From the NCBI GenBank assembly GCA_965226885.1, contig CBDDEL010000015.1, forward strand, positions 608,001 to 672,000: 64,000 nucleotides of DNA, written 5' to 3'. This document shows positions 1 through 64,000 of the stretch, in pieces. The stretch comes from Opitutales bacterium (GTDB lineage Bacteria > Verrucomicrobiota > Verrucomicrobiia > Opitutales > UBA2987). Below the pieces are notes generated by a model. The model made no database searches and was not told the origin of the DNA. It saw only the letters and a list, made by a program, of their open reading frames with translations. Each line of letters opens with the position of its first letter. The stretch's first letter is position 1. Position numbers and translations under genes: made by a program.

Positions 1-1051
1 CTTTGATACCCTGCGCCACGATCCATTGTTGCAAACGGTAACGGGGCGCATTGAAACGTTGGCCAGCGCGCCGACTTTGTGTCGTTTTGAAAACGGGCAG
101 GATCGGCGGGCGGCCTTTGCGGTAAACGAGCTGTTGGTCGAACAGTTCATGGGCTCCTTTGCCGAGGAACCCGAAGAGATCATCCTGGACTTTGACGCCA
201 CCGACAATCCGGTGCACGGGCTCCAGGAGGGACGTTTTTTCCACGGTTATTATGATCATTACTGTTTTCTGCCGCTATATGTTTTTTGCGGTGATCAGCT
301 GCTGGTGGCCTACCTGCGGCCGAGCAAGATCGATGCCAGCAAGCATGCTGGGGCCATCCTCAAATTGCTGGTTAAACGGATTCGCCAAAGCTGGCCCCGT
401 AAGCGGATTATTTGGCGCGCCGACAGTGGATTCTGTCGAGACCGGATACTCTCTTGGTGCGACCGCAACGAAGTTAGTTACATCGTGGGGATGGCTCGCA
501 ATGCACGCTTGCAGCAAGACGCCCAGCAGTTGCAAAAGCAGGCCAAAGAATGGTTCGAACTAAGGGGTAAAAAACAACGGTTATTCCAGGACTTCGTCTA
601 TGCTGCCGATTCGTGGCGATGGCTGCGGTTGGTCATCCATAAAGCCGAACACACCGCACAGGGGTCCAACCCGCGCTTCGTGGTGACGAACCTGCCGGGC
701 GATCCCCAGGAGCTTTACGACAAGGTATACTGTGGCCGCGGTGAAATGGAGAACCGAATCAAGGAACAGATGCAATTGTTCAGCGAGCGCACCAGCGCCC
801 ATCAATGGTGGGCCAATCAGTGGCGATTGCTCTTGTCGGCGCTGGCCTACACCTTGATGGAAGCCATGCGCCGGTTAGCCTTAAAAGGGACGAAGTGGGC
901 GCGGGCCCAATGCCACACCCTGCGGCTCAAATTAATCAAGATCGGAGCGGTCATCGTGCGCAACACCCGAACGATTCACTTTCACCTAAGTGAGAGTTAT
1001 CCTTGGGCCAGTCTTTTCAACCATGCGGCCCGCCGATTGGTGCCAACCTAA
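1..1051 (+). CDS. IS1380-family DDE transposase (5'-partial)
   Basis: Motifs LDFDATD, WRADSGF and RGEMENRIKE. Same protein as the other three copies. Confidence 0.93.
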   Translation, partial: FDTLRHDPLLQTVTGRIETLASAPTLCRFENGQDRRAAFAVNELLVEQFMGSFAEEPEEIILDFDATDNPVHGLQEGRFFHGYYDHYCFLPLYVFCGDQLLVAYLRPSKIDASKHAGAILKLLVKRIRQSWPRKRIIWRADSGFCRDRILSWCDRNEVSYIVGMARNARLQQDAQQLQKQAKEWFELRGKKQRLFQDFVYAADSWRWLRLVIHKAEHTAQGSNPRFVVTNLPGDPQELYDKVYCGRGEMENRIKEQMQLFSERTSAHQWWANQWRLLLSALAYTLMEAMRRLALKGTKWARAQCHTLRLKLIKIGAVIVRNTRTIHFHLSESYPWASLFNHAARRLVPT

Positions 1052-1220
1052 AGGGTGCATTGGTGCTGCCCCCGGCACTACCGAACCAATGGGGGAAAGG
1101 GGGCAGTGTCTCTACACCCTGAAAAACACCTAAAAATCAAGACGATCTGCTCAAAATACAAAGAAATCCATCTCCAATAGCAATAACGAGCCAAACTTTA
1201 CCCTTCATGAAATATCCGGG
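1..1220 (+). mobile_element. IS1380-family element, copy 1 (5' end outside window)
   Basis: Near-identical to the full copies at 13916, 50287 and 51866. Right IR ...CTTCATGAAATATCCGGG ends at 1220, followed by CTAG. Confidence 0.95.
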
Positions 1221-1291
1221 CTAGGGCGCACCGAATCCAAAGAGTTTGGCCGTCGTTTCACCAACCCCTTTAATCAAAAATGGGTAGTGTA

Positions 1292-1764
1292 TTAAGTAGG
1301 AATGGTGGCTAATTCTTGATTATATTGATGAATGAAAAGTCTCAGACAGGTTTCATGCATACTCTTAAGCTTGGAAAAGGAGAGGGTTTTGCGTGTGAAA
1401 CGACCCAGTCGTTGGCGCAGGGTATTGTTCCATCGTTCCACATGGGCCGTTTCACCGGTTTCTTTTCCCACGGATCGGTTATGAGGAAAGACTTCATCAT
1501 AAGTGCTCCAAAAGTCGCTGTAGGTGGCACATCTTTTGTAGGCCCGTGGCAGACGCTCGTAAAGTTCCCGGCAACGATACCAATCCCGAGGCCCAATGGC
1601 ATAGGAGAGGATTTGACGGGTGCGTCGGCAAAGAGCGATCCAAACCCATTGGGCATCGCTCTTGCGCCCCACAAAAGACCACAGTTCGTCCAGTTCAATG
1701 ACATCATGGCGGCGGGCCGCAAGAATCGTGCTTTTGAGCGGTCGCAGCGATTGTCGTTTTTTTT
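1292..1764 (-). CDS. insB: IS1 InsB-like DDE domain, reached by a frameshift at an A8 run
   Basis: ELDELWSFVG, YSDFW and HVERWNNTLRQRL motifs. The A8 run is at 1757-1764. Confidence 0.85.
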
Positions 1765-2009
1765 AACCAACTCAAACCGGTGTTGGGACTCACCCCGAAG
1801 GCGCGCTGTAAACCGCGTAGACTGCTGCGTTCCTGATAGACTCGAAGGATCATTTCTTTTTGCTCTTCGGTGTATTTCACTGTGGGGTTTTCGCGGCTTT
1901 GTTTACCACAATCATGGCAGCGGTAGCGCTGTTTATGGTTGGGCGTCTTGCCAAATTTAATTATATTTTCACTTCCACAGTGCCGACAATTAATAATTTT
2001 AGTAACCAT
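1704..2009 (-). CDS. insA: IS1 InsA-like protein (Zn ribbon + HTH)
   Basis: CRHCGS...QRYRCHDC zinc ribbon followed by an SSLRGLQRAFGVS HTH. Confidence 0.88.
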   Translation of the reverse strand: MVTKIINCRHCGSENIIKFGKTPNHKQRYRCHDCGKQSRENPTVKYTEEQKEMILRVYQERSSLRGLQRAFGVSPNTGLSWLKKTTIAATAQKHDSCGPPP

Positions 2010-2456
2010 GCACTAAGAATAAACTGCCTAACGCTATTTGTACAGCTAAAAATACAAAATAACATTCTTTTTTTATACACTACCCAAAAAGGAGCCATAG
2101 AAATGCCCGAAAAAAAGACCGACAAATCCAACGAAAATGGGAACCCATGGATGGATCCTCTTCAGTCCCGCCATAACGCTTTCACCGTGTTGGTTGCAAA
2201 GCTGATACTTGGCAATTATGGAAACGAATATGAAGCGTACGAAAAGAGCTATCGCCATCGCCCACATCAGCGAATAACCATAGTTGCCTCCCGCCACGGC
2301 CGAATCGACCAAGTCCCCGGCGCCCAGCCAGGTCAGGGCCATAACGATTCCCGGACCAATGGATCTGATGTATTGGCCGAAAGATTTTGGTATCTGAACT
2401 TCAGATTTTGTCATAATTGATGTGCACTGGAAAAAGTGGACACGAGATTCTCCTAA

Positions 2457-2768
2457 ATGGAGAATCGAAGCATGGGAAGAAGACGCTTTAGTATAGAGTT
2501 CAAAAATGAGGCAGTTCAACTGATGATACTCGATGGTCTGAGCGCCACCGAGGTATCGACCAAACTTGGGGTCAACACCAACCAATTGTATAGGTGGAAG
2601 AGGCTCTATCTGGACGATCAGCAGGGCGAAGCCACCTCAAAGCGACAGAGCAGTCCGAAGGAGATGGCGGCCGAGATAGATCGTCTTCGCAAAGAGCTGC
2701 GCCGCTCGGAGCGGATCAACCAGATACTAAAAAAAACGGTGGGCTACTTTGCCAAGGACGAACAATGA
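2457..2768 (+). CDS. IS3 OrfA (HTH)
   Basis: RRRFSIEFKNEAV...LYRWKR plus a coiled coil ending ILKK. Slippery A8 at 2729-2736. Confidence 0.9.
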   Translation: MENRSMGRRRFSIEFKNEAVQLMILDGLSATEVSTKLGVNTNQLYRWKRLYLDDQQGEATSKRQSSPKEMAAEIDRLRKELRRSERINQILKKTVGYFAKDEQ

Positions 2769-3682
2769 AGTACCAGTTTGTCAAAGACAACGAGGGGCGC
2801 TTCAAGATCGAGGAAATATGCTCGGCGATGGGGATTTGTCGCAGTGGCTATTACTGCTGGAGGCACCGAGCGCCCTCGGCCCGGCGGATCGAGGACGAGG
2901 GAATCAAGGGGGCGATCCTGAAGGTACACAAAGAGGCCAAGGGCCGCTATGGGCATCGGCCAATGCACCGCCATCTGAAGGATGATGAGGGCATCGATTG
3001 CGGCCGTGACCGGGCTCTGCGTCTGATGCGTGAAATGGGAATCAAAAGCACCCAGAGTAAACGCTTTAAGCCATTAAGAACCAACAGTAACCATCCCTAT
3101 GGTTACAGCCCCAATGTGCTTAAAAAGCATGGCCAGCCGACCCATATCGACGAGGTCTGGGTGGCGGACACGACCTACCTACGGACCCTGGCCGGTTGGA
3201 TGTACTTGGCCACGGTGATGGACCTGTTCAGCCGACGCCTGCTGGGCTGGAGCGTTTCCAACCACAACGACGCGAAGCTGGTTGGCAAGGCCCTCAAAGC
3301 CGCGGCCATGACCCGCGGCACACTGCGCACCGGGATTATTCATCACAGCGATCGGGGCAGCCCCTACGCCAGCGACGACTATCAGAGGCTGGTCTCTGAA
3401 CTAGGCATGAAGCCGAGCATGAGCGCCCAAGGCAACTGCTACGACAACGCGGCCATGGAATCGTTCTACGGCCGCTTCAAGACCAGCACGATTCGAGGCC
3501 GCCACTTTGCCGACGAGCGCGAACTGCGATCAACTGTCTTCGAATACGTGGAAATCTTCTACAACCGATATCGCAAACATTCCTCTCTGAGTTACCAAAG
3601 CCCAGTCCAATTCGAGGAAAATATTTGCCCCCCATGGGGGGCAACGAGAAAACAAAACCCTTTACCAAAACAAGCCGCCTGA
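2765..3682 (+). CDS. IS3 OrfB integrase-like DDE transposase
   Basis: WVADTTY, HSDRGSPY and GNCYDNAAMESF motifs. In the -1 frame relative to OrfA. Confidence 0.92.
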   Translation: MKYQFVKDNEGRFKIEEICSAMGICRSGYYCWRHRAPSARRIEDEGIKGAILKVHKEAKGRYGHRPMHRHLKDDEGIDCGRDRALRLMREMGIKSTQSKRFKPLRTNSNHPYGYSPNVLKKHGQPTHIDEVWVADTTYLRTLAGWMYLATVMDLFSRRLLGWSVSNHNDAKLVGKALKAAAMTRGTLRTGIIHHSDRGSPYASDDYQRLVSELGMKPSMSAQGNCYDNAAMESFYGRFKTSTIRGRHFADERELRSTVFEYVEIFYNRYRKHSSLSYQSPVQFEENICPPWGATRKQNPLPKQAA

Positions 3683-3998
3683 CACACTAATCAATAAACA
3701 ATGAATATAAGAGAATCCCGTGTCCAACAAATCCAGTACACGTCATAATAAAGTATTAAAAGAGAGTGGTTGATAAATAAGTTGTTTGTGGTTTATTAAG
3801 AATAAATTTGGATTGGTTACAACAAATAATCCATAGTCTTATTCTGCCACGAAAAATGAAGATAACCATAAGGATATTAAGGCATGAAAACGAGCCTCCC
3901 CGAAGCTACTTATCTGACCCATGAATTTTCCCCATGCGCCATGGAATGCAATTTTGGGATTGATTGATTCGATCAAAAACAGATCTAGGTCAAAAAGT

Positions 3999-5177
3999 TC
4001 AGATGCGCTTTCTTACGGTGAAAAAAGTACCGCGAACGATTCTTTCGTCTTCCTCGTCGACTTCGTGATAGACCTGGATTGTGTCGGGGGCGACTTCCAG
4101 AATGTAATTGTAAGCTCCGGTATTTCCAAACTGGAATGCCCCTTTCCAGGTTTGCCCGTTGTCGTCTGAGAATATCAACCAGTTGCCGGGCCGGCTGTAG
4201 GTACAAACAATTATCCCGTTGCGCATGGTTACGAGATTCGGGCATACGCCTCGATCCGCTATCTGGACCGGAGGCGTCCAACTACGCCCGGCGTCGCTCG
4301 AACGCGAACAGTAAAGGGGAGTGGGGAAAAGGGTGGCGGCAGCTTCATTGCGCCCGCCTGACCGCATCACGCAGATGAGATCTCCGTTTGGCGCAAGGGT
4401 CAGATCCGCTTCGCGGAAGCCTTCCTGGGTAATGGCCGGAACAATCGCGGTTGGGCTGACACGGCTGGGAGGTATACTCAGGCCGACTTGTTCGTGATCC
4501 TTGGGGACGCCGCGCCCCAGCATCGTATCATAGGCGACCAGGACGTGATTGCCCCAGGTGCGGCCTTTATCCTTGGAGAAAACAACGATGGTGCGGTATT
4601 TCCTCTGGTTCAGAGCGGGGGGATAACCATCGCAAAGAACGGTGTCGCCCTCGTAGTTGCCGTACATCGTGCCGATGAGATTGCCATCTGGGAGCTCAAG
4701 GATGCCGTGGTGAAAGAGAAATCCGTCCACCCGGCTCCCGCTTCCTGTCACGGTATAGGAAGCGTTCGGAATGTCGATAACCGCCTCCTCCTTTTTCACG
4801 GTTTTCCAATTATCGAGCGACCGGCGCTGGTTGGCGGTGAACTTGCCATCGGGCCTTACCTTCGAATTGCGCCCGACTGCAAGAATCTCGCGGCCCAGGT
4901 CGATTGCGACCTTTTCTCCGGGTCCCTCCGGGCCGTGCTCGAACGTATGCCCGCCGTCCAGAGACCAAAAACTTTCATCCTTGGAGCCCACAACAATACG
5001 TCCATCGTCAAACATAAAAGCCATTGCCGTCTTGTGTGAGGGTATTGAAACGTAATCGCCGGTCCGAACATCAATACCCGGGATGTCAGGAATTTCCGCA
5101 AAGTAGCGTTCCGCGTAAGCAGACGCTGTGACAAGCATCAAGCAAAGGGCGAAATTGAAGGTATTTCGTAGTTTCAT
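3999..5177 (-). CDS. Secreted BNR/Asp-box (sialidase-like) beta-propeller protein
   Basis: Signal peptide plus Asp-boxes SLDGGHTF, SKDKGRTW, SSDAGRSW and SDDNGQTW. Confidence 0.8.
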   Translation of the reverse strand: MKLRNTFNFALCLMLVTASAYAERYFAEIPDIPGIDVRTGDYVSIPSHKTAMAFMFDDGRIVVGSKDESFWSLDGGHTFEHGPEGPGEKVAIDLGREILAVGRNSKVRPDGKFTANQRRSLDNWKTVKKEEAVIDIPNASYTVTGSGSRVDGFLFHHGILELPDGNLIGTMYGNYEGDTVLCDGYPPALNQRKYRTIVVFSKDKGRTWGNHVLVAYDTMLGRGVPKDHEQVGLSIPPSRVSPTAIVPAITQEGFREADLTLAPNGDLICVMRSGGRNEAAATLFPTPLYCSRSSDAGRSWTPPVQIADRGVCPNLVTMRNGIIVCTYSRPGNWLIFSDDNGQTWKGAFQFGNTGAYNYILEVAPDTIQVYHEVDEEDERIVRGTFFTVRKRI

Positions 5178-6656
5178 TTAATGAATTAGGTCGAAACTAA
5201 ATAAGGAGCCGTTTGTCCAGGAAAATTCAAACTGCACCTGTTGCCCTTGGAGTGTCGAAAGATCCTTTCCCCAACTTACCCCATGCCTGAGTGAATCCCC
5301 ATTCACAGGCTGGCAATCCACAAAATCGAAATCTTCGAAGGTGTCTCCATTTTTGTCCAACACGCGTACGCGTAGAGCACCCTGAAAACCTAAAATGTCG
5401 GCGTTGACGGTCATAGATCCCGCCTTCAATATGGCGGGCGCGGTCACCAGCCGCCCCTCCCCGAAATCCGCGTCCCATGATACATATCGATCGCGCTTCA
5501 TCTTTGCCATCCCGATCTGACGCTCCCTGAACCGTTCCGCCTTGTGGCCGCGAGCATAACCGCCATAGTAAAGGTAAACTTCGTCGCCGACCAGCACCTG
5601 ACAATCGACCCAAACGTGGGCGCGGTCCCATGAACCGGATCTGGAATTCCGGTCCAAGAACGGTTCGATGTCGCGCCGCCAGGTGCGTCCGTCCCGGCTC
5701 CATGCCAATGTGGTGTATCCGATCCCGGCAGCTTTTCGTTCAGGATCGCCCAAATTCGAAGACACCATATTGGGCTCGGCGTTCAGGTCGTCCCGCAGCA
5801 CCTTAACCAGTCCCAAAAGCAAATAGCCGCGCCTTAAAATGCCATTCATGCAATAAAATTGCGTTTCTCCCCAATCACCCATTTCTGGTTGGATGATCGA
5901 CCATGGTTTCTCCCAATTAACCAGATCCTTGCTGACGCTCTGATGAGGGATGCGACGACGGATGCCCGACCAAGTCGAACCCGCCGTAACATTGATCGAC
6001 ACAAACGCAATGTATTGCTTGCGTATGGGATCCCATTGAATCGAATTAATATCGTGGTTGTGTGGCAGGACGACTCCGGGTCGAAGCATCTTCCACTTTA
6101 GACCGTCCGATGAAACGGCGATTTTCAAACCGCCAACTCCGTCTTCATCTTTTCCCCAGAAACCGTAGGCGAAACGCTCCGCAAGTTGCCCGAAATCCTT
6201 CCCACGGTCCAGCACGCTGGCGCCGAATTGGATATGGTCCGGATCTTCCAGAACCCGATGGGGACGATTCCAGTGGATGCCGTCCCGAGAGGTGATATGT
6301 CCCAAGTGGGATTGCGACCTATTTTCCGGCGTATTGTACCACATGCGAAACATACCATCGTCTGGATATTGCACAACGGTTATGTAGGGTTGAAAATTTT
6401 CGTCTTCGAGGGAAGTTACGACCGGATGCGGAAGCCGCTCCGGTTCATGTATGGTTCGACGGATGTTGGCCTGATCATAAATCAGCAACTGGTCGAGGAG
6501 CAGGTAGGGTCCCGGCTCGTAGGCAAATTCCGGTTGGTTGCTCTGTTGGGCCATCAACAAGTGGGAACCACCCAAAATGGAGAGGACCGTCAAGAAATTT
6601 AACAACGGATGCCGGCGGCCGGGGAGGATTAGCGTACTTGTGCGATTTAATATCAT
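5178..6656 (-). CDS. Secreted beta-propeller glycoside hydrolase-like protein (GH32/43/130-like fold)
   Basis: Repeated SRDGIHW, SSDGLKW, SKDLVNW and SRDGRTW motifs. N-terminal hydrophobic segment. Confidence 0.65.
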   Translation of the reverse strand: MILNRTSTLILPGRRHPLLNFLTVLSILGGSHLLMAQQSNQPEFAYEPGPYLLLDQLLIYDQANIRRTIHEPERLPHPVVTSLEDENFQPYITVVQYPDDGMFRMWYNTPENRSQSHLGHITSRDGIHWNRPHRVLEDPDHIQFGASVLDRGKDFGQLAERFAYGFWGKDEDGVGGLKIAVSSDGLKWKMLRPGVVLPHNHDINSIQWDPIRKQYIAFVSINVTAGSTWSGIRRRIPHQSVSKDLVNWEKPWSIIQPEMGDWGETQFYCMNGILRRGYLLLGLVKVLRDDLNAEPNMVSSNLGDPERKAAGIGYTTLAWSRDGRTWRRDIEPFLDRNSRSGSWDRAHVWVDCQVLVGDEVYLYYGGYARGHKAERFRERQIGMAKMKRDRYVSWDADFGEGRLVTAPAILKAGSMTVNADILGFQGALRVRVLDKNGDTFEDFDFVDCQPVNGDSLRHGVSWGKDLSTLQGQQVQFEFSWTNGSLFSFDLIH

Positions 6657-6922
6657 ATTTCTGCTTTGTATTGGCTGGAAGCGTGAGGTTAAAAGTCTGA
6701 TAATCGAATTTAAAAGGAAACTATACAGCGAAATCGCCCTTGCATTGCAGATTTCCGTTAATAATACGGGATCGCACCCCGGCAGTCCAGGGATTTATCG
6801 TGATTTTGGCAACAGATCAGCATACTTCTTCCAATAAATTATTAAAGCCTATCTGCTTAAAATCTAGTGACAACTCGATCAATTGCTGTTCCCATAATTC
6901 AGTGACCAAGTGTTATGGTGGC

Positions 6923-7716
6923 ATGGATTATATTTTCCATTTCTATCTGCATCTCACTCAAACTACATACAAAAATATTTCCTTCCAAACCAAATTTAAA
7001 CGAGACACGAATTTTTTCGCTGTCGGATTGCTGTCTCTGGCACTGATGGGTTGCTCGGCGGAAAAGGCCGGGGTTGTGTTCAAATACAGCCACTCACAGC
7101 CAGAACAATCACCGCGCAGCCAATCCATGATATTCTTTGAGAAGGAGTTGGAGGCGCGTTCGAGCGGGCGCATACAGGTCGAAAATTATTTCGCCGCGGT
7201 TCTGGGGAACGAACGCGAAATGATGGATATGGTTGCGATGGGTACGCTTCAGGGGACGCGGGGCGGACTCTTCATCGACGCCAATCCGAAATACGCGATT
7301 TATATGCTTCCATTCATGGTGGAGAATTGGTACCAGGCTTTGAGGCTGATCAAAAGTGATTTCACAAAAAAAATCAATGAAGATGCCCGATCCAACGGTT
7401 TCCACATTCCGGCCACGGGAATTTCTCAAGGCTTCCGCGCCCACACGAACAACGTTCGCCCGGTGAAGTCGCCGGAAAATCTGAAGGGGCTGAAAATGCG
7501 CGTGCCACCGCAGGAGGTCTATCGGGCACTCAAAACCGGTGTTCTCGACGGACAGGACAACCCACCGTCAAACATCTGGGATTATAAGATTTTCGAAGTC
7601 CAGAAATATATGACCGTGACTAACTACGCGACAGGGCCGGACCCCTTCATGGTAAATCTCGATTGGTATAACTCGCTCCCAGACGATCTTAAGAAGATAT
7701 TCGACGAAGTCGCAAT
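6923..7716 (+). pseudogene. TRAP substrate-binding protein DctP, truncated by IS1 and internally deleted
   Basis: Lipobox ALMGC and motifs LGNEREM, GFRA, LKGLKMRV, DGQDNP. The 3' end is cut at IS1 (7717). Start position uncertain. Confidence 0.8.
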
Positions 7717-8518
7717 GGTAGTGTATTAAGTAGGAATGGTGGCTAATTCTTGATTATATTGATGAATGAAAAGTCTCAGACAGGTTTCATGCATACTCTT
7801 AAGCTTGGAAAAGGAGAGGGTTTTGCGTGTGAAACGACCCAGTCGTTGGCGCAGGGTATTGTTCCATCGTTCCACATGGGCCGTTTCACCGGTCTCTTTT
7901 CCCACGGATCGGTTATGAGGAAAGACTTCATCATAAGTGCTCCAAAAGTCGCTGTAGGTGGCACATCTTTTGTAGGCCCGTGGCAGACGCTCGTAAAGTT
8001 CCCGGCAACGATACCAATCCCGAGGCCCAATGGCATAGGAGAGGATTTGACGGGTGCGTCGGCAAAGAGCGATCCAAACCCATTGGGCATCGCTCTTGCG
8101 CCCCACAAAAGACCACAGTTCGTCCAGTTCAATGACATCATGGCGGCGGGCCGCAAGAATCGTGCTTTTGAGCGGTCGCAGCGATTGTCGTTTTTTTTAA
8201 CCAACTCAAACCGGTGTTGGGACTCACCCCGAAGGCGCGCTGTAAACCGCGTAGACTGCTGCGTTCCTGATAGACTCGAAGGATCATTTCTTTTTGCTCT
8301 TCGGTGTATTTCACTGTGGGGTTTTCGCGGCTTTGTTTACCACAATCATGGCAGCGGTAGCGCTGTTTATGGTTGGGCGTCTTGCCAAATTTAATGATAT
8401 TTTCACTTCCACAGTGCCGACAATTAATAATTTTAGTAACCATGCACTAAAAATAAACTGCCTAACGCTATTTGTACAGCTAAAAATACAAAATAACATT
8501 CTTTTTTTATACACTACC
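7717..8518 (-). mobile_element. IS1-family element, copy B (802 bp; insA 8138-8443, insB frame to 7726)
   Basis: Nearly identical to copy A. Flanks GTCGCAAT / AAATCAGG show no TSD. Confidence 0.93.
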
Positions 8519-8858
8519 AAATCAGGTGGTCGAATTGGCGCCTTTTCCGGTTTATGACAGCCTGCAACAGTTCAACCGACCGTCTCGGGTTCGGCCCGGC
8601 CAGAGAGCAGTTGAAACACCACGCCGCCTCCACCGGTTGGAGCGCATTGGGCACGCTGTAAAAATCGCCCGCCGCCAGGACAACCCAATGGCCGTCTTTT
8701 TCAAAAGCCAGCAGAGGCCGCGGCGGATGCAGGTGTTTGTGCGCCGCCAGAATCCAGTCGCTGCCCGAGCAATAGGTGGCGATGCCGGGCGTTGCCGCCA
8801 CGGCGGTGTCGAATTCGCAGGCGCGACGCTTAAATTCCTCCAGTCCGAATTTCCGCAC
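8519..8858 (-). pseudogene. 5' fragment of a probable GNAT/CelD-like protein, truncated by IS1
   Basis: The ORF follows tsaD co-directionally and runs into the IS1 end. Family assignment is tentative. Confidence 0.5.
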
Positions 8859-8871
8859 TTTCGGCCGCCTT

Positions 8872-9921
8872 TCAATCGAGGGTCAGCGACGGGTAAAAAG
8901 AGAGCGAACGATCGCTGTCGGGATGAATTCCGTGCGGGTCCGCGAAGGCGGCAAAAGCAATCATGGCGGCATTGTCACCGGTGTGATCGGGGCGGGCCGC
9001 GAAAAAAGGAAGCCCGGTTTTTTCCGCCAACCGGGAAAAGGCGGAGCGCAGCCGCCCGTTGTTGGCCACCCCTCCCGACAATCCTAGACTGGCAAAATTC
9101 TCCGTATTGAGAACCTGGCCGGTTTTGCGAACCAGCGCATCGACCACCGCTTCCTGGTAGCTGGCGCAAAGATCGGAAAAAGAGGATTCCAGGGCGGCAT
9201 CGTCCATTTTTTCCAGGCGGTAGCGAAGGCTCGTTTTCAATCCTGAAAAACTGAATTTCCTCTCGCCAGTGTGGTAAAATGCCCTGGGGAACTGAAATGC
9301 GTCCGGGTTTCCCGATTCCGCTCTTTCCTCGATGGCCGGACCTCCCGGAAAACCCAGTCCCAGCAATTTGGCCCCTTTGTCGAGAGCCTCTCCGGCCGCG
9401 TCGTCCACCGTGCGGGCGATCATTTCAAATTTGTTGCCGGGATGGATGACGAAGAGGAGCGTGTTGCCCCCGGAAACGATGAGGCCGAGATGGGGCAGCA
9501 GTTTTTGCAGATTTTTCTCAAAATTGTCGGGATTTTCCTCATGCAAGTTAATGAATGGGGAAAAGGCGTGCCCGCGCAAATGGTTGACGCCGGCCAGGGG
9601 CGCTTTCCAGGCGAGGGCCAGGCTTTTGCCCAGGGCCACTCCGATTGCCAGGCAGCCGGCCAGACCCGGCCCGCAGGTAACCGCTATTTTATCCGCTTTG
9701 CCACCCTCCAACAATTCCATTACCTTTTCCAGCAAGAGAGGGAAATTGGTCAGGTGTTCGCGACTGGCCAGGTCGGGTACGACCCCGCCGTATTCGCCAT
9801 GCAGGGCGATCTGGGTATGCACCCATTCCCCCCGAAGTCCCCGCGCCGGGTCGAACAGAGCCAGGGCGGATTCATCGCAGGAACTCTCAATGGCGAGGAT
9901 CACAGGAGCATTCAAGGGCAT
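8872..9921 (-). CDS. tsaD: tRNA N6-adenosine threonylcarbamoyltransferase
   Basis: [51 protein letters not shown] and DNAAMIA motifs. Confidence 0.96.
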
Positions 9922-10002
9922 ATGACAGAGAAAATCAAAACATCCGGCGGCAAAATGCAATGTTGTGTTGCCGCGGTCGAAAAGGGGCTACTTATTTCAA
10001 TC

Positions 10003-11031
10003 ATGCAAGCCATTGTAAAAAAAGAAGCGGGACCCGGCCTGGCTCTGAAAAGAGTGCGCATTCCGGAGCCGGGCCATAACGATGTCCTCATCAAAGTGCT
10101 CAAGACTTCCATTTGCGGGACCGATGTGCATATCGACCTGTGGGACGACTGGGCGGCAAAAACGATCAAGGCGCCCATGATTATCGGCCATGAGTTTGTC
10201 GGCCGGGTCCATGCCCTGGGCAAGAACGTGCAGGGTTCTCAAAAAGGGGACCTGGTCACGGGCGAGGGGCATCTTGTCTGCGGGCATTGCCGCAATTGCC
10301 TGGCCGGACGGCGGCATTTGTGCAGTAATACGGTGGGGGTGGGGGTGCATCGCGACGGCGCTTTTGCCGAGTATGTCTGCATACCGGCCACCAATGTCTG
10401 GCATGCCGATCCGGCCATATCCACCGAGGTCATTTCCTGTTTCGACCCTTTGGGCAATGCAGTGCATACGGCGTTGACTTACGATCTGGTGGGGGAAGAT
10501 GTCCTCATAACCGGGGCCGGGCCCATCGGCTGCATGGCGGTGGCCATTGCCAAACACGCGGGGGCCCGCCATGTCGTGGTGACCGACCTCAACCCCTACC
10601 GGCTGGACCTGGCCCGCCAGATGGGCGCTTCCGTAGCCATCGACCCGCGCAGCGAATCATTAAAAGATGTGAAAAAGCTGCTCGATATGAAAGAGGGCTT
10701 CGATTTTGGGTTGGAAATGTCCGGCAGTCCGCAAGCCCTCAGCGAGATGATCGACGTCATGTTCCACGGCGGGAGCATCGCCCTACTGGGTCTGCCCTCC
10801 AAGAACATCACCATCGACTTGAACTCCATCATCTTCAATGGGCTGACCTTAAAAGGCATCTACGGGCGCAAAATGTACGAGACCTGGTATAAAACCACGG
10901 TCATGCTACAGGCCGGTCTCGACATCGAACCAGTGATCACCCACCGCTTCCATTACACCGAATTTCAAAAAGGCTTCGAACTAATGAAAAGCGGCCAATG
11001 CGGAAAAGTCATCCTCGTCTGGTCGAAGTAA
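10003..11031 (+). CDS. tdh: L-threonine 3-dehydrogenase
   Basis: [32 protein letters not shown] and [12 protein letters not shown] motifs. Confidence 0.96.
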
Positions 11032-11043
11032 AAGACACCTTGG

Positions 11044-11943
11044 TCAAAAATTTTCCTGTTCGGCGTAGGCGCAAGTTGCCGGTGTGCCATCCGCCTCTTT
11101 GAATATGGAATAGTATTCCTTGCGGGGAATTACCATGTTATCCGCGCTACGGTAGTGAAATTGAACAGCCCGGCGGCGTTGGGGGGATCGATTGGGCGGT
11201 GTTTCATGAGGCATCATGCTGGAAAAGAAAAGTACGCCGCCGGCCTTTATTTCGATCGGCTTCGCCTGAGAGGGATCGATGCGGCCTTTCATGATCTCGC
11301 AGTCGTAGGTGTGATGGTGCCGTAGGGGGCCAAGCTGGTGCCCTCCAGGAATTACATGCATACAGCCGTTTTCGGCTGTGGCATCGTCCAGGGCTAGCCA
11401 CACACCACAAACCTTTTCAAGTTTTTGAATGGAAAAATAGGCGTTATCCTGATGCCAGGGTTTCTCTGTCCCAATCAGTGGCGGTTTAATCAGCCCCATG
11501 GTTTGGTAGTGCACGGGATTCGAGCCGAGGATGGACCTCACGACCCCTTGCAGCTTGGGGTGGTTTTTCGTGAGATAAATGAAGTGGGGCGTCTCGTTCT
11601 GGAAATTCATGAATTTGCGGACATTCAGCACGAGTTCCTCCAATTTATCGGGATGGGGTTCGTAACCCGCCTCGAGCCAGAACCCGCATTCCCCCCCTTT
11701 TTTATTGAAGCGAGCCCCTGAGTAATTTGTTTTGCGGCCATCGTTCAGCGTCCATTCAGCCAATTCTTCGTTGAAGGCGTATTTGCGGATTATGTTTGAG
11801 ATATCGGCGAGGGCGGCCTCCACCTCATGCCGGGAAAGGGCGTTTTCAAACGCAAGATAACCCTGTTCGTTATACAGTTCCAATTGCCTCAAGGTGAGGG
11901 TTTCGGGGCAATCCTCAAAACGTGAATCTATCGTTTCAGTCAT
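11044..11943 (-). CDS. Phytanoyl-CoA dioxygenase (PhyH) family Fe/2OG enzyme
   Basis: KPWHQD...WLALDDATAENGCM...HET..N.S..RRRA. Confidence 0.9.
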   Translation of the reverse strand: MTETIDSRFEDCPETLTLRQLELYNEQGYLAFENALSRHEVEAALADISNIIRKYAFNEELAEWTLNDGRKTNYSGARFNKKGGECGFWLEAGYEPHPDKLEELVLNVRKFMNFQNETPHFIYLTKNHPKLQGVVRSILGSNPVHYQTMGLIKPPLIGTEKPWHQDNAYFSIQKLEKVCGVWLALDDATAENGCMHVIPGGHQLGPLRHHHTYDCEIMKGRIDPSQAKPIEIKAGGVLFFSSMMPHETPPNRSPQRRRAVQFHYRSADNMVIPRKEYYSIFKEADGTPATCAYAEQENF

Positions 11944-12129
11944 GGTAGCGATCTTATCATGTCAACAGCTAAACAGTAAAAAGACACGGGAGGCAAATAT
12001 TTGTTATTTTGTGTTTTTTGCTGTTTTTTTTGAAGTTTAATCAAACGGAGCCAACGGTAGTGTCCTAATTTGGAATGTCTTTTTAACTGGAAATATTCTC
12101 AAATATGTGCAATATTGCATAAAAAGGGG

Positions 12130-12201
12130 TAGTGGAGGTATGGGGACTTGCACCCCAAGCGGTCACAGGTGTAGAGCAGGTCGCCGCACTCTGCTACCCC
12201 C
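12130..12201 (-). ncRNA. Putative tRNA/tmRNA-like structured RNA
   Basis: GGGGGTA/TACCTCC acceptor-like stem with G3:U70, followed by A and CTA. T-arm TGGGG-TGCAAGT-CCCCA. AGAG/CTCT D-like stem. Folded by eye only. Confidence 0.55.
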
Positions 12202-12207
12202 TTTTTG

Positions 12208-13197
12208 TCAGCCTTCTTCAAAGTCCATTGGTATAGTTTCATTGAATTTTGGTGCAGCTATATCTAGTTTTCTCTTGAACTCATCCCAAGAATGACAGGT
12301 TTTCATCAAAAACGTAACATTTGAAATATGTTGTTTCAATTCGGGAACACCGTAATCCTCTGTGAAATGCTGGTGATGTTTTCTCGCACGACCCCCAGAA
12401 GTGGTTCGTGGATTCTTTTTCTTTAATTCGGAAAGGACTTTAGGGGCCATTCTGTTGTAAACTATATCATTTGTCCAGTGGCCCACATATTGGGGTTTTT
12501 GAGTTCCTTCGCCGTCAGGGAAAGATAATTCTTTTAAACGAAAAAGTTCCTTATAAAAACTCGGGTTAAACCGACGAGTCCATTTTGACCATTCATCTTT
12601 AATATATTTATCCAGAATTTTTTGTAAGGCCAATTTGTCTCTGATTTCTTGATAGCCAGTGACCTCATCCACTAACGCAATAATGCCGACCTTTGCTAAG
12701 ACCCGTGTAATTATTTCGCACTGGTCAGCAATCTCTCGCTGTTGTTTATTTAACCCCGGTGAGCGTTTACGTGCTTCAAGAACGGCATCACAAATTCTTG
12801 GCAAGATCGTTGCTTCGTAGGCAACTGCCGGAACCCCTCCACGTCCGGGGCGAATGAATCTTATAGGACGATTTAGCTCCATGGCCAAGTCATTCTCGAT
12901 AAACGGTTTAAGGTATTCTTGAGACAGAAAACCCTTCAATATCGCCCCATGGGATTGTCCAAGCCCTAAAGCTTCTTGCATACCTCTTCCAGACAATACG
13001 CGAGTACCATTATCAAGAACATAGCATTCAAGCTTTTGATTGCCTAAGCTTAATTTATTATCGGCCGCACCCCATTGGGCCCTTGGTAGGCTCCACTTGG
13101 CTTTAGCCGCTTTTGAGGCAATTTCCTTTCTGGTTTTAGCATCGAGCTTTTTCGCCCGTGCTTTACCGCCTTTAGATTGCATAGATTTATCTTCCAT
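12208..13197 (-). CDS. P63C-domain protein with basic N-terminal GGKARA motif
   Basis: GGKARAKKL..RKEIASKAAKAKW, LECYVLDNGTRVLSGRG, VGIIALVDEVTGYQ, YVGHWTNDIVY and KHHQH motifs. Confidence 0.85.
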   Translation of the reverse strand: MEDKSMQSKGGKARAKKLDAKTRKEIASKAAKAKWSLPRAQWGAADNKLSLGNQKLECYVLDNGTRVLSGRGMQEALGLGQSHGAILKGFLSQEYLKPFIENDLAMELNRPIRFIRPGRGGVPAVAYEATILPRICDAVLEARKRSPGLNKQQREIADQCEIITRVLAKVGIIALVDEVTGYQEIRDKLALQKILDKYIKDEWSKWTRRFNPSFYKELFRLKELSFPDGEGTQKPQYVGHWTNDIVYNRMAPKVLSELKKKNPRTTSGGRARKHHQHFTEDYGVPELKQHISNVTFLMKTCHSWDEFKRKLDIAAPKFNETIPMDFEEG

Positions 13198-13220
13198 GCA
13201 TAGAAATAAATATTATTTTA

Positions 13221-13232
13221 TGCTTGCAAGCA
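13221..13232. promoter_or_regulatory. Palindromic candidate operator between divergent P63C and transposase genes
   Basis: Perfect palindrome TGCTTGCAAGCA near the centre of the 62-bp AT-rich intergenic gap. Confidence 0.5.
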
Positions 13233-13259
13233 AGCTTTTTTTATGAAAATCTTTTATGC

Positions 13260-15655
13260 ATGGCAAATAAATTATCTACCTCCAAAAAAGTTCTCGCTGT
13301 TTCTGCCCTTTGCGAAGGCTCCTCCATCCGTTCAATCGAGCGAATGACAGGCATCCACAGGGATACAATCATGCGCCTGGGCGTCCGTATAGGTCAAGGA
13401 TGCGCCGCTATCATGGATGAAAAGATGCGTGACTTGCCATGTAAGGATTTGCAGGTCGATGAGATATGGGGCTTTATTGGAAAGAAGGAAAGGAATGTCT
13501 ATTACGGTGAACTCGGAAAAGGTGATATATGGACATTCATTGCGCTCGACAGTGAAAGTAAGCTAATTCCTTCGTTCCGGGTTGGCCGACGTGATACCGT
13601 GACAGCACAGGCATTTCTTGAAGATTTGGCTTCCCGCATGAAAAACCGTGTCCAGCTTTCCAGCGATGCGCTACGGGCATACAGGGATTGTGTCGAAAAG
13701 GCTTTTGGCTGTGAAGTCGACTACGGGCAGATTGTAAAAATCTTCGCCCAAAGCGATGTTGAAGCACAGCGTAGGTATAGCCCACCCCAAGTCATTTCAG
13801 TTACGCGAAACCCTATTGCTGGCAATCCTGACAAATCCCGAATCTGCACAAGCCATATTGAGAAGCAAAACCATACCTTGCGGATGCACTGCCGCCGATT
13901 GAGCCGTCTGACTAACCCGGATATTTCATGAAGGGTAAAGTTTGGCTCGTTATTGCTATTGGAGATGGATTTCTTTGTATTTTGAGCAGATCGTCTTGAT
14001 TTTTAGGTGTTTTTCAGGGTGTAGAGACACTGCCCCCTTTCCCCCATTGGTTCGGTAGTGCCGGGGGCAGCACCAATGCACCCTTTAGGTTGGCACCAAT
14101 CGGCGGGCCGCATGGTTGAAAAGACTGGCCCAAGGATAACTCTCACTTAGGTGAAAGTGAATCGTTCGGGTGTTGCGCACGATGACCGCTCCGATCTTGA
14201 TTAATTTGAGCCGCAGGGTGTGCCATTGGGCCCGCGCCCACTTCGTCCCTTTTAAGGCTAACCGGCGCATGGCTTCCATCAAGGTGTAGGCCAGCGCCGA
14301 CAAGAGCAATCGCCACTGATTGGCCCACCATTGATGGGCGCTGGTGCGCTCGCTGAACAATTGCATCTGTTCCTTGATTCGGTTCTCCATTTCACCGCGG
14401 CCACAGTATACCTTGTCGTAAAGCTCCTGGGGATCGCCCGGCAGGTTCGTCACCACGAAGCGCGGGTTGGACCCCTGTGCGGTGTGTTCGGCTTTATGGA
14501 TGACCAACCGCAGCCATCGCCACGAATCGGCAGCATAGACGAAGTCCTGGAATAACCGTTGTTTTTTACCCCTTAGTTCGAACCATTCTTTGGCCTGCTT
14601 TTGCAACTGCTGGGCGTCTTGCTGCAAGCGTGCATTGCGAGCCATCCCCACGATGTAACTAACTTCGTTGCGGTCGCACCAAGAGAGTATCCGGTCTCGA
14701 CAAAATCCACTGTCGGCGCGCCAAATAATCCGCGTACGGGGCCAGCTTTGGCGAATCCGTTTAACCAGCAATTTGAGGATGGCCCCGGCATGCTTGCTGG
14801 CATCGATCTTGCTCGGCCGCAGGTAGGCCACCAGCAGCTGATCACCGCAAAAAACATATAGCGGCAGAAAACAGTAATGATCATAATAACCGTGGAGAAA
14901 ACGTCCCTCCTGGAGCCCGTGCACCGGATTGTCGGTGGCGTCAAAGTCCAGGATGATCTCTTCGGGTTCCTCGGCAAAGGAGCCCATGAACTGTTCGACC
15001 AACAGCTCGTTTACCGCAAAGGCCGCCCGCCGATCCTGCCCGTTTTCAAAACGACACAAAGTCGGCGCGCTGGCCAACGTTTCAATGCGCCCCGTTACCG
15101 TTTGCAACAATGGATCGTGGCGCAGGGTATCAAAGTCGTTCAAATCCTCATAGCCCGCCACCAGCCCGTAAACGCGCTGCCGCAGCATCCCCAATACCTC
15201 ATGGCGTACTTTGCCCTTCTGCCGTTTGTCCACTAACTGTCGGGCCGCTCGTTCGGTCAAGCCCAACTGCCGATCCACTTCCCGGATCAAAAGCAGTCCG
15301 GCATCCGAAGTAACCTCTCCGCCCTTGAAATCAACCCGCACACGGCGGCCTTTTACCCTTGTCAACTGTAGCTTTAATTGTTTACCTTTTGTCATCGCTG
15401 ATATTGCTTTAATTATTGATCTATCCTGCTGTATATCAGCAGTTAAGCATATCAACGATACTTTTTTTACGAAATATCCGGGCTAATGCTTTCAGCAAGA
15501 AACTGGAAAATTTCAAGGCGGCTGTGCCCCTCAACTTTGCTTACTACAATTTCGTCAAGATTCACGGCTCTATCCGTTGCACTCCTGCGATGGAAGCAGG
15601 TGTCACGGATTCAATCTGGACAGTCAGCGATCTAGTTGAAATGATTGAGAAGTGA
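13260..15655 (+). pseudogene. Single-ORF IS1-family transposase split by IS1380
   Basis: Joining 13260-13915 to 15487-15655 gives a 274-aa ORF (..RRLSRLT-NAFSKKLEN..) with HTH, VDEIWGF, SSDAL and IEKQN. Confidence 0.9.
13916..15482 (-). mobile_element. IS1380-family element, copy 2 (1567 bp; transposase 14085 to ~15395)
   Basis: IRs CCCGGATATTTC. TSD CTAA at 13912-13915 and 15483-15486. Confidence 0.96.
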
Positions 15656-15939
15656 AGGATATTGCAGACTTAGCCGACGCGATCACAGTCATGCACGGCT
15701 GTGATTGTCGCTATATAGGTTCAAAGCTCGTCAAAGAGGTTTTCCAAGGGCAAGTAGCATGGGAAGGCGAAGTCGAGATATTTGACCTTAAAGACCACTC
15801 TAAAACCAATACCTGCTATGCGTGGAGCTACAAAGACAACAAGGGAGAAAATCAATATGTCACTGTTTTACAAATACCGCCTGTAGATTCGGCAGAGACG
15901 GCAGTCAAAGCAGTGATTGCAAATCAGAAATCAACATGA
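15652..15939 (+). CDS. Small hypothetical passenger protein (95 aa)
   Basis: GTGA overlap with the transposase stop. Sequence includes WEGEVEIFDL..CYAWSY. Confidence 0.75.
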   Translation: MKDIADLADAITVMHGCDCRYIGSKLVKEVFQGQVAWEGEVEIFDLKDHSKTNTCYAWSYKDNKGENQYVTVLQIPPVDSAETAVKAVIANQKST

Positions 15940-17651
15940 GTCATTTTAGAATAAATAAGCTTAATATAGAGGCTGTCCCAAAAATATAAAGATTTTATAG
16001 TCAACTGGATGACGTTGATAAAAAGAGCCGGAAAGAGCAAGTTTTTGCTCGATCCGGCCAAAAAAGGGTTCTATAATTGGGTTCTATAATTGAGTTAGCG
16101 AAAATCAATATAGCCCTTTCTATGAAAAATATAGCCATCCAATGCCTCCTGCGTCCAGCTTTAACTGTGGTCGACCGGTGCCTCGATTACGATAACTTCC
16201 GCGCCACCATTGATCGAATCGATCGGTTGCTGATCGACTCGGAGGTGGAATCGCAGGCCATTGAGCTGGCCTTGGAGGGGTGGCCGCCAATGGGTCTAAA
16301 GGCCCGGCGGCAGCGGGCCAGTTTTGCCATCAAGGCACTGCGCATGGATACGCTGGGCCGTCTGCTCGGAGGGATTTCGTTTCGGCATTTGTCGCGGGCT
16401 CTGGGCAGCAGCGATCTGTTGGCCGACTTTTGCCGTGTCCGGCAGATCGATGGCATCAGGGGCATCTCCAAAAGCACCCTGGAGCGGGCCTCGAAGTTTT
16501 TCAGCGAAGAGCAGTTGAGGGCCTTGCACCGGACCTTGACTGAGGTGGTGGGCGATGCCCTTCTGGCCCGGCAGGTGGGATTGGACAAGCCGATTGACAC
16601 CACCATTTGCCTGATCGACGGCACCTGTTTGGAGGCTAACATTCATTGGCCGACGGACTGGGTATTACTCAAGGATGTAGCCGGCACGTTGCTCAAAGCG
16701 ATCCGGCTGATCCGCGAGAAGGCCGGTGTGCGCCATCGCATGCCGATCGAACCGGAGCCCTTGGCTCGGCAGATGAATCGGCTGTGCATACAGATGACCC
16801 ACAGCCGGCGGCGAAAGGACAGCGCGCGGCAGCGCAAGGGTATCTTGAGGCAGATGAAAAAGCTGCTCAAACGGATCGGGGAGCATGCCCGCAGTCACCG
16901 GGAATTATTGCAAGCCTGCTGGGAGCAAAGCGATTACAGCGAAAAACAGGTCCAACAGATCCTCGCCCGGATGGAGCGCATGAGCGAGCAAATCCCGGTG
17001 GTCATCAAACAGGCGCACGAGCGGATCATTGGCGGCCGCCAGGTGAAAAACGCAGAGAAAGTCTTGAGTGTTTACGAACTCGATGTGCAGGTGATTGTGC
17101 GAGGTAAAGCGGGCCAAGAGGTCGAGTTCGGCAACACCCTGTTTTTGGGAGAAAGCGTTGAAGGGTACCTGCTGGACTGGAAACTCTACGGCAGCCGAAC
17201 TCCAAGCGAAAATGAACAAATGCAAGAGAGTTTGCAAAGACAGAACCGCTTCAACCTGGAAGAACCCATAGCGGCCATGTGCGCGGACCGGGGATTTGCC
17301 TCCCAGCGGGCCCGCCGGCAGTTAGCCCAGGAGGGAATCTACGACGCGCTCTGTCCACGCGATCCGAAGCAGTTGAAAAAACGGATGGAGGAACCACTGT
17401 TCAGACAATTGCAAAAGCGCCGGGCCAGCACCGAAGGGCGGATCGGGGTATTGAAGAATTGTAAACGCCGGGATGAAACCGGTACGGGGGTCGGGGTAAA
17501 ACCGGTACGCTTGGAATAAGGTTTAGGTTAGTAATTGCAGGTACGTCAAGGTTTAGCAGGTACGTCAAGGTTTAGGGTTTGGGAGTTGGTTTTGGGGATT
17601 GGCTTGGGGTCGGTGAGGAGGCCGGAGGCCGACGAGCCGGGCCCAAGGCGT

Positions 17652-18362
17652 TTATTGTTTTGTGCCACGGCGACGGCGTCGAGCATCGCGCAAGCGGTAG
17701 CTTTGCCCGTTGGCTTCGAGGATATGCACCCGATGGGTGAGTCGGTCCAGCAGAGCTCCGGTGAGCCGTTCGGAACCGAGCACTTCGATCCAGTTCTCAA
17801 AGGGCAGGTTGGTGGTGACGATGAGACTGGTGCGCTCGTAAGCGCGGCTGACCACGTCGAAGAGCAGTTCGGAACCGGTCTTGGAAAAAGGGACGTAACC
17901 GAGTTCGTCGAGGATGAGTAGGTCGAGCCTTTCGAGTTGCTTCATGAAGCGCTGCAGGTCGTGGTTGTCGCGTTGCTCGAGCATATGGGTAACCAGGGCG
18001 GTGACCAGGTGCGTTTTACCGGTACCGGCGTTACCGAGGAGCAGCACGTTTTCGCGCTGGTCGACATACTCCCCGCGCATGAGCTCTCGGATGAGCGCTT
18101 CGTTGATCGAGGGCTGCGCTTCAAAGGCGAAGCTCTCGAGGGTCTTGAGCACGGGGAAACGGGCGTTTTTGATCCGCCGCTGGGCGGCCCGCTGTTCGCG
18201 TTCAATGAGCTCCCGTTCGACCAGATGCAACAAAAAGGCGGCGTAATCGAGCCGGTCCCGGGAACAAGCCGCGGCCACCGCCGGCCATTCGCGCAGGATG
18301 GTGGGCAACTTCAGTTTCTTGAGGTGATGGTGTAACAGCAGCTGGTTTTTTTCTTCCTTCAT
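17652..18362 (-). CDS. istB: IS21 helper ATPase IstB, probably internally deleted
   Basis: Walker A GNAGTGKT, LLILDELGY, TTNLPF and LLDRLTH motifs. Confidence 0.9.
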   Translation of the reverse strand: MKEEKNQLLLHHHLKKLKLPTILREWPAVAAACSRDRLDYAAFLLHLVERELIEREQRAAQRRIKNARFPVLKTLESFAFEAQPSINEALIRELMRGEYVDQRENVLLLGNAGTGKTHLVTALVTHMLEQRDNHDLQRFMKQLERLDLLILDELGYVPFSKTGSELLFDVVSRAYERTSLIVTTNLPFENWIEVLGSERLTGALLDRLTHRVHILEANGQSYRLRDARRRRRGTKQ

Positions 18363-19864
18363 AAAGCCCCTCCTGGAATCTTGAGCAGTTCGCTGTAGGC
18401 ACCGAGGTCAGGGGCGGCCACACGGACGTGACGCAGGTGTGGATGGCCGTCCAGCCGGAAGGTTCTGCTCCCGTAGTCTTCCTGAGGATAGAGATACTGG
18501 GCGATGGCCTCACGAGTCAGTCCCCCCACCCGCAGGGCCGAGACGACGGCCTGCTGCAAGGCCGCCATGGGGTGTTTCTCCAACAGCCGCAGCACCCGGA
18601 TATACTCCCGGGTGCCTTCGCCCCCGCATTGGCTTTCGAGCCGGCGTCTGAGGACCTGCAGGCACTGCGGCAACTGCCAGCCCGAGAGTGGGCGGGCGAA
18701 GTCCAAAGCGCCCGGTTTTTTCTCCAGCAAAGCCAGGTAGTGCACCGGCTCGAAAGAGACTTGCTCTTTATCCCAAATGCGGCGGTGCCGGGCCACCTCT
18801 TGGCCCCCACAGAAGATCACCACCTGCCGACAGGACCCTTCCACCACCACCGGATGGTGGGCGCAGCGCACCGGCACCGAATAGTCGTTGCACTCGAAGC
18901 GCACCAGCGAGAGGCTGCTGACGCAGGTCGAGCGTTTGCGGCTCGCTTCAAAGGGTATGGGCGGCAACGCCAGCATGACGGCGCGCTCCTCGGCCAGCAG
19001 TTCCTTTTTCACCGCCCTTTTCCCGCGTAATTTACGCTCCATGTCCCGCTCACATGCCTCCAACAGCTTTGCGTTGAGTTCCTCCAGGTCCCGAACCTGC
19101 GGTACCGGTACCAGGAAGTTGGCCCGGGCATAACGCACGATCCCCTCGACCACGCCCTTCTCGTTGGGCCGGGCGGGCAGACAGAAGTGTTCCTCGAACA
19201 GGTAATGGCTCTGTAGCTGCAGAAACCCGTCGGTCAGCTTGCGTTCACGCGAACCGATAATCTTACCCACCGCCACCTTCGAGTTGTCATAGCTGATGCG
19301 CCGGGGCACCGCCCCGAAAAACTCAAAAGCTCGCAGGTGCCCCTCCCAGAAGCTCTCCGTGCACTCCCGTTCGAACACCTGCACGAAAAAGGCATCGCTG
19401 TAGGGCAGGCTCATGGCAAAAAATGGCCGCCTACGCAATTGCCCCGCCTCCTTCACCAGGGCATGACCGAAGTCCACCTGTCCCTCCCCGGGGCGGTGCT
19501 CCAGCGGCACGAACACTTCCCGCCGCCTCGCTCGCAGCTCGGCCACCACCTCCTTGACCGCCGTGTAGCCCCCTTGGTAGCCCTTCTCCCGACCCAAACG
19601 CTGGTAGATCCGTTTGGCCGTATGGCGCTGCTTCTTGGGCACGTTCCGGTCCGCTTTGAGCACCTCCTCGATCCAGCCCACATACGGATCGATCTTGCGC
19701 TCTCGCCTCTTCTTGCGCCGGTATCCCGGCGGCTGGGAATAGGCCAGCATCTTTCCCAGGGTCTCCCAGTGCAGTCCCTCTTCTCGCATTACAGAGCGCT
19801 TGCTCTGCTTGTCCCGCAGCACTTTGTGCCGCACTCTTGTCCATTGCTTCATATCTCGATACAC
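18359..19864 (-). CDS. istA: IS21 transposase IstA
   Basis: QRHTAKRIY, GQVDFG, YDN and EKGVVEG motifs. AGGAGG RBS before the GTG start. Confidence 0.93.
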   Translation of the reverse strand: MYRDMKQWTRVRHKVLRDKQSKRSVMREEGLHWETLGKMLAYSQPPGYRRKKRRERKIDPYVGWIEEVLKADRNVPKKQRHTAKRIYQRLGREKGYQGGYTAVKEVVAELRARRREVFVPLEHRPGEGQVDFGHALVKEAGQLRRRPFFAMSLPYSDAFFVQVFERECTESFWEGHLRAFEFFGAVPRRISYDNSKVAVGKIIGSRERKLTDGFLQLQSHYLFEEHFCLPARPNEKGVVEGIVRYARANFLVPVPQVRDLEELNAKLLEACERDMERKLRGKRAVKKELLAEERAVMLALPPIPFEASRKRSTCVSSLSLVRFECNDYSVPVRCAHHPVVVEGSCRQVVIFCGGQEVARHRRIWDKEQVSFEPVHYLALLEKKPGALDFARPLSGWQLPQCLQVLRRRLESQCGGEGTREYIRVLRLLEKHPMAALQQAVVSALRVGGLTREAIAQYLYPQEDYGSRTFRLDGHPHLRHVRVAAPDLGAYSELLKIPGGAL

Positions 19865-20569
19865 TCCTCCTTTCTAGGATAAGCGTACCGGTTTTAAAGC
19901 GCCCTCTTTACCGTACCGGTTTTTCCCCGGCGTTTACAAAGAATCGCTGGCAGGCCGGGCGGTTGCGCAGCAAAGGCTTTGCCAACCGCTCGATCAGCGT
20001 AGCCTGGTCGGTACTCTCGCACAACCTATGGAAAGTAGCCAAGATGCTGGCCCAGCAAGACGAACTAAAAACCAAAGCGGCGGCCTAGAGAGCGGAAAAG
20101 CAAGGACAATACTTTTTCACAGCCTTACTGTCGGCTCATACAAAGAAAACCAGGCAACCGGACCCCAAAACCAGTATCCTAACGTCATAGGAGAGCAAAG
20201 TTGATACTCTCCCAAATGCAAATACCTCTAAAATGAGCGCCTATCAAAAGCCCTCGCAAAAATCACCCTTTTGGGACAGCCTCTAATATAGCCCCTCAAG
20301 GATTTAAGAAAGTATATGAGGTGAGAATAGAGGTAGCTCAATCCACATCTGACGAAGACGGCGACAGAATTTTTCTAGGGGCACCGTGTATCGGACCGAA
20401 AGAACTTGAATACTGGAAAAATCAATTGATTAGTCAGATTAAGAAACTTCGTTTCCCAAATTAGGACACTACCGAGCCAACCTATCGATTGACGGTTTTG
20501 GGGTTTTGTGATATCATGCATCACTTTTAGCGATCTGGTTATGCGAAACGAAACGAATTTATTTAGGGA

Positions 20570-21763
20570 GTGAATTTTATGAAAAAGGCATTTAAGGAAT
20601 ATTTGGTGGAGGAGCTTCGGGGAATCGAGGCGGCGGGGCTTTTTAAGCGGGAGCGTTTTATTACGAGTCCGCAAAAGGCCCGCATCCAGGTGGGCGATGG
20701 GCAGGAGGCGCTTAATCTTTGCGCCAATAATTATTTGGGCCTGGCGGACCACCCGGAGGTGTTGGCAGCGGCCCGCGAGAGCCTGGATAAGCGCGGCTAC
20801 GGGATGGCTTCGGTGCGGTTTATTTGCGGAACCCAGGATATTCACAAGGAATTGGAGGCCAGGATTACCGCTTTTCTGGGGACCGAGGACACTATTCTCT
20901 ATCCTTCCTGTTTCGATGCCAATGGCGGGCTTTTTGAAACGCTTTTGAACGGGGAGGACGCCGTTGTCAGCGACGCCCTCAACCATGCTTCGATTATCGA
21001 TGGCATACGCCTTTGCAAGGCCGCCCGTTACCGTTACGGCAACAACGATATGGCCGACCTGGAAGCCAGATTGGGGGAAGCCCAGAGCCAGCGGTTCCGG
21101 CTCATCGCCACCGATGGGGTTTTTTCCATGGACGGCACCATCGCCAATTTGCAGGTCGTCTGCGAGTTGGCCGACAAATACGATGCCCTGGTTATGATCG
21201 ACGATTGTCACGCGGCCGGTTTCCTTGGCCCCAATGGCCGAGGCACTCATGAATATTGCGGCGTTATGGGGCGGATCGACATTATTACGGGCACCTTGGG
21301 GAAAGCCCTGGGCGGGGCCAGCGGCGGCTACACCAGTGGCCGGAAGGAAATCATCGAAATCCTGCGGCAGCGTTCCCGGCCGTATCTTTTTTCAAACTCG
21401 GTGGCCCCGCCCATTGTGGCGGCCTCAATCAAGGTTTTTGAACTGCTGGAGACATCTTCCGATCTACGGGAAAGGCTCATGGAGAACACCCGCTTTTTTC
21501 GCCGGGGGCTGACGGATTCGGGTTTCGTGATCAAACCGGGCGATCACCCGATCGTGCCAATTATGCTGGGGGAAGCCGCCCTGGCCCAGAAGTTTGCGGC
21601 CCGAATGCTGGAAAAGGGCGTTTATGTGGTCGGTTTCTTTTTTCCCGTCGTGCCCGAGGGGACGGCCCGCATCCGCATCCAATTGTCCGCCGCCCACAGT
21701 CGTCAGGACCTTGAGTTTGCCCTGGAGCAATTCGCTCAAACCAAGAGTGAGTTCGGGCTTTAG
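20570..21763 (+). CDS. kbl: Glycine C-acetyltransferase (2-amino-3-ketobutyrate CoA ligase)
   Basis: [34 protein letters not shown] and [11 protein letters not shown] motifs. Confidence 0.96.
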
Positions 21764-21788
21764 AGAGCGTTCTAAAAGCTTGGCAGGC

Positions 21789-22075
21789 AGGCAACCTCCC
21801 CTATCGTGAAATTGCGTGAAACGTTTATAGAATCAATCAGCATGGAAAAAACTCGCATAACCCCCCTCCCCGACGATCCGGAGGCAACCTCCCCTATCGT
21901 GAAATTGCGTGAAACGTTTATAGAATCAATCAGCATGGAAAAAACTCGCATAACCCCCCTCCCCGACGATCCGGAGGCAACCTCCCCTATCGTGAAATTG
22001 CGTGAAACGTTTATAGAATCAATCAGCATGGAAAAAACTCGCATAACCCCCCTCCCCGACGATCCGGAGGCAACC
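21789..22075 (+). repeat. Perfect 93-bp tandem triplication
   Basis: AGGCAACC recurs at 21789, 21882, 21975 and 22068. The units are identical. Confidence 0.97.
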
Positions 22076-22540
22076 GCAACGGATCGAAAATTCATTGAGC
22101 GCACTTATGAAATCGCCCGGGATGCGGTGGCCCATGGCAATCATCCCTTCGGGGCGCTGCTGGTGCGCAACGGCGAAATAATCATGGAAATTGAAAACTC
22201 CGTGGAAAGCATGCGGGACGTTACCAAGCATGCGGAGACGCGGCTCATCAGCGAGGCCACACAAAAATTCGATCTTCAGACTTTGGCCGAATGCGCTTTA
22301 TACACCAGCACCGAGCCCTGTGTCATGTGCTGCGGGGCCATCTATTGGACCGGTCTGAAAAAGATCGTTTACGGCGCCTCTGCCGATCAAATGATGAAAA
22401 TCTTAAGTTCGGATGAGTACAATGGTTTTCCGGTCAAGGAAATATACGCCCGTATGGCGCCGCAAGTGGAAGTGGTTGGACCTGTCGAAGAAAAGGAAGG
22501 ACTGGAAATTCACGCCGGGTTCCGGCCGACTTTTTCCTGA
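21842..22540 (+). CDS. Nucleoside/guanine deaminase (TadA-like fold); ancestral start probably 22028
   Basis: GNHPFGALLV, HAE and STEPCVMC zinc motifs. Confidence 0.9.
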   Translation: MEKTRITPLPDDPEATSPIVKLRETFIESISMEKTRITPLPDDPEATSPIVKLRETFIESISMEKTRITPLPDDPEATATDRKFIERTYEIARDAVAHGNHPFGALLVRNGEIIMEIENSVESMRDVTKHAETRLISEATQKFDLQTLAECALYTSTEPCVMCCGAIYWTGLKKIVYGASADQMMKILSSDEYNGFPVKEIYARMAPQVEVVGPVEEKEGLEIHAGFRPTFS

Positions 22541-22559
22541 CCGGAAGAGGCAACGAATT

Positions 22560-23009
22560 ATGAGCGACGAAGATTTGGGACCGACGGGGGCGATTCTCTA
22601 TGATTTGCCTTCACCCTACCAGGCGCACCCGTGCGGGCTGCTGCATTTGCCCCGGTTCATCGCTAAAATTCGTAAACACTTGGCCGGGGAGCTGCCCAAA
22701 TCCTACCAGCGGAATTTTACGCGGGGTTTTGACGGATTTCTTTGCCTTCATCTCGGCATCGACCCGCAAGATGTCATCAAGGCCGTCCGTCAAAGTGCCG
22801 ATGAGGAGGAATTTGAGGGGCGCCTGGCCGTGATTCTCCCTGCCGATGTGAAGGCTCCGGTGTGGAACCATAAACTGACGCACATGGGGATGAGCCCGAT
22901 GGGCAAAGCAAAATTGATGGAGGTAAAGGAAATCATGGGGCTTTCCCACCGGGATAATCTGGTGAACTTTGCCGATATGATCGATGCGGACGAAGGGCGG
23001 TTAAAGTAA
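22560..23009 (+). CDS. DUF5069-like protein
   Basis: LPSPY...GLLHLPRFIAKIR...GFDGFLCLHLGI...IDADEGR. Confidence 0.7.
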   Translation: MSDEDLGPTGAILYDLPSPYQAHPCGLLHLPRFIAKIRKHLAGELPKSYQRNFTRGFDGFLCLHLGIDPQDVIKAVRQSADEEEFEGRLAVILPADVKAPVWNHKLTHMGMSPMGKAKLMEVKEIMGLSHRDNLVNFADMIDADEGRLK

Positions 23010-23066
23010 ACTCGGGAACCTCACCTAACAGTTTGCATTTTCGCCGCCGTCATCTAGCTTTTCATT

Positions 23067-24506
23067 GTGAACCTGACGCGAAAATCGCTTTATGGGATCG
23101 CGGGAGCCTGGGCGGCCTCCTTGGGATTGGCTTTTTTGGCGGGGATCGCGGTGCACATGCAGTTCTCCGGCCAGAACGGCGACAGCTTGGGAATCCAGAG
23201 CGGTTTTGCAACCGAGATGGCTCTGGAGAGGCACCTGCTCATTCGCAAATTAACGGGAAAACCTCTGGAGCCGGCCGCGTCCGCAGAGAGTTTTTCGCCG
23301 CCCGTGCAGGAAGCCCTCAGCGCGGCCCTGACCAATGCCAATACGAATTTCCGCAACCACGCTTTTGCCGTAATTTTTTCAGGACTTGCTCATGGGGATA
23401 TTGGCGAAGCTGTCGATTTCGGCAACCAACTGCCGCCCGGTGTGCGCCGGGATGAAATTTTTGGCGCGCTGCTCCGGCGTTGGGGTGAACTGGATGGACG
23501 TTCCGCCCTGGCTTATGCCTTGGAACAGGCCAATACCAGCAACCGGAATGAAGGCATAGCCGGAGTTCTGGCCGGATGGGCCACCTACGATCCGCAGACT
23601 TCCTATCAATGGGCTCTGGCCAATCCAGGGGAAAACCCGTTCCAGAGCGAACGGCTGAATGCCGTCATTGGCCAGATTGCTACTGGTGATCCGGCCACGG
23701 CTTTTGCCTACGCTTCGGAACTGCCGGTGGATTCATTCCGCACCGGAGCCCTGCGCACCATTGCCGACCAACTTCATTCAGAGGGAAAACTGGGCATGGC
23801 ACTACCCTGGTTTGTCAATCTGGCCGAAGGGCCGGTAAAGGAAGTCGCCTTTGAGCATGTGGCCAGAATCTGGAGTTCCTACGAGCCGGTTTTCGCGGCC
23901 GAATGGGTGGAGCAAAATTCCCGGCAGGTCGTCCATGCGCAGGCCATGAGCGCGGTTGCCGCGACCTGGGGAAGAACGGATCCGCAGAGGGCCGCAGATT
24001 GGGCCAGTGAATTGCCGACCGGCAGGGCCAGGTCTGCCGGTGTTTCCGCCGCTGTCGGGACCTGGCTGGACCTGGGAGAAGTCAACGACGTAGCTGGATG
24101 GTTGAACCGTCAGCCAACGCACCTGGATTTTGACGACGCAGTGCGAAAAGTCACCTTGGCTTCAATGTATGACGATCCTGAAACGGCCATGTCCTGGGCC
24201 GAATCCATTATCGATGAGAACTTGCGCAGTGTCACCATGAACATTGTAGGCCAGCGATGGATGAGTCTCGATCCGGAAGCGGCCCAGGCTTTTTATGGTG
24301 ATTCAGAGCAGGAGACCGGACCGGCGGAAACCTACATCATCGGGGCGCCCGGATTGCAGGTTTTTCAAAGCGATTCCGGCCAAGACACTGAAGTTGAGCC
24401 TCTACCCACGCTGGATTCATTGCCGTTGCCCATCGATCCGGGCGTCAACGAATTGTATCCTCCGGAGGGAAACTTTGAAGATCTGATTCCCCTGGAATCT
24501 CCTTGA
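23067..24506 (+). CDS. Membrane-anchored alpha-helical repeat hypothetical protein
   Basis: N-terminal TM segment and repeated W..xDP..A..WA units. Confidence 0.75.
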   Translation: MNLTRKSLYGIAGAWAASLGLAFLAGIAVHMQFSGQNGDSLGIQSGFATEMALERHLLIRKLTGKPLEPAASAESFSPPVQEALSAALTNANTNFRNHAFAVIFSGLAHGDIGEAVDFGNQLPPGVRRDEIFGALLRRWGELDGRSALAYALEQANTSNRNEGIAGVLAGWATYDPQTSYQWALANPGENPFQSERLNAVIGQIATGDPATAFAYASELPVDSFRTGALRTIADQLHSEGKLGMALPWFVNLAEGPVKEVAFEHVARIWSSYEPVFAAEWVEQNSRQVVHAQAMSAVAATWGRTDPQRAADWASELPTGRARSAGVSAAVGTWLDLGEVNDVAGWLNRQPTHLDFDDAVRKVTLASMYDDPETAMSWAESIIDENLRSVTMNIVGQRWMSLDPEAAQAFYGDSEQETGPAETYIIGAPGLQVFQSDSGQDTEVEPLPTLDSLPLPIDPGVNELYPPEGNFEDLIPLESP

Positions 24507-24527
24507 GACCGGGGCCGGACTTTTTGG

Positions 24528-25727
24528 TCAATAGCGAGTCATTTGTGGCTCGCACAAATCCGCCCAGGAATGGATTCCCCCAGCCATGCTGGCCGCCTTT
24601 TGGAGGCCTTTTTCCCGCAAAAACCGCGCCACCATGAGGCTTCGTTGGCCGTGATGGCAATAGATCAATATGGAACGGTCCCGGGGCAAGGCGTCGATCA
24701 TTGCCGGGACTTCCCTCATGGGAATATGATTGCTCCCGCTTATTTGGCACACCTCCGTTTCAAATCCCTCGCGCACATCGAGAAGGTAGGGTGGGTTTTC
24801 CGAATCGAGCCATTTTTTCGCCTCCTCAACGCCGACTTCAATGGGGTGTCCGCCATCTTCATTTTCCTCCCCGCCGGGAGGTATTTCCCCTTCCTCGGTG
24901 CGACAGCTGAATTCGTAATTTTCTTCGCTCAGTTTCAGAATGGAAGGATGGGTTCCACAGAGCGGACAAGCCGGTTCTTTGTTCAAACGAAGGGTGCGAA
25001 ACCTCATGGCCAGCGATTCGATGACCAGTAGCCTGCCCATCAGGTTTTGTTCGAAGCCGAGCAGAAATTTAATCGCCTCCATGGCCTGAAGACTGCCCAC
25101 CACCCCGCAGAGTGCGCCGAAGACGCCGGCTTCCTCGCAGTTGGGAATGGATCCCGGCTCCGGCATGTGTGGGAAAAGGCATCTGTAGCATGGTCCGCCG
25201 CCCGCCGGGTGAAATAGGCTCAATTGTCCCTCAAACTGAAAAATACTGCCATAAACAAGCGGTTTGCGGGTAAGAAAAGCGGCGTCGTTGACCAGGTAGC
25301 GAGTTGGAAAATTGTCCGATCCGTCAAGTATGAGGTCATAGCTGGAAAATAAGTCGAAGGCATTGCCGATGGTGACGCCTTGCGGATGTTCGCGAATGTC
25401 TATGTGCGGGTTGAGACCGCTTAACCGGGCGCGGGCCGAATCGATTTTGGGAGCGCCCACCATTTCGGTGCTGTGGAGTATCTGCCTTTGCAAATTATGC
25501 GCCTCCAGTTTATCCATCTCCGCCAGGCCCAAGGTGCCGACCCCGGCCGCCGCCAGATAAAGGGAAGCCGGACTGCCCAGCCCGCCCATGCCGATCAGCA
25601 GGACACGCGCGGCGGCCAGTTTTTTTTGCCCCTCCAACCCCACCTGGGGGAGAATGACATGCCGGCTGTAACGGGCAATCTCCTCCGGGGAAAGTTCAAC
25701 CGAAGGCGGTGGTAATGTTGTTTTCAT
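24528..25727 (-). CDS. moeB: Molybdopterin-synthase adenylyltransferase with rhodanese domain (MoeB/MoeZ)
   Basis: RYSRH, GMGGLG, NLQRQ, DNFPTRY, PCYRCLFP and C-terminal CHHGQRS. Confidence 0.92.
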   Translation of the reverse strand: MKTTLPPPSVELSPEEIARYSRHVILPQVGLEGQKKLAAARVLLIGMGGLGSPASLYLAAAGVGTLGLAEMDKLEAHNLQRQILHSTEMVGAPKIDSARARLSGLNPHIDIREHPQGVTIGNAFDLFSSYDLILDGSDNFPTRYLVNDAAFLTRKPLVYGSIFQFEGQLSLFHPAGGGPCYRCLFPHMPEPGSIPNCEEAGVFGALCGVVGSLQAMEAIKFLLGFEQNLMGRLLVIESLAMRFRTLRLNKEPACPLCGTHPSILKLSEENYEFSCRTEEGEIPPGGEENEDGGHPIEVGVEEAKKWLDSENPPYLLDVREGFETEVCQISGSNHIPMREVPAMIDALPRDRSILIYCHHGQRSLMVARFLREKGLQKAASMAGGIHSWADLCEPQMTRY

Positions 25728-25871
25728 CAAACCAGTACTCGTATCTCTTAAAAAACCCTGGTTCAGTAAAGTGTCAACCTTGCCGCTGAAATCGGATTCA
25801 CTCAAATTTTGATGAAAAAATTATTGAGTGGCCTTGAAAAACTTTTTTGGTGACAATACTCGTCAGAAATT

Positions 25872-26960
25872 ATGAGCCAGCGATTTGCCGTTATCATGGC
25901 CGGAGGGCGCGGGGAGCGTTTCTGGCCGCAAAGCCGTTTGACGCGGCCCAAGCACCTCTTGCCCATTGTCGGCGACACTACCATGCTTGAGCAAACACTG
26001 GCCAGGCTTGAGGGTCTCGTGCCGCCAGAAAATGTCTTTGTCATCACCAATCGGGAGCAGCGCGCTGGCGTGCTTGAAACCTGCCCCGGCCTTCTCCCGG
26101 CCAATGTCGTAGGCGAACCGGTGGGTCGAGACACTGCGGCGGCGGTGGGTTTGGCTGCAATTCTGGTAAAAACCAGGGATGCGGAGGGAACCTTTGTCAT
26201 ATTGCCAGCGGATCATGTCATTAAAAACAAGGAAGGATTCCGAACAACCCTGGAGACGGCTATTGAGACTGCGGAAAGCGGAAAATACCTGGTGACCGTG
26301 GGCGTAAAACCGGATAGTCCGGCCACCGGCTATGGTTATATTGAAAAAGGGGAACCCTTCATATCTTCGGAAAATGAGGACGTTTACAAGGTCAGACGTT
26401 TCGTGGAAAAACCCGACCTGCCCACGGCCGAGAAATACCTGAAATCGGGCGATTATTTTTGGAACGCCGGAATGTTCGTCTGGCAGGCGGATGTTATTGG
26501 ACGAGCCCTATCCCGTCATGCGCCAGATCTCTGGCAGGCTTTGGGTAAAATCGAGGATGGCATCCGAGGCGGGGAAAATCTGGATTCCCTTTTACAGGAG
26601 CACTTTCCAAAACTCGAAAAAATTTCCATTGACTACGCCGTAATGGAAAAAGCGGACAATGTCCTTACCGTGGAAGCCGGTTTCGATTGGGATGATGTGG
26701 GTGAATGGCCGGCCATTGCCCGGCACAATAAAAGCGATCCTGAGGGGAACATTTTACAAGGCGAGGGAATGATTCGGGACGGCTCCGGCAACATTGTCGT
26801 CAACGATGAAGGGCATTTCACGGCTCTTATCGGGGTGGACGATTTGATTGTGGTGCAAACCAAGGACGCCACATTGGTCTGCCCGAAATCGAAGGCCCAG
26901 GAAATAAAAAAACTGGTCCAGGATATAGCAAAAAATCCCGAATTGAAAAACCTGCTTTGA
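25872..26960 (+). CDS. manC: Mannose-1-phosphate guanylyltransferase
   Basis: MAGGRGERFWPQSR..PK, EPVGRDTA, FVEKP, SIDYAVMEK and WDDVG motifs. Confidence 0.92.
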   Translation: MSQRFAVIMAGGRGERFWPQSRLTRPKHLLPIVGDTTMLEQTLARLEGLVPPENVFVITNREQRAGVLETCPGLLPANVVGEPVGRDTAAAVGLAAILVKTRDAEGTFVILPADHVIKNKEGFRTTLETAIETAESGKYLVTVGVKPDSPATGYGYIEKGEPFISSENEDVYKVRRFVEKPDLPTAEKYLKSGDYFWNAGMFVWQADVIGRALSRHAPDLWQALGKIEDGIRGGENLDSLLQEHFPKLEKISIDYAVMEKADNVLTVEAGFDWDDVGEWPAIARHNKSDPEGNILQGEGMIRDGSGNIVVNDEGHFTALIGVDDLIVVQTKDATLVCPKSKAQEIKKLVQDIAKNPELKNLL

Positions 26961-26991
26961 GATTACCGCACAGAAGCAGGTTAACTGGAAA

Positions 26992-27414
26992 ATGAATTAT
27001 TTGGGCATTGATTACGGAGAGAAAAGGATCGGCCTAAGTTTTGGCGATGAACTCGGGTTGGCCGTTCCTCTGGCGGCAGCTGCGCAAAAAACGAAGAAGG
27101 AGCGCCTGGCTTATATCGGGAAAATGATCGAGCAAAGAAATGTCACCGATCTGGTGGTGGGCTACCCTTTGAACATGGATGGTAGCGCCGGTTTCAAGGC
27201 GCGGGAGGTCGATGCTTTTGTCGAGTTACTGGATAATCGATTTGGGCTGCCTGTGCACCGGGCCGACGAACGGCTGTCAACCCATCAGGCCCAAAGCGAT
27301 TTGAAAAAAACGAGCAAAAAGACTAATCGTAAATCCGTCGAAATCGATTCTCGCGCGGCCACGGTCATTCTCCAGGATTTTCTTTACGAGCAAGAACAAA
27401 CTCCGACAGCCTGA
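26992..27414 (+). CDS. ruvX: YqgF/RuvX nuclease
   Basis: LGIDYGEKRIGLS, VVGYP, DERLST and ID..AA..ILQ motifs. Confidence 0.93.
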   Translation: MNYLGIDYGEKRIGLSFGDELGLAVPLAAAAQKTKKERLAYIGKMIEQRNVTDLVVGYPLNMDGSAGFKAREVDAFVELLDNRFGLPVHRADERLSTHQAQSDLKKTSKKTNRKSVEIDSRAATVILQDFLYEQEQTPTA

Positions 27415-27420
27415 GGCAGG

Positions 27421-28839
27421 TCAATTAATCGGTTGGTTTCTTGAGGGGGGTTTTCTTTTTTTCATCCATTGCCGAAACTTTCCGCCGCGCCAGGGAGGAA
27501 ATTTTCTGACGCTGCGCCAGGCTTGCAGGGCCGGGATGGGGAAGGCCTGTCCGGGAGGATAATTGAGGGCGTAGCCTAAACGCAGAGCGGCTTTCCAGGC
27601 CGTCGGATTGGTGGACATAATTGCCCAAATGCCAAACGGGGGCGTCCCTGCGCCGGCTTTTTTGGGAGCTTCCCGTTTTCCTTTATCACGCAGGCGCAAG
27701 AGCAAGTCGGGGATAGGTATATCGACCGGGCACACCTCCCGACAAGCGCCGCAGAGGCTCGATGCCTTGGGCAGGTCCGCCAATTGGGAAAAGTTTTTCC
27801 CGGCCAGCAAAGGACTGAGAACCGACCCAACGGGCCCGCCATAAGTTCCACGATAGGCAAACCCTGTGGCCTGCCGATAGACCGGGCAGATATTCTGGCA
27901 GGCGCCGCAACGAATGCATCGCAAAATTTCCCGGCAGTTCGAGGCCAGCGCCTCGGTGCGTTTGTTGTCCACAAAGACGACGTGCATTTGCTGCGGCCCG
28001 TGGGGCTGCCCTTTGGCTTTGGGGCCCCCGATAAACTGGTTGTAAACGGTCAGCCGCTGGCCCGTCCCGGAGCGGGCGATGAGGTTGTGAAAAAGGGCCA
28101 GGTCACGGTCCCCGGGGATGATCTTTTCGATCCCCACAATGACGATGTGCAAGCGCGTGGCCGCCATGCAGAAACGGGCATTGCCCTCGTTTGTAACCAA
28201 AGAAATCCGCCCGCTTTGAGCCACCACGAAATTGGCTCCGGTGAGCCCGGCATCGGCATCCATATACTCTTTGCGCAAATAACTCCGGGCCCGCCGGGTG
28301 ATCACTTCCGGCTCGTCATTGTATTCCCCCAAACCTTCCCGTTCAAAACACCGGGCCACCTCCCGGCGATTCTTGTGGATAATGGGCGCAATGATATGGC
28401 TGGGTTGGTCGTTATCGAGCTGTACGATGAGTTCCCCCAGATCGGTCTCCACACTCTCGATGCCGTTTTTTGAGAGAAAGTCGTTCAATTCCGTCTCCTC
28501 GCTCAACATGCTTTTGCTTTTAACGATCTTTCGACAGTCGTTCTCCCGCAGAATGTCGAGGACGATCTGATTGCAGCGATCCCCCGTGAAGGCAAAATGC
28601 ACCTGCGCCCCATTTGCCCGGAGACTCTTTTCCGCCATTTGCAGGTAGTGGTCGAGATGATCCAGGGTGTGCTGTTTGATCTGCCCGGCCAGCCGCCGCA
28701 AACGATCGGGGTCGTCGTAATCCCGCTGAAAAGCAGCGACTCTCTTCTCGGCCAATGTAGAGGCCACCGAGTAAACCGCCGTTTGTCGATCCGGATTGGC
28801 ATCCCGGGCATAGCGATCGATTTCCTGGAAGGTTTTCAC
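27421..28839 (-). CDS. lutB: Lactate utilization Fe-S protein LutB/LldF
   Basis: KSKSM, ETDLGE, TNEGN, CIRCGAC and SSLCGAC motifs. GTGA overlap with lutA. Confidence 0.9.
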   Translation of the reverse strand: MKTFQEIDRYARDANPDRQTAVYSVASTLAEKRVAAFQRDYDDPDRLRRLAGQIKQHTLDHLDHYLQMAEKSLRANGAQVHFAFTGDRCNQIVLDILRENDCRKIVKSKSMLSEETELNDFLSKNGIESVETDLGELIVQLDNDQPSHIIAPIIHKNRREVARCFEREGLGEYNDEPEVITRRARSYLRKEYMDADAGLTGANFVVAQSGRISLVTNEGNARFCMAATRLHIVIVGIEKIIPGDRDLALFHNLIARSGTGQRLTVYNQFIGGPKAKGQPHGPQQMHVVFVDNKRTEALASNCREILRCIRCGACQNICPVYRQATGFAYRGTYGGPVGSVLSPLLAGKNFSQLADLPKASSLCGACREVCPVDIPIPDLLLRLRDKGKREAPKKAGAGTPPFGIWAIMSTNPTAWKAALRLGYALNYPPGQAFPIPALQAWRSVRKFPPWRGGKFRQWMKKRKPPSRNQPIN

Positions 28840-29603
28840 AACAAGCCTCCGTTTTTCAGGGAATCGCGCAAAACCTGGGCCAGGTGCAGGCGCGGCAATT
28901 GCTTTCCCTCCTTGTCGATCATGCCTCCCAGATGGAGCAGACAACCCATATCCCCCGATACCAAAAAGTCCGGCCGGGTAGCGGCAATGTTTTCAATTTT
29001 TAATTGGCCCATGGCGGCGGATATATTGGGAAAACTGACGGAAAATGTGCCGCCGAAACCGCAGCATTGATCTTCTTCTCCGAACTCGGCTAATTCAAGC
29101 CCATCGATGCTGGACAGGAGTTGCCTGGCTGCTTCCACGCTGCCGGTTCCTCGACTGTGGCAGGAGCGGTGAAAGGCAATTTTGTGGGGAAAGTTACCCT
29201 CCCACTCGGTTTTCCCCAAGGCATTGACGATGTAATCGGCTAATTCCCAGGAACGTTCGGCGAGGTTTTCAACTTTGTCCAGGTCCTCTTCTTCCTCGAA
29301 TTCCAAGGGCGCTCCATGCACCAGCATAGCCGTGCAGGAGCCCGATGGCGCCACCACTGGCTCTTTGCCTTTGAATACTTCCAGGGTGTGCCGCACCACC
29401 TTGCGGGAAGCCTTCCAGTCCCCGGCATTGAATGCGGGTTGGCCGCAACAAGTTTGCCCCTCGGGAAAAACAACCTCGCAACCCAGGTATTCGAGCAATT
29501 CCACCGAGGCCTGAGCCGCGTCGTCAAAAAAGGCGTCGCAAATACAGGTGCCCATAAAAAGCAGTTTCTTTCCTTCCGGAATCCGGTGAGTATGTTGAAT
29601 CAT
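28836..29603 (-). CDS. lutA: Lactate utilization protein LutA/LldE (CCG domains)
   Basis: QTCCGQPAFNAG, PSGSC, CCGFGGTFSV and DMGCLLHL motifs. Confidence 0.9.
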   Translation of the reverse strand: MIQHTHRIPEGKKLLFMGTCICDAFFDDAAQASVELLEYLGCEVVFPEGQTCCGQPAFNAGDWKASRKVVRHTLEVFKGKEPVVAPSGSCTAMLVHGAPLEFEEEEDLDKVENLAERSWELADYIVNALGKTEWEGNFPHKIAFHRSCHSRGTGSVEAARQLLSSIDGLELAEFGEEDQCCGFGGTFSVSFPNISAAMGQLKIENIAATRPDFLVSGDMGCLLHLGGMIDKEGKQLPRLHLAQVLRDSLKNGGLL

Positions 29604-29619
29604 TTTTCTATATTCTTAG

Positions 29620-30027
29620 TTATGGCTTCGGATAACCCCGATGCTGAGGCAAGTCATCGTTTAAATCGATCCAGGAAATTTTATCTTCCAGCCAGATATG
29701 GCCCTTGGGCGGATAGAGGCCTGGATCGTCCATACTGCAAACGGTCACATCAATGTCATCCGGGTATTCGGGATGTTGAAAAGTCAGCGGAGTCCCGCAA
29801 TGAGGGCAAAAAGAGCGTACTCGATTGGCGTGTTCAATTTTCGCTGCGATACCTTTGACGACCTCATAATCCTTGAGCTTGCAAAATGCCCACGCCACAA
29901 AAGGCGCGCCACTCGCCCGCCGGCAATCCTCACAATGGCAATTATAGCCGATATCAACTTTCCCGCGAATGGCATAACGAATGGCCCCGCATAGGCAGCC
30001 GCCAGTTTCTTCTGATGAATGTTCCAT
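29620..30027 (-). CDS. GFA/CENP-V family protein
   Basis: GGCLCG, CHCEDCRR and FCPHCGT motifs. Confidence 0.9.
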   Translation of the reverse strand: MEHSSEETGGCLCGAIRYAIRGKVDIGYNCHCEDCRRASGAPFVAWAFCKLKDYEVVKGIAAKIEHANRVRSFCPHCGTPLTFQHPEYPDDIDVTVCSMDDPGLYPPKGHIWLEDKISWIDLNDDLPQHRGYPKP

Positions 30028-30043
30028 GTTTAAAATGATAATA

Positions 30044-30841
30044 TCAATCGTGAACAGGCACAGTTTTACTATTTTTAATTAACTTTTTTCCAAGTTTTTT
30101 AAGATAATCGATGCGATCCTCGGTCAGAGGGTGGGTGCTGAAATATTTTCTCCAGGCGGATTTGTTCCCCTCGTTCTGCATTTTATCAAAAAATTCGAGG
30201 GCGCCAGAGATATCGCCGTATTTGTTTTGCACTAGGCGCAGCGCAAATTCGTCGGCTTCGCGTTCTTTACGGCGTGAGTAACCTTTTTCCGCCGCCTCCA
30301 GAGCCAAGTTAGCAGGGGAAAGGCCGTCGTAGTTGAATAGAAAGGTGGCCGCGATACTGAACAGCAATCCCCGGCTCAACCCTTCAATGATATGGCGATT
30401 TTCATGATGTCCCATCTCGTGGGCCAATATAAAGGCCATTCCTTTTTCCTTTTCCAGTAGTTCAATGAGCGGAGGTGTCAATCCGATGCCGCCTCCGGGA
30501 ACCGCCACGGCGTTGGGTTCAGGGTTTTCCAATATAAAAAGAGTGTAATCGAGGTCACGCAAAGATTCATCCGCCATCAACTTATCCAGGATTTCCTGAG
30601 GATAATCGAGCAGATCGGTGGCCGCTTCTTCATTTTTCGGGATATAGTAATCACCGGCCAGCTTTCGTTCCCAACGGTCGGGAATGAAATGGGAGATGCC
30701 GAGGGCCGCAAACCCGAGAAGGATGTAAATGATGACCAGGATCAAAACAAATCCGGCGATGGTTTTGAGACGATCCCCGGGCCGGCGCAGGCCCCTGGAT
30801 AGATCACCTGCTTCAGGGAGGGATTTAGGGACGAATTTCAT
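30044..30841 (-). CDS. M48 family metallopeptidase
   Basis: PNAVAVPGG, AHEMGH, EREAD and STHP motifs. Confidence 0.88.
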   Translation of the reverse strand: MKFVPKSLPEAGDLSRGLRRPGDRLKTIAGFVLILVIIYILLGFAALGISHFIPDRWERKLAGDYYIPKNEEAATDLLDYPQEILDKLMADESLRDLDYTLFILENPEPNAVAVPGGGIGLTPPLIELLEKEKGMAFILAHEMGHHENRHIIEGLSRGLLFSIAATFLFNYDGLSPANLALEAAEKGYSRRKEREADEFALRLVQNKYGDISGALEFFDKMQNEGNKSAWRKYFSTHPLTEDRIDYLKKLGKKLIKNSKTVPVHD

Positions 30842-31280
30842 CAGCGTAAGCCACTGCGGTGGCATAGGCCAAGGCTTCCACACAGCCGACTGATTTTTTC
30901 TTCCCCCTGGATATGCCGGAGGTTTCCACCCGTAAATTTAGGAATATATCGGCTTGAGGGCAGGATTCTTTCATGCGCAAAACAGCTTCCCGGCGCGCAC
31001 GATCGATCAAAGAAACGTAGGAGGCTATCTCCCCTCCAAAAAAATGCCTCAGGCCAGCCAAAAAGCGTTTGTAATAGTCAACCGAAACCACCACAGAACC
31101 CGTCGCCAATTGAAATTCTTTGACCGGGCGATCCTCGGGCAAATAATCGAAGTTGACGACCGGAATAGTCAATTTATCCAGTTCACGTTTATGAATACTG
31201 GCATAGTGACTCGATTCATTGCGTTTGCCCACAATAAAGCCTAAGATGAGTAAAAGGAGGAAGATGATCAGACTTTCCAT
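30825..31280 (-). CDS. YbjQ-family membrane protein
   Basis: N-terminal TM plus GSVVVSVDYYKR..GGEI..DRARREA..AYATA. Confidence 0.8.
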   Translation of the reverse strand: MESLIIFLLLLILGFIVGKRNESSHYASIHKRELDKLTIPVVNFDYLPEDRPVKEFQLATGSVVVSVDYYKRFLAGLRHFFGGEIASYVSLIDRARREAVLRMKESCPQADIFLNLRVETSGISRGKKKSVGCVEALAYATAVAYADEIRP

Positions 31281-31318
31281 GACACTCCAAGCGTTTCCGA
31301 TAATTCCCTTCCCATCCC

Positions 31319-31630
31319 CTAAACGCGAACCGCCGTGCCGTAAGCCAAAATCTCGGCCGCTCCCTGGGCCACCGAGGCGGTCGAAAAGCGAACATTGATA
31401 ACTGCATTGGCGCCCATTTCCCGAGCCTGTTCGATCATGCGTTCGACGGACTGGCGGCGGCTTTCCTGTAGTAGTTCGGTATAGCCTTTGAGTTCCCCCC
31501 CAACGATGTTTTTGAGCCCTGCCATGATGTCGCGCCCCACATGTTTGGCCCGGATGGTACTTCCCTAAACAATTCCGTAATGTTCGATAATGGGTTTCCC
31601 CGGAATGTTATCAATATTAGTCACGATCAT
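31319..31630 (-). pseudogene. YbjQ/UPF0145 protein with in-frame TAG
   Basis: MIVTNIDNIPGK..GIV*GSTIRAKHVGRDIMAGLKNIVGGELKGY. The TAG is at 31567-31565. Confidence 0.88.
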
Positions 31631-31727
31631 GGCGAACTATCCTCGCTTAAAAATTCTTGCCACAGTAGGGGTATATGATTTTTTTCGATCAGGCTTTGGT
31701 CAAGGTAAATAACCGTTGGCGGCAGAT

Positions 31728-32933
31728 TCAGGAATGTTCAAGGCCGGGTAGATTTTCAACGATCAGCCGCCCGATATTGAGGGCTGCGGTGGCGGCCGGC
31801 GAGGGTGCGTTGCAGACATTGACGACACGCCCTGAGCTTTGGATAAAAAAGTCGTCCAGCAGCTTGCCATCCGGGAAAAGCGCTTGGGCGCGGATGCCTG
31901 CCGGGGCCGGTTCGAGGTGTTCCCCTCGAATTTCCGGAACAAGCCTTTGGAGGGCCGTGACGAAGGCTTTTTTGCTCAGGGAGCGCCACATTTCTCCCGC
32001 TCCGATGCGCCAGTATTTACAGGCAACTTTCCAGAAGGCCGGGTAGGCCAGGGTGTCTAGGAGTTCCGGCAGGTTCAGATCGGTTTTAAAATAACCTTCC
32101 CGTCCGAATGCGAGAACGGCGTTGGGACCACACTCGAAGGAACCGTCGATCATGCGGGTGAAATGGACCCCGAGAAAGGGGAAAGCGGGATCGGGGACGG
32201 GATAGATGAGGTTTTTGCAAAGGTGGTGGGCCTCGGGTTTAATCTCGAAATACTCCCCGCGGAAAGGCACGATGCGCATTTCCCTTTTCTGGCTCATGGC
32301 GGTCACTTTGTCCGAATAAAGACCGGCGCAGTTGATGAGGTAATCGGCCTCGAATTCTCCTGCCGTGGTTTCCACGACCACACCTGTGGGCTGTCTGCGG
32401 TTGACCAGACCGGTAACTTTCGCGCCTGTTCTGACCTCTCCGCCCCATCCGGAAATGATTTCGGCCAACCGGCGGCAAACCTGCCGGTAGTTTACAATTC
32501 CGGCCTCCGGCACATGGATGGCCTTCAATCCGTGGCAATGCGGCTCAAGCTCCCGCAGTCTTTCCGGGCCGATCATCTGGCATTTAACGCCATTAGCCTG
32601 TCCCCTTTCAAGGATCGCTTCCAGGCGCGGAACTTCGAAATATTCCGTCGCCACGATCACTTTGCCGCAGATATCGAAATCGATGCCTTCCTCCGCGCAA
32701 AAAAGCTCCATCTTTTTTCTGCCTTCGCGGCAATTGCGGGCTTTTAAAGATCCTGGTTTATAATAGATGCCCGAATGCAGGACGCCGGAATTGCGGCCTG
32801 TTTGATGCAGGGCCAGCTTATCCTCTTTTTCCAGCAGAAGAACCTTCAAATCCGGCTGTTCCCGGAGGAGGTTCCAGGCGCTTGATAGACCGATGATGCC
32901 CCCTCCCACGATAATGACGTTGCAGTTTTCCAT
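31728..32933 (-). CDS. lhgO: L-2-hydroxyglutarate oxidase
   Basis: GGGIIG, HQTGRNSGVLHSGIYY, FRGEY, FPFLGVH and APSPAATA motifs. Confidence 0.92.
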   Translation of the reverse strand: MENCNVIIVGGGIIGLSSAWNLLREQPDLKVLLLEKEDKLALHQTGRNSGVLHSGIYYKPGSLKARNCREGRKKMELFCAEEGIDFDICGKVIVATEYFEVPRLEAILERGQANGVKCQMIGPERLRELEPHCHGLKAIHVPEAGIVNYRQVCRRLAEIISGWGGEVRTGAKVTGLVNRRQPTGVVVETTAGEFEADYLINCAGLYSDKVTAMSQKREMRIVPFRGEYFEIKPEAHHLCKNLIYPVPDPAFPFLGVHFTRMIDGSFECGPNAVLAFGREGYFKTDLNLPELLDTLAYPAFWKVACKYWRIGAGEMWRSLSKKAFVTALQRLVPEIRGEHLEPAPAGIRAQALFPDGKLLDDFFIQSSGRVVNVCNAPSPAATAALNIGRLIVENLPGLEHS

Positions 32934-33020
32934 GCGCCGGAAACGATGTCTGTATTGACGGCCAGCATCAAGCTCCAATACATTGCATCCATCGTTTGTG
33001 AATCCTCAACGCTCCTGCCC

Positions 33021-34124
33021 GTGCGAAAAAATCTCCTTCCCCTTCTGGCCCTGGCGGCTCTTTTCAACTTGTTGGCGGGTTGCCAACCGGCACAGCAAAA
33101 AAACGATTCCGCCAACGCCAATCCATCCGATCAGCCTATATTGATCAAACTGACCTCCTTGTTCAACCAGAGCGCGCCGATTCACGGACCTACCATAAAG
33201 CACCTGTCCAACCTGGTGGAAACGGCCAGTGGAGGAAGCATCCGTTTTAAAATTTACGATCCGGGCAAGCTGGTGGCTTCAATGGAAGTGCTCGACGCCG
33301 TAGCGGCGGGCAAAGTGGACGCGGGCTTTTCTTCGGCCGGCTTCTGGATGGGTAAAATCCCGGCCTCTCCTTTTTTCACGGCGGTTCCCTTTGGCCCCGA
33401 TTCGAGCGAGTTTCTTTCCTGGCTCTTAGCCGGAAACGGAGAAACGCTTTTTCAGGAGATGTACGACCGTTATGGATTCGAGGTAAAGGCCATGATCTGC
33501 GGTATGACTCCGCCGGAAACTTCCGGCTGGTTTGCCCAGGAAATTGAATCCCCAGAGGATCTTGATGGGCTAAAAATGCGTTTTTACGGTTTGGGGGGCA
33601 GCGTTATGGCCAAACTCGGAGTGTCCGTCACTCTTCTCCCACCGGGGGAGATTTTCCCTGCGCTTGAAAAGGGGGTTATCGACGCCACCGAATACGCCAT
33701 GCCGAGCATGGATGAGGATTTAGGCCTCTACAAGATCGTCAGTTTCAACTACTTCCCCGGCTGGCACCAGCAATCATCCGCCTTTGAATTACTCATCAAT
33801 AAAGAAACCTGGGGAGAACTTTCCTCTACCCAACAAACCATTATCGAAATGGCCTGCCGGGACACCATCGTTTTTTCCATTGCACTCGGAGAGGCTACCC
33901 AGTCGGACGTCATGCTGCGCAACGAACGGGAGCGGGGGGTGAAAAACGTCACCTGGTCGCCGGAGATGCTCCGTTTACTGAAACAAACCTGGGAGGAAGT
34001 GGCCGCAGAGCAGTCCGCAGCCGATCCATTCTTCAAAAGGGTATATGATGACTATTCCGAATTTCGCAAAAACTACGCCGTTTGGGGAAGCAAGGCCTAT
34101 TTGCCCAGATCCGCCGTGAATTGA
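33021..34124 (+). CDS. TRAP solute-binding lipoprotein (TakP-like), paralog 1
   Basis: Lipobox LLAGC and ALEKGVIDATE, YFPGWHQ motifs. Confidence 0.9.
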   Translation: MRKNLLPLLALAALFNLLAGCQPAQQKNDSANANPSDQPILIKLTSLFNQSAPIHGPTIKHLSNLVETASGGSIRFKIYDPGKLVASMEVLDAVAAGKVDAGFSSAGFWMGKIPASPFFTAVPFGPDSSEFLSWLLAGNGETLFQEMYDRYGFEVKAMICGMTPPETSGWFAQEIESPEDLDGLKMRFYGLGGSVMAKLGVSVTLLPPGEIFPALEKGVIDATEYAMPSMDEDLGLYKIVSFNYFPGWHQQSSAFELLINKETWGELSSTQQTIIEMACRDTIVFSIALGEATQSDVMLRNERERGVKNVTWSPEMLRLLKQTWEEVAAEQSAADPFFKRVYDDYSEFRKNYAVWGSKAYLPRSAVN

Positions 34125-34132
34125 GATCAGGG

Positions 34133-35248
34133 ATGAAGAATACTGCCGTTTTAATCCTCACTCTGGCGGCTATTGCGATGATTGCCTCACTCGTCGGCTG
34201 CCAGGACCAAGGCAGGGTGAACGGCAATAATGAGGCGTTCAGTAAAGAAGAGCGGTCCTGGCAACTAAAGCTGGCTTCTTCTTTCAACTCTCATTCGCTT
34301 ATCCATGGCGAAAGCATCCGGCATCTGGTAGATCGGCTCGAAACGGCCAGCAATGGCACGATTAAAATAAAGGTTTACGATCCGGGCAAACTGGTGGCCG
34401 CGTTCAAGGTGCTCGATGCCGTTTCCGCCGGAAAAGTAGAAGCTGGATTTTCAACACCCGGCTACTGGATGGGGAAAATTCCTGCTGCACCGCTGTTTTC
34501 AGCCACTCCCTTCGGCCCGGATGCGAGCGAATACCTGTCCTGGTTTTTGGCCGGCAATGGCATGAAACTTTATCAGGAAATGTATGACCGTTATGGGTTC
34601 AATGTGAAGGTTATTCTCTGCGCCATAATTCCACCCGACACCTCCGGTTGGTTCGCCCAGGAAATACTATCTGTGGATGACCTCAAAGGGCTGAAAATCC
34701 GTTATTTCGGACTGGGTGGCAATGTTCTGAAAAAATTAGGCGCAACCGTCAACTTGCTGCCGGGCGGGGAGATTTTTCCGGCCCTGGAAAAAGGGGTGAT
34801 CGACGCCACCGAATTCGCCCTGCCCAGCATTGACGAAGACATGGGGTTCTACAAGATTGTCAAATACAACTACTATCCCGGATGGCACCAACAGGCCTCG
34901 GCCCATGAATTGCTCATTAACAAAGATGTTTGGAACCAAATCTCACCCCAACAAAAGAGCCTGATCGAATTGGCTTGCCGAGATACTTTGATTTACTCTC
35001 TGACCCGTGCAGAAGCCTCTCAATCGGAGGTTATGCTGCGCAACGAACGGGAACGGGGGGTGAAAAACGTCAATTGGTCGACTGAGATGCTAAAAATATT
35101 GAAAAAGACCTGGGAGGAAGTGGCCGCTGAACAGTCCGCCGCCGACCCATTTTTTAAAAAGGTTTATGATGACTATTCCGAATTTCGTAAAAACTATGCC
35201 GTTTGGGGGAGCAAGGCATACTTGCCCCGGCCATCGGCGCCGCTTTAA
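34133..35248 (+). CDS. TRAP solute-binding lipoprotein, paralog 2
   Basis: Lipobox LVGC and the same family motifs. Confidence 0.9.
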   Translation: MKNTAVLILTLAAIAMIASLVGCQDQGRVNGNNEAFSKEERSWQLKLASSFNSHSLIHGESIRHLVDRLETASNGTIKIKVYDPGKLVAAFKVLDAVSAGKVEAGFSTPGYWMGKIPAAPLFSATPFGPDASEYLSWFLAGNGMKLYQEMYDRYGFNVKVILCAIIPPDTSGWFAQEILSVDDLKGLKIRYFGLGGNVLKKLGATVNLLPGGEIFPALEKGVIDATEFALPSIDEDMGFYKIVKYNYYPGWHQQASAHELLINKDVWNQISPQQKSLIELACRDTLIYSLTRAEASQSEVMLRNERERGVKNVNWSTEMLKILKKTWEEVAAEQSAADPFFKKVYDDYSEFRKNYAVWGSKAYLPRPSAPL

Positions 35249-35264
35249 TAATTTCCTTAATATT

Positions 35265-36377
35265 ATGAAAAAAAGAATTTTTCTTTATCATGCCGTATCA
35301 GTCGGTCTTATGTTGCTATGTTTTGGCGGCTGCAAAAGACCAAGCGCAAAGACAGAAACTTCAGTTTCAACAGAACGGCCCGTGCAATTGAAGCTGGCCT
35401 CCTCTTTTCAGTCCAGCGCGGTTCTGCACGGGGAGACCATAATGCACTTGGTCAAACGAGTAGAAGAGGCAAGCGGCGGGGATATCATAATCAAAATTTA
35501 CGATCCCGGAAAACTAGTGGCGGCTCTCGAAGTGCTCGATGCCGTCTCGGCCGGGAAAGTAGATGCCGGTTACTCCACACCGGGTTACTGGATGGGGAAA
35601 ATACCCGCAGCCCCGCTATTCTCGGCGGTGCCCTTTGGTCCGGACGGGAGCGAATACATGGCTTGGTTTTTCGCGGGCAACGGGATGAAACTCTACCAGG
35701 AGATGTACGACCGTTACGGGTTCAATGTAAAGGTGTTTGTTTGCGCTGTTTTTCCGCCGGAAACATCAGGATGGTTCGCCCACGAAATTCGCACGAGGGA
35801 CGACTTGAAGGGTCTGAAAATGCGGTTTTTCGGGCTCGGCGGAAACATCATGCAAAAACTCGGGGTAGCTGTGAACCTCTTGCCCGGCGGTGAAATATTC
35901 CCCGCTCTGGAAAAGGGAGTTATCGACGCCACAGAGTTTGCCCTGCCCAGCATCGATGAGGACATGGGGTTCTACAAGATTGTAAAATACAACTATTTCC
36001 CCGGTTGGCACCAGCAATCAACCGCCTTCGAGTTTATCCTTAACAAAGATGTATGGGAAAGCCTTTCACCCAGACGCCAGGCGATCATCGAATTGGCCAC
36101 CCGCGACACCATCGTTTTTTCCATCGCCAAAGCGGAAGCCACCCAAACGGAGGTGATGCGCCGGAATGAAACCAAAAGAGGAGTTAAGAACACTCTCTGG
36201 CCGCCCGAAATGCTCGAAATTTTCAAGCAAAAATGGATTGAGGTGGTCGAAGAGGAGTCCGCCGCCGATCCCTTTTTCAAAAAGGTTTACGACGATTACA
36301 GCCAGTTCCGCAAAAACTACGCCATCTGGGGCGGTAAAGCCTACCTACCGCGGGCCGTGCCCGAGCCCCAACAGTAA
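35265..36377 (+). CDS. TRAP solute-binding lipoprotein, paralog 3
   Basis: Lipobox-like FGGC and the same family motifs. Confidence 0.9.
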   Translation: MKKRIFLYHAVSVGLMLLCFGGCKRPSAKTETSVSTERPVQLKLASSFQSSAVLHGETIMHLVKRVEEASGGDIIIKIYDPGKLVAALEVLDAVSAGKVDAGYSTPGYWMGKIPAAPLFSAVPFGPDGSEYMAWFFAGNGMKLYQEMYDRYGFNVKVFVCAVFPPETSGWFAHEIRTRDDLKGLKMRFFGLGGNIMQKLGVAVNLLPGGEIFPALEKGVIDATEFALPSIDEDMGFYKIVKYNYFPGWHQQSTAFEFILNKDVWESLSPRRQAIIELATRDTIVFSIAKAEATQTEVMRRNETKRGVKNTLWPPEMLEIFKQKWIEVVEEESAADPFFKKVYDDYSQFRKNYAIWGGKAYLPRAVPEPQQ

Positions 36378-36485
36378 GAAGTATAGGCCAATGATTGAAA
36401 TTCATTTTGGGCGCCATGTCAGTCAGCCAAGTTTGACTTGCTCTGTTTCATAAATCCGGCAAGCATTGATGAACAAAAGCTGCTT

Positions 36486-37595
36486 ATGAAATTGCGAAGT
36501 ATTGTTCGGACCTGTTTTAATTTATTACCCTTGTTGGCCATTTTTTCCGGATGCGGAGGGGGTTCATCCTCTCAGGAGGGAACAGAGGTGGTGGAGTCCA
36601 AACCGGTCAATCTCAAGCTGGTATCTCTCTACAACACCAGCGCCCCTATTTTGGGCGATAATATCATAAGGCTGACCGAGCGGGTGGCCGAGGCCAGCGG
36701 AGGGACGGTTAAAATCAAGGTTTTCGATCCCGGCAAGCTGGTCGCCTCGATGGAGGTGCTGGACGCCGTTTCCAGCGGCAAGGTCGATGCCGGTTATGCC
36801 ACGGCGGGTTTCTGGATGGGCAAGATTCCGGCTGCGCCTTTATTCTCAGCGGTGCCTTTCGGACCGGACTCCAGCGAGTATCTATCGTGGTTTTTCGAGG
36901 GCAATGGGAGCAAACTTTACCAAGAGATGTACGACACTTACGGGTTCAATGTCAAAGTGCTCGTCTGCGCCATGATTCCACCGGAAACCTCCGGCTGGTT
37001 TGCCAAGGAAATCAATACCGCGGTGGATCTGAAAGGCATGAAGATGCGATTTTTCGGCTTGGGGGGCGTGGTCATGAAAAAGCTCGGAGTGTCCGTCAAT
37101 GTGCTGCCGCCGGGAGAGATTTTTCCCGCCTTGGAGAAGGGAGTCATCGACGCCACCGAATACGCCATGCCAAGCATCGACGAGGACAAGGGTTTTTACA
37201 AAATCGCCAAGTACAACTATTTTCCCGGCTGGCACCAGCAGGCCTCGGCCTTCGAATTAATCATCAACAAAGATACCTGGAACCAGCTTTCGCTCAGCCA
37301 GCAGACCATCATCGAGATGGCCAGCCGCGAGACCATCGTACTCTCCATCGCCAACGCGGAGGCTACCCAGGCGGAGGTTATGATCCGCAATCAGGAGGAG
37401 CGGGGGGTCACCAATATGAGCTGGTCTCCTGAAATGCTCGACTTGTTTAAGGAGAAATGGGAGGAAGTGGCTATCGAGCAATCCGCCGCCGATCCTTTTT
37501 TCAAAAAAGTGTATGACGATTTTTCGCAGTTCCGGAAAAACTACGCCATTTGGGGCAGCAAGGCCTATCTGCCCCGTGCGGGGAGTGAAGAGTAA
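36486..37595 (+). CDS. TRAP solute-binding lipoprotein, paralog 4
   Basis: Lipobox FSGC and the same family motifs. Confidence 0.9.
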   Translation: MKLRSIVRTCFNLLPLLAIFSGCGGGSSSQEGTEVVESKPVNLKLVSLYNTSAPILGDNIIRLTERVAEASGGTVKIKVFDPGKLVASMEVLDAVSSGKVDAGYATAGFWMGKIPAAPLFSAVPFGPDSSEYLSWFFEGNGSKLYQEMYDTYGFNVKVLVCAMIPPETSGWFAKEINTAVDLKGMKMRFFGLGGVVMKKLGVSVNVLPPGEIFPALEKGVIDATEYAMPSIDEDKGFYKIAKYNYFPGWHQQASAFELIINKDTWNQLSLSQQTIIEMASRETIVLSIANAEATQAEVMIRNQEERGVTNMSWSPEMLDLFKEKWEEVAIEQSAADPFFKKVYDDFSQFRKNYAIWGSKAYLPRAGSEE

Positions 37596-37619
37596 ACCTT
37601 TATTGCCCTTCGTCGCCCC

Positions 37620-38150
37620 ATGCTGAAAAAACTGGATACCCTGGCGGAGCGGATCGAGGCATTCGTTTACCATACCGGACGGGTGTTTTCCTGGGCCGCT
37701 TTGTTCTTGATGATCACCATCTTCGTGCAGGTGGTTCTGCGCTATGTTTTCTCCTCCGACATGGTGTGGCTGGGTGAACTGCAATGGCATTTCTACGCCG
37801 TCATGGTGATGATCAGCCTGGCCTACGCGCAAATCGAGAATGCCCATGTCCGCGTGGATTTGTTTCACCGTCTGTTTTCCCCCAGGGCAAAAAAAATCAT
37901 CGAAGTGATCGGGATTGTCGTTTTTTTCATTCCATTGTTCATCGTGGTTTTTTGGTACGGCTGTGAGTTTATGGCGGCCTCGTTTCGGATCGGTGAAAAA
38001 TCCCCTTCTCCCGGGGGACTTCCCTTGAGGTGGGCGATCAAAGCTTTTATCCCCATCGGGGCGGCATTTCTGCTACTAAGTTCCGTGGCTCGAACCATCC
38101 GGTTGTTAACCGGCAGCGTCAAGGTGGAGAAGGACGCCATCGTCGATTGA
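37620..38150 (+). CDS. dctQ: TRAP small permease
   Basis: Four TM segments with ELQWH and HVRVD motifs. Confidence 0.9.
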   Translation: MLKKLDTLAERIEAFVYHTGRVFSWAALFLMITIFVQVVLRYVFSSDMVWLGELQWHFYAVMVMISLAYAQIENAHVRVDLFHRLFSPRAKKIIEVIGIVVFFIPLFIVVFWYGCEFMAASFRIGEKSPSPGGLPLRWAIKAFIPIGAAFLLLSSVARTIRLLTGSVKVEKDAIVD

Positions 38151-38179
38151 TCAACCCGGCGCGACGTTTATAAAAGCCC

Positions 38180-39565
38180 ATGGAAACAACCACCCTCCTA
38201 ATAATCGCCCTTTTCGTTTCCTTTGTCGGGCTGCTCATGATCGGCGTGCCGGTGGCTTATGCCCTGGGCGGACTGTCGGTCATATTTGTGGGCATCGCCA
38301 TGCTTTGCGACGCCTATGTGGGGACTTTCATTGGGTTGGACTGGCAAACTTTTTCCTTGGTTATCAACCGCATCTTCGCCCTCATGGAAAACTGGGTGCT
38401 GGTGGCTTTGCCCATGTTTATTTTTATGGGCCACATGCTGGACCGCTCCGGAGTGGCGGAAAAATTGATGCATGCCATGCAAAACCTGCTGGGCGGCATC
38501 CATGGCGGCCTGGCCGTCAGTGTAACCGTGATCGGGGTCATGCTGGCGGCGGCAACCGGGATAATCGGGGCTTCCATCGTCCTGCTGGGCATCCTTTCGC
38601 TGCCGGTAATGCTCTCTCAGGGCTATAAAAAAGAGTTGGCCGTGGGGACGGTGTGCGGAGCGGGCACCTTGGGGATACTTATTCCGCCCAGCATCATGCT
38701 CATCATCATGGCCGACCAACTACAGTTGCCGGTGGGCAATCTTTTTATGGGCGCGGTCTTTCCGGGGCTGTTGTTAGCCTCTTTTTATGTAATTTACATT
38801 TTGGTTTATACCAAGATCAATCCATCAGCGGCGCCCCTACCCAAGGACCGGCCCAAACTTACCGCCAAGGTTCTCTCGGAACTGGCCCTGGCTATCGTTC
38901 CAGCCATGTTTCTGATCCTCCTGGTCCTGGGATCGATTTTTTTCGGCATTGCCACGCCCACCGAGTCGAGCGGCATGGGCGCTTTGGGGGCAACCATCCT
39001 GGCGGCTACAAACCGCAAATTGCACCTCAGCGTGCTTAAGGAGGCCATGGCCGAAACCCTCAAAACAACTGGTTTTCTTTTTGCCATCCTTATCGGAGCG
39101 ACTTGTTTTTCCCTCGTGCTTCGATTTCTGGGAGGCGATGAATTGATCGAGGGGATGCTCTTGGGCCTTGATGTCACTCCAAGTAATCTCGTCCTCATCA
39201 TCCTGTTTGTTATTTTCTGTCTCGGCTTCTTTCTCGACTGGATTGAGATCACCCTCATCATCCTTCCCCTGGTGGCTCCGGTGCTGGCCGGGCTGGACTT
39301 AGGGGAAGTATCGGATTCACCATTGGAAAAGGCAGGCCTGGTCTGGTTCTCAATCCTCTATGCGGTCACCCTGCAAACCTCTTTTCTGACGCCACCGGTC
39401 GGTTTCGCCCTGTTTTTCGTAAAGGGGGTCTGCCCGCCGGAAATACAGATCAGCCACATCTACCGTGGGGTAATTCCTTTCGTTATTCTACAATTGTTGG
39501 CCCTTCTATTTGTCTTTCTGTTTCCGCAATTGGTTACCTGGCTACCCCTGGTGGCCTATAAATAA
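38180..39565 (+). CDS. dctM: TRAP large permease
   Basis: ALPMFIFMG, GTLGILIPPS and TSFLTPPVG motifs. Confidence 0.92.
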   Translation: METTTLLIIALFVSFVGLLMIGVPVAYALGGLSVIFVGIAMLCDAYVGTFIGLDWQTFSLVINRIFALMENWVLVALPMFIFMGHMLDRSGVAEKLMHAMQNLLGGIHGGLAVSVTVIGVMLAAATGIIGASIVLLGILSLPVMLSQGYKKELAVGTVCGAGTLGILIPPSIMLIIMADQLQLPVGNLFMGAVFPGLLLASFYVIYILVYTKINPSAAPLPKDRPKLTAKVLSELALAIVPAMFLILLVLGSIFFGIATPTESSGMGALGATILAATNRKLHLSVLKEAMAETLKTTGFLFAILIGATCFSLVLRFLGGDELIEGMLLGLDVTPSNLVLIILFVIFCLGFFLDWIEITLIILPLVAPVLAGLDLGEVSDSPLEKAGLVWFSILYAVTLQTSFLTPPVGFALFFVKGVCPPEIQISHIYRGVIPFVILQLLALLFVFLFPQLVTWLPLVAYK

Positions 39566-39605
39566 ATGAGAGGGGAACTGGAAACAGTCTCCTGCATCCT
39601 TTTTC

Positions 39606-40499
39606 ATGCTTAAAACCCGAAGAAATGATACGGTTTGGCTGGTCACGCAGCCGGACCATGCCGAAGTCTCTGGATATCTAGCCGCCCATTGGGGTAACGA
39701 CGATTTTGCCCAGCCTGGATATTATGCGAAATCAGGCGATCCCGAGCGGTTGCGGGCGGAGACCGTTTTTGGCATTGCCGAGCACGACAATGGCTGGTGG
39801 GAATGGGAAGCGGATCCGGTTCTTTCAGAGGCCGACGGCCTGCCGCTGGGCCTTTCCGAGTTGTTGCAGGATACGCTGGCGGGCATGGATCGGTGGCGGC
39901 TGTGTATTCCTCGTTTCAGCCAAAATCACCCCTATGCCAGCCTGCTTATCAGCTTCCATGCCTATTGGCTCTATGCCCGAAATGTCCATGCAGAGTCTGA
40001 AGCGGCCTTTTCCCATTCGCTGTTTACCCGGGACCCACAGGCGCTTTTATCCGGAAGCCAATTCGACCATGCGAGTAATTTTATTAACGAGATCGAAGCG
40101 ATGCAGGAGGAGCTAGTCGCCCGCCTACGGAGTGATCCGGTGTCTGCCGCATGGGTCGAACCGGAACACCTGAATCCGCATGTTCGGCTGCTCCAGGTAT
40201 TAGACGGTCTCTCCTTGTCGCTTTCTACGGCATTGGTCAAGCCTTTGGCCGGTGAATCCAGGGGGCTGGGGGAGGACGCCTTCGACCTTTGCGATGTTCC
40301 CCGGCGCAATTGGGATGACCGTGTGAGGATGGAACTACGGCCATCCGGCGAAGGTCGTATCACCTGTCAGCCCTATCCCTTTGATGACGATCCGTTGCCG
40401 GTCTTTATGCCGGCGCGCATACTCGATTTGTCCCGCCAGCCAGTACACTGGCGCAAAGAACCGAGGCGATGGCTCCGCTTTGAATATTGTTCGGCTTAG
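39606..40499 (+). CDS. DUF3891-like protein
   Basis: QPDHA..SG.LA.HWGN and EHDNGW motifs. Confidence 0.7.
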   Translation: MLKTRRNDTVWLVTQPDHAEVSGYLAAHWGNDDFAQPGYYAKSGDPERLRAETVFGIAEHDNGWWEWEADPVLSEADGLPLGLSELLQDTLAGMDRWRLCIPRFSQNHPYASLLISFHAYWLYARNVHAESEAAFSHSLFTRDPQALLSGSQFDHASNFINEIEAMQEELVARLRSDPVSAAWVEPEHLNPHVRLLQVLDGLSLSLSTALVKPLAGESRGLGEDAFDLCDVPRRNWDDRVRMELRPSGEGRITCQPYPFDDDPLPVFMPARILDLSRQPVHWRKEPRRWLRFEYCSA

Positions 40500-40621
40500 A
40501 CCGACCCGTTTGCCGGTGAGAAAAAAAAATGCTTGAAAAGCGCAATAAACAAGCTATCTGGAATATTTGATTTTTGGGGGAACCTTATAGAGATGGAAAT
40601 TTCCAATAGTTCAAAGCAGTT

Positions 40622-41542
40622 ATGATAGAAGCAGAAAACCTGGTTAAAGAATTCGGCTCCATTCGGGCTGTGGATCGTATTTCTTTCGAACTGAAAAAAG
40701 GCGATATTTTGGGATTTTTGGGGCCCAACGGGGCTGGCAAATCCACCTCCATGAAAATGATCACGGGATTCCTGCAGCCCACCTCCGGAACTGCCCGCAT
40801 CGGCGGGCACGACATACAAAAGGAACCCATCAAGGCGAAAAAACTCTTCGGCTATCTCCCTGAAAACGGGCCTCTTTACCAGGAGATGACTCCTCTCGAA
40901 TTCCTCGGATTTATTGCCGATATGCGCGGCATGAATAATCGGGTGGATCGAGAGAAAAATATGCAAAGGGTAATGGAAATCTGCCACCTGGAGGGCGTTC
41001 GGCACCAGCCCATCGAGACGCTCAGCAAGGGATTCCGGCAGCGCGTGGGCATGGCCCATGCCATCCTCCATGACCCCGAGTGTCTCATCATGGACGAGCC
41101 GACAGACGGTCTCGACCCCAACCAGAAGCAGGAGGTGCGCCGCCTCATCGCCTCCATGGCAAGCGACAAGGCCATCCTGCTTTCCACCCACATTCTCGAT
41201 GAGGTTGAATCGATGTGCAACCGCATCATCATCATCGCGGAAGGCTCCATTATTGCCGATGAGACGCCGGAAGACCTGCGACGCCGCCATCCTCGATACA
41301 ATGCGGTGGAATTGGACCTTGATGAAGGAAACCCGGAGCCAATCCGTGAAGCTCTCCAACGGTTGGAACCGATTGGGGAAGTTATTGAGGAAAATGGCAA
41401 AATCATCGCCATCCCGAAAAACAGGGCATCTATCGACGGCCTCGTTTTTGCAACCGCCAGCCGGGAAAACTGGCCTGTCGCGGGGATGGGCCATTACCCC
41501 ATTCGGCTAGAAGAGGTTTTCTGGGAACTGACGCAGCTTTAA
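40622..41542 (+). CDS. ABC ATPase (GldA-like)
   Basis: GPNGAGKS, LSKGFRQR and DEPT motifs. Confidence 0.92.
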   Translation: MIEAENLVKEFGSIRAVDRISFELKKGDILGFLGPNGAGKSTSMKMITGFLQPTSGTARIGGHDIQKEPIKAKKLFGYLPENGPLYQEMTPLEFLGFIADMRGMNNRVDREKNMQRVMEICHLEGVRHQPIETLSKGFRQRVGMAHAILHDPECLIMDEPTDGLDPNQKQEVRRLIASMASDKAILLSTHILDEVESMCNRIIIIAEGSIIADETPEDLRRRHPRYNAVELDLDEGNPEPIREALQRLEPIGEVIEENGKIIAIPKNRASIDGLVFATASRENWPVAGMGHYPIRLEEVFWELTQL

Positions 41543-41581
41543 ACACGGCCCTTAACTATAATCTATAAACAAGAATAATTT

Positions 41582-42307
41582 ATGCAGCCGATAATAACTG
41601 TTTTCAAACGCGAATTCATGGGGTATTTCCGCTCCCCCGTGGCTTATGTTTTCCTCATTGTTTTCATGGTTTCGACCATCGGTTTGACCTGGTTTATCGG
41701 TGGGTTTTTCGATACTGACGATGCCAGCCTGGCCCGTTTTTACACCTTTCTGCCCTGGGTCTATCTGTTCCTCATCCCGGCCGTGGGGATGCGCCTATGG
41801 GCGGAGGAAAAAAGATCGGGCACCTGGGAACTTCTTTTTACCCTGCCTCTTTCCGTAGGGCAGGCGGTTTTCGGAAAATTCCTGGCCGGCTGGGCCTTTA
41901 TTTCGGTCGGCATATTGCTTACTTTTACAATGCCTCTGACGGTGGCCTACCTCGGCGATCCTGACTGGGGCCCCATCTTCAGCGGCTATCTGGGGGGAAT
42001 TTTGATGGCAGGAGCTTTTTTGAGCATCTGCTCGCTTACCTCCTCTTTTACCCAGAACCAGGTCATCAGCTTTGTATTGAGCGTGGTTGTGTGTCTGGTA
42101 CTGGTCCTGCTTGGCTGGAGCGTTTTCAGCGATCTCATGCTGGCCGCCAATTTCCCGGTCTGGCTGGTCGACGGGCTTTCCAATTTCAGCTTCATCACTC
42201 ATTTCACGCCCATGGTGAGAGGCTTGATTACTTTGCGCGACGTTCTCTTTTTCGTCTCCCTGGGAGCGTTTTGCCTCTTTTTCAATGTGCTAACTCTGGA
42301 GCGCTAA
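41582..42307 (+). CDS. ABC-2 permease (GldF-like)
   Basis: YFRSPVAY and MRLWAEEKRSGT motifs; hydrophobic. Confidence 0.88.
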   Translation: MQPIITVFKREFMGYFRSPVAYVFLIVFMVSTIGLTWFIGGFFDTDDASLARFYTFLPWVYLFLIPAVGMRLWAEEKRSGTWELLFTLPLSVGQAVFGKFLAGWAFISVGILLTFTMPLTVAYLGDPDWGPIFSGYLGGILMAGAFLSICSLTSSFTQNQVISFVLSVVVCLVLVLLGWSVFSDLMLAANFPVWLVDGLSNFSFITHFTPMVRGLITLRDVLFFVSLGAFCLFFNVLTLER

Positions 42308-42342
42308 ACGGATATTTTTTTGTTTTTTAATCGAATCATATA

Positions 42343-44235
42343 ATGAAGACCACTTCTAAAGGGATCGCTATACTGCTCCTGCTGGCAGGGCTGATAATGG
42401 TGACCATCATCACTAGCTTCATTCCCGGTCAGGTGGATATGACCGCGGAAAATATTTACACCTTGTCCGATGGCAGCAAGGCCCTGCTGAAGAAGATCGA
42501 GGAACCCGTTACGCTCGATTATTACTTTCGGCGCAGCGCGGAGGAGGTGCCTATCCGGTTTAAAAATTTCGCCACCCGTGTGGAAGCCCTCCTGCGCCAG
42601 TATGAAAGCGCCGGAGGGGGTAATATAGTGGTCAATATCATCGATCCGAAGCCGGACACAGAGGAGGAAGAAGAGGCCATCCGCTCCGGCATTTCCAGCC
42701 AGCCGCTTCCTAGTGGGGAAAACTTTTTTTTCGGATTAAAAGCCATACAGGCGGAGCAGGAGAAAATCATTCCCATTTTCGATCTGCAACGGGAATCTTT
42801 TCTCGAATATGACATCTCCCGTACCATCCACCGAGTACAGCAGCTAGACCTGCCCAAATTGGGGGTGGTCTCCTCCCTGCCAGTGATTTCCGGTTATCAA
42901 CCGGGCATGATGCCTCCGGGCCAGCCGCCCCCGGAAGATTGGGTCTTCATCCAGGAATTACGGGAGAGTTTTTCCATTAAGCAAGTGGCAGCTGACGGGA
43001 ACAACCTACCCGATGATCTGGATGTTCTGGCAATCATACACCCGGCCGGGTTGAGCGACCCGTTGCTCTACGAAATCGATCAGTTCGCGCTTTCCGGAAA
43101 ACCGGTTTTTATCGCTGTGGATCCGTCATCCAATATTCAAAAAAGGAGCATGAGCCAACAACAGATGATGATGGGCGGCATGCCCAGCACATCCAGCGAC
43201 CTACCGCGGCTTTTCGATAAATGGGGCATCGATTACGACCCGACCTATTTTGTGGCCGACCTGCAATATGCCGAAAGCGTAGTCGCCGGACCGGGCGGAT
43301 CGAGGGTGCGCTACCCGGCCTGGCTCAATATCGATAGGCTCTCCGGGGAGGCGCCCCCCACGGCGGAACTGAACCGCATGTTTCTGGTTGAGCCAGGTAG
43401 TTTTAACCTGCGGGAGGATAGCGGCCTGACTTTGACTCCACTTCTGGAAAGTTCCGACCAAAGCGGGCTCTTGACTGCCAGTTTGCTCAATTTCACCCCG
43501 CCGGATGCGCTCGCCCGGCAGGTGGACCCCAATGGCGAAACTCATGTCCTGGCGGGAATTTTACACGGCAAACTGACGACCGCTTTTCCCGATGGCAGGC
43601 CAGCGGTTGAAGCAGGGGATGAAGAAGAGGCCGAAGATGAATCGAAAGGCGGTGAATTTCTTTCAGAATCCATTGGTGAAAGCACCTTGGTGTTGATTGC
43701 CGACAGCGATTTTTTGGCCGACAACTTCAGCGTGCGGCGCATCAATTTCCTCGGCATGCGAGGGATGCAGCCCCTCAACGACAACATCGCTTTTATCAGC
43801 AATGTCCTGGAATACCTGGCCGGGAGCGAAGACCTCATTTCCCTGCGGGGCAAAGGAACAGTGGTGCGGCCCTTTCAAGTGGTGCGGGACCTCGAAATGA
43901 TTGCCCAGCAAAAATTCAAAGAGGAGTACGAGGACTTGCAGTCCGAACTCTCCGAGGTGCAGGCAAAACTGCGCCAACTGCAGGAAGAACAAGGCGACCG
44001 GCGTCGCTTGGTGGCGGGTTCGGAAGTTCGCCAACTGATCGAGGATTACCGGGTCGAAGAAGCCGATAAACGGGCGGCCCTGCGCAATATTCGGAAAAAA
44101 CTGCGGGAGGACATCGAGAGCCTGGAACGCAACCTGGCTCTTACGAACCTGCTCACCGTTCCCTGCCTGATCGGCATCGCAGGGGTGGGCTTTTTCTATG
44201 CCCGCCACAAACGGCAGAAAGGCAGCCAAGCATGA
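42343..44235 (+). CDS. GldG-like ABC auxiliary component
   Basis: D.T....YTLS motif, N- and C-terminal TMs, operon context. Confidence 0.82.
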   Translation: MKTTSKGIAILLLLAGLIMVTIITSFIPGQVDMTAENIYTLSDGSKALLKKIEEPVTLDYYFRRSAEEVPIRFKNFATRVEALLRQYESAGGGNIVVNIIDPKPDTEEEEEAIRSGISSQPLPSGENFFFGLKAIQAEQEKIIPIFDLQRESFLEYDISRTIHRVQQLDLPKLGVVSSLPVISGYQPGMMPPGQPPPEDWVFIQELRESFSIKQVAADGNNLPDDLDVLAIIHPAGLSDPLLYEIDQFALSGKPVFIAVDPSSNIQKRSMSQQQMMMGGMPSTSSDLPRLFDKWGIDYDPTYFVADLQYAESVVAGPGGSRVRYPAWLNIDRLSGEAPPTAELNRMFLVEPGSFNLREDSGLTLTPLLESSDQSGLLTASLLNFTPPDALARQVDPNGETHVLAGILHGKLTTAFPDGRPAVEAGDEEEAEDESKGGEFLSESIGESTLVLIADSDFLADNFSVRRINFLGMRGMQPLNDNIAFISNVLEYLAGSEDLISLRGKGTVVRPFQVVRDLEMIAQQKFKEEYEDLQSELSEVQAKLRQLQEEQGDRRRLVAGSEVRQLIEDYRVEEADKRAALRNIRKKLREDIESLERNLALTNLLTVPCLIGIAGVGFFYARHKRQKGSQA

Positions 44236-45323
44236 AATTGAAACCTCTCATTATCGCGATTTTGGTCATCGCCGTTCTCGCCGTGGTGGGCTGGAAGTTG
44301 ACACGTCCAGCCCAGCGAGTGATCGATCCCGACAGCCTGGCGGGTGAAAAACTGCTCTCACCCGACATTTTGGAGAAAGCGGAGGAAATCGTTTTCGAGA
44401 AACCCTCCGAGAATGAAAAAGTGACATTGATAAAGGAAAAAGGGGGCGATTGGGCGCTTCCCGATTATTATGGGTTGCGGGTCGATTTCAGTAAATTGAA
44501 AACCCTCACGGGCAACCTGCTGGATGCCTCCATCACCCGATTGGTCACCCGTAATCCCGAAAGAATGGAACGCCTGGAACTGGGGACCAACCGGGTGACC
44601 TTGAAATCGGCCGATGGTAAATCGCTGTGGGATTTGGAAACCGGTAAAAGAGGCTCCAACTCGGGGTTGTTTATCCAGCTCGACGGCAGAGAGGAAGCCT
44701 ACCTGGCCGACCTGAGCCTTTATCTTGACACCGATAGCAAAAATTGGGCCGATAAAAAGCTGCTCACCTTCGAGCAAAAAGACGTTTCCCGGCTTCGCCT
44801 CGAGTTTCCCGACAAGGAGGAATTGCCGCTCGAAATTTCACGTACCGGGCCGGATGCGCCCTTCGATCTGAGTGGCCCGGTAGAAGGGGAAACCCTCAAG
44901 CAGAACGAAGTAAAAAGTCTTATCTCCACTCTCTTGAGCGCCCGCTTCAATGATGTTCGATCTCCCGGGGAAGAGGACGCCGTGGGCGCCCGCCAGAACA
45001 GCCGCCAAGTAGTCTTGGAGCTTTTCAATGGGGACGTTTACACCCTGAGCATTGGTCGCCGCCTGCCGGAGCCGGTTGTCGCCGAGGTTGAGGTTGTTGC
45101 CGAAGGAGAGGAGGAGGCAGAGACGGAAGAGCCTAAGCCGGGGCCGGTGTTTATATTTTTTGAAATCTCGGATCCGGAAAACTACCTCAACCGAGTCATG
45201 TCCGAGGCGGCCCTGGTTTACTCCGACTACACCTACAACCAAATCCCGGATAGCCGTCTTAAACTGGTTGAGGTAACAGCGACGGAGACGGAAGAAGCGG
45301 AGTCCTCCGCCGATTCAGGATAA
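44232..45323 (+). CDS. DUF4340-like protein
   Basis: Fourth gene of the Gld-like ABC operon, with an N-terminal TM and ATGA overlap. Confidence 0.7.
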   Translation: MKLKPLIIAILVIAVLAVVGWKLTRPAQRVIDPDSLAGEKLLSPDILEKAEEIVFEKPSENEKVTLIKEKGGDWALPDYYGLRVDFSKLKTLTGNLLDASITRLVTRNPERMERLELGTNRVTLKSADGKSLWDLETGKRGSNSGLFIQLDGREEAYLADLSLYLDTDSKNWADKKLLTFEQKDVSRLRLEFPDKEELPLEISRTGPDAPFDLSGPVEGETLKQNEVKSLISTLLSARFNDVRSPGEEDAVGARQNSRQVVLELFNGDVYTLSIGRRLPEPVVAEVEVVAEGEEEAETEEPKPGPVFIFFEISDPENYLNRVMSEAALVYSDYTYNQIPDSRLKLVEVTATETEEAESSADSG

Positions 45324-45887
45324 TTCTGCGTGGCGAAAGCAATCGATGGTGTGATCGTTGACCATGCCCACCGCCTGCATAAAGGCATAGCATATAGTGG
45401 GCCCGACAAATTTGAATCCTCTTCGCTTGAGTTCCCGGCTCATCATTTCGGATTCCTTGGTCGATGCCGGTAGGTCACCGAGGGAACGCCATTGGTTCTG
45501 GATGGTGATGCCATCGGTAAACTGCCAGATGAATTTTTGGAAAGTCCCGAACTCTTCACTGATTCGCAGAAAGGCCCGGGCATTGCCGATGGCGGCGGAA
45601 ATTTTTAACCGGTTTCTAACAATGCCAGCATTTTGCAGCAATGCGGCTTCCTTTTTTTTATCGTAGCGGGCTATTTTTTGCGCATCGAAGGCATCGAAAG
45701 CCATTCTATAATTTTCGCGCTTTTTGAGAATGGTGATCCAACTGAGCCCGGCCTGAGCTCCTTCCAGCAGGAGGAATTCAAAGAGCCTGCCGTCGTCGTG
45801 CAGGGGCCTCCCCCACTCCTCATCGTGATAGCGAATTTAAAGGGGATCGGAAATCGACCAGGCGCAGCGAGTTTTTTTCATCATCAT
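45315..45887 (-). pseudogene. tag: DNA-3-methyladenine glycosylase I with in-frame TAA
   Basis: RCAW..DPL*IRYHDEEWG..LEGAQAGLSW..GFKFVGPT..NDH..C. The TAA is at 45839-45837. Confidence 0.92.
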
Positions 45888-46043
45888 CAAATAAACCCTG
45901 AAGGATTGTCGCTTAAGCGTTTTCCAATGAATTCCAGGCGACAAGAAAAAAAACACTGACCCGCTCCAGAGGCGGACGAATTTTTCAAAATTAAATTTTA
46001 TGTTGCTTATTTGCAGGCTGCCCAGCATTTATTTTGCATTGAA

Positions 46044-46833
46044 ATGTTCAGAATGATTTCAGGAAATCGTTTTGCTGGTGCTGTGGGGGTTTTCACATCT
46101 CTTGTTTTCTTGTTTACGCTCCAAACCGGGAGCGGTCAAAACATCGAAAGGGACACCCAAAAGTTAAACACCCGCTTGACCGATATCAACGCCTTCTTTT
46201 CGGCTGTCATGGCCAATCCCCAATCGGCGATCCCGCAAGCGATTCTGGGAAATGCCAAAGGCATCATTATCGTGATGCAAAATAAGGGGGGCCGGTTCGT
46301 GGCTCGCAAAGGCGGGGCGGGCATCGTCATCGTTCGCGACGAAAGGACCAGCAAACTGGGGATGCCGGCCTTTGTCCAGTCGCAGGATGAAAACTGGGGA
46401 TCGCTCGTCAATGGCAAACCTGTGAATACCATCTATCTGTTAATGCAAACCTGTGAATACCATCTATCTGTTAATGGATGCCGATGGGTTGAGCATCCTT
46501 TCCAAAAACCGTTTTCGCATCGGCTCTGGCGTGAAAGCCGCGGTGGGGCCAACCACCGCCCAGCCCGATCTCCAGGTGGACGCATCCATTCTTTTATATT
46601 CCAGTGAATCTGCGGCCGCTCCGGGCACTTTTTATTCGGGCGGCATTCTCTATGGCGAGGTCACCGCCAACCACCTTTATTTCAAGGATGAATCGCTCAC
46701 CATGCAGGATATTCTGTTCAACTATTCGGGCGACCCCACGGCCCAAATAATGAATTTCGTGCAACTGGTGGACAGTCATGTCGGTGATTTCAAGGTCGTT
46801 AAAAAGAAAAGAATCGGCAGTATTCTTTTTTAA
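46044..46833 (+). pseudogene. SYLF/Ysc84-like lipid-binding protein frameshifted by a 31-bp duplication
   Basis: IP..IL..AKGIII..GG.G and AAVGP motifs. Duplicated unit at 46414-46444 and 46445-46475. Confidence 0.78.
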
Positions 46834-46962
46834 TGTAAAAAGGCACTGCCTGATCGCCCTCTACCCTGAGCCAAGGCCGGAAAACGTATATCCTGTTTTG
46901 CCTTTCCCATCCATCCATCTGCAATATTGCCATTTAAATGGGGCTGTGCAATGGTCGCGGCA

Positions 46963-48912
46963 ATGGACCTGACTGCTGCCTATTGGCGATCCCTTGCTCT
47001 TTTTCTTGCCGGCATGTCCCTGGCCGCACCGTTCCAGGTTCGGGCGGCGGTGGATTTGCTTCCGGTGGAGGCGTTTTTCAGCGGCAATCAATACACCGAG
47101 GTTACCATTTCGCCGGATGGCGAATGCCTGGCTTTTCTCAGCCTGGTGAACGGCAGCCGGAATCTTTTCACTTACTCCATTGAGAAAAAACAATACAAAA
47201 GCCTGACCGAAGGCGGGAGGGACGCAGTTTTCGATTATGCCTGGGCGGGCAACGAATACCTGGTTTACCAGATAACGCAGGAAGATTATTTGGGTCTGGG
47301 CTTGGCCGCCGTTCGCCGGGACGGCAAAAAACGCAATCGGAAAGTTCTTTTGGAGCCAGCCCGGATGGTCCACAGCATGCCCGCCTACCCCAAACACATC
47401 CTGGTGGTCCTTTATCCCTACGAGGAACAATTTCCAGACCTTCACAGGGTGGGTATCACTTCCAGATACCGCACCACCTTTTTTGAGAATCCGGGCGATG
47501 TCGATTACTGGCTGCTCGATCCCGAGGGCCAGGTGAGGCTGGTGAAAGTCTTTAATCGGGACGGCAGCATTGACGTCTATCGCTACCGGGCCACGGTCAA
47601 AGAGCCCTGGCAGGAAATCCGGCTGCCCGCGGAAACTTACCCGCTGGCCCTTGATTACGACAGCAGTTTGCTGTATGTCGCCACCGGCAAAGACCGGCCC
47701 TTCACGGCCGTTTACAAATACGACCCGCAGTCGCAGGAATTCGCGGGCCTGGTCTGGAAAGATTCCTCATATGATGTCGTCCCCGGCTACGACCTGAACG
47801 GAGCGAGAGATTTCAAGGGCCTCATATTTTCCGATCAATTCCGCACCCTGGCGGGCATCGCCTATGAGCGCAATGGTCCTCAAATTCAATGGTTCCTGCC
47901 TTTTTATGAAGATTTGCAGGAAATGATCGATCAATCCTTGCCCAATACCCAAAATGTTTTCCTGGGCCGCGACAAAAGTGAAGAACACTTTCTCATCTTT
48001 GCCTACAATGACCGCGATCCTGGAAATTATTACCTGCTGGATTACCCTACCCGGCACCTGCAGTGGCTCTTCTCTAAAAATCCAGCCATAAATCCCGAAC
48101 AAATGGCGACCATGAAACCGGTCCAGATGCCATCGCGGGATGGGCGCATCCTGCACGGCTATTTGACCCTTCCGAAGGGCAAAAGACAGAACCTTCCCCT
48201 GGTCCTGAAACCGCATGACGGACCCTTTATGAGGGATAAATGGGGTTTCGACCCGGAAGTGCAATTCCTGGCCAATCGAGGCTATGCCGTTTTGCAGGTG
48301 AACTACCGGGGGTCCACCGGATACGGAAAAAATTTTTTCATGGCCGCTTTCGGAGAGATCGGCAAAAAAATGCAAAATGACATCACCGACGCGGTCCGCT
48401 GGGCAGTCTCGGAAAAAATCGCGGATCCGCAACGCATCGCCATTTACGGTGAAGGCTTCGGGGCCTACCTGGCCATGTCGGGACTGTTATTCACCCCCGA
48501 GCTATTCCAATGCGCCGTGGCCGTGGGCGGCATCTACGATTGGGAGACTTTTCTGGATAGCGACAAAACGTCTGTCATGGAACGCAATATGCCATTAAGC
48601 AGAATCTGGTTCGGGGAAACCGGGGACGAAGATTATGATAATAATACTAACAACAATAACAATGAACTATTAAAAACCGTCTCACCGGCTCACCATGCCG
48701 CACGGACCAAAAATCCCGTATTACTAATTCCAAAAGCCAACAACGGCCTCCCCATCGACCCCCAAACCCGCCTCATGGCGGAAGCCCTCCAAAAAGAGGG
48801 TAAACCGCACGAAATATTCGGCCAAAGCACAAACCCGGTCCACCCCCTGGAAAAATCCACCCCCCTCGACCACTACCACCGCATCGAAACCTTCTTGTCC
48901 GAAAATCTTTAA
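46963..48912 (+). CDS. S9 prolyl-oligopeptidase-family protein, probably catalytically dead
   Basis: ANRGYAVLQVNYRGSTGYG and MQNDITD motifs. The nucleophile elbow reads GEGFG. Confidence 0.85.
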   Translation: MDLTAAYWRSLALFLAGMSLAAPFQVRAAVDLLPVEAFFSGNQYTEVTISPDGECLAFLSLVNGSRNLFTYSIEKKQYKSLTEGGRDAVFDYAWAGNEYLVYQITQEDYLGLGLAAVRRDGKKRNRKVLLEPARMVHSMPAYPKHILVVLYPYEEQFPDLHRVGITSRYRTTFFENPGDVDYWLLDPEGQVRLVKVFNRDGSIDVYRYRATVKEPWQEIRLPAETYPLALDYDSSLLYVATGKDRPFTAVYKYDPQSQEFAGLVWKDSSYDVVPGYDLNGARDFKGLIFSDQFRTLAGIAYERNGPQIQWFLPFYEDLQEMIDQSLPNTQNVFLGRDKSEEHFLIFAYNDRDPGNYYLLDYPTRHLQWLFSKNPAINPEQMATMKPVQMPSRDGRILHGYLTLPKGKRQNLPLVLKPHDGPFMRDKWGFDPEVQFLANRGYAVLQVNYRGSTGYGKNFFMAAFGEIGKKMQNDITDAVRWAVSEKIADPQRIAIYGEGFGAYLAMSGLLFTPELFQCAVAVGGIYDWETFLDSDKTSVMERNMPLSRIWFGETGDEDYDNNTNNNNNELLKTVSPAHHAARTKNPVLLIPKANNGLPIDPQTRLMAEALQKEGKPHEIFGQSTNPVHPLEKSTPLDHYHRIETFLSENL

Positions 48913-49271
48913 GCCGGTCGTGTTTTCAAAATCCAATGTGTGATAGTACGAAACCAAAACAGTCGCTCCGATAATTTAGCCAGCGGAAAAGACCGACAGT
49001 CCACCCAAAATTATCTCCTCCACAGCCAGAGAGGCTGTTCGATTTTTTATTTGCAATTTGCATATTGATGTTAGGTTGAAAACAGGGAATGGCAAAGAAC
49101 TCACAAGCTCAAATATGTAGGTTAGTATTTGGCTCAATTTCAAGAAACACACCGTGATTCTGTTGGCTATAAAATAAATCAAGAATAGTCTTGTAAATAT
49201 CGGTCGTACGCATACTCTACCTAATTTTCTTGGCGTATTTATCGCCAAAATATTTAGTCTGGTAGAATACT

Positions 49272-50147
49272 ATGATGGAAATCGAAGATTCGCAAAGCCC
49301 TGCTAAGATTTGCATGTATGTTAATGGGCCGCTTTTTCGCGAAGGTATTCCATTGCATGTCATGATCGGGTCTCTGAAGGATTTCCAAGCAATCATCGAC
49401 AAGTCTTATCTTAGTTTTATAAAAGGTAAGAGGATTTCAAAAGATGAAAGAGAAAAATTCTACCTGCGAAGCTACGGCGTAGAACATCACTCCTTAGAGA
49501 CTTGGGTGGAAATCGTTATGGCCGGTTCTCAGACATTGATGCCCTTTTATAGTTACCTCAGCCCGGAGGGAATATGGGAAGTCACGAAACAGTCATGGGA
49601 GATGATTAAGCAGATAATGCCATACCTAAAAAACACAGGAAAGACTCCAGAATTTCACTTTGAGGGACATGGCCATTCTTCATTCACCGTCGTGACTGGC
49701 GACCAATCAAATAATTACTATGGACCGGTTTATAACGCAACGCAAAATTCGCTTCCTTTGTATCAAGATTTGGCACAAAAAATCGATAGCAAAAGTATTG
49801 ATACTATCAAGTTCGGCGACAGAACTGGTAATCCTATATCTATTTCTGAGGACGAAACAAAATTCTTACTTTTACCATCAACGGTTTCCAAGGAAACAGT
49901 TACCTTGGAGTGTGAGATTTTCGAATTCGATAAGCACGTTAACAAAGGAAAACTATCGGTATTTGATGAGCAAGAGATACCTTTGGGAGAATATCGATTC
50001 TCTGTCATCGGCAATCAAAATTTCGTGTTGTATATAGAGGCGATGCTGAGACAAGTCGTTAATATTGTTGCTCTGATAGAATATATACCAGATCCATTTG
50101 TAGGTGAAAAGATTAAAGCCATACAAATCATAGAAATTGTGACCTAA
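49272..50147 (+). CDS. AT-rich hypothetical protein (291 aa)
   Basis: Long ORF in a visibly low-GC segment. No family recognised. Confidence 0.75.
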   Translation: MMEIEDSQSPAKICMYVNGPLFREGIPLHVMIGSLKDFQAIIDKSYLSFIKGKRISKDEREKFYLRSYGVEHHSLETWVEIVMAGSQTLMPFYSYLSPEGIWEVTKQSWEMIKQIMPYLKNTGKTPEFHFEGHGHSSFTVVTGDQSNNYYGPVYNATQNSLPLYQDLAQKIDSKSIDTIKFGDRTGNPISISEDETKFLLLPSTVSKETVTLECEIFEFDKHVNKGKLSVFDEQEIPLGEYRFSVIGNQNFVLYIEAMLRQVVNIVALIEYIPDPFVGEKIKAIQIIEIVT

Positions 50148-50286
50148 CCGAGCAGCCATTGGGCTTCGATCCATTTACGCAATCAATATGCAAAATTTTA
50201 ACCTGCCCGAATTTCAGAAGAATTTAAATTGAATTAAATTAAAAATCGTAATTTACGGTTTGGCCGCTTTTGGTGGTGACGCTTAA

Positions 50287-51861
50287 CCCGGATATTTCGT
50301 AAAAAAAGTATCGTTGATATGCTTAACTGCTGATATACAGCAGGATAGATCAATAATTAAAGCAATATCAGCGATGACAAAAGGTAAACAATTAAAGCTA
50401 CAGTTGACAAGGGTAAAAGGCCGCCGTGTGCGGGTTGATTTCAAGGGCGGAGAGGTTACTTCGGATGCCGGACTGCTTTTGATCCGGGAAGTGGATCGGC
50501 AGTTGGGCTTGACCGAACGAGCGGCCCGACAGTTAGTGGACAAACGGCAGAAGGGCAAAGTACGCCATGAGGTATTGGGGATGCTGCGGCAGCGCGTTTA
50601 CGGGCTGGTGGCGGGCTATGAGGATTTGAACGACTTTGATACCCTGCGCCACGATCCATTGTTGCAAACGGTAACGGGGCGCATTGAAACGTTGGCCAGC
50701 GCGCCGACTTTGTGTCGTTTTGAAAACGGGCAGGATCGGCGGGCGGCCTTTGCGGTAAACGAGCTGTTGGTCGAACAGTTCATGGGCTCCTTTGCCGAGG
50801 AACCCGAAGAGATCATCCTGGACTTTGACGCCACCGACAATCCGGTGCACGGGCTCCAGGAGGGACGTTTTTTCCACGGTTATTATGATCATTACTGTTT
50901 TCTGCCGCTATATGTTTTTTGCGGTGATCAGCTGCTGGTGGCCTACCTGCGGCCGAGCAAGATCGATGCCAGCAAGCATGCCGGGGCCATCCTCAAATTG
51001 CTGGTTAAACGGATTCGCCAAAGCTGGCCCCGTACGCGGATTATTTGGCGCGCCGACAGTGGATTTTGTCGAGACCGGATACTCTCTTGGTGCGACCGCA
51101 ACGAAGTTAGTTACATCGTGGGGATGGCTCGCAATGCACGCTTGCAGCAAGACGCCCAGCAGTTGCAAAAGCAGGCCAAAGAATGGTTCGAACTAAGGGG
51201 TAAAAAACAACGGTTATTCCAGGACTTCGTCTATGCTGCCGATTCGTGGCGATGGCTGCGGTTGGTCATCCATAAAGCCGAACACACCGCACAGGGGTCC
51301 AACCCGCGCTTCGTGGTGACGAACCTGCCGGGCGATCCCCAGGAGCTTTACGACAAGGTATACTGTGGCCGCGGTGAAATGGAGAACCGAATCAAGGAAC
51401 AGATGCAATTGTTCAGCGAGCGCACCAGCGCCCATCAATGGTGGGCCAATCAGTGGCGATTGCTCTTGTCGGCGCTGGCCTACACCTTGATGGAAGCCAT
51501 GCGCCGGTTAGCCTTAAAAGGGACGAAGTGGGCGCGGGCCCAATGCCACACCCTGCGGCTCAAATTAATCAAGATCGGAGCGGTCATCGTGCGCAACACC
51601 CGAACGATTCACTTTCACCTAAGTGAGAGTTATCCTTGGGCCAGTCTTTTCAACCATGCGCCCCGCCGATTGGTGCCAACCTAAAGGGTGCATTGGTGCT
51701 GCCCCCGGCACTACCGAACCAATGGGGGAAAGGGGGCAGTGTCTCTACACCCTGAAAAACACCTAAAAATCAAGACGATCTGCTCAAAATACAAAGAAAT
51801 CCATCTCCCCATCTCCAATAGCAATAACGAGCCAAACTTTACCCTTCATGAAATATCCGGG
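50287..51861 (+). mobile_element. IS1380-family element, copy 3 (1575 bp; transposase ends 51684)
   Basis: IRs CCCGGATATTTC, flanks TTAA / TTAG, and an extra 8-bp CCATCTCC duplication. Confidence 0.96.
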
Positions 51862-51865
51862 TTAG

Positions 51866-53432
51866 CCCGGATATTTCGTAAAAAAAGTATCGTTGATATG
51901 CTTAACTGCTGATATACAGCAGGATAGATCAATAATTAAAGCAATATCAGCGATGACAAAAGGTAAACAATTAAAGCTACAGTTGACAAGGGTAAAAGGG
52001 CGCCGTGTGCGGGTTGATTTCAAGGGCGGAGAGGTTACTTCGGATGCCGGACTGCTTTTGATCCGGGAAGTGGATCGGCAGTTGGGCTTGACCGAACGAG
52101 CGGCCCGACAGTTAGTGGACAAACGGCAGAAGGGCAAAGTACGCCATGAGGTCTTGGGGATGCTGCGGCAGCGCGTTTACGGGCTGGTGGCGGGCTATGA
52201 GGATTTGAACGACTTTGATACCCTGCGCCACGATCCATTGTTGCAAACGGTAACGGGGCGCATTGAAACGTTGGCCAGCGCGCCGACTTTGTGTCGTTTT
52301 GAAAACGGGCAGGATCGGCGGGCGGCCTTTGCGGTAAACGAGCTGTTGGTCGAACAGTTCATGGGCTCCTTTGCCGAGGAACCCGAAGAGATCATCCTGG
52401 ACTTTGACGCCACCGACAATCCGGTGCACGGGCTCCAGGAGGGACGTTTTTTCCACGGTTATTATGATCATTACTGTTTTCTGCCGCTATATGTTTTTTG
52501 CGGTGATCAGCTGCTGGTGGCCTACCTGCGGCCGAGCAAGATCGATGCCAGCAAGCATGCCGGGGCCATCCTCAAATTGCTGGTTAAACGGATTCGCCAA
52601 AGCTGGCCCCGTACGCGGATTATTTGGCGCGCCGACAGTGGATTTTGTCGAGACCGGATACTCTCTTGGTGCGACCGCAACGAAGTTAGTTACATCGTGG
52701 GGATGGCTCGCAATGCACGCTTGCAGCAAGACGCCCAGCAGTTGCAAAAGCAGGCCAAAGAATGGTTCGAACTAAGGGGTAAAAAACAACGGTTATTCCA
52801 GGACTTCGTCTATGCTGCCGATTCGTGGCGATGGCTGCGGTTGGTCATCCATAAAGCCGAACACACCGCACAGGGGTCCAACCCGCGCTTCGTGGTGACG
52901 AACCTGCCGGGCGATCCCCAGGAGCTTTACGACAAGGTATACTGTGGCCGCGGTGAAATGGAGAACCGAATCAAGGAACAGATGCAATTGTTCAGCGAGC
53001 GCACCAGCGCCCATCAATGGTGGGCCAATCAGTGCCGATTGCTCTTGTCGGCGCTGGCCTACACCTTGATGGAAGCCATGCGCCGGTTAGCCTTAAAAGG
53101 GACGAAGTGGGCGCGGGCCCAATGGCACACCCTGCGGCTCAAATTAATCAAGATCGGAGCGGTCATCGTGCGCAACACCCGAACGATTCACTTTCACCTA
53201 AGTGAGAGTTATCCTTGGGCCAGTCTTTTCAACCATGCGGCCCGCCGATTGGTGCCAACCTAAAGGGTGCATTGGTGCTGCCCCCGGCACTACCGAACCA
53301 ATGGGGGAAAGGGGGCAGTGTCTCTACACCCTGAAAAACACCTAAAAATCAAGACGATCTGCTCAAAATACAAAGAAATCCATCTCCAATAGCAATAACG
53401 AGCCAAACTTTACCCTTCATGAAATATCCGTG
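51866..53432 (+). mobile_element. IS1380-family element, copy 4 (1567 bp; transposase ends 53263)
   Basis: TSD TTAG / TTAG. Right IR mutated to ATATCCGTG. Confidence 0.96.
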
Positions 53433-54126
53433 TTAGGCGGGTGGTGTCGGTGTGGTATTCGAGTTCTTCATAACTTTCGCCATCGGCGGACTCGATAGTA
53501 ACGATGTATTTCCCTTTTTCAGGCCCGACGATATCATTGTAGCCGACTCTGGTCGATCTGGTCTCGAGTAAATGGAACTGGGCTGCGGCGGCGAATTGCC
53601 GGAGGTTGTTCAAAATGGCTTTTTCGGTGGCCGTGCGTTGTAACTGGTCCATGGCCGCCCCGTAGGAGCTAACGATTCGTTTGTAACGGGTCGAAGCCGC
53701 CGTTTTTTCCTCCTCCGTGGCCGGGGTGAGGGCGATGGTCATTTTTTGCACCGGGGATCCCACCGAACTGCTCAAGAGAATCTTGCTTTCAAGAATGGTG
53801 TACTCGCCCAAAATCAGGGTGTCGTCGAAAATGATCAGCAATCGCTCGCCGGGCAGGAATTCGTAGGTCCCGAGGGCATTGTTGACGGTGTTGACGACCT
53901 TGCCGTTTTCCCCAAAGACAAATACCGAAGTCGGCTCCTGCCCGGTGGCGCTGATCAGCCATTCGCCCTTGAACAATTCCTGCGGGCTCTTTTCATCCTG
54001 GGCCGTGGCCGCAAGTGAAAATCCGGCCAGCCAAAGGGTGAACAGGGCATGAAGATAAGGGGAGATGGGAAACGATTTACTTTTTATTCGCATCGCCATC
54101 GAATCTGGTTTGCCGCTAAGACCGAA

Positions 54127-55437
54127 TCATGTCCTTACCTGGCCTTTGCCGAAGATCTGGTATTTGTAGGTGGTTAATTCACGTAATCCCATCGGTCCGC
54201 GGGCATGCAGCCGGTCCGTGGAAATGCCGATCTCGGCCCCCAGCCCAAATTCAAACCCGTCAGTGAAATAAGTGCTGGCGTTCCAGTAAACGGTGGCCGA
54301 ATCCACTTCCCGCAAAAATTTGCGGGCTGTTTCTTCGTTATCGGTGACAATGGCGTCGCTATGGGCGGAACCGTATCGATTTATATTCCCGATGGCCTCG
54401 TCGATATCTGAAACGATTTTGACGGCCAGGATCAAGTCGAGGTATTCCGTATACAAATCTTCTTCTGTCAAGAGTTTGAAAGAAACGCCTTCCGCTCCCC
54501 GCAAAAAGCCTTCACTGGCGCTATCCGTGCGCAGCTCGACGCCTTTTTTTACCAGTGCCCGGGCTACGCGGGGGAGCAGAGCTCCAGCCGCCTCGACATG
54601 GACGAAGAGGTTTTCAATCGAGTTGCAGACACCCGGACGCTGAACTTTGGCATTTATGGTTATGCTCTCCGCCATGTCCGCATCGGCATCTTTGTCCAAA
54701 TAAAGGCAGCAAACTCCCTTGTAATGTTTAATGACAGGAACGAGGGAATTTTCGACCACAAACCGAATGAGACCCTCTCCGCCGCGGGGAATGATACAGT
54801 GGACATACTCGGCCAGCTTGAGCAAGGCGTTGAGAGCCGCGCGGTCCGTAGTGGGAATCAACTGCACGGCGGTAGCGGGAACTTCGTGCCGTTGCAGGGC
54901 CTCCCCGATAAGGGCCGCCAGGGCCGTGTTGGTGTGAAAGGCTTCCTTCCCCCCGCGTAAAATGCAGGCGTTACCACTTTTGAAACAGAGCACGGCGCAA
55001 TCGATGGTAACGTTAGGGCGGGACTCGTAAATGATGCCGATAACGCCGATGGGCACCCGGATTTTGCGGATATCCAAGCCGTTGGGGCGGACGGTTCGCT
55101 CTATCTCCTCGCCCACCGGATCGGGCAGGGCGGCCACCTGCCGGACGCCTTCGGCCATGCCCCGGATTCTCTCCGGCGTGAAGGTAAGGCGGTCCAGCAA
55201 GGCGTTGGAAAGGCCCGACTGGCGCCCAAACTGAAGATCCTTGCCGTTTGTCTCGATCAGATTTTCGACCCGTTCTTCGATCAAATCAGCCAAGGTGGAA
55301 AGCACTTCGTTCTTCTTTTGGGGAGTCAAAGCGGCCAACGCCCTGGAAGCCGAAAGCGCTTTTTTGCCCAGTGAAAGCACCATCGAATCGATGGATTCGC
55401 TTTCAGGGACGGTATCCGTTGTTGAGATTGCGGTCAT
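54127..55437 (-). CDS. proA: Gamma-glutamyl phosphate reductase
   Basis: IYESRPNVT, LRGGKEA, IPRGG, PGVCN and GAEIGIST.RLHARGPMGL motifs. Confidence 0.96.
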   Translation of the reverse strand: MTAISTTDTVPESESIDSMVLSLGKKALSASRALAALTPQKKNEVLSTLADLIEERVENLIETNGKDLQFGRQSGLSNALLDRLTFTPERIRGMAEGVRQVAALPDPVGEEIERTVRPNGLDIRKIRVPIGVIGIIYESRPNVTIDCAVLCFKSGNACILRGGKEAFHTNTALAALIGEALQRHEVPATAVQLIPTTDRAALNALLKLAEYVHCIIPRGGEGLIRFVVENSLVPVIKHYKGVCCLYLDKDADADMAESITINAKVQRPGVCNSIENLFVHVEAAGALLPRVARALVKKGVELRTDSASEGFLRGAEGVSFKLLTEEDLYTEYLDLILAVKIVSDIDEAIGNINRYGSAHSDAIVTDNEETARKFLREVDSATVYWNASTYFTDGFEFGLGAEIGISTDRLHARGPMGLRELTTYKYQIFGKGQVRT

Positions 55438-55481
55438 TTCAAAACAAATTTTTATAGGTAAAACCCCGCACGGGGGCAAGC

Positions 55482-56450
55482 TCAAGGAGAGGTGTATTGG
55501 AGAAGCTCGCGGTAACGTTCTTCGACCAGGGCCGGTCCGGCCGTTTCCAGCCGGTCGCAACTGAAAGCCTCGACGGTCAGGCTGGCGATGGCGGTGGCAT
55601 AGACCATGCCTTGTTTGATCGATTTAAAATCGGTTTTGTCCACCGCGGCCAGATAACCGGCCAGCGCTCCCCCGAATGCGTCGCCGGCCCCGGTCGGGTC
55701 CTGCAAATTTACCACCGGATAGGCCGGCAGGGCGAAATAGCCGTCACGGTGAAAGAGGCAGGCACCGTTTTCGCCTTTCTTGACGATGGCCATGCGGGGG
55801 CCGAGTTCGAGGAGCTTCCAACCAGCTGAAACCAAGTTGCGCTCGCCCGTCAGCATGATGGCCTCGCTGTCGTTGATGGCCAGGCAATCGATGCGTTTGA
55901 TCAAGCTGAGCAATTCGTCGAGCTTGTTATTGATCCAAAGGTCCATCGTATCGGCCACCACAAAACACCGGCCCTGAAGCTGGTCGAGCACATGGATTTG
56001 CAGGTCGGGGCCGATATTGGCAAGCATGAGGTAGGGAGACCGGCGATAACTCTGCGGCAGTTCCGGGCGAAAATGCTCGAATACGTTGAGCTGTGTTTCC
56101 AGCGTTTCCCGGCTGTTGTAGTTTTCGTGGTATTTGCCGGTCCAAAAAAAAGTGGGCCCGGAATCATCCACCTGAAGTCCTTCCAGATCGATCCCGCGGT
56201 TGCGGAAACGCTTGATAAAAGAGTCTTCAAAATCGTTTCCGACCACTCCCACCAGGCGGACAGGCGTAAAATAGCTGGCCGCCAGACTGGCAAAGGAAGC
56301 CGCCCCCCCGAGTATGCGCTCTCCCGTCATGACGGGCGTAATGATATTGTCGAAAGCCACCGAACCCACCACGAGAACGGGTGAGGAAACATCGGAGGGG
56401 GTTTGTAGAACCAATTTTTCAGCGATTTTGGGCACAGCTATAGGACTCAA
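55482..56450 (-). CDS. PfkB family carbohydrate/nucleoside kinase
   Basis: GSVAFD, LGGAA and DPTGAGDAF motifs. Confidence 0.9.
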   Translation of the reverse strand: MSPIAVPKIAEKLVLQTPSDVSSPVLVVGSVAFDNIITPVMTGERILGGAASFASLAASYFTPVRLVGVVGNDFEDSFIKRFRNRGIDLEGLQVDDSGPTFFWTGKYHENYNSRETLETQLNVFEHFRPELPQSYRRSPYLMLANIGPDLQIHVLDQLQGRCFVVADTMDLWINNKLDELLSLIKRIDCLAINDSEAIMLTGERNLVSAGWKLLELGPRMAIVKKGENGACLFHRDGYFALPAYPVVNLQDPTGAGDAFGGALAGYLAAVDKTDFKSIKQGMVYATAIASLTVEAFSCDRLETAGPALVEERYRELLQYTSP

Positions 56451-56474
56451 ATTATCGGTAAGGATTTTCCAGCC

Positions 56475-56909
56475 TTAATTGGAAACGGTCAAAGATGTAA
56501 CTGTCAGCGGCTCATCGTCAATCTCAATCACCACGCTGTAATCGCCCGGTTTTTCAAAAATGAGGTTCTGGATGTCGTTAATCAAGTTGATCCTATGGAT
56601 AGGGCTTTTCGATTCAAAAGGCCGCTGAACGATGACTTTCAGCTCCTCGGTCAAGATGCCCATGGATATTTTCAAAGAGTGCTTCCCCACAGAAACGTCC
56701 GAAATAGTGAGAAACCAGACCATACGGGGGTGCCTGGCGGGAAACTTGCGAACCCGAATGTTGGAGAAAGTCCCCATGATATAATGCTTCCCCGTGGATG
56801 GGTCGATATGGACGCCATCGCACATCATCCAACAAAGCAGCTGCGGTTTTACATTCACTTCAAACTCAAATCTTGACTCAAAATGGGCCAAACTCTCTTC
56901 AATTACCAA
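56475..56909 (-). CDS. Conserved hypothetical beta-rich protein (start uncertain)
   Basis: CD..H.DP.TGK..IMGTF and F.KPGDY motifs; co-directional with pfkB-proA. Confidence 0.7.
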   Translation of the reverse strand: MVIEESLAHFESRFEFEVNVKPQLLCWMMCDGVHIDPSTGKHYIMGTFSNIRVRKFPARHPRMVWFLTISDVSVGKHSLKISMGILTEELKVIVQRPFESKSPIHRINLINDIQNLIFEKPGDYSVVIEIDDEPLTVTSLTVSN

Positions 56910-57002
56910 CCATTTAATGGAATAAGCTGTTGAAAATTTTTTCCGGTCCCTATTCGAGTATTGCCGGTGGGGGGTTCACATTTAAGGGCCGGCTAATTCT
57001 GA

Positions 57003-58347
57003 TTGCCGATATCCAACGATTCTACCTATATTTCTACCGCTCCCGATAAGAGTTCGTTTGCTTCAGCTCTCCTACAACAACCGGCATACAAGGTGAAACA
57101 CTTGGATCAAGATACCGCCAGCCTGTGGAGGAATGGCGATTTTTTAAAATTCTGGTCTGCTCAGACGATTTCTCTCTTTGGGTGGGTGGTGACAAGGGAT
57201 GCGCTGCCCATGGCCGCCATCCTGGTGCTCTCCGCCAGCCCCATTGAAATTTCTGTTTTAATGGCGGCGAGCGCCATGGCGCCTCTCTCAATCGGGTTTC
57301 TGGCCGGTGTTTGGGTGGACCGGGTCCGGCGCAAACCGATATTGATAACCTGCGATATCGCCCAGGCCATTTTGCTCTTCACCATACCCCTGGCTGCTTA
57401 CAAAGGGACGCTTTCCATTGTGCATCTCATCCTCATCGCCTTTCTCTCCGGTTGCTTCGCGGTGGTTTCCAAAGTTGCCGATCAGTCGCTTTTGCCTTCC
57501 ATTCTGAGAAAGGATGAACTGCTGGAAGGAAACTCCAAACTGGAAATGAGCGGCGCTCTTTCCGAGGTCGGTGGAGCCTCCATGGCCGGAATATTGGTTC
57601 AAATTTTTACCGCGCCAATGGCAATCCTCATCGATGCGTTTTCGTTTCTTGTTTCCGCCGCCACTCTGGCAACCATTAAGAAAAAAGAGAGCCTCATGCG
57701 ACCAAAGCTCCAAAATGTGAAGGCCTCTTTCTGGATGGAATTCAAGCTGGGAATATCCACGGTTTGGGAGAAAGCCCAACTGAGGCACATGCTCGTGGTG
57801 CAAATGGCTTTGGCCTTCTTTGGGGGAATGGTGGGAGCGATTTATTATCTATTCGCTCTCAATGAAGCCGGGCTCAACCCGATGCTATTGGGTTTTCTGG
57901 TCGGGAGTGGCGGTGTCGGTTCACTCATTGGGGCAACCCTCGTAAAGCGGGTCAGGGACCGATTGGGATTTACCCGCGCCGTCAGTTTCGGAATTGCCCT
58001 TAATGCGGCCTTTATAGTATTCCTCTCCATGACCCAGGGAACGTTATTAATTATCATTGCCTTTTTTCTTGCGCAGCAGATTTTTGGCGATGCGGCACGG
58101 ACTTCAGTTTATATTAATTTTACCACAAACCACAAAACTGCAAATCGATAGCCCCGCGAAATTCCTCGGCAGGGTATCATCGATATTTAACGTTCTACCA
58201 TCAATGGCAGGATTGCTGGGGTTATTTGCGGGTGGCCTTTTCGGTGAATTTCTTGGGCTACGATTAACGTTGGTTATGGCGGGAGCCGGTGATTTATTGG
58301 TTGCTTTGATGGCCTATCATTTATTTTCAACGATTGGGAAACGGTGA
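57003..58347 (+). pseudogene. MFS transporter frameshifted by a 7-bp duplication
   Basis: GVWVDRVRRK motif A. ACCACAA is duplicated at 58122-58135; removing one copy restores ..FTTKLQIDSPAKFLGRV. Confidence 0.88.
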
Positions 58348-58351
58348 GGTA

Positions 58352-61202
58352 ATGGCTTCAAAATATCCCCATAGATTTAGCAATTACATGAATATTCGTG
58401 TGTTTGCAGTGAGTCTTCTTGCTTTGCCATTTATGCCGGTTCTCCTGGGCCAGGAGGGCGATACTTTCCAATCGCTGCTGCAAAAATCAATCCTTGCCTT
58501 TCAGTCGGGCCGGTATGAAGCGGCAGCCGATTTCTTCGATTCACTCGAACTCCAATTTTCCGAGGAGGACGATTATAAATCGGAAAGCCTTCAGAAAATA
58601 CTCCTGCCCATGCGCGGCTATTGCCTCTTGCAAACGGACCGGGCGGGCCAGGCGGCGGAAACTTTCGAATATTTTTTGCAAACTTATGGGGGAAAAAGCC
58701 TGAGGCAGAATTTCGTAATTTACCATCTTGCCCAAGCCTATGAACAAACCGATGAGACGGAAAAAGCGATTCTTTATTTCCAGCAGTTTGAATCGGAAAA
58801 CGCTAAACGGCCCGAAGCCGCCCTGGCCGCCATGAGAAGAGCCGAGTTGCTGAAAAAATCGGGTCGAAACATGGAATCGATTCAGTTGTTCAATCGTATT
58901 TACGACGGCAGGGCGCCTATCGCAGTCAAAAGGCAGGCGCGATTGCGGGCTTTGCAAGTCTCGATAGAGGCCGGCCAACTCGACACCGCGCGGAATATCC
59001 TGCTGACCACCCGGTGGAAAATCGAAACCATGCCGGAATTGGCTGCCCTCGCCTTTGCCGCCCTCCACACCGCCGATCAATTGCTGGCTGAGAATCGTTA
59101 CTCGGAGGCCATTCGCTGCTACCGCCTGGTTCCTCCTCAAAAAGTGTTGCTCAATAAACAAGAGGAGCGATTGAGTGAATCGAGGGCATTGATGAGAAAA
59201 AACGCCCGGTTGTCCGCGGAACCCGCCAAAACGCTCTGGGAGGAGTATTACTCCGGACTCATCCGGCAGTTGGAAACGGACTTCGAGTTTTTACAAAAAT
59301 CGGAGGATTATACGGGCAGCTTTTTGCTGCGTTATGGGCAAAGTCTGCTCCTGGCCAACCGGGGCGAGGAAGCCTGGCTCGTATTCCAGAGGCTGGCGGA
59401 GGATTCCGGCTTTGCCCAAAAAATTCATACCGAGGGGCATTACCGCTGGATGTTGGCCGCGCGCTCCCTGCAAATGTGGGACGAGTTGCTCGATATCGCC
59501 CAATCTTTTCAAAACCGCTACGCAGACTCCCCTCTCATGCCAGAAGTCTTCTACCTGGAGGCGGAAATCCATAAGGAACTTCGCCATTTTGAAAAGGCGG
59601 ACTCTTTGCTGGGCGACCTGTTGGCCCGCTACCCCAACCATGCCCGGCAGCCTCGATGGTTATTCACGCGGGGGCATTGTCGCGTCCTCGGCGGGCGTTA
59701 CCCTGAAGCCAGGGAGGATCTCACCCTGTGCCTTCAAGCCAATGCGGAAACCGGTTTAGGGAACGAAGCCCGTCTCTGGCATGCCTTGTCCCGGTTTTTT
59801 GAGAAAGACTACCCAACTGCCCTGGAGGATTTGGCGGCCCTGGCGGAGGCTCTCCAAAACAGTCCCCTGGAGCCAGAAACCGCCTACTGGATGGCCGCTA
59901 CCCACTATGCGTTGAAAGATTATGGCAAGGCCCTCGAGAGGATCGATTTTTACCTAAAAACATTCTCCGGCCATCGGCGGGAAGGAGAGGCGTCCGTCCT
60001 GAGGGGCGATATTTTAATGGGACAAGGCGAGCTTTTGGGCGCCGCCGTGGCCTTCGCCAAGGTAGGCCCGGAAGCGGAAAACCTCTTTCCCTATGCCGTT
60101 TTCCAGACCGGCAAAATCTACCGCGCGATGGAAGAATACAAGCGCATGGCGGATCATTTCGAACGTTACCTGGGGCGAACGGACCTGCCGGAAAAACTAA
60201 AGAAAAGCGAGGCCCTCTACTGGACTGGCTGGGCTTATGAGCAGATGGGAGAAATAGACCGCGCCTATCCGGTTTTCCGCCAAGCCCTTGATACCTATGG
60301 TAACGATGCGGAGGCTTCTGAAATTCAAATCATATTAAAATCCCTGCACCGCCTCCATAATAAACAAGGATCTCAACCCGCCGAAACCTTCGCCCTATGG
60401 CTGCGGGAAGAGAGAGAAAACCTTGGCTGAAAAAAGGTTGACCTATCACTCGCGCCTGAACCTTTACCAGGCGAATCTCTATCGTGCCGGTAAACTACAT
60501 GATGAGGCCAGGGCCCTCATGTTGGAAACGATCCGCAACACGCCCCTCGACTCTCTGGGGGCTGAATTTCTGGGCCGGGCCGGACTTCTTCTGGTCAAAC
60601 TTGGGTTTCCTTCGGCGGAGGGATACTTCACCGCGCTGGTGGAACGGTTCCCACATCGACAGGAAACGGCCGTCGGCTATTTTGGTTTGGCCCGGTCGCA
60701 TTATAATAGCCATCATCCCGGCCTGGCGCTGCCTTGGCTGGAAAAACTGGCCGAAGAATGGCCGCTGCACCCAATCGCAATGGAGGCGGCTCTTTTGCGG
60801 GGAAAAATCCTCGTTGACCTTGGAAAACCCCGGCTGGCGATTGTGCGATACGAGGAAGTCCTCAAACTGAAATCGGCCCGCGGCCGCCCACATGCCGAGG
60901 CACTGGAAGGGATCGGCCATGCCTACCGGCTCTTGCGCGAACCGGAAAAAGCCATCGGTTATTATCAACGCATTTACACCGTATATCGGGCTTACAATGA
61001 TCTGGTGGCCGCCTCCTATCTGGAAAGCGCGAACCTTTTTGAGGAACTTTCCAACCCACGGGCGGCCCGCGACACCCTGGCCGAATTTCTCGATGATCCC
61101 CAACTAGGGGAACCGGAAACGCGATCCCTGGCCCGCCGGGAACACAACCGCCTCGATTCCATGCTGGCCCTGGATGCGAACCCGGCAGACCCATCGCCAT
61201 AA
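58352..61202 (+). pseudogene. Large secreted TPR protein, probably frameshifted at ~60410-60423
   Basis: TPR repeats continue in both frames. An (AG)4 tract lies at the junction, and the second ORF has only a TTG start. Confidence 0.68.
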
Positions 61203-61215
61203 ACAAAGATCGACC

Positions 61216-62124
61216 ATGAAACTTGGACCCAATCTTATAATTATCCGCATACTCCTTGTAAGCCTCGCTTTTTGCCTGTCGGTAAAAAAGGCAACTTGCC
61301 TGGTGGAATCCGAAATTATGACCCTCCTGTCGGGGCCGGCCACGGCAGTCGTAAAAAACGGCTCCACCTACAAGGGCAAATTTTCTCGAACGAACCAGGG
61401 AGATTTGCAAATTCTGATTGAATCCGGTGAAGGAGAGGCCATTTTGACCTTTGGGCCTGAGGAAATCGAAACTTTGATTTTTCCCGGCGCCGCTTTGATC
61501 TCTCTGGCGCAGGAATGGGTGCGGGACGGCAATTTGGCGGAGGCACAACCCTTGCTCCTGGCCCTCTACCGTCAAAGGCGGAGCTATTTGCCATTTTTAG
61601 CCGATTCCGATGTGCTGCTATTCACCGCTTTGCCGGAGGCTTCGCTACTCGGCGGCCAACCGGAGGATGCCATCGCCATAGCGCAAAATCTACTGCCTTA
61701 TTTAACCAGCGAACCGCTGCGGGAGAAACTCCGGGCGGCCGTGCTCCTGGGTTATTTTCGGATGGGGTTGAAGGAGGAGGCGAAAAACCTGGCCGCCGAC
61801 TGGATTGCCCGGCAAGACCTATATGGCGACTCCGCGCTCGGATGGTGGATTCAGGCCCGGATTGATTTCGAGGCAAAAAACTTCACCAGCGCACTATGGA
61901 CGAGCCTGCACCCCATAGTTTTCTCCGGTCAGATGCCGATGGCCTATTTAAGCGATTGCTATGCCCTCGCCATTGCAGCCAGCCATGAGTTGCAAATAGA
62001 GGAAAAAGCCCATTTGCTCCTCAGTGAAATGCAGACGCGGGGCTTCCATTGGCCCGAGGATGAATTCTTCACTCGTTACCGGCTTTTATATGATGAAAAA
62101 TCCCAAGACTCCACCAACCAATAG
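61216..62124 (+). CDS. Hypothetical exported protein of the TPR/ExbB cluster
   Basis: N-terminal hydrophobic segment, helical content, operon position. Confidence 0.65.
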   Translation: MKLGPNLIIIRILLVSLAFCLSVKKATCLVESEIMTLLSGPATAVVKNGSTYKGKFSRTNQGDLQILIESGEGEAILTFGPEEIETLIFPGAALISLAQEWVRDGNLAEAQPLLLALYRQRRSYLPFLADSDVLLFTALPEASLLGGQPEDAIAIAQNLLPYLTSEPLREKLRAAVLLGYFRMGLKEEAKNLAADWIARQDLYGDSALGWWIQARIDFEAKNFTSALWTSLHPIVFSGQMPMAYLSDCYALAIAASHELQIEEKAHLLLSEMQTRGFHWPEDEFFTRYRLLYDEKSQDSTNQ

Positions 62125-62134
62125 TTTTCCATTA

Positions 62135-62938
62135 ATGGAAGCGCCTTGCGCAAGTTCCGTTTGGCTCCTTTTTGTCGTTATTTCGGGTTTCATAGTGATT
62201 CACAATCAGGCCAACGCGATGAGGACCGCTCCCACGGTTTTTTTTGGTCAGACGGAAGGCAAAAGCCTGTGGGGATTGCTCGAACAGGGAGGCTGAGCCA
62301 TGTATCCCCTCGCTCTATGCTGCCTGGCCCTGTTTTTTTTGATCATCTACGGGTGGCGGGAAACCAGCCGGGCTAAATTTCTTCCCGATTCGATAATCGA
62401 AGAACTCCGAGCCTTGCTGCACGGACGCAACCTAAATGCAGCTGGAAAAATTCTGACACAGCACCCCAGCGTGCTTTCGAGATCCCTGCAAACAGCCCTG
62501 CAAAGGGCTTGCCCGGACATGGTGGACGCCAACAAGGAAAAAGTCGAAGCCTCCTTCGTGGAAGTGATGGAAAGCGAGGAATACAACATCGGACAATGGA
62601 TCCATTACCTCAATGTAGTGGCCGCTGTGTCACCCATGATCGGTTTGCTCGGCACCGTCAGCGGTATGATTGGGGCCTTTTCTACCATATCAAGCGGGGG
62701 CATGGGACGACCCGAAATGCTGGCAGGCGATATCGGCGAAGCCCTCATCACCACCGCCACCGGGTTGGTCATCGGCATTCCCGCCATGATTGCCTATTTC
62801 ATTCTCAAAAACCGCCTCGGCAACCAGATGCTGGCCACCGCCCAAACCGCCAACCGTCTCATCGAACACCTCGCCGACGAAATTGAACCGGTAAAAACCA
62901 GCCACCACCCACAGCAGTCTTCCGAATCAACCCTGTAA
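62135..62938 (+). pseudogene. MotA/TolQ/ExbB proton channel with in-frame TGA
   Basis: LLEQGG*AMYPL..SPMIGLLGTVSGMI.AF..GEALITTATGL. The TGA is at 62294-62296. Confidence 0.82.
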
Positions 62939-62971
62939 TTTAAATTTTTAAAAACTACATTGAGGCAGGGC

Positions 62972-63373
62972 ATGGAAGAAATCACTTTCGAAGAGATATC
63001 GGGGCGCCTCCATGATTGTACATTGCCTCCGGTTAACTGTGTCGTCGGCATTTTGGATGGCGGCCTGGTCCCGGCCTCCCTCCTGGCCCACCAACTAAAA
63101 GTTCCCCTCGCTTTTCTGCGCATCAATTACAGGGATGCGGCCAACCATCCGCGCCACAAACGCCCGATTTTGCTGGCAAAGTGCGATCCGTTACCAAGCG
63201 GAGGGACCTTGCTCCTGGTCGATGATGTATCCGTTTCCGGACAAACATTGCAAACAGCTAAAGAGCAACTGAGCCATTGCCGAGTCATAACCCTCGTCCT
63301 CAAAGGCAAAGCTGACTATGTAATCTTTCCGGAAATCGAAGATTGTATCAACTGGCCCTGGAAAGCGCTTTAA
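62972..63373 (+). CDS. Type I phosphoribosyltransferase
   Basis: PRPP loop LLVDDVSVSGQTL. Confidence 0.85.
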   Translation: MEEITFEEISGRLHDCTLPPVNCVVGILDGGLVPASLLAHQLKVPLAFLRINYRDAANHPRHKRPILLAKCDPLPSGGTLLLVDDVSVSGQTLQTAKEQLSHCRVITLVLKGKADYVIFPEIEDCINWPWKAL

Positions 63374-63401
63374 GTAAGATTAATTTGGAGTAAAATTATC
63401 G

Positions 63402-64000
63402 ATGATTATTTCAAAATTTCTGTATCGCTCAACCATTGTGTTCTTATCGCTACTGTCATTTAGTTTGAACAGCTATTGCGGCCCGGATGAAATTTTTGAT
63501 CGGGCCAGAGAAAACGGCTTGTTGGCTAACGAGGGCTTGCGGCGTTCGCAGAATTATGTCCGCGGTTGGCTGAGACATGCCGATCCGGACTCCGGGTTAA
63601 TCCCGAGAAATCTAGATTGGAAAATTTATTCCCAGAAATCCAGAAAAGGCGGCAGAAATATTTGGAACGCCAAGGATGCCGCAGCCGACAATTATCCTTT
63701 CATGGTTCTGACCTGCGCCTTAACGGATGAGAAACTCTTTGCGGGGCGGATGCTGTCGATGTTGCATAGCGAAATGGAACTGACCTCCCGCATCGATCGT
63801 CTTCCGGACACCTATCATTTTTCAAAAAAACGGTTTCAAAATCGAAAACCGACTCTCGAGGCCATCATTTTCGGCTCGTCCGAATATATAAAAGACGGGC
63901 TTTTGCCGCTCACTGAATGGCTGGGGCCGAGCCCCTGGAGCGAACGCATGATCGGCATGCTCGACGACTTGTGGAAACACGCTCCGGTGCAAACGCCTTA
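63402..64000 (+). CDS. Secreted hypothetical protein (3'-partial; not in the ORF track)
   Basis: ATG at 63402, signal peptide, open to the window end (..GLIPRNL..WNAKDAAADNYPFMVLT..). Confidence 0.75.
   Translation, partial: MIISKFLYRSTIVFLSLLSFSLNSYCGPDEIFDRARENGLLANEGLRRSQNYVRGWLRHADPDSGLIPRNLDWKIYSQKSRKGGRNIWNAKDAAADNYPFMVLTCALTDEKLFAGRMLSMLHSEMELTSRIDRLPDTYHFSKKRFQNRKPTLEAIIFGSSEYIKDGLLPLTEWLGPSPWSERMIGMLDDLWKHAPVQTP

Follow-up and report, generated by a model that had tools for sequence, protein, structure and literature searches.

An alanine-type tRNA-like element behind a P63C gene: a probably decaying member of an RNA family carried by an IS1-family-like transposon

The stretch of DNA analysed here, called the window throughout (64,000 nucleotides of an Opitutales bacterium contig), contains an IS1-family-like transposon of 8.4 kb, bounded by perfect inverted repeats of 18 bp and flanked by a target duplication of 8 bp. 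The genes and elements considered below are located as follows.

12048-12055: target duplication GAGCCAAC, left copy
12056-12073: left terminal inverted repeat of the transposon, GGTAGTGTCCTAATTTGG
12121-12206, minus strand: outer stem of AAAAAGGGGGUAG (12206-12194) and CUACCCCUUUUU (12132-12121), the latter ending in a U run (12121-12125), from the minimum free energy (MFE) structure of a 111-nt stretch
12130-12201, minus strand: alanine-type tRNA-like element, 72 nt, from the sequence, a match to covariance model R1 and the best match of model R2
12201-12195 with 12140-12134, minus strand: acceptor stem, 7 bp, with G3:U70; A73 at 12133, then CUA
12141-12157, minus strand: T arm with 5-bp stem UGGGG/CCCCA and loop UGCAAGU, G55 standing for U55, from the sequence and from its alignment with the corresponding arm of the family model
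12159-12187, minus strand: long central arm in the anticodon position, parsed by hand, 7 of 11 positions pairing, loop CUCUACA at 12176-12170
12208-13197, minus strand: gene of a P63C-domain protein, 329 aa, a transposon passenger (Pfam PF10546, E 1.1e-28)
13222-13235: palindrome GCTTGCAAGCAAGC between the divergent P63C and transposase genes
13266-15643, plus strand: IS1-family-like transposase gene in two pieces, 13266-13916 and 15485-15643 (tblastn, Pfam)
13913-15485: nested IS4-like element splitting the transposase (element repeats; DDE_Tnp_1_4, E 9.5e-164)
15967-20285: second nested insertion with 17-bp perfect inverted repeats
17652-18362 and 18359-19864: IS21-like pair inside the second nested insertion, IstB and a Mu-transposase-like gene
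20456-20473: right terminal inverted repeat of the transposon
20474-20481: target duplication GAGCCAAC, right copy

The initial annotation had proposed that a transposon carries a tRNA mimic here, and the element indeed lies inside repeats with a target duplication. The transposase of L058 (L numbers denote the loci that were compared) matched the two window pieces in tblastn with its residues 2-219 and 219-271. With DDE_Tnp_IS1 (PF03400, cut-off 24.1) the window fragment scored 23.2 bits (E 9e-5), just below the cut-off, and the L058 transposase 25.6 bits, above it. The same transposon ends were found in L026 (duplication AAAAATCC) and L119 (duplication CTCTCAGT), L012, 2.4 kb long, is a complete copy flanked by an 8-bp duplication of its own, and one contig of run X2 resembles the empty target site. 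Target duplications in the IS1 family are 8-9 bp long; the 8-bp duplications in four elements, the IS1-type transposase and the short inverted repeats agree with this family. Like IS1 family members with passenger genes, these transposons have a DDE_Tnp_IS1-type transposase, short repeats beginning with GGT and 8-bp duplications; they differ in the very diverse cargo beside identical 17-bp ends, in the recurrence of P63C as a divergent passenger and in having an RNA gene as passenger. The palindrome GCTTGCAAGCAAGC is a possible shared operator of P63C and transposase. A similar motif, CTTGCAAGCA, is present upstream of P63C in L026.

On the minus strand the TGA stop of P63C (12210-12208) is followed 6 nt further by G1 of the element at 12201. 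The acceptor stem of 7 bp with G3:U70, A73, the 5-bp/7-nt T arm and the distance from P63C were all found as previously annotated; the description of the interior did not stand. Instead of only a stub for the anticodon arm, positions 15-43 form a long central arm, mispaired at 4 of 11 positions, with a 7-nt loop, and this loop, CUCUACA, is the anticodon-position loop of L058, L044 and L321, at odds with the label 'anticodon-less'. The AGAG/CUCU D arm that had been suggested overlaps the CUCUACA loop and is therefore probably spurious; the place of the D arm is taken by a linker of 7 nt. The loop has U33, and its position 37 is C. The element is devoid of the canonical tRNA features D arm, 5-bp anticodon stem, purine 37 and U54-U55-C56, and it shares with tmRNA the G3:U70 acceptor, A73 and a T arm that directly adjoins the 3' strand of the acceptor.

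Neither of two recommended tRNA/tmRNA checks calls the element: ARAGORN found zero tRNA or tmRNA genes over the 64-kb window, and Rfam at E<=10 gave no tRNA (RF00005) or tmRNA match over 11000-14000. The tmRNA model RF00023 (gathering score 47 bits) has no match to the element, and the tmRNA-type 5' segment is absent from it. The stability of the window fold is no better than that of shuffled sequences: the 72 nt alone reach -25.8 kcal/mol (z -0.24), a stability matched by 78 of 200 shuffles. In flanked sequence the MFE prefers the 12-bp outer stem (z -1.56), which competes with the acceptor stem, and this stem with its U run is a possible P63C terminator. The element could even be nothing else than an intrinsic terminator with a tRNA likeness by chance, since the outer stem and UUUUU dominate the flanked MFE, no other terminator-like site was found 3' of P63C, and the stability of the tRNA-like fold is ordinary. 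However, the enclosed 'loop' of about 60 nt is beyond the limits of the terminator scan, which looks for a G+C-rich stem, a 3-8-nt loop and then a U run, and because of this loop the scan makes no call. Furthermore, chance would leave unexplained the R1 match, the shared loop sequence and the fact that the cloverleaf members occupy the same transposon family, all given below, and we regard this explanation as very improbable.

MAFFT did not align the 5' G runs of the family correctly (A2-A4), and the model was therefore seeded from L119 aligned with itself. This covariance model, R1, was built without the window copy and matched exactly 12130-12201 on the minus strand over its full length (25.6 bits); it was the sole R1 match in the window, with a modest E of 1.5e-3 in 365 kb and a false positive of 19.3 bits in a coding region in the same search. 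R2 placed the window element as its top match across the whole genome, though the element is among the sequences from which R2 was built; the alignment to the family model covers only acceptor and T arm. The 9-mer CUCUACACC, which is the loop with flanking CC, is common to the window, L058, L044 and L321, and by our own estimate the chance of sharing it in a 37-nt stretch is roughly 1e-4. Judged by these sequence comparisons, the window element is related to the transposon-borne family by homology, not by folding energy.

Clear relatives of the window RNA were found in other copies of this transposon family, namely L058, L083, L095 (two copies), L119, L044 and L321. The family RNAs are 67-75-nt reduced cloverleaves with a GGGG/CUCC acceptor top, G3:U70, A73 and a 7-nt loop of the form N-U-Y-U-A-C-A, and the window element has the acceptor top, G3:U70, A73, the abutting T arm, the loop and the GGTAGTGTCCTAATTTGG-type transposon ends in common with them. 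The loop reads CUCUACA in the window, L058, L044 and L321, C/GUUUACA in L083, the second L095 copy and L119, and GUCAGCA in the first L095 copy; position 37 is C and position 73 is A in every member. L083, L119 and the first L095 copy fold as cloverleaves with z of -2.1 to -2.9. R1 scored 40.1 bits on L083, 39.8 on L058 and 30 on both L095 copies; RF00023 gave sub-threshold matches of 25-30 bits on L083, L058 and L119, spanning both model ends, and 49.3 bits on L003 of the window's genome. A structural scan of 479 kb of loci returned 21 matches versus 1 per shuffle, and a stricter scan demanding G3:U70 and A73 returned 11 versus 0 in 5 shuffles: 4 host tRNA-Ala genes, L003/L004, and the transposon-borne RNAs of L058, L083, L095 (two) and L119.

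In better-preserved copies the RNA has sense orientation and either directly follows a cargo gene or a leader hairpin or precedes the start of the transposase by 45-70 nt. In L058 the order is hairpin, RNA, 47 nt and transposase ATG; in L095 it is cargo stop, 9 nt, the first RNA, the second RNA, about 45 nt and ATG. The RNA of L044 lies 300 nt before the transposase start, and L119 and L321 keep the RNA with just the first codons of the transposase. In seven transposase copies (L060, L063, L065, L081, L092, L104, L114) no such RNA was seen by eye in the 156-339 nt upstream, so the RNA is dispensable for transposition. In the window the RNA is located directly after the cargo gene, as is the first RNA of L095, and on the strand opposite to the transposase, pointing towards the transposon end; the placement just upstream of the transposase on its strand is thus not that of the window copy.

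Several features suggest that the window copy is a diverged, probably decaying member of the family: it has no D arm, a mispaired central arm and G55, and the model aligns its acceptor and T arm only. In one DNA contig of X4, two of the three differences over 12032-13300 fall inside the 72 nt and one of them breaks the last T-stem pair; these counts are tiny and, at the contig's depth of about 4, sequencing errors may account for some of the differences. The assembled contigs of the one RNA run, X7, cover 12962-13133 within P63C, and the element lies outside the covered part, for which they are uninformative.

The stems of the family covary on seven sequences, in an alignment fitted to the model, which favours the structure. 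In this alignment 93.2% of the cells pair, compared with 66.6% in shuffles (none of 500 shuffles reaches the value) and 46-58% in the slid-partner control, and for 16 of the 23 pairs both partners vary. G3:U70 is retained in 7/7 sequences and G1-C72 and G2-C71 in 6/6, and positions 4-7 covary.

Such conservation, with A73 in all members, would also suit working alanine-charged RNAs acting on translation, tuning transposase output or host ribosome rescue; the family, possibly with the window copy, might consist of these, although we consider it rather unlikely. In one version they would be weak nonsense suppressors, with anticodon CUA or UUA if read as a 7-nt loop; in another they would be non-decoding alanyl-RNAs titrating AlaRS, EF-Tu or SmpB, as has been proposed for the tag-less tmRNA of phage DS6A. 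The loop sequences and the sub-threshold tmRNA matches spanning both model ends are in line with this, and a molecule of the size of the tRNA-like domain is said to inhibit tmRNA strongly (excerpts of PMC4131195; PMC11915505). On the other hand, C37 everywhere and the loop of the first L095 copy, which reads CAG (leucine), are both bad for accurate decoding, and the transposase stops do not follow the loop sequence: TAG goes with CUA in L058 and TAA with UUA in L095, but TGA with CUA in L044. Frames of at least 100 codons ending at the repeat-internal TAG occur at just 18 of 163 transposon ends, the transposase alignments contain no in-frame stops, and the window copy has no D arm and carries G55. 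Read-through of the terminal-repeat TAG is not supported, given these long-frame counts and the varying transposase stops. Viral members added later came from a pattern that fixes the loop and U70, and are therefore no test of conservation.

Other searches were discarded. R2, used as a finder of further members in five genomes, also picks up ordinary tRNAs. The viral TTTACACC matches are mostly ordinary phage tRNAs, mostly with the loop UUUACAC and read as tRNA-Val(UAC), and L495, a viral match to the loop motif, is probably coding. A GUUUACA hairpin in L003 was taken as chance, since it is not conserved in L004. No consistent complementarity was seen by eye between the loop and the terminal repeat or the transposase leader.

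The initial annotation had viewed P63C and the RNA as a protein-RNA module. The part of this interpretation that concerns a tRNA mimic with alanine-identity marks is supported; a P63C-specific module is not. The P63C protein matches phrog_2384 (E 5e-107; function of the phrog unknown) and has no match in PADLOC. Within the window's own phylum P63C occurs in 1 of 401 genomes, the window's genome itself, and 25 other P63C loci (23 genome loci and 2 viral) were examined. The pairing is unsupported because only L026 among these has a stretch homologous to the window RNA, and that copy is degenerate: the family model recognises its T arm (8.7 bits) and not the whole. The three closest P63C relatives, L010-L012 (66-70% identity), are without the RNA, and at eight loci (L011, L012, L018, L019, L020, L027, L030, L031) P63C stands beside the same transposase without it, L012 being the complete transposon copy. 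Conversely, the RNA family occurs without P63C in L058, L083, L095, L119, L044 and L321: it accompanies a Bro-N cargo gene in L083 and cargo with no Pfam match or not scanned in L058 and L095, and elsewhere it directly precedes the transposase. The likeness to type III toxin-antitoxin and AbiF-like modules did not hold either, as over 12100-13400 Tandem Repeats Finder detects none of the arrays that mark a type III antitoxin.

A dedicated P63C partner, whether antitoxin, ligand or sensor, could still be argued from the closeness of the RNA to the P63C stop, from L026, where P63C is followed by a similar stretch in the same kind of transposon with proteins just 49% identical, and from one compensatory change (A7-U66 to G-C) between the acceptor stems of the window and L026. 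The distribution largely refutes this proposal, which we consider highly unlikely; on the sequence comparison the window RNA does not appear to be a partner made for P63C, nor the pair a system. As a conserved feature 3' of P63C the RNA was rejected by the survey of P63C loci, and as a general feature of transposon ends by the T-loop pattern, found only in the window and L026 among 176 repeat-proximal ends. The core pattern gave 0 matches in viral contigs and, in 401 genomes of the phylum of L026, a 0-mismatch match only in the genome of L026 itself; its 3-mismatch matches were group II intron 5' ends, by reading, or coding DNA, that is, noise made by the search.

An origin as a decayed piece of host tmRNA or tRNA-Ala, left by integrase-type insertion or captured recently from the host, was also considered, as the acceptor top GGGGG..CCUCC A resembles host tmRNA ends and alanine tRNAs. 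Since the 72-nt unit comprises both strands of the acceptor, the element is not a one-sided remnant of an ssrA attachment site, a decayed form of which had been named as a possible trivial explanation. Its bounds are transposon repeats with a target duplication rather than an integrase site, its nearest relatives are transposon copies from unrelated metagenomes and not host genes, and the host tmRNA is intact about 300 kb away on the same contig. Such an origin is scarcely credible.

Among known RNAs, the tag-less ('TLD only', CDS-less) tmRNA of mycobacteriophage DS6A is similar in being, according to excerpts of PMC4131195 and PMC11915505, a short mobile-element RNA that has a GGGG..CUCC acceptor stem, G3:U70, A73 and a T arm but lacks a message part. 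Unlike it, the transposon-borne RNAs have retained a central arm, its loop 7 nt long, and often also a small D hairpin, are without the tmRNA-type 5' GGAUUCGAC segment and are carried by an insertion sequence, not a phage; the window copy has no tmRNA match at E<=10. Phage suppressor tRNAs recoding stops, as portrayed in excerpts of PMC10879173, and tRNA-Ala share the alanine marks, the stop-type loop (CUA/UUA) and the mobile carrier; they differ from the transposon-borne RNAs, which have a reduced or absent D arm and C37, get no ARAGORN call, do not have the Rfam tRNA model as best match and have no recoded genes seen nearby.

A further comparison is offered by tRNA-like processing signals, namely mascRNA at the MALAT1 3' end and the tRNA punctuation of mitochondrial transcripts. 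There, as presumably in this family, a tRNA-shaped unit is located in a longer transcript after or between genes, and L058 scores 31 bits with the mascRNA model, below the 42.5-bit threshold. These examples, unlike the transposon-borne RNAs, are eukaryotic or organellar, and no bacterial insertion-sequence example of a tRNA-like processing signal was found in the literature searched.

The explanation which we favour, and hold to be moderately probable, is that the window element is a diverged, probably decaying member of the alanine-identity tRNA-like RNAs that ride in an IS1-family-like transposon and would be processed from a longer transcript. The family RNAs would be passengers of one widespread transposon of this kind with GGTAGTGTCCTAATTTGG ends and an 8-bp duplication, better-preserved copies forming the 67-75-nt cloverleaf with reduced D arm. 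As most copies leave no room for an own promoter, the RNA would have to come from a longer transcript; tRNA-processing enzymes would excise it, RNase P acting on the 5' side and RNase Z or exonucleases plus the CCA-adding enzyme on the 3' side, and in this way cargo and transposase could end up on separate messages. Since G3:U70 and A73 are invariant, alanyl-tRNA synthetase might also charge the RNA once it is released; the family may thus serve as a processing signal or as an alanine-charged RNA. The window copy, complementary flanks and U run included, has most likely been reduced to shaping the 3' end of the P63C transcript. Against this view stand the location of the window copy, not upstream of the transposase and on the opposite strand, its unremarkable folding energy, and the modest E value and false positive of the R1 search; moreover, processing alone leaves the kept G3:U70, A73 and N-U-Y-U-A-C-A loop unexplained.

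A bolder proposal, which must be called doubtful, is that the IS1-family transposon and some phages carry alanine-chargeable mini-tRNAs with a stop-type anticodon (CUA/UUA) beside the abnormal C37 as mobile translation modulators. By weak stop suppression or by soaking up AlaRS or SmpB they would set the amount of transposase or blunt host ribosome rescue, and their excision by RNase P and RNase Z would at the same time divide the cargo message from that of the transposase.

Several insertion-sequence families (IS200/IS605, IS110) are known to have guide or regulatory RNAs; in the literature searched there was no RNA gene for the IS1 family and no tRNA-shaped RNA as a regular insertion-sequence passenger. 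For the window itself the result is narrower: P63C and the RNA do not seem to belong together as a system, and what stands here is probably a relic. Processing and alanylation of the family, if they occur, would tie the control of transposition to the machinery of tRNA processing or ribosome rescue and would extend the theme of tag-less tmRNAs and mini-tRNAs from phages to transposons.

The tRNA-like element that follows the P63C gene belongs, in a worn form, to the alanine-type mini-tRNA / tag-less-tmRNA theme and there to an IS-borne branch. The branch is apparently undescribed: the listings and abstracts of open journals gave no account of an IS-borne alanine-type mini-tRNA. Both the gene and the element lie within a transposon, and direct reading confirmed the minus-strand sequence of the element as the initial annotation had given it.

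Features of the transposon and of the element in the window
12056-12073 and 20456-20473: 18-bp perfect inverted repeats GGTAGTGTCCTAATTTGG
12208-13197, minus strand: P63C reading frame (Pfam P63C, E 1.1e-28), TGA stop at 12210-12208
12201, minus strand: G1 of the element, six bases past the P63C stop
12201-12195 with 12140-12134, minus strand: acceptor stem, seven pairs including G3:U70
12157-12141, minus strand: T arm, 5 bp, loop UGCAAGU
12133, minus strand: A73, followed by CUA, not CCA
13266, plus strand: start of an IS1-family-like transposase, divergent from P63C (PF03400, E 9e-5)
13913-15485: nested IS4-like element, interrupting the transposase
15485-15643, plus strand: remaining transposase piece beyond the IS4-like element
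15967-20285: second nested insertion, containing an IS21-like pair

The repeats are bordered by the 8-bp direct repeat GAGCCAAC, and an assembled DNA contig of sequencing run X2 carries the left flank, GAGCCAAC and right-flank-like sequence in this order, which looks like the unoccupied site in a relative. Just outside the left end, at 12039-12047, strain contigs vary in extra 9-nt units (ATCAAACGC). The spacer separating P63C from the divergent transposase gene (13198-13265) has a GCTTGCAAGC-like palindrome, a candidate shared operator; a similar motif stands upstream of P63C in a Verrucomicrobia MAG (L026, 1920-1985). Two distant IS1-like transposase relatives (~25% identity) are found in the window at 7753-8311 and 1319-1877, minus strand.

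The fold of the element is ordinary by energy. The isolated 72 nt form the acceptor, one long central hairpin and the T arm at -25.8 kcal/mol (z -0.24; 78 of 200 shuffles are equally stable), and when the flanks are included the minimum switches to AAAAAGGGGGUAG (12206-12194) paired with CUACCCCUUUUU (12132-12121). ARAGORN made no call across the 64-kb window, Rfam returned no tRNA or tmRNA match to the element at E<=10, and the genome holds one copy only. The argument for a genuine RNA comes from its relatives.

These relatives were sought by a structural scan for a 7-bp acceptor and a perfect 5-bp T stem with T-loop motif, the T arm abutting the acceptor. In 479 kb of loci 21 matches were obtained versus one per shuffle (three shuffles); with G3:U70 and A73 added there were 11, excluding window duplicates, versus none in five shuffles. 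The 11 comprise four host tRNA-Ala genes, L003/L004 from the window's own genome, and five IS-linked RNAs (L058, L083, two at L095, L119). Clean cloverleaf folds, with z from -2.1 to -2.9, were obtained for L083, L119 and the first L095 RNA; besides the T arm these have a 7-nt loop and a small D hairpin. The IS-linked RNAs L083, L058 and L119 have sub-threshold Rfam tmRNA matches of 25-30 bits versus a gathering score of 47, spanning both model ends. Because MAFFT misaligned the 5' G runs, a covariance model (R1) was built from L119 alone, aligned with itself and given its own minimum-energy structure; host tRNA-Ala genes were not among its matches at E<=1.

Matches of the single-sequence model R1
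L083: 40.1 bits, family member
L058: 39.8 bits, family member
L095: two matches, about 30 bits each, family members
Window 12130-12201, minus strand: 25.6 bits, E 1.5e-3
L044: 15.1 bits, cut by the contig end
L187: 30.7 bits, ordinary tRNA
L077: 19.3 bits, false positive in a coding region

In a model-fitted alignment of seven sequences 93.2% of the cells were paired, versus 66.6% after shuffling (reached in 0 of 500) and 46-58% with slid partners, and 16 of 23 pairs were altered on both sides. As the alignment is biased to the model and the sequences are related, this covariation is support and not proof.

It had been proposed that P63C and the RNA form a protein-ncRNA system; the comparison with 25 other P63C loci (23 genome and two viral) does not support such a pairing. 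A similar stretch past the P63C stop was seen only in L026, whose P63C is 49% identical to that of the window, and no comparable stretch was found in the closest P63C relatives, L010-L012. The L026 element is 2.66 kb long with the same repeats as the window transposon and its own 8-bp duplication; besides P63C it has a DNA methylase gene and a small ORF, with no transposase. In common with the window element, its RNA-like stretch has GGGGGUR, ACCGC, the T hairpin and YACCUCC; it also contains a 15-nt insert and lacks a recognisable loop. A later family model including the window element (R2) matched it, with filters off, in the T arm only (8.7 bits). P63C itself is a regular passenger of the transposon family, adjoining a transposase of this family in L011, L012, L018, L019, L020, L027, L030 and L031. 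L012, compact at 2.4 kb, has variant repeats, and its duplication reads AGGGTTGT; in this otherwise intact copy P63C (2001-2976) is interrupted, tblastn matching it as two pieces that differ in frame, and a stop stands at 2286-2288. The window P63C matches phrog_2384 (function unknown) and has no PADLOC match.

The position of the RNA differs among the other transposon copies.

Placement of the RNA
L058: promoter-like site, leader hairpin with U run, RNA, 47 nt with ribosome-binding site, transposase ATG
L095: cargo gene stop, 9 nt, first RNA, second RNA, about 45 nt, transposase ATG
L119 (900-bp element with its own duplication): RNA, leader, first transposase codons only
L321/L478: RNA, leader, first transposase codons only
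L044: RNA 300 nt upstream of the transposase
L083: RNA adjoining a tRNA gene, close to a Bro-N cargo gene

In the window and L026 the cargo gene is followed by the RNA and then by the transposon end, as in L119 but with no transposase remnant. By eye, the RNA was not seen within 156-339 nt of upstream sequence for the transposases of L060, L063, L065, L081, L092, L104 and L114; its presence is thus optional. Where present, it is always sense-oriented and usually has no space for its own promoter, which implies co-transcription and excision. At L083 (3533-3688) the mini-tRNA is followed after 12 nt by a tRNA of 73 nt (64.6 bits in Rfam) whose anticodon loop, CCGCUAA, is odd, and a match to the candidate defence family PDC-S13 (E 1e-97) was obtained for the nearby Bro-N protein.

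The 17-nt end motif CAAATTAGGACACTACC is common, occurring in more than 132 metagenome stretches (a lower bound) and in 11 of 401 genomes of the phylum, the window's genome counted. The elements that it borders (12056-12073 / 20456-20473 in the window; loci L033-L187) are very numerous and diverse, many with no transposase and with unrelated cargo reaching the repeat, some only ~180 bp long. Immediately inward of this motif the sequence differs greatly from one element to the next; the RNA therefore does not belong to the transposon end itself. One copy (L054 322-393, G081:C36) has a different tRNA-like gene 270 nt upstream of the transposase (Rfam tRNA 39 bits), without G3:U70 and with an 8-nt anticodon-position loop.

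The element had also been described as anticodon-less. This does not hold: its central loop, flanks included, reads CUCUACACC, exactly as in L058, L044 and L321; GGCGAC, the 5' strand of its long arm, recurs in L083. The window copy has a 7-nt linker in place of the D hairpin, four of 11 arm positions mispaired and G at position 55, and the family model aligns it at the acceptor and T arm only. Compared with the window, a run X4 DNA contig with a depth of about 4 has three differences in 12032-13300, two of them within the 72 nt: the last T-stem G becomes U, and a central-arm U-C mispair becomes G-C. We read the window copy as being under relaxed constraint, on very small numbers and with a low-depth contig that may hold sequencing errors.

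Viral-contig scans with loop and T-loop patterns returned mostly ordinary phage tRNAs, most with the loop UUUACAC and read as tRNA-Val(UAC), and a few minis of alanine type: L321/L478, L467, L516 and, within a tRNA array of a phage, L504. These minis do not test conservation, since the pattern prescribed U70 and the loop. On the minus strand of viral contig L257 a phage tRNA, complete in its D arm, has the anticodon-position loop CUCUACA(C) of the window element, its stem pairing best with an 8-nt loop; on that of L461 a 75-nt tmRNA-like alanine-type RNA is followed after 16 nt by a small cysteine-rich ORF. The window's genome has two 66-nt tag-less tmRNA-like genes, G000:C14:72494-72559 (L003 1501-1566; 49.3 bits, above the gathering score of 47) and G000:C10:392994-393059 (L004 1501-1566; 40.9 bits, below it). 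Both have G3:U70, A73 followed by GCA, and a GGAUUUCGAC segment of tmRNA type. The two genes lie in a 640-bp block, 93% identical between both sites, which in L003 comes after an IS21-type istB gene and precedes a small helix-turn-helix-like ORF.

With a 7-nt loop reading, the anticodon is CUA (window, L058, L044) or UUA (L083, second L095 RNA, L119) in six of the eight IS-linked members that preceded the loop-fixing scan; the first L095 RNA has CAG, and L321 (CUA) was left out since its search pattern contained the loop. C37, present in all members, is poor for decoding; no in-frame stops were found in the transposases, and the loops had no consistent correspondence to transposase stop codons. 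The alanine identity rules for AlaRS recognition are established, and the fixed G3:U70 (7/7 in the model-fitted alignment), G1-C72 and G2-C71 (6/6) and A73, beside covarying positions 4-7, point to recognition of the family by AlaRS. RNase P, RNase Z and the CCA-adding enzyme all recognise the acceptor/T-arm minihelix, and as this is also the best-kept part of these RNAs, it fits a processing or 'punctuation' role of the family.
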